Below, piece after piece: positions 1-39,852 of a stretch of DNA of 39,852 nucleotides. Both the position numbers and the translations under genes were made by a program. The stretch lies in the IMG/VR virus record IMGVR_UViG_3300037780_000056, positions 1-39,852 of that record. One strand, 5' to 3'. Below the pieces are notes generated by a model, which was given only the letters and a program-made list of their open reading frames with translations, did not search any database and was not told the origin of the DNA. The number at the start of each line of letters is the position of its first letter. The first letter of the stretch is position 1. This stretch comes from a virus (Duplodnaviria > Caudoviricetes).

Positions 1-127
1 GATTTTGAGGGAAAATAGCTACCGAGACCCCGAATAGCTACCGGTCGCGCCTAGCGACCCCTGTTAGACCCTTTAAAATGGCACGCCCAGAGAGATTCGA
101 ACTCCCGACACCCAGGTTCGAAGCCTG
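1..127. repeat. Left att direct repeat, identical to 38566-38692; may extend beyond the window edge
   Basis: gattttgagg...gttcgaagcctg matches base for base and diverges at 128 vs 38693. Confidence 0.97.
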
Positions 128-251
128 TTAACCAGACTAACAAAAAAGGTAATGCAATCAGGTACATACGAATCGGCTCTGGTAGCTATTCAAGGTTAAT
201 TAGGTCGGCTACAGGCCGCATTATTAGGCGTCGGCAGAAAAAATAGCTACC
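14..251. promoter_or_regulatory. Putative integrase arm-type sites AATAGCTACC (14-23, 33-42, 181-190 inverted, 242-251)
   Basis: The 10-mer recurs on both sides of the att core, and at 38579-38588 and 38598-38607; layout typical of tyrosine-integrase arm sites. Confidence 0.7.
79..127 (-). pseudogene. Duplicated 3' fragment of tRNA-Arg (anticodon arm to CCA), att core
   Basis: Identical to 38644-38692 of the intact tRNA; 5' half absent. Confidence 0.93.
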
Positions 252-626
252 GAGCGTTTATGCAATTTCTTCCGCGTTGTTTGGGTCAATCTCTTCGCCG
301 GTTTTTTCTCCCTGGTAACATGCTTTCGCATGACCCACTTCATTTGCCCTCGTTCGATCAGTAAATGTATCTCGCCACTCACTTTTACCCCTTACTGCTT
401 TCGTTTTTGTGCGACATATTATGCATGTTAGAAATAAGAAGGACGTGCGAGATAACTTGAAAGAAGCGAGGCGATGTCTCACATCGCTGATCACAAAATA
501 AACAGCGGCTCTCGGATCCGTGTTAATTAAAGGCTCTGGGACGCCGATCGGAAAGCCGGTACGTCTAGACGTGAGCAATGACTTAAAACGAACTGCAGAA
601 TGTTTTAGCTATTCGTCGCCTTGTGC

Positions 627-2174
627 TTATCTGTAGTAGAGAGTTACACCGTCGCCACACTTGCCAAACGAAACCCAGCCTTCGCCGATCACCTGGTCGT
701 CCAGGACAGGAGAGAAACCGGCACGGTTAACATCGCACCACTCTTTGCGCTTTTCGCGTGGTTCGTGTTCGCGTGTTGGATCATAGTCCGGGTTAAGCAC
801 TCGCCTGGTGAGTTTGTTGCCGTCTTCGTCTTCCGTGATGATTTTGGCATCGTCCGGCACCGTGATGCCTTGGGGGATACGGTCGCTATGGTAGCTGTGC
901 TGGATTTCCTCGGCTTCCTTCAGTGTAATTCTTTCCATAACTGGCGAGCCGTCTTTGTTCCAGACCCTAATGGTCTTCTTAATAGCGACAGTACGATAGT
1001 CCTCGTGCGCAGGCGTCAAAACACCGGTAACCGGGTCGATAGATTCAGGAATAGGCACTAACTTCCTTTCGGTTTTGACGACTTGCGCCGTTTTCGCCGG
1101 TGTGATTTCTATGCGCTCGGCATTGTCGGGAAAAACTATACCGTTGTCTTCGATTTGTTTGTCCGAGTATCGGGCGATTCGCTGGAGACCTTCGAACTCA
1201 TAGATCCAGCTATACCCCATCACTGCCGGTACTGGCTGATCATCGAACACTGTTACCTCTTTTTCTCGCTGAACTTCTTCAGTTTCTGCCGGGACGGTCT
1301 CTACCCACTCAGTAACGGTATATTCTTCGAACAGCGGGCGGTCTAAACTGTCGCGCAGGTACTTCCGAGAATAGATCATGTCGTTGCCCATTCTCACGCC
1401 TGCGTTGCCGGAAACTATGCCGATGGGTTGCTCGCCGGGTTGCGCCTGGCGAATGTACTTTTTCCCGTATGCGCCGTTTTCAATCGCCGCGTTGATTGCA
1501 TCGTAATCGGGCACAACCGTCCACCCACAACGGTCTTCGTTATCTGGGTTCCCATCCGACCATTCCATTGCTTCCGTAATGTCAGCACCTGCCGCCGAGT
1601 AAGCGTTGTCAGAATAAGTAGCCCCCGCGCCATCGGCACGCCAAACCGGGTCGCCGCCAGCGTTTGCTTCAAACAAAGCGAAATTGAAAGATGTTGAGGC
1701 AGCACGATTTGTTCTCATGCGTTGCATGTTGCCAACAAAAGAACCGTTAGTGTTTCTACCCCAATATAAATTCGATGAAGACTCGCTGTTCTCTAGTAAA
1801 GTGCGACCTTCGATAGTGAGATATCCCGTGTCGTTGTCTAGGTTAATGAGGGAAACCGTATTTGAATGGTTGTTGATATTTAAATCGCCGCCACTCTCAA
1901 GGTTAATCACTATGTTGGCACCAGACTTCCATATGGAGCCAGCGGACGCGCTACCTCCATCCGGCACAATATTACTTGAGAAAGTAGAAGCGCCAGTTAC
2001 GTTCAAAGTACTACCCAGTACCACCGGGTCAGCTTCAGCCAACTTATCAAGCACCACGTTATCGACAGTCGCGAAACCAAAATCACCGCCTCCGGTGTGT
2101 TGTAGTAGTATCGTGTCTGTGCCGAGAACCGTCGTAATCTCGGGCGTGAATTGCTGGATTGTTTTGTCAGCCAT
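627..2174 (-). CDS. Tail fiber/spike with C-terminal Peptidase_G2-type intramolecular chaperone
   Basis: Motifs ADITEAMEWSDGNPDNEDRCG, PIGIVSGN and LNPDYDPTREHEPREKRKEW resemble the G2 autocleavage domain; last gene of the tail module. Confidence 0.82.
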   Translation of the reverse strand: MADKTIQQFTPEITTVLGTDTILLQHTGGGDFGFATVDNVVLDKLAEADPVVLGSTLNVTGASTFSSNIVPDGGSASAGSIWKSGANIVINLESGGDLNINNHSNTVSLINLDNDTGYLTIEGRTLLENSESSSNLYWGRNTNGSFVGNMQRMRTNRAASTSFNFALFEANAGGDPVWRADGAGATYSDNAYSAAGADITEAMEWSDGNPDNEDRCGWTVVPDYDAINAAIENGAYGKKYIRQAQPGEQPIGIVSGNAGVRMGNDMIYSRKYLRDSLDRPLFEEYTVTEWVETVPAETEEVQREKEVTVFDDQPVPAVMGYSWIYEFEGLQRIARYSDKQIEDNGIVFPDNAERIEITPAKTAQVVKTERKLVPIPESIDPVTGVLTPAHEDYRTVAIKKTIRVWNKDGSPVMERITLKEAEEIQHSYHSDRIPQGITVPDDAKIITEDEDGNKLTRRVLNPDYDPTREHEPREKRKEWCDVNRAGFSPVLDDQVIGEGWVSFGKCGDGVTLYYR

Positions 2175-2176
2175 TG

Positions 2177-2356
2177 TTAAACCTCTTTCGTGCTTCTATG
2201 TATCCAGAGCTCGCCGACCTGGCGATAGTGCTCGCGGCCGGCCTCTGTGTTGATGAAAACTAAACCATGTTCCATTTGCGCGGGGTTGCCGCCGTACTTC
2301 TCCACTAGAGCAAGCATTAACTCGGTTGTTAGCGCGGGATGCTGTGGCACTGCCAT
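2177..2356 (-). CDS. Small 59-aa hypothetical tail-module protein (MAVPQHPALT...HRSTKEV), absent from ORF track
   Basis: ATG overlaps the upstream stop (TAATG); ORF fills the gap to the fiber gene. Confidence 0.65.
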   Translation of the reverse strand: MAVPQHPALTTELMLALVEKYGGNPAQMEHGLVFINTEAGREHYRQVGELWIHRSTKEV

Positions 2357-5300
2357 TAGTCTGGAACCTGTTCAAGTTTGGTGAACGTGACAGCAGTCTC
2401 GTCCGACAAAATGAGCATGCTGTCTGTTGTGACTTTCATGTCGGCCCCAAAAAAGAACTTTATTCGGTCATTGGCATTCTCAGCCTCGTAAACGAAGGTG
2501 GTTGCGATACTTGTAAAGAAAGAGTTTTCGTTTGTGACTAGCTGTGCGGGTACGAATCCGCCGGTCCTAGCGGTTATCTGCGGATTGATTATTGCGTAAG
2601 AGGCACCGCCTACCTTGTGCCATGGGGTGAGGGCGGCCGACCAGGCAAAGACATTTGCACTGTTTTTCGTAAGCTCTACCTTAAAACCAACATGAACAGC
2701 GATTAAGTACAAACCGGGCTGGTCAAGTTCAAATTCTGTGCCCGCTACAGGAGTGATCGGCGCTGAACCGTTCCGACTAATCGTCCACTCATCAATAAAT
2801 TTACTAACAGCGACTTCATTTCCACTGATGTCGTTTGCTAACTTGAACGAGTCGCTCAACAGGGCCCCGGTGTTTTTGGTCGCGTTGTTGTCTGGCTTTT
2901 CGGACCCCGTTACCTGAGTAGCAAAGTCTGCAGCATCGACGATCGCCAGGTCCCCCTGGCCGACGATACCTGCCGCTATGTTTTGTGCGGTGACGTCACC
3001 TACTTGTTTCCAGGTACCAGATTCTTTCGTGTAGAAAGCATAGCTACTGCTGCCCAGGTCCCGTATGTGGAGATTGCCATCAACGCCGGTGCCGTTGTCA
3101 GGAACTGAGGCGCTGAACGTGATTGAGTTATCAGTTGCTTCTAGCGAACCGTTATACCCAAGACCGAAAATGGTTACCTGCCCACCACCAGCACCACTTA
3201 GGCTACCGTCAGCCAGAATCGAGATTGCGGTGTTTAGCACTTGCTCAGTGTTCGTCAGCCTGGTCACGTCGATCGAGCCGATCTTGACGAACGTGCCGGT
3301 GGATTTAACCACGTCTCCGTTCGGTGCAACTAAGCGATCGCCACCTGGCGATACGATGTCGGCGTTTACGTGCGAGCTGCGGTAGTAGTCACCGGTCGAT
3401 TTATCGACCCAGATTAACCCTTCGAAGTGGTCTGGCCTGGTCTCCGCCTCAACAGTCGTTGCAGCGCCGTCTTGTGGCTTGGCGTTCGTCGTTGGCTGGT
3501 CATCGATAACGCCAGTCCAGTTCGCTGTAGTCGCGGCCACAGTGGCGTCGATTAACGGCACACCGGTCAGCGTCGATGGCACCAGGATGCTTGGCGTGAA
3601 ATCCGAATAGCGGTTGCCGATCCGGCCGCGCAACCAGTAATACTGGCGAGTGGTGTTGCCAGTCATGTGCGGCGCTTTGTTGCCACGGCCTTCAAATATC
3701 TTTGAGGCGGAGTCGATACTGGATCCAGTCGATGCAAAGACCTCAATCAAATCCCAGCTTGTGGGATCCTCGGGATTGTCCCAGGTGATTTCGTTCCCGC
3801 CCGGGATCGGTGTAACCGCTGCATTCGATGGCTGGTTTACACCTTCATTCAGATCAGCATAGGCTGTACGGGAGACAGGCAGGTACTGGATCCGGACGTT
3901 ACTATCGAACTGGCTAACTGCAGGCAATCCAGGATATCCAGTCCAGCGTGTCGTGGTCGATTCTTTCTGGGCTGAAAAGTCGACGCCGTGCTGAGGTTCA
4001 TTACCCTGGGTCGGATAGTCGCCACGATCGGCTACAATCTTCCCTGCAGCGATCGGGACAGAATTGCCTGAGCCGTCGATAAGGATAACAACAGCGCCCG
4101 CTGCACCACCGCCTCCAGCACCACCATGGATGTAATCATCTGTGCCGCCCAGGGATCCGTCGTTACCAGATACATCGAGCTCGCCAGATACCCCGAAGCT
4201 CATGCCACGGGAAACGATAACGACGGATCCGCCTCCAGCACCACCAAATCCACCTGCGACCGGTGTGCCTGCATCGAAGGTACCATTTAGCGATTGCCCG
4301 CCCACAGCGCCGCCACTGCCGCGCATATCGGCCGGATATCCTGTCAAGACACCTGCATCATTTTCGATCGCTAGAGCCGGTACAGCTTGCACCTTCCCAA
4401 ATACGGTAGGGCCGTTAGTGAAGTTGATGATGTTAGGCGTAAAAAGACTGTGGTTTACAAATGAGGCACCCTGGCCACGTGTCGTACCGATCCAGCCGGC
4501 AAGAGAAGAAGCTAAACCGCCACCTTTCCCGTCGAGTTTGCCGAGTATGGAGAAATGCCCCTTAACCCAGATCTCGATGTTTCCAGAAAATGACACCGTG
4601 TGCCCGGCGCTGATCGTCAGGTCGCCGTCGTAGTAGTACCTCGTGCGCGTTGTCGTTCCGCCTGTGAGCGTTCCTCCGGCCGTGGTAAAGCCTGAGCCGT
4701 TAATAGAAAGCACTGTGCCTAACTCTGTGCCGGCGCTGATGTACGCGGCATCAGGGACAACAGCGCTGCCATTGTCGTCGTCTCCGATCTGTGTGGCGCT
4801 TGTCGCGGATCCCACAAAGTCGACGACCACACTGTCTTTGATTTGGTCGATCGTGACGCGCTGAACTTCCATTGGTCTGTCGAACGATGAAACGTCGGTC
4901 AGGTTTTGGTAGTCGCGGATGTTTGATAGATCGACGCGGTAAACGTCTCCGACTTCAATATCGAAGCCGATCGAGGGCATGATCTTCACGCCGGATAGAC
5001 GCAGTGGTGGTGAGGCGACCGCATCACGTTGAGATTCGAAGATGTTACGCAGAATCGTTGTGGTGTGCCTGGCTGGCGTTAGACCCTTGAACGCGAGCTC
5101 TTTCGTTTTTGAGTCCGGGAAACGCGCCGCGGCGATCGGGTCGTTGATGACGCGCTCGCGATAAAACCCTTTGTTGTTTGGACCGAATTCCCGATATCCC
5201 CAGCGCACACGAAAACGTGATGAAACAGCGTCCAGGTCATGGTCTAACTTACCGACCTTGGCGATCAGCTTCTCGTTAAGTGTGGCGGAGTAGTCAGAGT

Positions 5301-6387
5301 TTGATAACGTCGCGACCTTACGGCGGAGCGATAAAGTGCCATCTGGTTCAACCAGGAGAAAGGCGTTGATCAGGGACAGCACTTCTTTTTCTAGGAACGC
5401 TTTACCGTCAGTCTCTGAGAGTGCGCCACCCTCAAAACGCAGGATCAAACCTTTAGTATCGTCGCTGGTGTCGTACCAGTCGGGATAGCTCTCGAAACTG
5501 GCGGGCGGTACGTCGGCCTCATCGATGCCCAGGTGATAAGCATCAGGTAACGTGGCACCACCCTGGTTAAGCAATTTGCCGGTCAGAATCGCATAGATGA
5601 GTTTTGCGACTGGCAACTCAAGATAGGGATAGTACTCGACCTCGACACCGTTGTCGGAGTTAGCGTCGTCGGGTAGGGCATGGGCCCTCGCACGTGTTCC
5701 GAATATGCCGCGTGTAACTCCTGTCAGCGTGGTGGCGGTTTTACCTGTTGCGCTGCAGATCTCCCACGAGTCCTGGTATTTGATGCGAAACATAATGACC
5801 GAGGTGCTAGGCAGGTATGAGTAACTCGTGCCATGGGGGACAGCATCGAACCCCTCGGTGGTGTAAACCTGCAGCGTGGTGTCATCTTCGGCAACTGCAG
5901 CGCTCAGACGTGTAGCGGGGAAACTGAACGTGTTTTTGCGAAGCTGGCGCTGCTTGTCACTACAATTAAAGTCATACTGACCATTGTGGTAGCTGAGAAC
6001 GGAGTCAGTAAATTGCGTCATTTCCTTGCGGAAGTCTGCAAAAGCCAACTGCTCGAAGCCGCGATATAAAACGACCTTGCGGCCTCTTGGGCCCTCGTCG
6101 TTTGTGAATTGCTCGAGGTTTAGAAGATCGGAGACCGCTTCGCCGACGTCCAGGATAGAGAATTTAAGACGGCCAATTTCGGAGCGGGCAGAGTCGGGCA
6201 GGTATCGCTGGGTCTTTGCGTTGACGTTAATCAACGAGCCATGGATGGAAGTACTCTCCGGCGTGTCGATATCGTCGTGCGACGTAAAATAGTACGTGTC
6301 ACCGGAGTACTCCATCGACACAACAAGTCGCAGCGTTCGCTCAGGAAACTGCGAATAAACATTGTAAGTATCGCTGTTTTGTCTCAC
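2356..6387 (-). CDS. Tail tip / central fiber (host-specificity-like) protein
   Basis: 1343 aa after TMP and a Dit-like gene; Gly-rich region, FN3-like ITWDNP..WDLIEVF..YYWLR segment, KPDNNAT-type repeats. Confidence 0.8.
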   Translation of the reverse strand: MRQNSDTYNVYSQFPERTLRLVVSMEYSGDTYYFTSHDDIDTPESTSIHGSLINVNAKTQRYLPDSARSEIGRLKFSILDVGEAVSDLLNLEQFTNDEGPRGRKVVLYRGFEQLAFADFRKEMTQFTDSVLSYHNGQYDFNCSDKQRQLRKNTFSFPATRLSAAVAEDDTTLQVYTTEGFDAVPHGTSYSYLPSTSVIMFRIKYQDSWEICSATGKTATTLTGVTRGIFGTRARAHALPDDANSDNGVEVEYYPYLELPVAKLIYAILTGKLLNQGGATLPDAYHLGIDEADVPPASFESYPDWYDTSDDTKGLILRFEGGALSETDGKAFLEKEVLSLINAFLLVEPDGTLSLRRKVATLSNSDYSATLNEKLIAKVGKLDHDLDAVSSRFRVRWGYREFGPNNKGFYRERVINDPIAAARFPDSKTKELAFKGLTPARHTTTILRNIFESQRDAVASPPLRLSGVKIMPSIGFDIEVGDVYRVDLSNIRDYQNLTDVSSFDRPMEVQRVTIDQIKDSVVVDFVGSATSATQIGDDDNGSAVVPDAAYISAGTELGTVLSINGSGFTTAGGTLTGGTTTRTRYYYDGDLTISAGHTVSFSGNIEIWVKGHFSILGKLDGKGGGLASSLAGWIGTTRGQGASFVNHSLFTPNIINFTNGPTVFGKVQAVPALAIENDAGVLTGYPADMRGSGGAVGGQSLNGTFDAGTPVAGGFGGAGGGSVVIVSRGMSFGVSGELDVSGNDGSLGGTDDYIHGGAGGGGAAGAVVILIDGSGNSVPIAAGKIVADRGDYPTQGNEPQHGVDFSAQKESTTTRWTGYPGLPAVSQFDSNVRIQYLPVSRTAYADLNEGVNQPSNAAVTPIPGGNEITWDNPEDPTSWDLIEVFASTGSSIDSASKIFEGRGNKAPHMTGNTTRQYYWLRGRIGNRYSDFTPSILVPSTLTGVPLIDATVAATTANWTGVIDDQPTTNAKPQDGAATTVEAETRPDHFEGLIWVDKSTGDYYRSSHVNADIVSPGGDRLVAPNGDVVKSTGTFVKIGSIDVTRLTNTEQVLNTAISILADGSLSGAGGGQVTIFGLGYNGSLEATDNSITFSASVPDNGTGVDGNLHIRDLGSSSYAFYTKESGTWKQVGDVTAQNIAAGIVGQGDLAIVDAADFATQVTGSEKPDNNATKNTGALLSDSFKLANDISGNEVAVSKFIDEWTISRNGSAPITPVAGTEFELDQPGLYLIAVHVGFKVELTKNSANVFAWSAALTPWHKVGGASYAIINPQITARTGGFVPAQLVTNENSFFTSIATTFVYEAENANDRIKFFFGADMKVTTDSMLILSDETAVTFTKLEQVPD

Positions 6388-6773
6388 TAGACTACTCGCA
6401 CCCTGAATCCATATAAACGATGGCGCGGTCCAGGCGACTGCTCTTTCCAGGTGTTCGGCACCAACTTGACCGTCAGCGGATTGTTAGGCGATCCCTCTGT
6501 ACCGTATGCGTCCAGCGTGAAGTTCTGGCCGCCGATGACGGAATGCCAGAACTCCTCCCAATACGGCCACTCTGATAGGTCGCGCGGATCCGTTAAGACA
6601 TCGTGAAACTTCGCCCGGCCGAGGTATGTTGTCTCGACGTTAGATTCATCAAGGGAGGGTGTGGCGACGACGTTATCGGTATGCTTTGTCGCGAATTGTT
6701 GGATTGCTGGATGCAGCTTTCCGGTGCTTCCACCCACAGTAGATCGATACGGTGTATAAACGATGTAACCCAT
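6387..6773 (-). CDS. Putative distal tail protein
   Basis: Size and position directly after TMP; translationally coupled. Confidence 0.6.
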   Translation of the reverse strand: MGYIVYTPYRSTVGGSTGKLHPAIQQFATKHTDNVVATPSLDESNVETTYLGRAKFHDVLTDPRDLSEWPYWEEFWHSVIGGQNFTLDAYGTEGSPNNPLTVKLVPNTWKEQSPGPRHRLYGFRVRVV

Positions 6774-8824
6774 TAGGCGACACCTCGCGCCGTGGCCAAG
6801 TCGATGCCGTTGCGTGAATCTGCTGGAATCAGTTCGAAGTCTTCCTCGACGATGATGCGGCGCATCTCTGCCAGGTTTTGCTCTGCGTCAGTACCGACGG
6901 TCAAACCATCTGGGAAGTGGAAGTGGACCTCGGTTTTTGCCTGGTTGCTCGAAGTGTTTCCATCAGCCGAGAGGCTGCCAATAGTATCGACTATTGAGTT
7001 GGCCGAACTGGCGGCGCTAGGCAGACCGCTCGTGCCAGACGAGAATCCACCGCCGCCACTTGGATTAGTGATGCTGCCTGGCGAACCTAGCGACGTGCTT
7101 TTAATGGAGGCGATCTGGGCAGCGCCTTTAGCCGCCATGGCGATGGCTGCAGGAATACCGAGCGGAAAACCGCCAGCATTTTTATAGGAGCTAATGATTG
7201 CCGGTGGCAATGTCACCACGGCTTCAGCCAGTGCAAGCGTCTTCTGCAGCTTGAACATCTTTTTACTTTGACCGCCGAACATGTTGGCGATCTCAGTCAA
7301 GCTGCCAAAAAGCTTGGCCCGTCGATCCGAGGCGCTTTTTGCTTCGAGCTTAGATTTCTCGGCCTGGTATCGTTTCTCTGCGCGGATGTTGAGCGCCTGG
7401 AAGCGCTGCTCGGTCAACAAGTTGGCATTGTGCGATTCCTGGAGGAGAGTTTGCTCGGTGGTGAGCTTCTGCTGCAGTAGTTCAAGTTCTGACGCATACG
7501 ACGCGTTTAGGCTCTCGAGCCGTCCCTGGAGGCGTTCCTGTTCGCGTACATCGACGCCGCCTGTATCACCTTCCGCATCCGGAGTGTCGAGTCGTGTCTG
7601 GGCACGCGCTGCGATCGCCTCGGCTTTCGCTTCCGCATTCTGCAGCACCACAGCAAGCCGCTCATCAATGACGGCGCTGGGCAGATCCTCGAGCATCATT
7701 TGATGCAGCTCACCGCGAGCGTTGGTTAATCCGTCAGACAACGCGGTTAGTGTCTGATTAATGGCTTCCGGTGGACGCCACTCGGTATCGAGAGCGCTCT
7801 TTAATGAAGACAAACTCGCCCGGGTCTCATCGGAAATGCCTGGCAAGTGTTGGGCAGCCGAGATGAGACCGCGCATAGGCAAAAGCCAGGTGTCGCGAAT
7901 GACGTTCGCAAATCCGAAAGACGCATCCGTCACCAGCTTGATGCCGGCGACAAAAGCAGTCGAGAAACCATAGCCAGCGACCTCAACGCCTTTGAGGATT
8001 ACCTGGACGCCATGTAAACCGTCCGCAAAAGTACCGACGACACTAGCGCCGATCTTCATGCCTTTCTGAATAACGTCGCTCATTTCGTTTGAGGACATGC
8101 CGGCAGCGGTAAATTGGTCGGCGACCTCCGCAATAATTGGAGCGAGCGCAACAGTTACCTGGTTGCCAATGCCTTCGATCCGCTTGTTAGCCAGCAGCAT
8201 TGCATCGTTGGCGGCTTCAATCTTGGCGGCGTCAGTACGGCTCATAGCAATACCGAGCTCTTTCGCCTGATCGGTAGCGCCGCGCATGGCGTCCTCGCCT
8301 TGTTCGAATGTATTGATCAAACGAACACCAGACCGGCCGAAAATATCAGCAGAAAGCGACGCCTGCAGGGTTTCGTCGTCAAGTTTGCCGATCGCGTCAC
8401 CAATCTGGATGAAGCGCTCGTCCGCAGGTAACTGTGCCAGTTCCTCGACGTTAAGTCCGAGCTGCTTAAAGGCAGGTAGTGCTGTCCCGATACCACGTTG
8501 TGCTTCACCGACACCGCGGTTCATTTTTTCAAGTGATTTAGAGAGGGACTCTGACGACTCACCATTTAGCTCAGTGATTAACTGCAGGCCTGCCAGACCT
8601 TCCGTCGTCGCGCCAACTCGATCGGCGAACTTACCGAGCGCGTCACCACTAGAGAGTGACTTTGCGACCAGCGCACCCAGACCTGCAGCACCGGCTAGTG
8701 CAGCTACCTTTACCTGTGTGGAGTTTACACCGGCACGAACTGCGCCCAGGTTCTTCCGGATAGCCGTAAACGCACGTTTAGTTGCGTCCTTGCCGGTAAT
8801 GATAAATTTATATTCGTCAGCCAT
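6773..8824 (-). CDS. Tail tape measure protein
   Basis: Ala/Gly-rich helical protein, start ITGKDATKRAF, IFGRSG motif, follows the tail chaperone. Confidence 0.92.
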   Translation of the reverse strand: MADEYKFIITGKDATKRAFTAIRKNLGAVRAGVNSTQVKVAALAGAAGLGALVAKSLSSGDALGKFADRVGATTEGLAGLQLITELNGESSESLSKSLEKMNRGVGEAQRGIGTALPAFKQLGLNVEELAQLPADERFIQIGDAIGKLDDETLQASLSADIFGRSGVRLINTFEQGEDAMRGATDQAKELGIAMSRTDAAKIEAANDAMLLANKRIEGIGNQVTVALAPIIAEVADQFTAAGMSSNEMSDVIQKGMKIGASVVGTFADGLHGVQVILKGVEVAGYGFSTAFVAGIKLVTDASFGFANVIRDTWLLPMRGLISAAQHLPGISDETRASLSSLKSALDTEWRPPEAINQTLTALSDGLTNARGELHQMMLEDLPSAVIDERLAVVLQNAEAKAEAIAARAQTRLDTPDAEGDTGGVDVREQERLQGRLESLNASYASELELLQQKLTTEQTLLQESHNANLLTEQRFQALNIRAEKRYQAEKSKLEAKSASDRRAKLFGSLTEIANMFGGQSKKMFKLQKTLALAEAVVTLPPAIISSYKNAGGFPLGIPAAIAMAAKGAAQIASIKSTSLGSPGSITNPSGGGGFSSGTSGLPSAASSANSIVDTIGSLSADGNTSSNQAKTEVHFHFPDGLTVGTDAEQNLAEMRRIIVEEDFELIPADSRNGIDLATARGVA

Positions 8825-9484
8825 TGCTAATACTCAACAGGTGCTCGATCTCTTCCATCGCTTCGAGATAGCGGTTAGGTTGAGACGTCAGTCCACCATC
8901 GGTGAATAAGATTCGATTCTTGTAGTGCGTGTGCAGACGCAGGAAAAAGGCCGACTGCTCGTCGACCTGGGGCAGCAAGCAGATATTGGTTTCGATACCG
9001 AGCTGCGGGATCTTCCACTGGTTAAATGGAGCCGGGTTACTCGAGTCGCAGTGCTTGTTCCACTGACACTTGCTGCAGTCAAACTCTGAACGATTAACTG
9101 CGACCGTGTAGGTGATCGCTAGCTTTTTTTTTCTTCGTCCGTGATCACGGAGCGAACTAGGATCTCGTTAGCTAGAATTCCAAGCACTTGAGCGGGCAAG
9201 TTGTTTGCTGCAGCCCTGGAAAACTTTACCTCGCCGCCATCTTCTCCCGTGACGCCCTCCCAATCGACCAGGCCGTGGCGCAGCAACAAGAGGCGTCCGC
9301 GGTGATTCGGCACGAATGATCCATCGGACAGCGCCTCGCCTTCGCTCATGACTTCCAGCAAATCAATCTGCGTTAAGCCGCGAAGTTTGAAGCGCGCGGG
9401 CTTCTCTAGTTCGTCAGAGTCGTTTTCGTCATCATCAAGCGTGAACCAGTAGTCAGTCAGGCCTGCAGCTAGTTTAATTGTCAT
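8817..9484 (-). CDS. Tail assembly chaperone G-T fusion by predicted -1 frameshift at the A9 run (9124-9132)
   Basis: GAA GAA AAA AAA AGC TAG; the -1 frame is open ~100 codons (KLAITYTVAVNRSEFDCSKC...GGLTSQPNRYLEAMEEIEHLLSISNG) to a TGA overlapping the TMP start. Confidence 0.82.
9119..9484 (-). CDS. Tail assembly chaperone (gpG-like)
   Basis: Lies between tube and TMP; LVDWEGV motif; ends EEKKS at the slippery site. Confidence 0.85.
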   Translation of the reverse strand: MTIKLAAGLTDYWFTLDDDENDSDELEKPARFKLRGLTQIDLLEVMSEGEALSDGSFVPNHRGRLLLLRHGLVDWEGVTGEDGGEVKFSRAAANNLPAQVLGILANEILVRSVITDEEKKS

Positions 9485-9496
9485 ATGTTTTTGCTC

Positions 9497-10420
9497 TTAC
9501 GTGAATGCGAGTGAAAATGCAGAGTCGTCACCAGCTGCTCGGAATCCGATATCAAAGGTGCGGATCCCATCGCGATCGCCAGGTCCAATCTCGCGGTAAT
9601 AAGCGGTCGGGATGGTGAGTTGCGATTTGTTGCCGGCTGTGCCGCCAATGACACCGGTGGTGATGTTCTTAGAGGTGCCAGCCTTCCAGTCGCCGATGGG
9701 ATCATCGTCTGAGATCAGCGTCGCTTGCGGATCAAATGAGCCGGTATAGTCGCGATCAACAATCAGGATCTGGCCATAGCCATCGGCGTTGTTTGGATTG
9801 TTTGGCGTGACAGTCTGATTGCCCAGGCCGAAGGTCAGGTTATCGATCACTGAGGCATAACCACCTGTCGCGAACGACGCGTTGATAAATGGCGCCGGAA
9901 CCGTTGAATCAAACTGGAATGTCACGAGCGACGCATCGATCGGCCCGACCAGGTGACCAATCATCGTAAATGCGATCATCGGAATGTTGCCGGCCTCGTA
10001 GGTGAACTCAGCGTTACCCTGGACGCCGTTTAGCTCGTACAAACTGCCGTCCTCGTAGTAGTAGATCGTCACGTATTCGTGGCTCGTTGATACACCGGCA
10101 TATGTCACGCTAGTGTCTGCGACAACAGTCTCACCACAACCACACGCGCGGAGCAGGGGACCGAACTCGGGTGCCGTACCTTCTGTGCCGGATCCCTTGA
10201 TCTCGACGTTAAATGTCATTTCCATTAAGGTACCGGCGAACACTGGTTGTAATTGGCCTAGCGTACTTTTAACCGGTGAACGATCGAGCATTCTCGCACC
10301 GGCAAACGACCAGCCGATATCCTGTACCTGGACGGAGTTATCTGCCGCCGTTGGGGTTGGGTCGGTACCTGGGGTCGTTTCAATCTTGACCAGGATTCCC
10401 TCTTGTTTAGTCAGTTTCAT
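9497..10420 (-). CDS. Major tail tube protein
   Basis: KIETTPGTDPTP, GSGTEGTAPEFGPLLRACG and GDRDGI motifs; start placed at MKLTK behind GGAG. Confidence 0.85.
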   Translation of the reverse strand: MKLTKQEGILVKIETTPGTDPTPTAADNSVQVQDIGWSFAGARMLDRSPVKSTLGQLQPVFAGTLMEMTFNVEIKGSGTEGTAPEFGPLLRACGCGETVVADTSVTYAGVSTSHEYVTIYYYEDGSLYELNGVQGNAEFTYEAGNIPMIAFTMIGHLVGPIDASLVTFQFDSTVPAPFINASFATGGYASVIDNLTFGLGNQTVTPNNPNNADGYGQILIVDRDYTGSFDPQATLISDDDPIGDWKAGTSKNITTGVIGGTAGNKSQLTIPTAYYREIGPGDRDGIRTFDIGFRAAGDDSAFSLAFT

Positions 10421-10694
10421 GCTCTTCTCCATTTGCGGCAGGGCTTGTAGGTTCGGGCAGCTTTTGCCCGGTCTTTAGTAAATAAACTTTGTGAGCCTGG
10501 TCGCGCTGCGCCTCGGTGATCTGGTGACCGAGCAACAGTTCGAGCGCGTCGACGCGCGGGCTACCTTCGAGCGTGTACTGATCGGGCGAGACTGATGGTA
10601 TGGCGTGAACAATGTCGCCGATGATTCGATCCTCGTGACTATCGAACACGCGTGTGCCTCCCGCTCGAGGCAGGAATGATATTTTTTTGCTCAT
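10407..10694 (-). CDS. Hypothetical morphogenesis-cluster protein
   Basis: Coupled ORF in the neck cluster; PRVDALELLLG..ITEAQRD segment. Confidence 0.7.
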   Translation of the reverse strand: MSKKISFLPRAGGTRVFDSHEDRIIGDIVHAIPSVSPDQYTLEGSPRVDALELLLGHQITEAQRDQAHKVYLLKTGQKLPEPTSPAANGEEHETD

Positions 10695-10705
10695 TGATTT
10701 AACCT

Positions 10706-11173
10706 TTACTGGCTGGGGTCACCGACAGAGGTGCGATATTTGATGCGCCAGACGGTTCGCATGGTTGCAAGCACATGCTCTGCATCTGGGCCGTAGTCAA
10801 TCTCGCCTGCGCCTTGGCTTTCGGTATCAATCACAAAAGCAAGACCCTGGGTAATGTCTGACATGATGTTTATGTGTACTTCTTTGCGGAGACCGAGCAG
10901 CGCTGCTTCGTAATCCGGGACTGCGCCGGATTCACGCTCTAACGGCTGTTGATCCCTGGCGAGCAGATCAACAAAGACTGTTAACCAGGAATCTGCTGTG
11001 GACGAGTTGTAATCTGGTTCGCTGTCGGATCCGTAAGCCACCGCGATCGCGAGGTCGGCAGAGTCGGGCAACTGGCGTCCAGGGTTGCGGTACACATTTG
11101 TGCCGGCACTGGTACTGGTGCCAATGTTAGAAACCAGTGCCGCGAGGATTTGTAATGCGCGATGATCAGCCAC
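10706..11173 (-). CDS. Tail terminator/completion-like protein
   Basis: Position, size, C-terminal IKYRT..DP. Confidence 0.65.
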   Translation of the reverse strand: MADHRALQILAALVSNIGTSTSAGTNVYRNPGRQLPDSADLAIAVAYGSDSEPDYNSSTADSWLTVFVDLLARDQQPLERESGAVPDYEAALLGLRKEVHINIMSDITQGLAFVIDTESQGAGEIDYGPDAEHVLATMRTVWRIKYRTSVGDPSQ

Positions 11174-11471
11174 TGCGTTTACCTAAAATGCACTTGGTCA
11201 TACCGTCGCTGTCCGGTTCAACAGCGATCACACCATACGTGGTGCTATCGACTACAAACACGTCGCCCTCCTGGAATGTACCGTCGCTGCTTTTGCAGGA
11301 CGCTACCGGGTAAAGGCTTGCAAACCCTTTACCGTCAGGATCGACATATTCGTACTCGAAAACAGCCGTAATCGTTTCGAGGGAACCGCCTTTCGGGGTA
11401 TATGAGACTGGCTCACCGAGGACGTCGAGCATGTCCTCGGTAGCCAGAATTGCATCACTACGGAATGTCAC
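11166..11471 (-). CDS. Head-tail joining protein (gpFII-like)
   Basis: LGEPVSYTP...GDVFVVDSTTYGV..VEPDSDG pattern. Confidence 0.75.
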   Translation of the reverse strand: MTFRSDAILATEDMLDVLGEPVSYTPKGGSLETITAVFEYEYVDPDGKGFASLYPVASCKSSDGTFQEGDVFVVDSTTYGVIAVEPDSDGMTKCILGKRSG

Positions 11472-11474
11472 GGT

Positions 11475-11831
11475 TTAAGCGACGTCCGTATTGCCAGGCG
11501 TAAGCTTGATGATGCAAGTGGTCTCAGTATCAGCACCTGCTACCATGGCCACCGCACCGCCGGTGACGTCGCCAGTGGCTGGCGTGGCCGAACTATCGTC
11601 GAAAGCGCTCGCGCTCACGTCATAGATCAGCTTTTCTCCAACTGCGAACACAGCAGCGGAAACCTTGGGCACCTGGAACACACCTTCAAGGTGAACAACG
11701 CCGGATGAACCGTCAGCGATGGCCTGAGCAGCCACACCGATGGTATTACCCAGCACAACGACCTCGCCTTTGGCGATGTCGGCTCCGGAGGCAGTGTGCA
11801 GCAAGCTCTTACCGTCTCGAATCTTAGTCAT
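11475..11831 (-). CDS. DUF2190-like capsid cement/decoration protein
   Basis: GEVVVLG..IGVA...EGVFQVPK...AVGEKLIYD; follows the capsid gene. Confidence 0.82.
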   Translation of the reverse strand: MTKIRDGKSLLHTASGADIAKGEVVVLGNTIGVAAQAIADGSSGVVHLEGVFQVPKVSAAVFAVGEKLIYDVSASAFDDSSATPATGDVTGGAVAMVAGADTETTCIIKLTPGNTDVA

Positions 11832-11861
11832 AACTAATTTCCTTTGGATCAGATATCAGCG

Positions 11862-11888
11862 GCGCGGGATCTGTTTAGATACCCGCGC
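11862..11888 (-). other. GC-rich hairpin downstream of the capsid gene (attenuator or mRNA stabiliser)
   Basis: gcgcggg-atct-gttt-agat-a-cccgcgc inverted repeat. Confidence 0.5.
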
Positions 11889-11922
11889 TTGAATCTGTTG
11901 GGGGGTTAAAAAAGGGGAGGGA

Positions 11923-14058
11923 TTAAGAACCGTCGTTAACAGCCATGGCACGGAAGTCCAGTGGCTGGGCTACGCAGTCAATCCAGGAAACCCAATACAC
12001 ACCCAGAGGGTCGTACATATCGACCTGCTGGATCTGCGGTGCATCGACACCATCCAGGAATGCGACCTCGATGGTGTCGTACACGTTTGGATCGCCGAGC
12101 GCGTAGTATCGGAGGGCCGAGGCCGCGTCCAATCGGGAATCACTAACGATTTCCCAGCGGTTGCGCTCCACGTTTGGCGTCGTGTTGTTCTTGGTCGATG
12201 CACCGACCTCGAGCTCGCTCTGCGCGACGACTTGAGCAGCGCCTTCTAATGCAACAGGGCAGAAAATGTACCGAGGGTTGATATTTAGGTTGTGCGCGTT
12301 CCCACCAACATCGCTTTGGGTTTTCATCAAAGTACGTAGCTCTGTGAACGCCGCTGTCGATGGGACGCCACCGGTGCCGGTGTTGTTTCGCGAAGATGCA
12401 AAGATCCGCTCGCTACCTTCATCGATCAATTGACCGTCAGCATGTTGTGTGAACACATTGGCAAAGCGATCGCCAACAGTGCGGCGCGCCGCGCCGCCGA
12501 TCTTCATGGCCAATCGTCCAAACTCGTTGAGATCATCGTTGATAATCGCCTGTCGGCTCAGGCCGAGTCGAGCTGCGTATGTAGCCAACTGGATAGACTG
12601 TTTACGATCGCCGACCTCAATGGTCTCGACCTCTTGTAGCTCAGCGTTGGCTGGGAAGGATGGCGCAGCACCCAGGCCAGAACGATTCGCAATCTTGAAG
12701 TCCGGCAAATTACCGATTCGCGCTAGTGTTGAGTAGACCTCTGGGGCTTCCTCGTAACCGCGCAGCACCTGCTTGCTCGCGACGTTCTCCAGGATGCCGG
12801 GGAAATCCGAACCAGGCTGGAGCGCCACAGCGACAATTTGCTGCTTGTTCATACCGGTAATCGATTTGCCTTGCAGCGTTGCGCTGGTGCGGCACAATTC
12901 CATTAGAGTCTGACTGACGAACTCGTTGCTATGGTCAGTGGGTTTTGCGCCCATTCGCATGGCAATAGCTTCTGCAGCGCCGGCTTGGAACTTGTCGCGC
13001 GCATCGACTACTGTCGTCGCGCCACCGCCTGCAGGCTGATTGCCTTCGCCGATCGCTTTTAGCAGTCGTGCGTTGGCATCCGCAACTGTGCAGTCCACGT
13101 TATCGACGCACTCATTTAGCACCGCATCCATCGCTCCACCTACATTATGTGGAGCGAATGCGGCACGGATTTCGCGTTGGCGTTTTGCCTCAGCTTCTCG
13201 TGCGGCTTTGTCAGCCGCCGCCTTTTCTTCGGGGGTCATATCATGATCCTCATCATTAGCGTCGGCAGCGGCTGCCGACTGTTTGTGTTTTGCAATGGTG
13301 TCCGCCACCAATTGCATTCTGGCCTCTGCAAGCGCAGTGGCTTTATCCTCACTGCCATCGTCCGACTGGTGTCGATCGATAAAAGCGAGAAATTCTTTAG
13401 GTGCCTTCTTGTACACCTCGGTGATCTGTTCGCTGGTTAGGCAAGCTGCGATATCGAGATCAACATCGACGAGCTCGTCTGCTAGGCCATTGGCAATACA
13501 GTCATCGGCCGTTAACCAGGTCTCGGCGTCGAGCATCTCGATCAACTCTTCTTGTGAACCGTTGAAGCGTCGAAGATACGCGCCGACTAAAGCGTCGCGG
13601 ATCTTGGATAGTGCTTCTGCAGCTTTCTCGTGATCGTGCTGGTCTCCCCAAACACCAACGGCCGGATTGTGGATCATCTGCATGGATGACGGCAGCATTC
13701 GCAGCTCACCTGGTGATGCCGCCTGGACAATCACGGATGCCATGGATGCGGCGAGTGATGTGACCAGCATAGAGATTTTCGCCTTATGGGTGATCAGTGC
13801 GTTGTAAATGGCCAGACCTTCCCAGACGTTACCGCCGACAGATCCCACCTCAACCTCGATGGTTTCAACATCACCGAGCGCCTCGAGCTGATTAACGAAA
13901 TCCTGCGCCGTTACCTCCCACCCGATCTCGCCAAAAATATGCAGGCTCACATGATCAAATGTTTCAGCGTTCGCGCTGGCCTTTATGGCCTTCATGCCGA
14001 ACCAGCCAGAGGTCACCTCTCGCGAGGTAGACTTGTTAACGATCTTCATTTTTTTCAT
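11923..14058 (-). CDS. ClpP-type prohead protease / major capsid protein fusion
   Basis: N-term SVGGNVWEGLAIYNAL, AASMASVI, MIHNP, ETWLTA; C-term LSRQAIINDDL, DTIEVAFLDG; start placed at MKKMK behind CAGGAG. Confidence 0.93.
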   Translation of the reverse strand: MKKMKIVNKSTSREVTSGWFGMKAIKASANAETFDHVSLHIFGEIGWEVTAQDFVNQLEALGDVETIEVEVGSVGGNVWEGLAIYNALITHKAKISMLVTSLAASMASVIVQAASPGELRMLPSSMQMIHNPAVGVWGDQHDHEKAAEALSKIRDALVGAYLRRFNGSQEELIEMLDAETWLTADDCIANGLADELVDVDLDIAACLTSEQITEVYKKAPKEFLAFIDRHQSDDGSEDKATALAEARMQLVADTIAKHKQSAAAADANDEDHDMTPEEKAAADKAAREAEAKRQREIRAAFAPHNVGGAMDAVLNECVDNVDCTVADANARLLKAIGEGNQPAGGGATTVVDARDKFQAGAAEAIAMRMGAKPTDHSNEFVSQTLMELCRTSATLQGKSITGMNKQQIVAVALQPGSDFPGILENVASKQVLRGYEEAPEVYSTLARIGNLPDFKIANRSGLGAAPSFPANAELQEVETIEVGDRKQSIQLATYAARLGLSRQAIINDDLNEFGRLAMKIGGAARRTVGDRFANVFTQHADGQLIDEGSERIFASSRNNTGTGGVPSTAAFTELRTLMKTQSDVGGNAHNLNINPRYIFCPVALEGAAQVVAQSELEVGASTKNNTTPNVERNRWEIVSDSRLDAASALRYYALGDPNVYDTIEVAFLDGVDAPQIQQVDMYDPLGVYWVSWIDCVAQPLDFRAMAVNDGS

Positions 14059-15496
14059 TGCTAGGAGACTCCTGTTGTGTCCTTTGTTCGCGTTCGCGTT
14101 GTTTCTTAACCTGCCTGGGGCTGCCGCCACGGGAACGGATGATTCCGCTCACGCTTTCGAATTCGTTGGCAACCAGCGTTTCCCATGCTTTTGCCTCTTG
14201 GAGCGGCTGGATCCATGGCATGGCTGGGCGGCTAAAGTGCACGCGATAGAGTGAGCCGGCTTTTGCGTCGTCTGGTAATCGGACGCCGTTTGGCATCATG
14301 GTTGTCGCTCGAATGAAGTTCTCGACTTTCTCGCGCTCAAATCGCTCGACGATGTACTTCCAGACAACACCATAGTGGTCGTGCTGCTCGACCAGCTCCT
14401 GGCGCTGGCTCGAGTAGTTGCCGTTATAATTTTTGCCCAGGGATGAAGCGCCGACGCCGAGACCACCGGCCGCGGATTTGAACTGCGACTCCTTAAATGG
14501 GATCAACTGATTATTCGGGCGGTTAGATGCGAACGACTTAACATCTTCACCGGGCAACAAATCATCGATGATCATTCCAGGCTCTATTGGGATATCCCGA
14601 TTCGTTCCTTCGTCGTCCTGGGGAGCGGTATATAACGCAGGGTCGCCTTTCGTAATAACCAGCGCCATGGCGGCCGCGATTCGTGCTGCGACTCGTTCTG
14701 TCTCGTCGATTTCGTCGATATCTGACAGACGCTTCAGCACAACAGCAAACACGGACACGCCACGCACCTGCCGAATCCTTCTCCGAATAGAGATGTGGCT
14801 CATTCTATTAGCCGGAATGGGTCGTGTTTCGTCGGCACCCGGGATGATATGGCTGGTCCGGATAGATTGTTCAGGCGCGTTCTTCAACACGTGATAACGA
14901 ATAGGTCGACCCCAACCATTCATTTGCACACCAGAAAGGATCCGCTGCGACTGGTTGTGGTAGTGCATCGGCACCATGTCGGGCTCGATTAGCTCGTAGC
15001 TATAGGGCACAACGGAGCCATGTGTCAGACCGCGAGTAAAACCAAGCAAGTGCTGGTTAAAAACTTCGCCATCACGGAAGAATGTTCTGGCCGCCAGGCG
15101 TTGCGCCGATGTTTCATCGTCGCGCCAGGTCACTTCGGATTTACGACACCAGTCCTCGTACAACTCTGAGAGCTGCTCATTGACTTCATCGTATAGATCG
15201 CCATTTTCTTTCTCGACCATGAACTCTGGAATAATGCCCATACCGACGGTTCTGTTAACCAGAATGTCGAGGGCGCCTTTCGCGATATCGTTATTTTCTT
15301 CGAGATACCGTGCCTGCTCGCGCAGGGAGGTGGCCGCCTCACTAGACGAGTCGTTAGCCCCGCGGGACTCACGTTTAACCTTGTGTGTGCGGCTAGGCTT
15401 TGTGCTCTCATAAGCAGCATTAATGCGCATAGCGCGCAGCCGGCGCATGGCATAGTCCGGCATTGTGGCGGCCAGGAACCGCGAGTAATAACCCAT
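14036..15496 (-). CDS. Portal protein, lambda family
   Basis: LREQARYLEENN, RDGEVF, QVRGVS, NYSSQRQEL, WIQPLQE motifs. Confidence 0.93.
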   Translation of the reverse strand: MGYYSRFLAATMPDYAMRRLRAMRINAAYESTKPSRTHKVKRESRGANDSSSEAATSLREQARYLEENNDIAKGALDILVNRTVGMGIIPEFMVEKENGDLYDEVNEQLSELYEDWCRKSEVTWRDDETSAQRLAARTFFRDGEVFNQHLLGFTRGLTHGSVVPYSYELIEPDMVPMHYHNQSQRILSGVQMNGWGRPIRYHVLKNAPEQSIRTSHIIPGADETRPIPANRMSHISIRRRIRQVRGVSVFAVVLKRLSDIDEIDETERVAARIAAAMALVITKGDPALYTAPQDDEGTNRDIPIEPGMIIDDLLPGEDVKSFASNRPNNQLIPFKESQFKSAAGGLGVGASSLGKNYNGNYSSQRQELVEQHDHYGVVWKYIVERFEREKVENFIRATTMMPNGVRLPDDAKAGSLYRVHFSRPAMPWIQPLQEAKAWETLVANEFESVSGIIRSRGGSPRQVKKQREREQRTQQESPSNEKNEDR

Positions 15497-15735
15497 TAGT
15501 TAAACCGTCCCAGGGAACCGAATGTTCGTCGTCCCGTTGCCGAGCTTTGCTGCAGCAGTAAGTTACGCTCCTGCCTGGATAGCCGAGCGATCATGTTGTT
15601 AATTTCGGTTAGATCTTGGGTGGTAAGACTGCGGCCTTGTATGGACACAGACTGGCCTTTTGCCGCTTTAGTACGGGCGTCGAGCCACACCTGCAACTCG
15701 GCTTGCACCGTTGCGAGAGTGATAGTTGCTGTCAT
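15496..15735 (-). CDS. gpW-like head completion protein
   Basis: KGQSVSIQGRSLTTQDL; lies between terminase and portal. Confidence 0.8.
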   Translation of the reverse strand: MTATITLATVQAELQVWLDARTKAAKGQSVSIQGRSLTTQDLTEINNMIARLSRQERNLLLQQSSATGRRTFGSLGRFN

Positions 15736-15753
15736 GATTTCCTCGGCAGTGAT

Positions 15754-17718
15754 TTAGCGGTAGCGATCCATCCAGCCGCCATCCCGATTCCGTGTAACAC
15801 CACGGCGAGACTTATTTTTGGTGGCTGGCTTTTCGCGATCCGACTGCGGGGCTCGCAGTTCGTTTAGAATCGACTGGACGTTCATTTTCAATATCTCAAA
15901 GGCCGCGACGGCATAAACGTAACAGTCAAGCGCCTCGACCCTGGGACGCTGCGCCTTGTACCTGCGAACCGGCCGCCCCGATTTAAATTCTGTAACCTTC
16001 TTTTCAGCAGTTAGCTGCTCGAAGTACTCCTCGTCAGCGGAGTAGGTTTCTTCATCCGTCGATACGGGGAAGTGGACATAGCCAGGACCCGGCTCTTGGA
16101 TCTTTAAGCAGCCATAGATCAGATCTTTGGCTTCAGTGGTACCGATTGAAAACAATCGCACCCGTTCTGAGTTGTTTCTCGAGGGCCTGCTGGTTAATGG
16201 CGCTTCCAACTGGTTCGAACCTTTCAGGGCCAACCAGTTGCGACCCTGGTTACGCTTGCAAAACTTGTAAGCCATGCTGGTGTAGTGGCCACCCGTATCC
16301 AGGCCGCCGCCGCGGACACGCAGCATAGCGCCGGATTCGTGTTCCCAACTCGTTGTCGTTAGATATTCCTCGACACGATTCCAGAGTTCCGGCCGACCTG
16401 GGTCGCCATAAAATATCTCATGCGCTATCAGCCATGACTCGCGAGCGACACCAAAGCCCCAGACACTGACTTCAATACGATCATCTTGCGTATCGCCACC
16501 CCAGAGAAGGAGTCCACACTTCGCCGGCACCTTGCCATTCGGATAGTGCTCTCGTCTCATATATAACTGGTGTGGCTCTACTCTGTCCGATTCTTCTTCC
16601 CAGACTTCGCCCAGGCTGGTGTTTACCCATACCTTAAGCTTGGTGGGGTCTTTCTTTGCGTTGAGGAAGTCCTCGACAATCTCCCGCCAGTTTTTCCCAC
16701 CTGGCGAGCAAAATGCCGCCCACATGTAGTAGGTCACCGACTTTGGAGCAGAAACCAACTCACCGTGCGGACCGTAGAATGACTCTCCGTCCAGGGTCGT
16801 CATTCCGTTGTCTGAAATCCACACTGCGTTTCGATCCATTTCAGGCATCGAATCATTGTCTATCAACGCACCGCAGTGCTCACACAAATATTGCGCGGTC
16901 TCGGGATCGTCGTTTGTGTACTTAATGCCAAAGTTCGCATCTGGACCACCCCATCTTAGGAGCTGCTTCTCACTGCAGTGAGGACAGGGAAAGTATCTCC
17001 TAAAGTGCTCGTCGGCATCGTTCGCCGCCTTACTGATTTGGCAAGTGCCAGCCTCTTTGGGTGTTGAGCCTCGTATTGATTTTGGAAACGAGGATCCAGA
17101 CATTCGGACATCGCCGAGAGTTACCGCGTCACCCTCGCGCTCGATATCTGGATCAAAGCTAGAGAGCTCATCATAAATACCAAAGTCGACGGACTTCTCT
17201 CGAAAGTTCTTCGCTGACTTGCCGCCCTTTAAGAACAACTGGCGGCTATTGCTGAAAGCCTTGTAATCAAGCGTGTTGAATTTACTTTTCTTGTCGATGT
17301 ACGGAAAAATATTCCGCATGCACCGTACATCCCTGATCATCGGCTCCACATGTTGTTTAGTGAAGTCTGACCTCGCATCGTCGGTTGGCTGCCACACGAT
17401 GCCGTTGCGTTTTTTGTGTTCGATTGAGTAGGCAATGAATGCCAATATCATTTTGGTATAGCCAACTCGGGCTGACTTAACCAGGTTTACGACTCTGATG
17501 TCGTCGTTCCCCATCGAGTTGAGTGGAGCAACCTGGTACGGCATCGTCTCCCAATCGCCTTCAACATAAGAAGACTCCGCCGACAAGTAGAAATGCTTAT
17601 TCGCCCACTCCGTCACGCTCATCGGTTCGGGAGTGCTTAGGGCTGATTTTAAGGCTCGGCTGATCGCCTCCTTTAGATTATTTCGCTGTCTCGGAGTAAT
17701 GCTCCTCAATGAATTCAT
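15754..17718 (-). CDS. Terminase large subunit (GpA family)
   Basis: Walker A VKSARVGYTK, YDELS, GSTPK, CPHC/CEHC, DTQDDR, EALDC; start placed at MNSLRS. Confidence 0.96.
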   Translation of the reverse strand: MNSLRSITPRQRNNLKEAISRALKSALSTPEPMSVTEWANKHFYLSAESSYVEGDWETMPYQVAPLNSMGNDDIRVVNLVKSARVGYTKMILAFIAYSIEHKKRNGIVWQPTDDARSDFTKQHVEPMIRDVRCMRNIFPYIDKKSKFNTLDYKAFSNSRQLFLKGGKSAKNFREKSVDFGIYDELSSFDPDIEREGDAVTLGDVRMSGSSFPKSIRGSTPKEAGTCQISKAANDADEHFRRYFPCPHCSEKQLLRWGGPDANFGIKYTNDDPETAQYLCEHCGALIDNDSMPEMDRNAVWISDNGMTTLDGESFYGPHGELVSAPKSVTYYMWAAFCSPGGKNWREIVEDFLNAKKDPTKLKVWVNTSLGEVWEEESDRVEPHQLYMRREHYPNGKVPAKCGLLLWGGDTQDDRIEVSVWGFGVARESWLIAHEIFYGDPGRPELWNRVEEYLTTTSWEHESGAMLRVRGGGLDTGGHYTSMAYKFCKRNQGRNWLALKGSNQLEAPLTSRPSRNNSERVRLFSIGTTEAKDLIYGCLKIQEPGPGYVHFPVSTDEETYSADEEYFEQLTAEKKVTEFKSGRPVRRYKAQRPRVEALDCYVYAVAAFEILKMNVQSILNELRAPQSDREKPATKNKSRRGVTRNRDGGWMDRYR

Positions 17719-18232
17719 CGAGTCGATCGGCAACACCGACGCATGAGTTCCTTGCCTTGGCAATTTCTTTCTTAACCTCGTTCAACTGAGTTGCGCTCAT
17801 CTTTGGCATGATTCGCTTCATCTTGGCGGGTAGGGATTCGAGTATTGAGGCCATCTCAACACCTACTCGTGAAAAAACATGCTCGGCGGCCGTGATTGGG
17901 AAGAGATTTCCCTTTGCTAAGTCGTTTGTTAGCTCTTGACCGATTCTCTTTTCGCGATCGAGCCTCGCTTTTTCTAACAGAGGATTAATTTTCCCGTTCT
18001 CTTCGCCATCATCCTCTGTTTCCAGCTCGCTAATCTTTGCCTGCAGCTGAGCCGTTTTGTGGTTGATGCGATTCGCCAGGACGTCTTCAACGGTAAAAAA
18101 AGCCTCTCGGCCAATTCTAGCGATTGGTTGCACTTTCCATTTATCAAATGCGGCACCTGATATCCCTAACGAGGCCGCCATGTCTTTACGGTTTAACCAA
18201 TGTTTCTCTGGCGTTGGAGCCTTTTTTGACAT
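17678..18232 (-). CDS. Terminase small subunit (Nu1-like)
   Basis: N-terminal wHTH (LNRKDMAASLGIS..AFDKW), coiled coil, SILESLP; downstream of cos. Confidence 0.9.
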   Translation of the reverse strand: MSKKAPTPEKHWLNRKDMAASLGISGAAFDKWKVQPIARIGREAFFTVEDVLANRINHKTAQLQAKISELETEDDGEENGKINPLLEKARLDREKRIGQELTNDLAKGNLFPITAAEHVFSRVGVEMASILESLPAKMKRIMPKMSATQLNEVKKEIAKARNSCVGVADRLDEFIEEHYSETAK

Positions 18233-18285
18233 GAGAGCTGCAGTCTTTGCTTGTTGGGATGATTGTACTCTGCAACCAGCACTAC

Positions 18286-18353
18286 AAAATTTTCATAAAT
18301 AGCGAAATACTGCGCTGCCGCGCACCCGTAGGGGCTACCCCTTGGAAGTACCT
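18286..18353 (-). other. cos site; predicted 12-nt cohesive end GGTGCGCGGCAG (18315-18326)
   Basis: Minus strand AGGTACT..CTACG^GGTGCGCGGCAG^CGCAGTATTTCGCTATTTATGAAAATTTT parallels lambda cosQ-cosN-I2. Confidence 0.8.
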
Positions 18354-18507
18354 TGGGCCTTGCGTGCCGCTCGCTTGCGGTCTCTCGCCGCCTTCTCGCG
18401 CCGCTGCGCTCGGTTTAGTGGTATCGAGGCATCGCACGAGGACAAAGCAGACGCAGGCCACAGGCGATACAGTGCGATCCCTGTGCCTACTTGGCCAAAG
18501 ATCTGTG

Positions 18508-18855
18508 TCATAGTGGCTTCCCAGCCCAGATGTTACAGGCCCGCTGCCAATCCTCAACGCCTTTAGAGCGCCAGATATCAATCCAATTATGTCGATAAAA
18601 CCTGTAGCCATTAGCAAACGATCGCCAATAGTTAGTTGGTGTTCTCGCTAGCCGCATGTCCTCTTCACGCACGGATATTCTCGGGCCGTAATCGAAACCC
18701 TGCAGCTCCCATAGTGGCGCTCTTACACCTTGGACTAGCGTGTATATCTGGCCTTGGTATACGACCTTGCTACCCAAGTTAAACCTCGTTACCCAACGCA
18801 GAGCCAAACGGATTGCTACTAAATGCCAGTAGATTAAATTTATTAGCTTGATCAC
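18508..18855 (-). CDS. Hypothetical protein
   Basis: ORF in the late operon direction between gpZ-like gene and cos. Confidence 0.6.
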   Translation of the reverse strand: MIKLINLIYWHLVAIRLALRWVTRFNLGSKVVYQGQIYTLVQGVRAPLWELQGFDYGPRISVREEDMRLARTPTNYWRSFANGYRFYRHNWIDIWRSKGVEDWQRACNIWAGKPL

Positions 18856-18861
18856 CTGAGA

Positions 18862-19449
18862 TTACCTCTGTTTTCTAATCTGATTGTTAATGGCTGCAGA
18901 TAACTCGATCGGCAGCCGCTCTTTAGTCGTGCTCTTCATCACGTCATTGACCTTGCTGGAGTCAAAGGTCTTGCGTGGTGACGGCCCGAACACTGGCTCG
19001 ATGGGTAACCTGGCAGCAGAGGTGCGCCTAAACACACGCGCGTTACCGCCTCCACCACGGCCAATGAATGTGCCGTCATAGTACTTTGGTTTTCCCCAGG
19101 CTTTAGCCTTCACACCCGGGTGCTTAAATCCTTTCTTAACCCTGCGTCGAAACGTCTGCGCGTTACGCTGTGACGGCGTCACGTGGTGGATTAAGTTCTT
19201 AGCCTTAGCCTGGCGTGCGTCGATCGAGGCAGTCAAAGACCTGCGGCTAGCCTTGATCCGTTCCATACCAGCACGAACATCTTTCTGTTTTACGCCGGTC
19301 TCGGCTGCTATAGCCTTTACTGACCGCGACTGGACTGTGGTGGTGGTACGGTTGATTGCCTGCGTGGCAGCGACCGGCACTAACCCTTTCTCGAAGTTGT
19401 AGAGTTTTCGCTCTAACTTATCCAGGTCGTCTTTGATCGAGAATGTCAT
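18862..19449 (-). CDS. Minor tail protein Z-like (GPZ family)
   Basis: Basic protein with AINRT, VFRR...RLPIEPVFGPS. Confidence 0.8.
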   Translation of the reverse strand: MTFSIKDDLDKLERKLYNFEKGLVPVAATQAINRTTTTVQSRSVKAIAAETGVKQKDVRAGMERIKASRRSLTASIDARQAKAKNLIHHVTPSQRNAQTFRRRVKKGFKHPGVKAKAWGKPKYYDGTFIGRGGGGNARVFRRTSAARLPIEPVFGPSPRKTFDSSKVNDVMKSTTKERLPIELSAAINNQIRKQR

Positions 19450-19453
19450 AAGA

Positions 19454-19528
19454 TGGTAGCAGGGGCAGGATTTGAACCTGCGTAATGGCGGTTATGAGCC
19501 GCCTGACTTACCAGTTGTCTACCCTGCA
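19454..19528 (-). tRNA. Phage tRNA with CAU anticodon (Met, initiator-like)
   Basis: TGCAGGGTAGACAACTGGTAAGTCAGGCGGCTCATAACCGCCATTACGCAGGTTCAAATCCTGCCCCTGCTACCA folds into a cloverleaf with encoded CCA. Confidence 0.9.
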
Positions 19529-19529
19529 A

Positions 19530-20078
19530 TTAACCCTGTTTATTCCCAGGCGCTGGCGCCATGGATATTGATTTCTGCTTACTGCCCAGGCTCGAGCCAA
19601 AGAAAAAGGCCACCACAGATTGGCGCTCTTGCAGGAGGTGCCCTATAACGACACCGATTAAGTTAGACACCACCGCCACGAGTGGGCCGGTCTCTAGCAC
19701 CAACACCGCGCCAAAGTTAGCGATTACAAGGCCGCCTATGATCCAGAGATTCCAGCCAATGATAGAGTCCGCAACTTTATCCGCTTGTTTGCTTGATACC
19801 GCCTTGTATTGATCTGATGCTCGTTTACGAGACTGCTCGTCGAGTCTTTCCAGGACGGTCTCGTTTTCCATGACCGCTAGCTGGAACTGCAGCGCCAGAT
19901 CTGGGTGTTGCTTAATTGCCTCTACTGCCCCAGCACCATCTTGTTGGCCGGTGACTTTTTTGGCCACGTCGATGACTGTGCTCGCTACACGGTCGACCTT
20001 ATCGCCAGTATCAGGGTCAAGCAGACCGATAAGCTTCGGAGCGAACTGGATAAGGCCCAGGGCGAGAGACAAACTCAT
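19530..20078 (-). CDS. Putative holin-like membrane protein
   Basis: Follows the endolysin; hydrophobic segments and C-terminal VVAFFFGSSLGSKQK. Confidence 0.65.
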   Translation of the reverse strand: MSLSLALGLIQFAPKLIGLLDPDTGDKVDRVASTVIDVAKKVTGQQDGAGAVEAIKQHPDLALQFQLAVMENETVLERLDEQSRKRASDQYKAVSSKQADKVADSIIGWNLWIIGGLVIANFGAVLVLETGPLVAVVSNLIGVVIGHLLQERQSVVAFFFGSSLGSKQKSISMAPAPGNKQG

Positions 20079-20084
20079 AGATGT

Positions 20085-20708
20085 TTAAGCCTCGAGTGCT
20101 TTGCGCGGGAAGTCGCGCACGAACTGGTGAACAAAACCGGCGTCCGGGTTCCTGTTGTACTTGTCGTCCCAGATCTTACCGAGTGCCGCGATATCCGCCG
20201 GATCTTCTGGCCAACTAAAGGACTGTCGGTAAATGTGCGTCCTGGCAATAAAGACTGCATAGCGCATGTTGTGAATCAGGGGTGCATCGTCGACCTCATA
20301 GAACGTCTTTGAAACACGTAGAACTGAGCCGACCGGCAACATGTCTCTCGCATATGCCAGCCTGTCGCTGTAATACGCCAGATAGGTGTTGTATGTGTCC
20401 TGGTGTGTAGCGGATTCGATTTGGCAGATACCTAAGCCGCCATTCTCAACGATACCGCCACTGTTTGCCTTTTGGCGCAGGTATGTGCCGCCATGAGACT
20501 CATGGAACACGATACCGACCATCAGGTTAGCGGCCGCGTCATTCATCGCGCCAGGGAACACCACCTCCATGTCGGAGAGGGTAGGTACGACAACTTCGGT
20601 TTTGAATTGCACTGGATCGAACATATCAGCCTCGAGACTTGCTTGGCTTGGCAGGCTGAAAGCGACTGCCGCAGCGATTAGCAGAAAGATGGTTACTAGA
20701 TACCGCAT
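20085..20708 (-). CDS. Putative endolysin (lysozyme/transglycosylase-like) with N-terminal signal sequence
   Basis: HES.GGTYLRQ...GLGICQIESATH..., WDDKYN; hydrophobic leader MRYLVTIFLLIAAAVAFSLPSQA. Confidence 0.7.
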   Translation of the reverse strand: MRYLVTIFLLIAAAVAFSLPSQASLEADMFDPVQFKTEVVVPTLSDMEVVFPGAMNDAAANLMVGIVFHESHGGTYLRQKANSGGIVENGGLGICQIESATHQDTYNTYLAYYSDRLAYARDMLPVGSVLRVSKTFYEVDDAPLIHNMRYAVFIARTHIYRQSFSWPEDPADIAALGKIWDDKYNRNPDAGFVHQFVRDFPRKALEA

Positions 20709-20710
20709 GT

Positions 20711-21169
20711 TTAACTCTCCTTTGATTGGGATGTCCCCGGGATTTTTTCTATTGCCTTGTCCAAAAGCGGCTCAACATTCCCGTCATTGATAACGCCGTA
20801 TGAAAACGCAGAGACCAAAACAATCACTCCACCGACGATTAGCAGATTCTTCGTGGTGAATAAGCCGACAATCGTTGCTGGCTTCATGCCCAGAACGGCC
20901 TCAGCCTTACTTACACGCTCTTTGACGAGGCCGATCATCTTGTAAATATTTTGGGTTTCTTGTTCTTCTCGCTGTAAGCGAGTATCGATGTTAATCACCG
21001 TGTCTTTGATTGTTCGCACATCGCCGCGGAAATCATTCTGCGTACTTTCTATCTGCTCAAGTTTCCTGAGCTGCTCTTTTGTGTTGGCGTCCTCATCGAT
21101 ACAGTGGTTGCGAACAAACTCCTCCAACTGCTGGAATCTATCTAGCACCTGCTGAAGTTCTGACGACAT
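20711..21169 (-). CDS. Coiled-coil plus single-TM protein, first late gene (holin/antiholin candidate)
   Basis: Heptad-rich N-terminus; TM LLIVGGVIVLVSAFSYGVI. Confidence 0.6.
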   Translation of the reverse strand: MSSELQQVLDRFQQLEEFVRNHCIDEDANTKEQLRKLEQIESTQNDFRGDVRTIKDTVINIDTRLQREEQETQNIYKMIGLVKERVSKAEAVLGMKPATIVGLFTTKNLLIVGGVIVLVSAFSYGVINDGNVEPLLDKAIEKIPGTSQSKES

Positions 21170-21197
21170 TTGGTCCGGTTCCTGGGAATTCAGGCAT

Positions 21198-21222
21198 AAA
21201 AAAACCCGCGGAGAGCGGGTTA
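21198..21222 (-). terminator. Rho-independent terminator (tR'-like) ahead of the lysis genes
   Basis: Minus strand AACCCGC-TCTCC-GCGGGTTTTTTT. Confidence 0.8.
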
Positions 21223-21251
21223 TTTGGTGTCACCTCTGGCGACCTTTACAG

Positions 21252-21281
21252 AATTTGACATAAATCGTGTTGCCGCGTCAA
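21252..21281 (-). promoter_or_regulatory. Candidate late promoter (pR'-like)
   Basis: TTGACG-17/18 nt-TCAAAT/CAAATT just upstream of the terminator. Confidence 0.45.
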
Positions 21282-21506
21282 GGGTCAGACGTTGAATTTC
21301 TCACCACTGTTATCAATTTCAGATCTCCCGGCCACAAAAAATCAAACATTTTAGGCGCAGCTTAGGAAGAGGTAAAAAGCTAACTTTTTGTGGTTTTTTA
21401 CCCTCGATCACAAAGCCTCATTCCAATAGTGTTATCGCTACTTGGTTATTCGCAGTATTTCGGAATAGCTAACTAAATTGACAATTTGAAGAGGCAGTTA
21501 ACGATC

Positions 21507-21743
21507 ATGTGCGATACAAACGACGATCCCATACTTCTTAACACAACTGATGCAGCTCGCTTAATTGGGGCCAAAACTGACGTGCTACGCATCTCAAGAA
21601 AATCTGGTGAGATATATAGTGGAATAAAAACGCCACCTTGGATAAAGCTCGGTCGTTCCGTCCGATACCGGCGAGACGATTTGATGAATTGGGTCGAGCG
21701 CTATGCTAGCAACAGAGTAACGACAACTCAGCCGGAGAACTAA
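21507..21743 (+). CDS. AlpA/excisionase-like HTH protein, antisense to flanking genes
   Basis: LLNTTDAARLIG...PPWIKLGRSVRYRRDDLMNW; GAGG upstream of ATG. Confidence 0.85.
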   Translation: MCDTNDDPILLNTTDAARLIGAKTDVLRISRKSGEIYSGIKTPPWIKLGRSVRYRRDDLMNWVERYASNRVTTTQPEN

Positions 21744-21762
21744 CACCAGCGGGTAACGCACC

Positions 21763-22221
21763 TCAGGTAAGCAGCTCCCGCGGGAAGTTATCGACTTCCA
21801 TCATTACCATATCAAATCCGATTAGCTTGTAGCGCCTGGCGTACTCTTTGCTGCAGTTGAGCTCCCTGGCGATCTCGCTGTAACTCATGCCGGTGTAGTG
21901 CAGGCAGAGCGCATTGTAAGCGAAGATGTTAATTCGCATCAGTTTGGCCATTACGGCTTCCATCCTGGCTGTGGAGCTGCTGATCTTAATCGTTGACGCC
22001 TTGCCGCTCCTGGTTTCCGTTGCATGTACCCGGGCGCTGCCTTCTTCGCTTTTTGACGATCGCGGCCTTGATCTATGGTTACGGGTCTCTGTGATGGCCA
22101 GCGGCTCGCCAGAGTAGCCACTCGAACCGAGTATCGAACGATCGGGAGTACTCATCTCCCTAAGCCATTGCTGCAGAAGTCGATCGGTCGCTACTTCAAG
22201 CTGTTCTGGATCCAGCACCAT
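21763..22221 (-). CDS. Late-gene regulator (Q/RinA-like, sigma region-4-type HTH)
   Basis: LHYTGMSYSEIARELNCS; last early gene before the late promoter. Confidence 0.7.
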   Translation of the reverse strand: MVLDPEQLEVATDRLLQQWLREMSTPDRSILGSSGYSGEPLAITETRNHRSRPRSSKSEEGSARVHATETRSGKASTIKISSSTARMEAVMAKLMRINIFAYNALCLHYTGMSYSEIARELNCSKEYARRYKLIGFDMVMMEVDNFPRELLT

Positions 22222-22243
22222 AGGTTATCGCTCTTTAAGTCCG

Positions 22244-22759
22244 TCAGTTAGGATTGGCCGCGGTAGCGAGCGCAATCTCGTGTATTTCGTTCACAGCGTC
22301 TAAGCAGTTTCGAGGTACGTCCTTTCGGAACACCTCGCGGATCTGCATAGTCGGATACCGCGCCAGCGCTTGTTTTTTCTTGTTCCTGTACGTTTGACTC
22401 AATCGGCCTTTGTAATCGACAAACTCGATGCCACCACCTGGCAGCACTAACATAAAATCCAGCACCATCTTGACGCCACCACCGCATTCGACCGGCACCT
22501 GGCGCAAGAAATACTCCAGGGCGCCATACTCGACCTGACCCTGCAGGTACAGGTAATAGGCTGCCTCGCCCTTACTATCGAACCTAATGCCATCCACAAC
22601 GACTGGCACATTGCGCATTTTCGAGCCGGCCGCTTTTGGAGTACTCTCGGCAGGGCTTTTCCCATCGTCCTTGGTGGGTGGCGGTCCAGGCTTACGCACT
22701 GGTTCCTTCCCGGTTGCCAGGTATATTCGATGCTCTTCCAGAGACCAGTGTTCTGTCAT
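22244..22759 (-). CDS. DUF1064-like PD-(D/E)xK nuclease
   Basis: VDGIRFDSKGEA.YY..L, RQVP, LDF, VDYKG. Confidence 0.85.
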   Translation of the reverse strand: MTEHWSLEEHRIYLATGKEPVRKPGPPPTKDDGKSPAESTPKAAGSKMRNVPVVVDGIRFDSKGEAAYYLYLQGQVEYGALEYFLRQVPVECGGGVKMVLDFMLVLPGGGIEFVDYKGRLSQTYRNKKKQALARYPTMQIREVFRKDVPRNCLDAVNEIHEIALATAANPN

Positions 22760-22773
22760 CGATTCAGCACCAA

Positions 22774-22881
22774 TTAGCCGTTAATGACGTCGTCGACAGT
22801 CTGGGCTATGTGGATCGAGGTCAGCACCAGCAGCACCGCGATTGTTATCACAGCAGCTAAGAATAGATAAACCATCTTCAT
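22774..22881 (-). CDS. 35-aa single-TM peptide (MKMVYLFLAAVITIAVLLVLTSIHIAQTVDDVING), absent from ORF track
   Basis: ATGA overlap with the upstream stop; fills the gap. Confidence 0.55.
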   Translation of the reverse strand: MKMVYLFLAAVITIAVLLVLTSIHIAQTVDDVING

Positions 22882-23159
22882 CCCTTACCACTTACGCTTG
22901 GATTGACCTGATACAAAAACATGCTTCCGCCAGTCGGGTCGCCAATGTTCTTTCTGATCAAGTAGCCTTTTCTAACCAGCGCCTTGAGCCGTGAACTTGC
23001 GCTATTGATAGATATGTGAAGCAGTTCAGAAACATCGTTTGTGGTATACTGCTCACCATCATCCAGCCTCTTAATCAGGTTGCGCTGCGGCTCTGTTAAC
23101 CTGATTTCCTCATAGGTCGCTGGACAATCCAAAGCCAGTTTCATTAACCCGATGTTCAT
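22878..23159 (-). CDS. Winged-helix DNA-binding protein
   Basis: TTNDVSELLHISINSASSRLKALVRKGYL. Confidence 0.8.
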   Translation of the reverse strand: MNIGLMKLALDCPATYEEIRLTEPQRNLIKRLDDGEQYTTNDVSELLHISINSASSRLKALVRKGYLIRKNIGDPTGGSMFLYQVNPSVSGKG

Positions 23160-23168
23160 CGTTTTCTC

Positions 23169-23459
23169 CTACCACCTAGCATCGTTAAATTTAGGGTCAT
23201 CTGGATGGACCCAAAGCTCATATACCGCACCGTGCATATCCTGTTGGTACGATGTGTTTCTAATAATTCGGTACTGCGTTAATCCCTTACTTTCAGCCCA
23301 TTCCTTGATCTGTTTTCGCTGAGTCCAACCATCAGCGTCCATATCAATCTCGTTTGGAAAGTCCCCGCAATAGGTACAGTAGAACAGCGTAACGAAGCCA
23401 AGCTGTTGAGAAATGTTTGCCTCTGTGCAGTTCCGCTCTCTGCCTATCGCGTGAGTCAC
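23169..23459 (-). CDS. Hypothetical protein flanked by 16-bp direct repeats
   Basis: AGGAG RBS; repeats at 23163-23178 and 23463-23478. Confidence 0.65.
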   Translation of the reverse strand: MTHAIGRERNCTEANISQQLGFVTLFYCTYCGDFPNEIDMDADGWTQRKQIKEWAESKGLTQYRIIRNTSYQQDMHGAVYELWVHPDDPKFNDARW

Positions 23460-23475
23460 ATGTTTCTCCTACCAC

Positions 23476-23820
23476 CTACGTGGTGCTTTGTTGTTGCGGT
23501 ATGGCAAAGTCTCGAAAGTCCTCGCTGCCTGTTTCAATGTGTTCCTGGTTGCCTTCACGTAAGCAAGGGATCTGTGCAACGCTGAGCCGGCGCCCGGTCA
23601 GTGCTTCGTTGATTAGCGATGGCAGGCGATTGAATATCTCGTCTGGCATATCACCAAAATTCACGCAGTGCAGCGATCGCAACTTGTTGTAAGCATCACC
23701 GCCAGGCGTATGGCCCATCAGTTCCGCGGCCTCCTTGATATCGGTGATGTAGAACGTTCCCTTTTTCAGCATCTGCTCTATCTGGAACGCTGCAAATATT
23801 TTCGATTCATTATTCGCCAT
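23476..23820 (-). CDS. Hypothetical protein
   Basis: GGAG RBS before MANNES; LRSLHCVNFGDMP segment. Confidence 0.7.
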   Translation of the reverse strand: MANNESKIFAAFQIEQMLKKGTFYITDIKEAAELMGHTPGGDAYNKLRSLHCVNFGDMPDEIFNRLPSLINEALTGRRLSVAQIPCLREGNQEHIETGSEDFRDFAIPQQQSTT

Positions 23821-23821
23821 G

Positions 23822-23992
23822 TTATTGGTCTCCATACTTGTCTATCAGAAAATTGAGCCGCTTCATTTCAGGCGAGCAGCGATCGTAAATTTCCCAGGCC
23901 ACGTCGCCATGCCAGATTTTGATCGTCTCTTTCGCTTCTTTGAGGCCGGCTACGAGCTGAGCAATCACTTCTTTGTCATCAGGTTTTTGCAT
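23822..23992 (-). CDS. 56-aa hypothetical protein (MQKPDDKEVIAQL...KYGDQ), absent from ORF track
   Basis: AAGGA RBS; fills the operon gap. Confidence 0.6.
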   Translation of the reverse strand: MQKPDDKEVIAQLVAGLKEAKETIKIWHGDVAWEIYDRCSPEMKRLNFLIDKYGDQ

Positions 23993-24002
23993 ATCAGTCC
24001 TT

Positions 24003-24584
24003 TTATCGAATTGACACGAGACCGTTCATATCCTCGTCCGACTTGGCTGTGTCTAGCGAATCACCTTCAGACCATCCGTAAATTTCTCCGGTGATCAGGC
24101 GATAGGTTTTTGCGGTCGCGAAGTTCGTCACGTGGATTTCAACTTTTTCCAAACCGTAACGTGAGAAATCTACCGAGTCCCTAACGTGCGACTGCATATG
24201 CCCAGGAGTGATCTCATTAGCGTTACGACAGACAAGGTACTCCGACATCGCGGCCTGTAATTCAGCCTGCAGCGTGGCCTCAGCGTGATGGAGAGTCCTA
24301 TACAGTAACTCGAGGTTACTGATCTCGTATGTGACCTGCGCCGATACTGTTATGACCTTGCCGTCCCTGGTTGTGTTGGTCTGGGCGTGTGTGGCGGTTA
24401 CTCTGCGTCGAATCGACTGCTTATAGATAACATCCAGCACCGGCAGCTTTACGTGGACACCTGCGTTAAGAACTTTGATGTGCTTGCCAAGTCGGACACG
24501 AATCACCTGCTCCCAGGGTGCAACGACGACCCACCAAATCAGCAGCTGTCGGAAGTTGTTATAAATCTCGCGAAGAATATCCAT
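24003..24584 (-). CDS. SPFH/Band-7 domain protein
   Basis: VVAPWEQVIRVRLGK...GVHVKLP, QTNTTRDGKVITV. Confidence 0.85.
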   Translation of the reverse strand: MDILREIYNNFRQLLIWWVVVAPWEQVIRVRLGKHIKVLNAGVHVKLPVLDVIYKQSIRRRVTATHAQTNTTRDGKVITVSAQVTYEISNLELLYRTLHHAEATLQAELQAAMSEYLVCRNANEITPGHMQSHVRDSVDFSRYGLEKVEIHVTNFATAKTYRLITGEIYGWSEGDSLDTAKSDEDMNGLVSIR

Positions 24585-24983
24585 CTAACTAAGCCCCTTG
24601 TTTTTGCAGTTATCTGCGTGTGGTTGATGGCGATCGCGGATATATTTCAGGCCGGCTGCACAGTGCTGTTTAGCCAGGTCGGTCGGCTCGATCGCCATGT
24701 TTTTATCCTGGTGCGTTTTGACCCAGAGAATAGGTTGACCGCATCGGTTGCAATCCGTCGGTTCTACGTCGGTGCTGGCTTGCGATATTTGATCCAGTAG
24801 CGGCCGGGTCTGGTTAAACGCGTTGTTTAACCAGTTGAGCTGGCTGCCGGTGACGTGCTTCTTGCGGCTGAGCTCAGATACTAATTTGCGCTCATAATCA
24901 TTGAGAAGATCATGGCAGTCGCTAACCAGGACGCTGATCATGTACTGGTCGTCTGCTGTGAGTCTGACGTTAGCGCGGTTCAT
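24585..24983 (-). CDS. Hypothetical protein with C-terminal CxxC...HxxxC zinc-ribbon-like motif
   Basis: CNRCGQPILWVKT...HQPHADNC. Confidence 0.7.
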   Translation of the reverse strand: MNRANVRLTADDQYMISVLVSDCHDLLNDYERKLVSELSRKKHVTGSQLNWLNNAFNQTRPLLDQISQASTDVEPTDCNRCGQPILWVKTHQDKNMAIEPTDLAKQHCAAGLKYIRDRHQPHADNCKNKGLS

Positions 24984-25513
24984 TTAAAGTTTACCCGTTG
25001 AGGTTTGTATTTTTTGCCGGCGAACCTTTTAGCCAGGCTCACGTCGGCCCCCCGTAACCGCTCAAGCTCTTCTGCCTGCTGGTTTCGCAAGCGAATTGCC
25101 ATGTCGACTATGAACTGAGCGCCATGGACAGCGCTTCCTCTAGCGAGTCGATTAAGCTGCTCGTCAATCAACAACGGATCCAAGCGGCGAGCGTGTCGCC
25201 TATCGATGCGGCGATCGACTAGAGTGTTGTAAACAGACTTTGCGGCCGTTAGAAGCAACTGGTCATCGTCCACTTTTTTGCACGAGACGTGTAAGACCTT
25301 GCAGTCTTTAAGTAGAACATCGCTGATCTGCAGGTAGGTCATATCGTGGATGGCCCGCATTAGCCATACAGCTACCGACTGAGCATTAGCAGCTGGGCCT
25401 TCGTTCCGAGTCCGCGCCTCGCTGATCCTGAGCTCAACACCGAAGTGACTTTCTGCCTCTATGAGAATCTCGCTTGGAGGGGGCAGCACAGGTAACGCGG
25501 GAAGGGTAGTCAT
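24980..25513 (-). CDS. Protein with DnaA C-terminal-like HTH
   Basis: AQSVAVWLMR...MTYLQISDVLLKDCKVLHVSCKKV resembles DnaA domain IV. Confidence 0.6.
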   Translation of the reverse strand: MTTLPALPVLPPPSEILIEAESHFGVELRISEARTRNEGPAANAQSVAVWLMRAIHDMTYLQISDVLLKDCKVLHVSCKKVDDDQLLLTAAKSVYNTLVDRRIDRRHARRLDPLLIDEQLNRLARGSAVHGAQFIVDMAIRLRNQQAEELERLRGADVSLAKRFAGKKYKPQRVNFK

Positions 25514-25992
25514 TATCTGATCCTGTACGTGAGCGTGATCGCGTCGAAGCCATGGTTAACGTCATTTGTGTTCGCGTTGCTCCAGTGGCGCCAGGTTATG
25601 GAGTAGGGCCCCCTCCGGTATCCGATGCCCAGGTTAAAACTCAGTGCGGATCCGAGGACGTCGCTCACCTCGTTGACTGACAGGCCGCCAGACACCTCAA
25701 AGCCGGCTGGGAGGGGATATCGATATCCGGCGTTAATGAAATGCTGGTTATCAACATATCCGTCGTCACGGCGTTTCACGTTCTCCAGGTGGTCGAGGGA
25801 TACATACCAGCGCTCCCAGGAGTACTCGAGGTGGTAGCCATGGCCACCGATATCGCCGCCCTCTAGATCGGTGTCCAGGTAGAACGGCTGGTTGTAACCG
25901 ACCGCGATCTCGGCGGTAGCTGGGTTACCCAGCACCAATACGGCGATGGCTGTCATGAGTGTGAGCAATTGGCTTACAGGTTTTCTAGGCAT
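25513..25992 (-). CDS. pagL: PagL-like outer-membrane lipid A 3-O-deacylase (acyloxyacyl hydrolase family)
   Basis: Signal peptide, amphipathic beta strands, C-terminal RHWSNANTNDVNHGFD. Confidence 0.75.
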   Translation of the reverse strand: MPRKPVSQLLTLMTAIAVLVLGNPATAEIAVGYNQPFYLDTDLEGGDIGGHGYHLEYSWERWYVSLDHLENVKRRDDGYVDNQHFINAGYRYPLPAGFEVSGGLSVNEVSDVLGSALSFNLGIGYRRGPYSITWRHWSNANTNDVNHGFDAITLTYRIR

Positions 25993-26347
25993 TGTCTTCT
26001 CCGTTGCCAGGTCTAAGTGGGATAACTTGTGGCTTGTGGTCGCTACGCGGCTTCGGCCGAGAGTCGTTTGCGTCCTGCTTCCCACCCGGGTCTTTTGGAT
26101 CCAGGTGGGAAGCCTCTACCGTGAGGCAGCGAGTGATTCGGTTTTGAGGTGGCAAATGCTTGATGCATTCGTGGCAGATCTGGGCACCGCTCGTGGCGAT
26201 GGACACCCATCGACGATGGCTGCAGCGGCAGTACTCACCGGTCGATTGTCTGCGCCTGGCATCAAACTGACGGTAACGCTCGGCGATCAAGCAGCCGAGG
26301 ATCCCCATCAACGCGCACAGAGTCACAACGTCCAGGGCGGCACTCAT
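25985..26347 (-). CDS. Hypothetical protein, N-terminal TM and Cys/His motif
   Basis: Coupled ORF; CRCSH...CHEC. Confidence 0.6.
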   Translation of the reverse strand: MSAALDVVTLCALMGILGCLIAERYRQFDARRRQSTGEYCRCSHRRWVSIATSGAQICHECIKHLPPQNRITRCLTVEASHLDPKDPGGKQDANDSRPKPRSDHKPQVIPLRPGNGEDNA

Positions 26348-26574
26348 GCATGCACCTCACCCAGATCCTGCCGCGGTGGCCGGCGGAGCCAGAGGTTGGC
26401 GGTCTCGCTTAGAGGGGCATCGCATGGCTGTGGCGCACCAAGCCCCCTCATGTCGGTCGATCGGTAGTACTCGCGGTTGTAGCACTTGGGCTCGCAGAAT
26501 CGGCGTGGCTGGGTTCTAACCTGCCGCTCGAATGGTTTGCCGCAGCCTTCGCAATTCGCTGTCTCCGTTCTCAT
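26344..26574 (-). CDS. Small zinc-finger-like protein
   Basis: CEGCGKPF...RRFCEPKC. Confidence 0.65.
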   Translation of the reverse strand: MRTETANCEGCGKPFERQVRTQPRRFCEPKCYNREYYRSTDMRGLGAPQPCDAPLSETANLWLRRPPRQDLGEVHA

Positions 26575-27080
26575 TGGTTCCCCTCGTTTTCGTTAGTGGA
26601 TTTCCTGCGAGCAGGGCAGGTAGCAAAGTGGGACTTGTGTCGTAGCGGGTCGTACATCACGCCGTCGCGCTTGTCGTCCATGGCTTGCCCTGAGTAATCA
26701 ACAGGCATCGACTTGCCCTTGCTGGTCTTAAGAAAAACGAGCGGGGCGTTGCATTGGTCGCAGCGGTTTTTGCTGCTAACGGGTCTCTCCGGTTCCGATC
26801 GCCGCGCCGGCTCTGGTGTTGGTTCAGGCTGGATATCCGCATCGGATATCTCGATGGCCTGCGCTGGTTCGACCTGGTTCCATTCGGCTTCGAGCATTCG
26901 GTCAAGTTTGCGATGGCAGGCAGCGCGTTCGACCGGGGTGTCTCCTGGGAGATCCAGGCTGTTCACGATCCGAGCGATGGGGAACGTGTAGCCGTCTGGT
27001 TGCTTGATATCCGCACCGCCGGCCATGATTCGGCGTTGCAGGAGCAGGTAGCACTTGCCTCGAACTTCTGCGCGGTTCAT
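26571..27080 (-). CDS. Hypothetical protein with C-terminal CxxC...HxxxC motif
   Basis: ATGA coupling to the replication gene; CDQCNAPLVFLKT...HKSHFATC. Confidence 0.7.
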   Translation of the reverse strand: MNRAEVRGKCYLLLQRRIMAGGADIKQPDGYTFPIARIVNSLDLPGDTPVERAACHRKLDRMLEAEWNQVEPAQAIEISDADIQPEPTPEPARRSEPERPVSSKNRCDQCNAPLVFLKTSKGKSMPVDYSGQAMDDKRDGVMYDPLRHKSHFATCPARRKSTNENEGNQ

Positions 27081-27970
27081 GAGGCTTCTCCTTGTCGCTG
27101 AACCTGGTTCTGGAATTTGAGAACCTGGTCGCTCCAGTGAGCTATGAGGGTTTGGTTTTCGGTCGCTCTGAATTCGCAAAGCATCCGTCGTGCATGAGCT
27201 AGTCTTTGCTCTGGCGAGTCTTCGTGCGTTGGTGATTCAAACTTCCGCCTGATGGCCTGGGGGCGATTCTGGGTGTTGGGTGAATCAAGATGGCGAGCAT
27301 CGATTTTGTGTTGAGCCCTGGCCCATTCGATGAAGTACTCGTCCCAGATTGCCTCCGGTTTTTTCTTCGCCTTGACCATGAACATCGGGATCCAGTGATC
27401 AGGGATTTTGAAGTTTTGTCCCCAAAGCGCTTTAAGCGCATCGATGACGCCGGGTGGCGGATGCCACCGTCTGGAAGAGGTTTGTAAAAGGTCTGTTCTT
27501 TGCCCGTGACCGATTCGGTCACCGTATAGTGACCGATTCGGTAACCGTTTAGTGACCGATTCGGTCACCGTTTTATCATCTACCGTGACCGGTTCGGTCA
27601 CCGTTGTTTGGCTATCTACAGTGACTGATTCGGTCACCGTTGTTTCTTCTACGGTGACTGATTCGGTCACCGTTTCAGGTATCAGGATCCGGTACTCACT
27701 TGGCCTTGAAAAACCACCGTTGCCCACTTTTTCGATCCAGCCTAGTTTGACAAGTTGGGTAGTGACTCTGGATATCACTTCCGCTTTGTAAGAGCCGCCA
27801 CAGCGTTCGATTATCTTGGATCTCCGAACCCTTACAGTGTCATCATCCCGATCACGGAACGAGCAAATCACCGCTAGCACTCGCAGCTGCATTTTCGAAA
27901 GCCTGTTATCGGCGATCGCGGCTAACGGCACCATGGCGAACCTGGCGTCAATTACAGACTCATGGCTCAT
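27077..27970 (-). CDS. Replication initiator (lambda O-like, N-terminal wHTH)
   Basis: FAMVP...LSKMQLRVL...LVKLGWIE...YRI, followed by internal iterons. Confidence 0.85.
   Translation of the reverse strand: MSHESVIDARFAMVPLAAIADNRLSKMQLRVLAVICSFRDRDDDTVRVRRSKIIERCGGSYKAEVISRVTTQLVKLGWIEKVGNGGFSRPSEYRILIPETVTESVTVEETTVTESVTVDSQTTVTEPVTVDDKTVTESVTKRLPNRSLYGDRIGHGQRTDLLQTSSRRWHPPPGVIDALKALWGQNFKIPDHWIPMFMVKAKKKPEAIWDEYFIEWARAQHKIDARHLDSPNTQNRPQAIRRKFESPTHEDSPEQRLAHARRMLCEFRATENQTLIAHWSDQVLKFQNQVQRQGEAS
27506..27671. repeat. Replication origin: six palindromic iterons GTGACYGATTCGGTCACC
   Basis: Copies start at 27506, 27529, 27552, 27585, 27621, 27654. Confidence 0.88.
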
Positions 27971-28178
27971 AGGGCGCCTCCAGGTCGTTGAGTAGCTGCT
28001 GCAGGTTGATGCAGTCTGGGAGTAGTTCCTCCCGGGTCGTCCGAACTACGACGGAGCCGCGCTTGAATAGCGCGTGTGGGTCGCAATGCGTTGTGGTGAC
28101 GACAAATACTTCTGTGGTGGTTTTTACGGTTCTGGAGGCCTGTGCGGCGCGCTCCAGCACCAAAGTGCGATGATGCAT
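27960..28178 (-). CDS. Small C4-controlled ORF (icd/kil/ant position)
   Basis: RBS AAAGGA overlaps the antisense target; overlaps the replication gene start. Confidence 0.6.
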   Translation of the reverse strand: MHHRTLVLERAAQASRTVKTTTEVFVVTTTHCDPHALFKRGSVVVRTTREELLPDCINLQQLLNDLEAPYEP

Positions 28179-28228
28179 TGGTGTGGTCCTTTACAGTTTT
28201 AGTTGCTGACCACCAGTTAGTAGCTGGT

Positions 28229-28311
28229 GGCCGGGTCTCAACTAGAGCCTGTAAAGAAGCTCCGGGCCTATTCCCCTTGCGGGTATTGTATTGACGCCTC
28301 TCAACCCGGCC
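28229..28311 (-). ncRNA. C4/CI-type antisense RNA
   Basis: GGCCGGGTTGAGA...CCCGCAAGGG...CTTTACAGGCTCTAGTTGAGACCCGGCC; CTTTACAG and TCTAGTTG complement sites both upstream and downstream. Confidence 0.8.
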
Positions 28312-28340
28312 TTTCGGCTGGCTTCGCCAAATTTCAGGCG

Positions 28341-28392
28341 AAAAAAAACCGCAAGGCTTTCGGGTGCGGAAGACCGCTTTACAAGTTCTAGT
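28341..28392 (-). promoter_or_regulatory. a1/b1 target sites plus terminator hairpin (c4-a1b1-like leader)
   Basis: ACTAGAA..TGTAAAG followed by CCGCA-CCCGAAAGCCT-TGCGGTTTTTTTT. Confidence 0.7.
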
Positions 28393-28439
28393 GCGATCTA
28401 TATTACCCGAGCTTGCGCAAAGTGCAACAATCCTCATAT

Positions 28440-29111
28440 CTATTCGCCATCCCTGATTAGATCGATTAAAGATGGCGGGAACAGGCAACCAGCAATATCG
28501 AATGCGTAGTCACTTGGCGATTTGTTGTGCAGGAACTTCTTTAGATGGTGATCCCGTGCCATTTTGCTCGACATGACATCGTCAACGCACAAGTGACACG
28601 CCGATTTATAGGTTCTCTTCTCACGATGGCAGAACCGTATGAATGTATTCCACCTTTTCCTGTGGGTTTTCTTCGGCGTAACTGCCAACTTGGTTAAATA
28701 CTCAACTTCGAAGCGATCGGAAGGAGGTCGATTTTCTAAGGTGAGCGCTCCCCGCTTGACCCTAAAAAAGTCTCTTAGCAGTCCATACTCGAACTCACCA
28801 TTGTTCGATTGACCCTTTCTAAAATCGTCTACATGAGTTGTACCTTTAGCTTGATGGCAAACGTTACATAAGATTTGAAGGTTTTCGAACGAAAGGCAGT
28901 GCTCTGGGTAAAGATACCGCGGGCGGATGTGATCAACGTGAAGTGAAATACCTTCGCCGGGTACAGCACCACAAAGTTGGCAGCGACTTCCCAGGTGTTT
29001 AAGCGCCAAGTATCTTGTTTCTCTCCACTGCTGGGTTTTATAAAAGACTTCAGCTCTCATGTTCGCAAAGACATGGAGCTGCTCGACCGGGATAACTAAC
29101 CTACGATTCAT
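28440..29111 (-). CDS. HNH endonuclease
   Basis: CQLCG...LHVDHIRPR...NLQILCNVCHQAK. Confidence 0.9.
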   Translation of the reverse strand: MNRRLVIPVEQLHVFANMRAEVFYKTQQWRETRYLALKHLGSRCQLCGAVPGEGISLHVDHIRPRYLYPEHCLSFENLQILCNVCHQAKGTTHVDDFRKGQSNNGEFEYGLLRDFFRVKRGALTLENRPPSDRFEVEYLTKLAVTPKKTHRKRWNTFIRFCHREKRTYKSACHLCVDDVMSSKMARDHHLKKFLHNKSPSDYAFDIAGCLFPPSLIDLIRDGE

Positions 29112-29225
29112 TCGGGGAACCTTCGTTATAGGAGGGTGCCCCGGCGGAGCAAACCGGAGCACCCGATCCCCTAACCAAAGGGCAAGGGTGGCTAGGAGAA
29201 GACAAACTGGTTTCTACCTGGCTCC

Positions 29226-29600
29226 TCATTGGCTAACCTCAGAGGAGTGAACAGATGCGGTTACTTTTAATTGATGCCGACAACCTGGGCAAAGTACTTC
29301 AAAAGATAGACAACGCAGAGTTTCTGCCCAGGATTGGCGAGACGATTGATCTTCACCCGGATTACTATCAGGTCCTGGGTGTTCATCATTCGATAAGCCG
29401 GAATCGGGAGACTTGGCACATGATTCAGTGCCGCGAGTTGGATGTCGCGAAACGTCCACCGGTTCCAACTCTGGTGAAATGAGCCCGAAGTCTTCCTCGA
29501 CGATGATGCGTCGCATCTCGTAGAGGTTTGACTCAACGTCCGTGCCGAATCTTTCACTCATCGGGCATATGAAGTCAGCGAGCCGTTTGCGCCAGCTCAT
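29226..29600 (-). CDS. 124-aa early protein containing a tape-measure C-terminus-like peptide
   Basis: ATGA coupling to the upstream gene; FGTDVESNLYEMRRIIVEEDFGLIS vs TMP VGTDAEQNLAEMRRIIVEEDFELIP. Confidence 0.6.
   Translation of the reverse strand: MSWRKRLADFICPMSERFGTDVESNLYEMRRIIVEEDFGLISPELEPVDVSRHPTRGTESCAKSPDSGLSNDEHPGPDSNPGEDQSSRQSWAETLRCLSFEVLCPGCRHQLKVTASVHSSEVSQ
29255..29482 (+). CDS. 75-aa hypothetical protein, antisense and nested within 29226-29600
   Basis: GAGGAG RBS 7 nt before ATG; protein-like LPRIGETI...YQVLGVHH. Confidence 0.55.
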   Translation: MRLLLIDADNLGKVLQKIDNAEFLPRIGETIDLHPDYYQVLGVHHSISRNRETWHMIQCRELDVAKRPPVPTLVK

Positions 29601-30061
29601 TCTGCTAACCCCGCTGCCTTCTGCACATCGAAGATCAACTCGTCCAGGAGGGCACCAGCCGTTTGTGCATGTTCCGTTGACTCCTCGGACATTAGCGCCT
29701 GTGAAATGCCTATCCAGCGGTTTAACGCTGTCTGGAGAGGTGTCTCGCCAGTTAGGCTGCATACGAGTTCATCGACACGGGCACCAGGGGAAGGGGCAGC
29801 CTCTTCGAGATCTGTTTTCCCGTCGTCGGGAATTTGGATGTCGGGATCGAAGGCCGGGTTAGTTACAACCACGCTGTTGTTGCCAGGCTGTCCACCCTCG
29901 GCTTCGATTACATTCTTGCGATAGTAGTAATAGTTCGACGGAGAGACCGCGAGGTTCTTGCAGGCCTGCTCGATGCTGCAGTTAAACTGTTCTTTGTTCA
30001 CCAGTACGGCATCGACGAGTTCACGCATATCGTTGATGTCGGTTAGTCGTTTCTCGCTCAC
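29597..30061 (-). CDS. HTH-containing hypothetical protein
   Basis: SIEQACKNLAVSPSNYYYYRK; coupled to neighbours. Confidence 0.7.
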   Translation of the reverse strand: MSEKRLTDINDMRELVDAVLVNKEQFNCSIEQACKNLAVSPSNYYYYRKNVIEAEGGQPGNNSVVVTNPAFDPDIQIPDDGKTDLEEAAPSPGARVDELVCSLTGETPLQTALNRWIGISQALMSEESTEHAQTAGALLDELIFDVQKAAGLAE

Positions 30062-30390
30062 GCAGTCACCTCCTCGGGTGTGGATTTGAGTTCGTCGATT
30101 AATTGTTGGTAGGACGTGCCCGTTACCTGGTTATCTGATTGCTCGGGGCGACGGCGCATGTTTCGGAAAGGGATGAGGCCAACTACACCATGTTGATGCG
30201 TTATGACTCGATAAAGCGGGTAGTGGTAAGACTTGATCTTCTCGTAGGCAACGCGGAGGCCGGGGCGCTCCGGAATTGCATCACCCTCATGGTACGGCCC
30301 TTCTGTTATCTGGATATCCACCCATCCTTGGATAGAGTTAGCCTGCCAGCCGTCCTCACCTGGCACCGGTAAACGATCAGTCATGGTCAT
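30058..30390 (-). CDS. Hypothetical protein
   Basis: Coupled ORF; start likely MTMTD. Confidence 0.65.
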   Translation of the reverse strand: MTMTDRLPVPGEDGWQANSIQGWVDIQITEGPYHEGDAIPERPGLRVAYEKIKSYHYPLYRVITHQHGVVGLIPFRNMRRRPEQSDNQVTGTSYQQLIDELKSTPEEVTA

Positions 30391-30862
30391 TCCCCCAGGT
30401 TGTGAATGGTTCCTCGAGTAACTCTTCCCGTCGGCCACGACCATTTCGGCCACTGCGCCCTAGTCGATACGTTGTCTGGCTGCGAACCTTGGATGGTTTA
30501 GAGCGTGTTCGTACTAAGCTGTGATCCAGCACCAAGGTGCCAAGTGTTAGCGCGATCATTAAATAAATGGCTGACAGCGATGCCATGCCGCGTTGCTTGA
30601 TCGACTCGCGCAGGATGCCGAGCGTAAACGCGTTGCGAACCAGGTGCGCGCGGTTGCGGGAATTGGTTTTGGTCATCGCGCCAGTGATGTAATCGTTGAC
30701 TGTGCGCGGTGCGATACCCATGGCGACCGCCGTGTCCTCAGAGGTGTAACCCTCCGCAATGTAGTACAGCGATTCTGTTTGCCTGGCTGACAGTGTGCCT
30801 GGCTCACCGACCTCGATATCGGTGCCCCGTAAAAACTGACGGTTTTTTTCAGCTCTCATCAC
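30377..30862 (-). CDS. LuxR-type HTH regulator with a hydrophobic segment (cII position)
   Basis: LSARQTESLYYIAEGYTSEDTAVAMGIAPRTV...NRAHLV; TM-like LSAIYLMIALTLGTLVL. Confidence 0.82.
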   Translation of the reverse strand: MMRAEKNRQFLRGTDIEVGEPGTLSARQTESLYYIAEGYTSEDTAVAMGIAPRTVNDYITGAMTKTNSRNRAHLVRNAFTLGILRESIKQRGMASLSAIYLMIALTLGTLVLDHSLVRTRSKPSKVRSQTTYRLGRSGRNGRGRREELLEEPFTTWGNDHD

Positions 30863-31071
30863 GCTACCTTGTGCTCTGGTAATTGCGAGGAGTCCGGACA
30901 GGTGTCGCGTAGCAGATCAATCAGTTTTGCGCCTCGGGTCCAGGTTGTGTCCTGGTTCTGCCCGGATCGTAAGGCTTCGATTGTTGTTCTCTTGATCTCG
31001 GTGGCATCGGCGATCTGCTGGATGGAATACCCCGCCGCCATGATTTCTTTAATGACAAGTGTCCAATTCAT
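30859..31071 (-). CDS. cro: Cro-like repressor
   Basis: 70-aa HTH divergent from cI. Confidence 0.75.
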   Translation of the reverse strand: MNWTLVIKEIMAAGYSIQQIADATEIKRTTIEALRSGQNQDTTWTRGAKLIDLLRDTCPDSSQLPEHKVA

Positions 31072-31084
31072 GGCTGCACTTTAT

Positions 31085-31102
31085 TGTCATATTAATGCGA
31101 TT
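31085..31102. promoter_or_regulatory. Candidate operator (OR)
   Basis: TGTCATATTAATGCGATT, 15/18 identical to 31902-31919. Confidence 0.6.
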
Positions 31103-31184
31103 ACAAGTCAGTCAATCAGTTTTTATGCAAGCAGTGGGAAGTACAATGCGCCGAATAAGATCGCACTACTCAGGAAGCACGCAA

Positions 31185-31847
31185 ATGGACTCCGCAGATA
31201 TCATCAAGGAGCTTATGGAGCGCGAGGGACTAAAGCTCATTGACCTGTCCCGCAAGAGTGGGATCGGGCACTCCACAATATCCAGCATACTAAAGCGCTC
31301 AAACAAAGAGCCCAGGGATTCAACGCTTGAGCCGATTGCAAAGGTGTTTGGCGTGTCGAAGGCTCAGTTACGAGGTTATGAGCCGATACCTGGATTAACT
31401 AACACGGCTGTCAGCGATCGGCCAATGCTATTCCCGCTTATACCGCCTGGCTCGATTGATAGCTGGCTAGCTGGATCCCTTGATACCCGTGGCCTAGAGT
31501 ACGTTAAGTCGGCTTTCCCCAGATCAGCCAGGACGTTCGTCTATGAGGCGCAAGACGATGCTGTTGCTAGTTACGTCCCCAGAGGCGGCAGAGTGTATGT
31601 GGATCCTGATACAGACTTCCATGCTATCGAAGACCGACCGGTCTTGATTGCCCTGATCAGGGTGGATGGTCGCTACTCCTTGCGGACTGAGGTGGATGAC
31701 ATGGGGCGTTATGCTTACTCGTCTGAGAGCTCGGCCTATCGCGCGTTAACGGCTGAAGAGTGCGAGGTTGTCGGCTACGTTGTCGGCATGCCAGAGCAGA
31801 ACTTCACCAACCCAGACTTGTTGGCTCGGCTCAACAAGAGGCGATGA
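31185..31847 (+). CDS. cI: CI-like repressor: XRE HTH plus degenerate S24-like C-terminal domain
   Basis: LIDLSRKSGIGHSTISSIL..EPR.STLEPIAKVFGVS; RVYVDPD and VVGYVV; start at MDSAD. Confidence 0.82.
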   Translation: MDSADIIKELMEREGLKLIDLSRKSGIGHSTISSILKRSNKEPRDSTLEPIAKVFGVSKAQLRGYEPIPGLTNTAVSDRPMLFPLIPPGSIDSWLAGSLDTRGLEYVKSAFPRSARTFVYEAQDDAVASYVPRGGRVYVDPDTDFHAIEDRPVLIALIRVDGRYSLRTEVDDMGRYAYSSESSAYRALTAEECEVVGYVVGMPEQNFTNPDLLARLNKRR

Positions 31848-31895
31848 TCCTCGTCGGTTAAACAGCCAAACCGGCTTCGATTTGTCATTTTCGTG

Positions 31896-31925
31896 TTGAC
31901 ATGTCATTTAAATGTGATTTATTGT
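31896..31925 (+). promoter_or_regulatory. pL-like promoter with operator in the spacer
   Basis: TTGACA-TGTCATTTAAATGTGATT-TATTGT. Confidence 0.65.
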
Positions 31926-31956
31926 CACTTATGTTTCACGTGGACATGTCTAAATC

Positions 31957-32370
31957 ATGCGGCTAAGCCAAGAACACCCTCGAGAGCACAGCTCGTTTCA
32001 TATGATGAGACAGCGGTGCTACAACCCAAAAAATGAAAAATTCCAATATTACGGCGGTAAAGGGATTCGAGTTTGCTTCCGCTGGGAACGGTTCGAGAAC
32101 TTTCTAGTTGACATGGGTCCTCGTCCGCCGGGGATGTCCCTGGACCGAATAGATCCCAATGGCCACTATGAGCCACGCAACTGCAGATGGGCGACCCATA
32201 AACAGCAAGTAAGAAATTCACTTACCTACAAGCTGAATGACGACGCCGTCATGGCAATCAAAGTCATAAAGGCAGAGTTAGGTTTTACCGATGCCCGTAT
32301 TGCAGAGATTTTCTGTGTGGCGCGCTCAACTGTGACCAACATCCTAAATGGAAAGAGGCGAGCGTCATGA
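31957..32370 (+). CDS. HNH-like endonuclease with C-terminal HTH
   Basis: YYGGKGIRVC.RW..FENFL.DMGPRP...SLDRID.NG.YEP.NCRWAT. Confidence 0.85.
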   Translation: MRLSQEHPREHSSFHMMRQRCYNPKNEKFQYYGGKGIRVCFRWERFENFLVDMGPRPPGMSLDRIDPNGHYEPRNCRWATHKQQVRNSLTYKLNDDAVMAIKVIKAELGFTDARIAEIFCVARSTVTNILNGKRRAS

Positions 32371-32873
32371 GCGGACCTGCCACGAAACTTAAAAAGACCC
32401 CTATATCGCTTGATGAACTGGCCAAGCACACCGACCGACCCTTCTGCGACTTCCATAATGCGGTAGGCGCCATCCTCTACCAGACCGAACACCAGACCGC
32501 CTGGATCGAGATTCATGACGACGGGTACTTTTGCTCGGTGAATGATCTGGCATGCAAGCATGCCGACCTGCAGACCGTTGAGGAGTTCATGAAAATTCGA
32601 TGTTTCCCGGAAGTGATTTGGGCAGAGGCACTGGTGGAGTTGGAGACGATCAGTTCATGGCGCAACGCTACGCCGGCAGCCAGGAAGGCGTTCGGCGAAC
32701 TATTTATCGACGGGCGTTTTTCAGGGCCGGCCGTTAGGGAGATTGCGATGGGCTGGCTGTACTTCAACGCCGGCTGGTTGATGTGCGACATAGAGACCGA
32801 GCGCAATACGCAGCAGGTTTACGAAATCTTACAACGAGAGGGCAAGTTAAATGATCACGCGGTTATATCTTAG
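32367..32873 (+). CDS. Hypothetical protein
   Basis: ATGA-coupled ORF in the early operon. Confidence 0.7.
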   Translation: MSGPATKLKKTPISLDELAKHTDRPFCDFHNAVGAILYQTEHQTAWIEIHDDGYFCSVNDLACKHADLQTVEEFMKIRCFPEVIWAEALVELETISSWRNATPAARKAFGELFIDGRFSGPAVREIAMGWLYFNAGWLMCDIETERNTQQVYEILQREGKLNDHAVIS

Positions 32874-33144
32874 ATACGTTGTCGGGCAACTCATCGAGGG
32901 CGGTGAGTTTAATGGTGAGCAGTACCAGACAGAACTCATACCCGACACCCGGGTCGGCATTGAACACGCCGTTAGGCGATTTGATGAAGAGGAGGACAAC
33001 TTTGGCGGTCCGCAATTAGAGCGCCAGGTTTGGAATCCTAACTACATCGTCGAGGGTGGTTGCCGCATCGGCGAGTACGAAACCATCCAACAATGGCACG
33101 ACGGCGAGTGGCGCGACGAAGGTTACCTCGGGCTCGCCAGTTAA
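32851..33144 (+). CDS. Hypothetical acidic protein
   Basis: Overlapping coupled ORF with GAGG RBS. Confidence 0.65.
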   Translation: MITRLYLRYVVGQLIEGGEFNGEQYQTELIPDTRVGIEHAVRRFDEEEDNFGGPQLERQVWNPNYIVEGGCRIGEYETIQQWHDGEWRDEGYLGLAS

Positions 33145-33257
33145 GAATTCCCCCAGCGATGTCCTCGGCATGACGTGAAAGTGCCTTTTTTAATACCCGC
33201 TATTCCAGCACCAAAACCCACAAACATCTATTTGTTTGAAACCAAGAGGACCGTCGC

Positions 33258-33470
33258 ATGAGCGAAGAATCAGAAAAAATGTTCGACCCCGCACCAACCA
33301 GCGAATATGAACACTTAACTCAGGGTGGCTCATATAAGGTTGATCTCTCCCAGGTAGAGGCGGCCGTACTACTCAAAGCGCATGACTACGGAGTGAAGGC
33401 TTTAAACGACGATGACCTCGAGAAACTGGACATTGTCGTTTCGAAACTCAAAGACAAGATCTGGCCATAA
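33258..33470 (+). CDS. Hypothetical protein
   Basis: GAGGA RBS; operon position. Confidence 0.7.
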   Translation: MSEESEKMFDPAPTSEYEHLTQGGSYKVDLSQVEAAVLLKAHDYGVKALNDDDLEKLDIVVSKLKDKIWP

Positions 33471-33484
33471 CAGGAGCATAAAAC

Positions 33485-35332
33485 ATGACAGCAACAAAGA
33501 AAGCACTGCAGGAGGTTCCGCACTCGCTTGAGGAGATACCCCTTAGCAAGTTAGTTCCGAGCGATATCAACATGCGACAAGCACCACCGGACCCGGCGGC
33601 CGACAAGCAACTAAAGGCGAGCCTCAAAGCGTTCGGGCCGTTACAAAATCTCATCGTCCACCCGCAGGGCAAAAAGTATGGCGTGGCTGGTGGCGGACGT
33701 CGCCTGCGTATGCTGCAGGAGTTGGCCGCGGATGAAGAGATCCCGAAGTCGACCAAGGTGTGGTGCAAGATCGTGAGCGAGGACGACGCGCTGGCGGCGA
33801 CGATCTCTGAGAACTACCACCGGCACGATCCCCACCCACTAGATGAGTGTCGGGCATTTAGTCGCCTGGCGCAGCGGGAAGGCATGACAAACAAACAGAT
33901 CGCCGATGAGTTCGGTGTCAGTCAGAAGTATGTCCGGCAACGCCTGGCGCTCGCTAACCTGCACCCGGATATCCAGACTGCATTCGTGGCCGGTAAGATC
34001 GGCATAGGAGTTGCTGCAGCGTACACCACAGGATCCCCTGAAAAGCAGATCGAGGTGTATAAAAAGCTAAATAGTTGGGAGCGCAGCAGCGAGCGTGTAA
34101 TCCGCAATCACCTGGCTGAGTCCGAGATAAACAAAAATGACTGGCGAGTGCAGTTGGTGACGCTTAAAGCCTACAAGGCCGCTGGCGGCGAAGTATCGAA
34201 CGATCTATTCGATAACGATATCCGAATCCTGGACAGGGAACTGCTAGACAACCTGGTCGCGGCGCATGTTGAGGAACTTGTCGAGGCGATCAAAGCGGAA
34301 GGCTGGTCATGGGTTGAGGTCAATTATGAGTACATATCGCTGAACATCGATCACGTGTTCCTGGATGGTGAGTTACCGAAGGCGCTGCAGGATGAGAAGG
34401 CCAAGCTCGAAGCCAGGTTGGAAGAACTTCAAAAAATGGACATTGACGAGGATACGGACGAAGGCAGCGAGTTGTTGGATGAGCTCTACACGCTTGAGAA
34501 CAAACTAGATGACTTCGACGTGGATCACGCCGGCCAGGTAGGGTTCTCCGAGGAATCCAAGAAGGTCGGCGGTGTTGTCGTTTTCGTATCTGGCGGCATA
34601 GATGTTTATCGGGGGCTGCAAAAGCGTGAGCCGATTGGCGCGAGCGACACATCCCCAGCGACTCCAGATGCCCCGGAACCAAAACTACCGCGGGAGAAGT
34701 ACAGCCAGGCGCTGCGCGACGATATTGGCTACCACCGGCGATCGGCGACCAGGCTCGAACTGTTCTTAAGTCATCCCGACCTGCTAACGGACTTGGCCGA
34801 GTTTACGATTGTGGACAAGTCATTCTCTAGCGCCGCGCTTTTTGATCACATACTGGCGATCGATCTCCCACGTGATTACCGAGGGGACTTGAGTAACAAG
34901 CACCAGGACGAACCTGCAGAACTACACATCCGGAGCGAGTTAGAGAAGTTAGATTTTAGCTGGCGTAAGGGTAGCGTCGTCGAACGATTCCAGGCTTACC
35001 GTGCGTTGTCGGATCTCTCCAAAGAGTTTCTCTACCGCATGGCGCTTGCACAAGCCTTGCGGATCGGTATCCGCGGCGAGAACAAACTGGCCGACGCCAT
35101 AGTCGATGAAATGAACATCGATTTCTCCAGGCACTGGACGCCTACTGCAGATAACTTCTTTAGTCGGGTGTCCAAAGACGTCATGAACGAGGCGCTGCAG
35201 GATATCTACCCGGAAGACGACTTCCCCGAAGAAACGAAGAAAATGAACAAAAAGCAGCTCGCGGCTTTCTGCGGTAATGAGTGGGAAGTGGAGATAGACG
35301 AGGAGCCAACCTGGCTGCCGGAGGGTTTCTAA
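33485..35332 (+). CDS. ParB/RepB/Spo0J-family protein
   Basis: GPLQNLIV, AGGGRRLR, SENYHR, HTH IADEFGVSQKYVRQRLAL, C-terminal WLPEGF. Confidence 0.9.
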   Translation: MTATKKALQEVPHSLEEIPLSKLVPSDINMRQAPPDPAADKQLKASLKAFGPLQNLIVHPQGKKYGVAGGGRRLRMLQELAADEEIPKSTKVWCKIVSEDDALAATISENYHRHDPHPLDECRAFSRLAQREGMTNKQIADEFGVSQKYVRQRLALANLHPDIQTAFVAGKIGIGVAAAYTTGSPEKQIEVYKKLNSWERSSERVIRNHLAESEINKNDWRVQLVTLKAYKAAGGEVSNDLFDNDIRILDRELLDNLVAAHVEELVEAIKAEGWSWVEVNYEYISLNIDHVFLDGELPKALQDEKAKLEARLEELQKMDIDEDTDEGSELLDELYTLENKLDDFDVDHAGQVGFSEESKKVGGVVVFVSGGIDVYRGLQKREPIGASDTSPATPDAPEPKLPREKYSQALRDDIGYHRRSATRLELFLSHPDLLTDLAEFTIVDKSFSSAALFDHILAIDLPRDYRGDLSNKHQDEPAELHIRSELEKLDFSWRKGSVVERFQAYRALSDLSKEFLYRMALAQALRIGIRGENKLADAIVDEMNIDFSRHWTPTADNFFSRVSKDVMNEALQDIYPEDDFPEETKKMNKKQLAAFCGNEWEVEIDEEPTWLPEGF

Positions 35333-35736
35333 TGTCTCATCACAAACCAATTACGAATGAAGCAGAAGATCGGTACTTAAACGCCTACAAAAAAGACTGG
35401 ATGAGTGATGCTCAGTGGGAGTGTTATGAATTCCTTGCTGATCTATTTTATGGCTTCCATCACATCAGTGGAGGCTTACACGAATGGGGCAGCGGCATTG
35501 CTCTGAATTGCACAAATGCTAGTAACCGTTTTGCCACGTTTGATTACGACTACTTAACCAGGGCTGTAATCATGGCGCATGAACGCTGCATCCGTTTTTC
35601 AATCGAGCCGTCAGGCCCAGGCATGTTGAAACTTGTTCTTCATAAACGGCATACGCGGCAGGGTGGTATGTACGAACGGCACCCATCCTTAGAGCAAGCA
35701 ATTGCTACACACAGGCACGTCAAAGACGGTGGTTGA
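35332..35736 (+). CDS. Hypothetical phage protein
   Basis: TAATG coupling; FATFDYDYLTRAVIMAHERCIR segment. Confidence 0.75.
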   Translation: MSHHKPITNEAEDRYLNAYKKDWMSDAQWECYEFLADLFYGFHHISGGLHEWGSGIALNCTNASNRFATFDYDYLTRAVIMAHERCIRFSIEPSGPGMLKLVLHKRHTRQGGMYERHPSLEQAIATHRHVKDGG

Positions 35737-35740
35737 GTAG

Positions 35741-36439
35741 ATGAAAGAGCTCCCTATTCTATTCAGTGGTGAAATGGTCAGAGCGATCTTGGATGGCCGT
35801 AAGACTCAGACGAGGCGGGTTTGCAAACTCCGTGGTTTCCACCAGATCGACTATCGAGGCGGCCAAGGTGATTGGAATGATCCTTCGTGCTGGGGTTTTG
35901 AAGGTGCCGATGGGCAAAACTGGGGGCTTAAAGGCGACGACGATTTTGGTGTGCGCGAAATACCTTGTCCTTACGGCGTAGTAGGCGATCAGCTCTGGGT
36001 GCGAGAGACTTTCACTTATGTTGGTGGCGGTGATCCAGGTTGTTTGATCTGCCGCGCTACTTTTGAGGAAGACTGCCGGCGTTGGGGATTTGATCGACCT
36101 CACCCAACAGCCGACCAAACAAAGTGGACTCCATCAATCTTTATGCCTCGCATTGCTTCCCGCATCCAGTTAGAGATCACCAACGTCCGTGTTGAGAGGT
36201 TGCAAGATATTAGTGACGAGGATGCCGTGTCAGAAGGAATCAATGTGTTTAACGAAGACGGCGGTCTTTGTTACAGCGGAATCAGTGACGATTGGGTCAA
36301 CGAGTTCGAAAAGTGGCACGGCGATGCACCGACCTCAGCTTTTCGTGATCTATGGGACTCAATCAATGTCGACAGGTATCCCTGGGAATCTAACCCCTGG
36401 GTCTGGGTGGTTAACTTCAAGCGGGTTGAGGGCAAGTAA
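35741..36439 (+). CDS. ASCH-like phage protein
   Basis: PILFSGEMVRAILDGRKTQTRR, GDQLWVRET, WTPSIFMPR, NPWVWV. Confidence 0.85.
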   Translation: MKELPILFSGEMVRAILDGRKTQTRRVCKLRGFHQIDYRGGQGDWNDPSCWGFEGADGQNWGLKGDDDFGVREIPCPYGVVGDQLWVRETFTYVGGGDPGCLICRATFEEDCRRWGFDRPHPTADQTKWTPSIFMPRIASRIQLEITNVRVERLQDISDEDAVSEGINVFNEDGGLCYSGISDDWVNEFEKWHGDAPTSAFRDLWDSINVDRYPWESNPWVWVVNFKRVEGK

Positions 36440-36441
36440 GG

Positions 36442-36672
36442 ATGATTAAGTGCTCTACTGCGGCTGAACTCTTGCTGGTGTCAGAAAGCACGATTCGAGT
36501 TATGCTCGCGGATGGGCGCTTGCCTGGTATCGTGATACCGCCTGTTAAGAAGGGCGGCAAGGCAGTGTATCGGGTGGACGAAACTAAGCTGGGCGAGATT
36601 GGCATCCAGCACCAACTACAGCAGCAGAACGATCAGGCCGAGGAGCCGGAGCTCCGACTCGACGAGATCTAA
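36442..36672 (+). CDS. xis: Excisionase (HTH_17-like)
   Basis: STAAELLLVSESTIR..L.DGRLPG; directly upstream of int. Confidence 0.75.
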   Translation: MIKCSTAAELLLVSESTIRVMLADGRLPGIVIPPVKKGGKAVYRVDETKLGEIGIQHQLQQQNDQAEEPELRLDEI

Positions 36673-36675
36673 TAC

Positions 36676-37779
36676 ATGGGCAGAAAACGGGACACCGATA
36701 ACGGCTGGCCGAAAGGCTGGTACCAGAAAGGGCCTTCGATCTATTTCAGGCTGGCAAAGTATAAAGACATCCTGGGGCCCAAGCCGATCCGGCTCGGCAG
36801 TAGCGAGCGTGAGGCGTTCAAGACATATGCCGAGCTACCCATACACGGAAATCTAACTAACGGCTCGACGCGCCTGGACGACGTTCTAACCCGCTATGAG
36901 GTTGAAGTACTGCCAGGCAATGCACCACGCACCCAGGAGAACAAACGCTACTACATCGAAACACTGCGGAAGGTAGCAGGCCATATTGACGTGCGCCTGA
37001 TAAAACAGAAGCATGCCTGGCAGTTCTTTGATGCATTGAAGCGAAAACGGGGCCTAAAGACTGCGAGGGAGACGATCGGGTGTTTACGCCACGTTATGTC
37101 GATGTGTGTCCGCTGGGGCTATGTGGATCTTAACCTCCTGCTGGGAATGCGATTGCCGAAGGCGAAGCCTCGCCGGCGTTATGTAACTGATGAGGAACTC
37201 GCGTTGTTCGTGAACGAGTACGCGACCCCGAGGATCCAGGCTCACATTGCGATTAAATTAGAAACCGGAATGGACAAGCAGGATATCCTGCTCATCGAGC
37301 ATAAGGATATCCAGGAGGTGGGGTTGCGCCACAATCGCCACAAGACCGATTCCCATGAGAAGCATTATGGCTGGACGGATGAGTTATTAGCGGCCGTGGA
37401 GCTTCTCAAGCGGGCATATCGCAAAAAGAAAAACGACGTCGGGTCCAGGTTCATCTGTAAGACCAGGACAGGCGAGCCATACTTTCCTGCGCGTGAGGAG
37501 AATGGTGTTAAACGATACCTGGACGAGAACGGACACCCGTTCGGGGCCCCCAGCGGCTGGAATTCACAGTGGCAGCGCTGCATGAAGGCATTTAAAGAAG
37601 CCGGCCACGAGGGTTTCCACGAACACGATATCCGGAAGAAGGTGGCCAGCGACACCAGCCTGGTTAACGCACAGGAGCTGCTCGACCACTCCAGTCCGAC
37701 GATCACCGAAAAGGTTTACCGGGTTAAGCCTCGAGTGGTTAAGTTAGAACGTCGAAAGGGATCCAGCACCAAGGATTAG
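36676..37779 (+). CDS. int: Tyrosine integrase
   Basis: HDIR, LLDH, terminal VY; near att; first Arg motif is atypical (TGMDKQD). Confidence 0.9.
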   Translation: MGRKRDTDNGWPKGWYQKGPSIYFRLAKYKDILGPKPIRLGSSEREAFKTYAELPIHGNLTNGSTRLDDVLTRYEVEVLPGNAPRTQENKRYYIETLRKVAGHIDVRLIKQKHAWQFFDALKRKRGLKTARETIGCLRHVMSMCVRWGYVDLNLLLGMRLPKAKPRRRYVTDEELALFVNEYATPRIQAHIAIKLETGMDKQDILLIEHKDIQEVGLRHNRHKTDSHEKHYGWTDELLAAVELLKRAYRKKKNDVGSRFICKTRTGEPYFPAREENGVKRYLDENGHPFGAPSGWNSQWQRCMKAFKEAGHEGFHEHDIRKKVASDTSLVNAQELLDHSSPTITEKVYRVKPRVVKLERRKGSSTKD

Positions 37780-37784
37780 AAGCC

Positions 37785-38072
37785 ATGTCAGACGATATAG
37801 AGCCAATATATGTCCCCCTCCTATCAGCTTGCGGATTTGTGCCTTCTCCGAGCAACAAGGATCCAGTCGAGTGTGTGGTTCGCATACCGATCGAAGGACC
37901 AGCAGATCTGCTCTGCTTTACTGAGGACTGTCGCGGCTGGATGCACGTGGACTTTCCACCTGGTGAGAGCATCGTCTCCGGTGTTACGTGTGATCGTAAC
38001 TGTGGCTGGTCTTATTCGTTTAAGCTGGTACCGCTTCCGACTCTGCCAGAACATTCTCAACCTGGCGTTTAA
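37785..38072 (+). CDS. Hypothetical protein
   Basis: Starts 5 nt after int; AAGGA upstream. Confidence 0.45.
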   Translation: MSDDIEPIYVPLLSACGFVPSPSNKDPVECVVRIPIEGPADLLCFTEDCRGWMHVDFPPGESIVSGVTCDRNCGWSYSFKLVPLPTLPEHSQPGV

Positions 38073-38451
38073 CGCCAAGCGGATCCGCGACTCGAGCCAG
38101 GTCGACAGAACTAATTCCCCGGCCAGTTACAACGACGGTGCCATACCCGAAGATCCTACCCATGATCGATTGCCGGATCTCGACGGTCTCGATCGATGAG
38201 AGCTTCATCTCCTCGGTCGATCGACTGATAAATCCAGTTTTAAGGATCACACGGCGTGATGTGACACCCATCTCGGTCGTCAGGATCTTGACCAGGTACC
38301 AGAGTGCGACGATAAGGGTGATGCCAAGCGTGAGCGGTGCCAGGAGAAGCCACACCCAAAAGGCGAGCCATTCGAACCAGTGGAGTTTAAACAGGCCCCG
38401 GATCTGTTCATTGGTGGATAGAGATTCCTCGATATAGCTCAACGTGACCAC
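38020..38451 (-). CDS. Bacterial PH-domain (bPH_2-like) membrane protein, moron next to att
   Basis: Two TMs, then VTSRRVILKTGFISR..EE...IETVEIRQSIMGRIFGYGTV; start may be TTG at 38442. Confidence 0.85.
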   Translation of the reverse strand: MVTLSYIEESLSTNEQIRGLFKLHWFEWLAFWVWLLLAPLTLGITLIVALWYLVKILTTEMGVTSRRVILKTGFISRSTEEMKLSSIETVEIRQSIMGRIFGYGTVVVTGRGISSVDLARVADPLGVKRQVENVLAESEAVPA

Positions 38452-38565
38452 TCCCTTAGCATTGTTATTGACGGCAATACTAGAGGATAAAAGTGGCCAC
38501 CGCTACGCGGTCAAAATTTGATCAGAATGGAGAGAGTTAACTGTATCGGCATACAGTGGGGAGGA

Positions 38566-38692
38566 GATTTTGAGGGAAAATAGCTACCGAGACCCCGAAT
38601 AGCTACCGGTCGCGCCTAGCGACCCCTGTTAGACCCTTTAAAATGGCACGCCCAGAGAGATTCGAACTCCCGACACCCAGGTTCGAAGCCTG
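38566..38692. repeat. Right att direct repeat
   Basis: Identical to 1-127. Confidence 0.97.
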
Positions 38693-38720
38693 GTGCTCTA
38701 TCCAGCTGAGCTATGGGCGC
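38644..38720 (-). tRNA. tRNA-Arg(UCG), intact integration target
   Basis: GCGCCCATAGCTCAGCTGGATAGAGCACCAGGCTTCGAACCTGGGTGTCGGGAGTTCGAATCTCTCTGGGCGTGCCA, 77 nt, loop CTTCGAA. Confidence 0.95.
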
Positions 38721-38930
38721 AGTCTAAAACTGTCGATTGATGGCCAATTGTACTTCAAAAGTCGGCACTACGTGCCGATGGTGCTCTCCTCGTGCGCGAG
38801 CCCGGCCATCGGAGCTATGGGCGCAGTCTAAAACTGTCAATTGATGGCCAATTGTACTTCAAAAATGTCGGCACTACGTGCCGATGGTGCTCTCCTCGTG
38901 CGCGAGCCCGGCCATCGGAGCTATGGGCGC
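38708..38930. repeat. Tandem ~105-bp repeat (2 units plus 13 bp) containing the tRNA 5' end and hairpins
   Basis: GAGCTATGGGCGC at 38708, 38812, 38918 with near-identical intervening units. Confidence 0.9.
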
Positions 38931-39087
38931 ATGACAACACTACTGTTTCGTGACGGAGTATAACGCAAAGTGTCCGCGCAGGGTGAACTCGGTCAGCGAA
39001 AGATGGCGAATTGTGCCCAGATTCCATAAACATTTCCAGAGATTCGTTATGATCACCAGGTGAGCTTCTCCCCGTGGTGCGTAATCC

Positions 39088-39438
39088 GTGTCAATCGCCA
39101 GCTTTTTTCAGCAACATCATCGTACACATCTTAGAATGTATGAGATTGAGTTTGAGTATCGCAATGGCCGAGGTGCTCATGAACTGACGTTGGCTTATGT
39201 GGTTGCGACGAACGAGACCAAAGCCTTGCTAGAACTAAAGACGGACATTCAGAGGCATCAATGTGAATTGCTCAAGGTTCGAGGCACCACCAGGCGTATT
39301 GAGCCTGAGAATTTTGATGCTTACATCCACAAACAATGGCCGGCACACATCAACACCCTCGATGCACGTAAAATGATCCGCGATCACGACCATCACGTTT
39401 TTGTCCTGCCGCCGATTGAGTTACTTGGGCCCGCCTAA
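39088..39438 (+). CDS. Host hypothetical protein
   Basis: Protein-like ORF converging on the next gene; start uncertain. Confidence 0.55.
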   Translation: MSIASFFQQHHRTHLRMYEIEFEYRNGRGAHELTLAYVVATNETKALLELKTDIQRHQCELLKVRGTTRRIEPENFDAYIHKQWPAHINTLDARKMIRDHDHHVFVLPPIELLGPA

Positions 39439-39852
39439 AAAATTCCGTTTGGCGTGACAGTGAAGCCTTTGAAGTAATTCACTTCTGTGTCATTGGGAAT
39501 CACATGGCAGTGCGCACGATATTCGCTTACCGCGCTGCCTGTCTGATAAACCGAGACCATTAGCAACACCACGAATAAATCTCGCGGTCGGTCGTAACGG
39601 GTGGAGTGTTGGTCGATGATGGATTGCACAACATCGCCCTGGAAGTTCAGCGCTGCCTGCTTTTTACAAAGCGTGCTGGCCATAAAGAGGTTGCTGATAG
39701 TGCGAGCATTGCCCACGTCATCCACCAAGGTGGCTTTGGATGAAATGGGATTTAAGCTTGATACCCACCAGCCAAAAATGGCCAGAGTGACAACTAAAAT
39801 GGCAATGAAAGCCCGGCTGGCGTTTACGTCAGCTGCTTGTTGCGTCTTGCCA
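39435..39852 (-). CDS. Host membrane-anchored protein, 5' end outside the window
   Basis: Frame is open to the window edge and includes TM AFIAILVVTLAIFGWW. Confidence 0.55.
   Translation of the reverse strand, partial: GKTQQAADVNASRAFIAILVVTLAIFGWWVSSLNPISSKATLVDDVGNARTISNLFMASTLCKKQAALNFQGDVVQSIIDQHSTRYDRPRDLFVVLLMVSVYQTGSAVSEYRAHCHVIPNDTEVNYFKGFTVTPNGIF

Follow-up and report, generated by a model that had tools for sequence, protein, structure and literature searches.

Blockers of tail assembly that are directed at the tape measure protein (TMP), Tab and Rta, have been described only recently. Tab, from Pseudomonas phage JBD26, acts via the TMP's C-terminal part and is countered by a gene of the lytic operon (anti-Tab), and the accessible text of its report records no simple escape mutants (PMC10884400). 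Rta, an 80-aa protein of the satellite PLE11, blocks tail assembly via the TMP and, in the available portion of the preprint, is escaped by substitution in the TMP or by an alternative TMP, with no decoy mentioned (bioRxiv 10.1101/2025.01.29.635557). Avs18 is a TMP sensor, described in the available extract as modelled on a central 130-residue segment (PMC13581612), and the host defence SNIPE is associated with TMPs, as reviewed in the part accessible (PMC13434031). According to the accessible extracts of two further papers, the anti-DSR2 protein DSAD1 mimics the tail tube protein and occupies the same pocket (PMC10973363), and residues 818-842 of lambda gpH form a three-helix coiled coil in the tail-tip lumen (PMC10721106). 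No published TMP-derived mimic or decoy was found in the literature searched, from which subscription journals were mostly absent, in agreement with the original prediction on this DNA, which had known of no comparable system, and two 2026 reviews and a meeting report name no TMP decoy in their accessible parts (PMC13728456, PMC13434031, PMC12908700).

The window, meaning the whole stretch of 39,852 nucleotides that was analysed, is a lambdoid temperate phage. Naming with PHROGs and Pfam on 60 ORFs identified head, tail, terminase (15754-18232), replication, cro-like, repressor and integrase genes. Bases 1-127 are repeated at 38566-38692 (repeat search), public runs carry the phage as a contig of 38,596 bases, and a tRNA-Arg gene (38644-38720) overlaps the terminal repeat; the window is therefore likely a prophage with a short host flank. 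Repeats of 59-69 nt at 38702-38970 begin inside the tRNA-Arg gene, and the region 38566-39852, with the terminal repeat, the tRNA-Arg gene and these repeats, is likely the host integration site. The runs carrying the window are labelled as pond metagenome, and none of the public runs listed as containing it is an RNA run. More distant relatives of the TMP come from genomes that are mostly gammaproteobacterial, Microbulbifer and Pseudomonadales among them, which makes a gammaproteobacterium the likely host. Also present are a phage tRNA-Met gene (19454-19528), an SPFH/Band 7 protein (24003-24584), a PagL-like membrane protein (25513-26085), a bacterial PH-domain protein (38020-38451) and six 23-nt palindromic repeats inside the replication gene (27506-27676), which have a similar array in the relative G002 and are likely the replication origin. 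All three covering runs differ from the window at 31120-31124 by one substitution and one extra base, so that the window probably mis-frames the repressor ORF (31059-31847) at its 5' end.

The TMP gene lies on the minus strand at 6773-8824 (683 aa; phrog_9483, E 6.5e-107), and a segment close to its 3' end (6819-6897, minus strand) recurs on the same strand at 29470-29548, matching without gaps at 63 of 79 nt (repeat search and self-blastn, E 4.4e-13). Besides the terminal repeat, the tRNA-end repeats and the origin repeats, this is the only long match in a self-search of the window, and the duplication is probably non-random. In the minus frame, TMP codons 644-668 of 683 correspond to codons 19-43 of an ORF at 29226-29600. 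The 16 nt differences fall at 4 first, 4 second and 8 third codon positions, with 5 codons changed synonymously and 6 with a changed residue, leaving 19 of 25 amino acids identical. Likeness is highest in a core of 33/34 identical nt (32/33 over the 11 codons at 29487-29519, minus strand, by in-frame comparison), and the longest exact run is 25 nt. The copy is predicted to form an amphipathic helix followed by a short hydrophobic stretch. The match, its core, the reading frame with both quoted peptides and the third-position differences had all been proposed by the original prediction and were confirmed. Its description of the segment as a copy of the TMP C-terminus stood for residues 644-668; the last 15 residues are lacking, so the copy is not the terminus itself. 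No counterpart of these 15 codons was found beside the copy (0/14 aa in register; gapped score at chance level), and the missing end includes S670 and R671, two residues that are the same in 12 of 12 TMPs of the family. Compared with a docking end, the ORF lacks the terminal SR motif of family TMPs and continues for 81 residues after the copy. This missing end had escaped the original prediction, as had the antisense overlap with the opposite-strand gene P0001 and the absence of the copy from G002. Codons 8-18 of the ORF (29547-29579, minus strand), aligned with TMP 633-643, agree at 15/33 nt and 2/11 aa, a level reached by 82 of 8768 in-frame windows, and may be an older, decayed extension of the copy.

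An assembly chimera was ruled out: positions 27000-33000 lie within one contig in each of the runs X1 and X2, either of which could be where the window came from, run X3 has 29227-29803 in one piece with no alternative letters, and the copy is unchanged in the three runs. A diversity-generating retroelement (TR/VR) was rejected, with only 2 or 5 of the 16 mismatches at A, depending on the strand, and no reverse transcriptase was found among the 60 ORFs scanned. A CRISPR spacer or mini-array was likewise rejected, as flanking repeats are absent and the likeness fades gradually into the flanks, and an Rfam scan returned two matches, both at chance level.

The ORF (29226-29600, minus strand; 124 aa) carries the copy in its N-terminal third, and an ATGA overlap couples it to its neighbour on either side. 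Its start lies on the ATGA closing the upstream gene P0002 (29597-30061, minus strand; 154 aa), which bears out its description as a coupled early ORF, and at its other end a further ATGA couples it to the next ORF. The remainder of the accessory slot (28440-29229, minus strand) holds a 42-codon ORF (29101-29229) with a non-coding score in the codon model, and an HNH endonuclease gene (28440-29111, named with PHROGs/Pfam), whose second half is unnamed and gives weak matches to PtuB and PDC-M01B models. About two-thirds of the copy-bearing ORF (codons 40-115) is antisense to the P0001 gene (29255-29482, plus strand; 75 aa), whose final codons, with the stop, fall within the copied stretch. In the TMP frame, the base creating this stop changes the codon of Leu665 silently, and both frames are thereby intact at the junction.

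P0001 is better supported as a gene than the minus-strand ORF. Its ribosome-binding site is the stronger of the two (-10.8 vs -6.8 kcal/mol), and it is present in a protein collection from which the ORF is absent in three start variants. A promoter search for P0001, undertaken because tab is characterised by a constitutive promoter of its own, gave no consensus site at 9/12 and one 8/12 site at 28988. P0001 is predicted to adopt a small beta fold; at TM 0.66-0.75, its Atlas model (pLDDT 0.76) is similar to DUF6464- and KOW-like clusters, short of what would name a family, and Foldseek with the low-confidence P0001 model returned nothing at E <= 0.001. No relatives were found of P0001 (0 of 401 genomes included) or of P0002, nor full-length relatives of the ORF in the protein and sequence collections searched, and PADLOC gave no match for the ORF, P0001 or P0020, a second carrier of the segment described below. 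In a codon model trained on 30 phage genes, the copy scores like a real gene (0.345 bits/codon), and ORF codons 1-18 (-0.20) and 45-124 (-0.18) score like wrong frames. The ATGA overlaps at its two ends, of a kind used at 9 of the 15 listed junctions of the operon, speak for translation of the ORF, and so does its frame, which is open across the whole antisense overlap, an outcome reached by 8 of 303 real-gene windows and by 1716 of 20000 synonymous recodings of P0001. Atlas recognition of the ORF (1824) is below the 2300 reached by known families, and AlphaFold2 without an alignment gave a pLDDT of 46, with a helix at residues 23-37. Taken on sequence features, the ORF is likely translated into a product whose N-terminus is short and ordered and whose tail is junk and probably unstructured. 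At residues 101-115, overlapping the start of P0001, it has a CxxC motif that weakly matches a zinc ribbon (E 0.009), probably by chance.

The locus shares several features with Tab/anti-Tab. A small opposite-strand gene, here P0001, lies tail-to-tail with a small gene of the lytic operon with overlapping ends (tab and atab are convergent in JBD26, overlapping by 47 nt; layout from record L117), the ORF is coupled like anti-Tab to its upstream gene, and there too, as far as the accessible text goes, the TMP C-terminal region is at the centre of the conflict. In contrast, tab lies between the small terminase gene and the large one, whereas the P0001/ORF pair lies at 29.2-29.6 kb in the early operon. 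No local alignment of P0001 with Tab was found at E <= 100, and the known anti-Tab shows no likeness to its TMP by alignment; nor is anti-Tab described as a TMP copy in the accessible text (PMC10884400), whereas the ORF carries one. As with DSAD1, there is likeness to a phage structural protein, 19 of the 25 aligned residues being those of the phage's own TMP, and it would serve to occupy a defence protein, but the likeness here is a direct DNA duplicate of that TMP, whereas the model for DSAD1 is the tail tube protein. By analogy, the C-terminal coiled coil of gpH is the likely structural counterpart of the copied segment, although the copy is free-standing and without the terminal residues; the TMP end of the window had no sequence match among solved chains. 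The segment on which Avs18 is modelled is central, and the copied part here is near the C-terminus.

The explanation that we favour, which is possible if somewhat short of an even chance, is that the copy is a decoy that would soak up a TMP-binding inhibitor of tail assembly before the TMP is made; Rta is the kind of inhibitor that such a decoy would counter. Within the cro-side operon, the ORF follows the cro-like gene and precedes the replication gene. By lambdoid gene order, its product would appear early in the lytic phase, ahead of the TMP, and be absent from the lysogen, a timing that suits a decoy and not the exclusion of rivals. Ribosomes ending P0002 would restart at 29600 and make the 124-aa product only in lytic growth, and its residues 19-43 would display the TMP helix surface. 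Without the terminal motif and strand, the peptide would not enter the tail tip of its own phage, and the changes at A647, E664 and P667 likewise would prevent it from jamming its own tips. The peptide could then titrate a Tab- or Rta-like inhibitor supplied by the host, by a rival element or, less likely, by P0001, and occasional recombination with the TMP gene may refresh the core, by which the decoy would track its own TMP. The narrower version, in which P0001 is itself the TMP-binding blocker, protecting the lysogen, and its antidote a piece of TMP kept in the lytic operon and matched by recombination, is improbable and makes up part of the chance given to the decoy. A predicted complex between P0001 and the copy (residues 10-50, 9-row alignment) scored 0.02 (mark 0.32) and counts neither for nor against it. 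If the decoy explanation holds, the copy would work like DSAD1 or anti-Tab and be a member of neither.

A functionless relic, which we consider rather unlikely, is the next explanation. The TMP fragment would have been captured by illegitimate recombination, or a formerly complete P0020-like gene would have been cut by the arrival of the plus-strand gene, the remainder of the ORF being read-through of antisense DNA without a role and the identical core a product of neutral recombination. The missing terminal motif, the non-coding codon scores outside the copy and a plus-strand gene that has the stronger ribosome-binding site and is the one called all point this way, and the start of the ORF may be inherited from an earlier gene, since ATGA overlaps are common in the operon (9 of the 15 junctions listed). 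The preserved protein sequence is harder to reconcile with a relic. In neutral substitution simulations, 19 of 25 residues kept with no stop after 16 nt changes had a p of 0.0017-0.008, and a p of 0.004 was obtained for 34 nt in a row carrying no more than one change; these values are inflated because the segment limits were picked by similarity. Amino-acid conservation above the neutral model suggests protein-level constraint on the copy, and the same signal would be expected of a copy inherited from an unsampled donor TMP. The hydrophobic face is retained (moment 1.23 vs 1.16), and both frames have stayed intact where P0001 ends at the silent Leu665 change.

Divergence of the copy bears on its age. 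Five of its residues are found in none of the six close TMPs, where each TMP compared with the other five has 1-3 such residues, and by this comparison the copy is not a fresh piece of TMP and has moved away from TMP constraints. It is nearest to the phage's own TMP (59/75 nt and 19/25 aa, compared with 44-50 nt and 12-17 aa for five relatives). At third positions, 1/11 core codons and 7/14 flank codons differ from this TMP (Fisher 0.038, with boundaries set post hoc; p 0.07 on residue-keeping codons only), against 6-7/11 in the core and 6-10/14 in the flanks for five real TMPs. The simplest account suggested by these counts is an old copy with a core recently replaced from the phage's own TMP, which fits a decoy tracking its TMP and also neutral recombination. 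In their third positions the flanks have thus diverged as far as the TMPs of separate phages have, yet the 79 nt carry no indel or stop, which again speaks against a relic.

A second case of the segment is a further argument against a relic. A profile of six TMP ends plus the copy, searched against 1.84 billion representative proteins, returned four proteins, three of them TMPs or TMP ends and the fourth P0020 (68 aa, E 2e-9), in which an unrelated N-terminus precedes a 28-residue TMP-like segment and a short unrelated tail. The 28 residues share 17-23 identities with the six close TMPs and include the terminal motif. Reading P0020 as a shifted-frame TMP was ruled out, as its N-terminus matches the shifted TMP frame no better than shuffles do (6/18 vs shuffle mean 6.8). 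Its variant P0023 is on four contigs of up to 20,846 bp from several sources; the locus of P0020 itself was not found in the genome and contig collections scanned. With P0020 besides the copy in the window, the small TMP family has thus on at least two occasions released this segment to stand as a free module, P0020 being known from the protein alone.

Among closer relatives the copy is a singleton, in keeping with a relic. The last 204 residues of the TMP are matched by 15 proteins, five of them close, and the only close relative readable over the early region, G002 (TMP 67% identical), is syntenic on both sides of the slot, has other genes within it and lacks the copy. A profile of 20 TMP ends found the copy in the window at E 8e-5 and gave five weak extra matches (E 0.01-0.29) in 28 other records; of the three matches identified, one is a NadA-like protein, one the end of a 379-aa frame and one an ORF following cro in Microbulbifer. 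When each record was searched with its own TMP end, the window scored 90 (reached by 0/100 shuffles) and 14 others at most 55, and no convincing second copy was found in these 14 TMP/record pairs, most of them taken irrespective of whether the early region is whole. Self-search of up to 10 kb around 91 TMP loci, a range too short for an early region 22 kb away, gave weak and unconvincing extra hits at 6 of 74 loci after 17 with the TMP off the end were dropped. Motif scans returned four viral and eight metagenome loci, made up of TMP ends and three unrelated frames. None of three candidates from a word search among shorter proteins held up, and this search is not sensitive, since it missed P0020.

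The small Microbulbifer ORFs after cro, which are faced by small opposite-strand genes, were tried as further TMP-end copies and rejected. One (G007:C15) is identical to its own TMP at 12/25 residues with a profile score of 27.2, and a host NadA-like protein scored higher (28.8). Without the first-found member the score drops to 21.2 (shuffles reach 17.9), a profile of the other three members retrieved no TMP end, and the self-search score was equalled by 1 of 100 shuffles, among 14 records tried. These ORFs (L177:1501-2204, L179:1501-1842, L180, L181, L182 and L184, all Microbulbifer prophages) form a family of 40-170 aa directly after cro, with a strong ribosome-binding site and usually tail-to-tail with a small opposite-strand gene (57-61 aa at four loci), and look like a conserved two-gene module. 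In L217 and L218 (G457 and G459), a Clp-type head protease frame matches the TMP-end profile with its C-terminal part (E 3e-4), at 6.6-6.7 kb upstream of the TMP, either as further reuse of the motif or as a chance helix match. Two TMPs of the same family occur within one provirus record (G009:C1, 804-971 and 40713-40880), and three in one Microbulbifer genome (G007, contigs 15, 22 and 27).

Improbable, too, is a modulator or poison of assembly, a helix that would join TMP ends or the tail-tip lumen and delay the phage's own tails or spoil those of co-infecting relatives. The coiled coil of gpH lines up with it in its similar near-terminal position in the lambda tip lumen, and the amphipathic face is preserved in the copy. 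A cro-side ORF is, however, likely silent in the lysogen that needs exclusion and active at the time when it would endanger the phage's own tails, its best match is the phage's own TMP, and the peptide lacks the SR motif and has a change at the invariant Ala647. Control at the RNA level, in which a read-through transcript of the plus-strand gene, antisense to TMP mRNA of the phage or a relative, would damp late tail expression, is most improbable: the plus-strand copy can pair with TMP mRNA (computed -106 kcal/mol, with the 25-nt exact run) and the core is kept even at silent sites, but just 1 of 16 mismatches would form a G-U pair, the 8/12 site at 28988 falls short of a consensus promoter, no Rfam match rises above chance and the changes are shaped by codons.

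Of the three roles that the original prediction had proposed, the decoy fits best, and poisoning of rival tail tips fits poorly, given the closeness to the phage's own TMP, the lytic operon and the absent terminal motif. Its broader idea of a TMP mimic gains from the protein-level constraint and from P0020, and loses from the wrong-frame scores of the ORF outside the copy. Absence of the segment from relatives, which it had named as evidence to the contrary, was found in part, in that one close relative with the whole early region lacks it.

Overall, the locus holds a real duplication and, so far as can be read from sequence, a plausible TMP decoy in the form of a truncated singleton with an overlapping gene. 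If the copy is a decoy, duplication of the target helix would counter the inhibitor at low cost and without any change to the essential TMP gene, and the copy would mark the attacked surface of the TMP and could serve as bait for its inhibitors. Should P0001 prove to be the blocker, the P0001/copy cassette would be the first defence with an antidote copied from its target.
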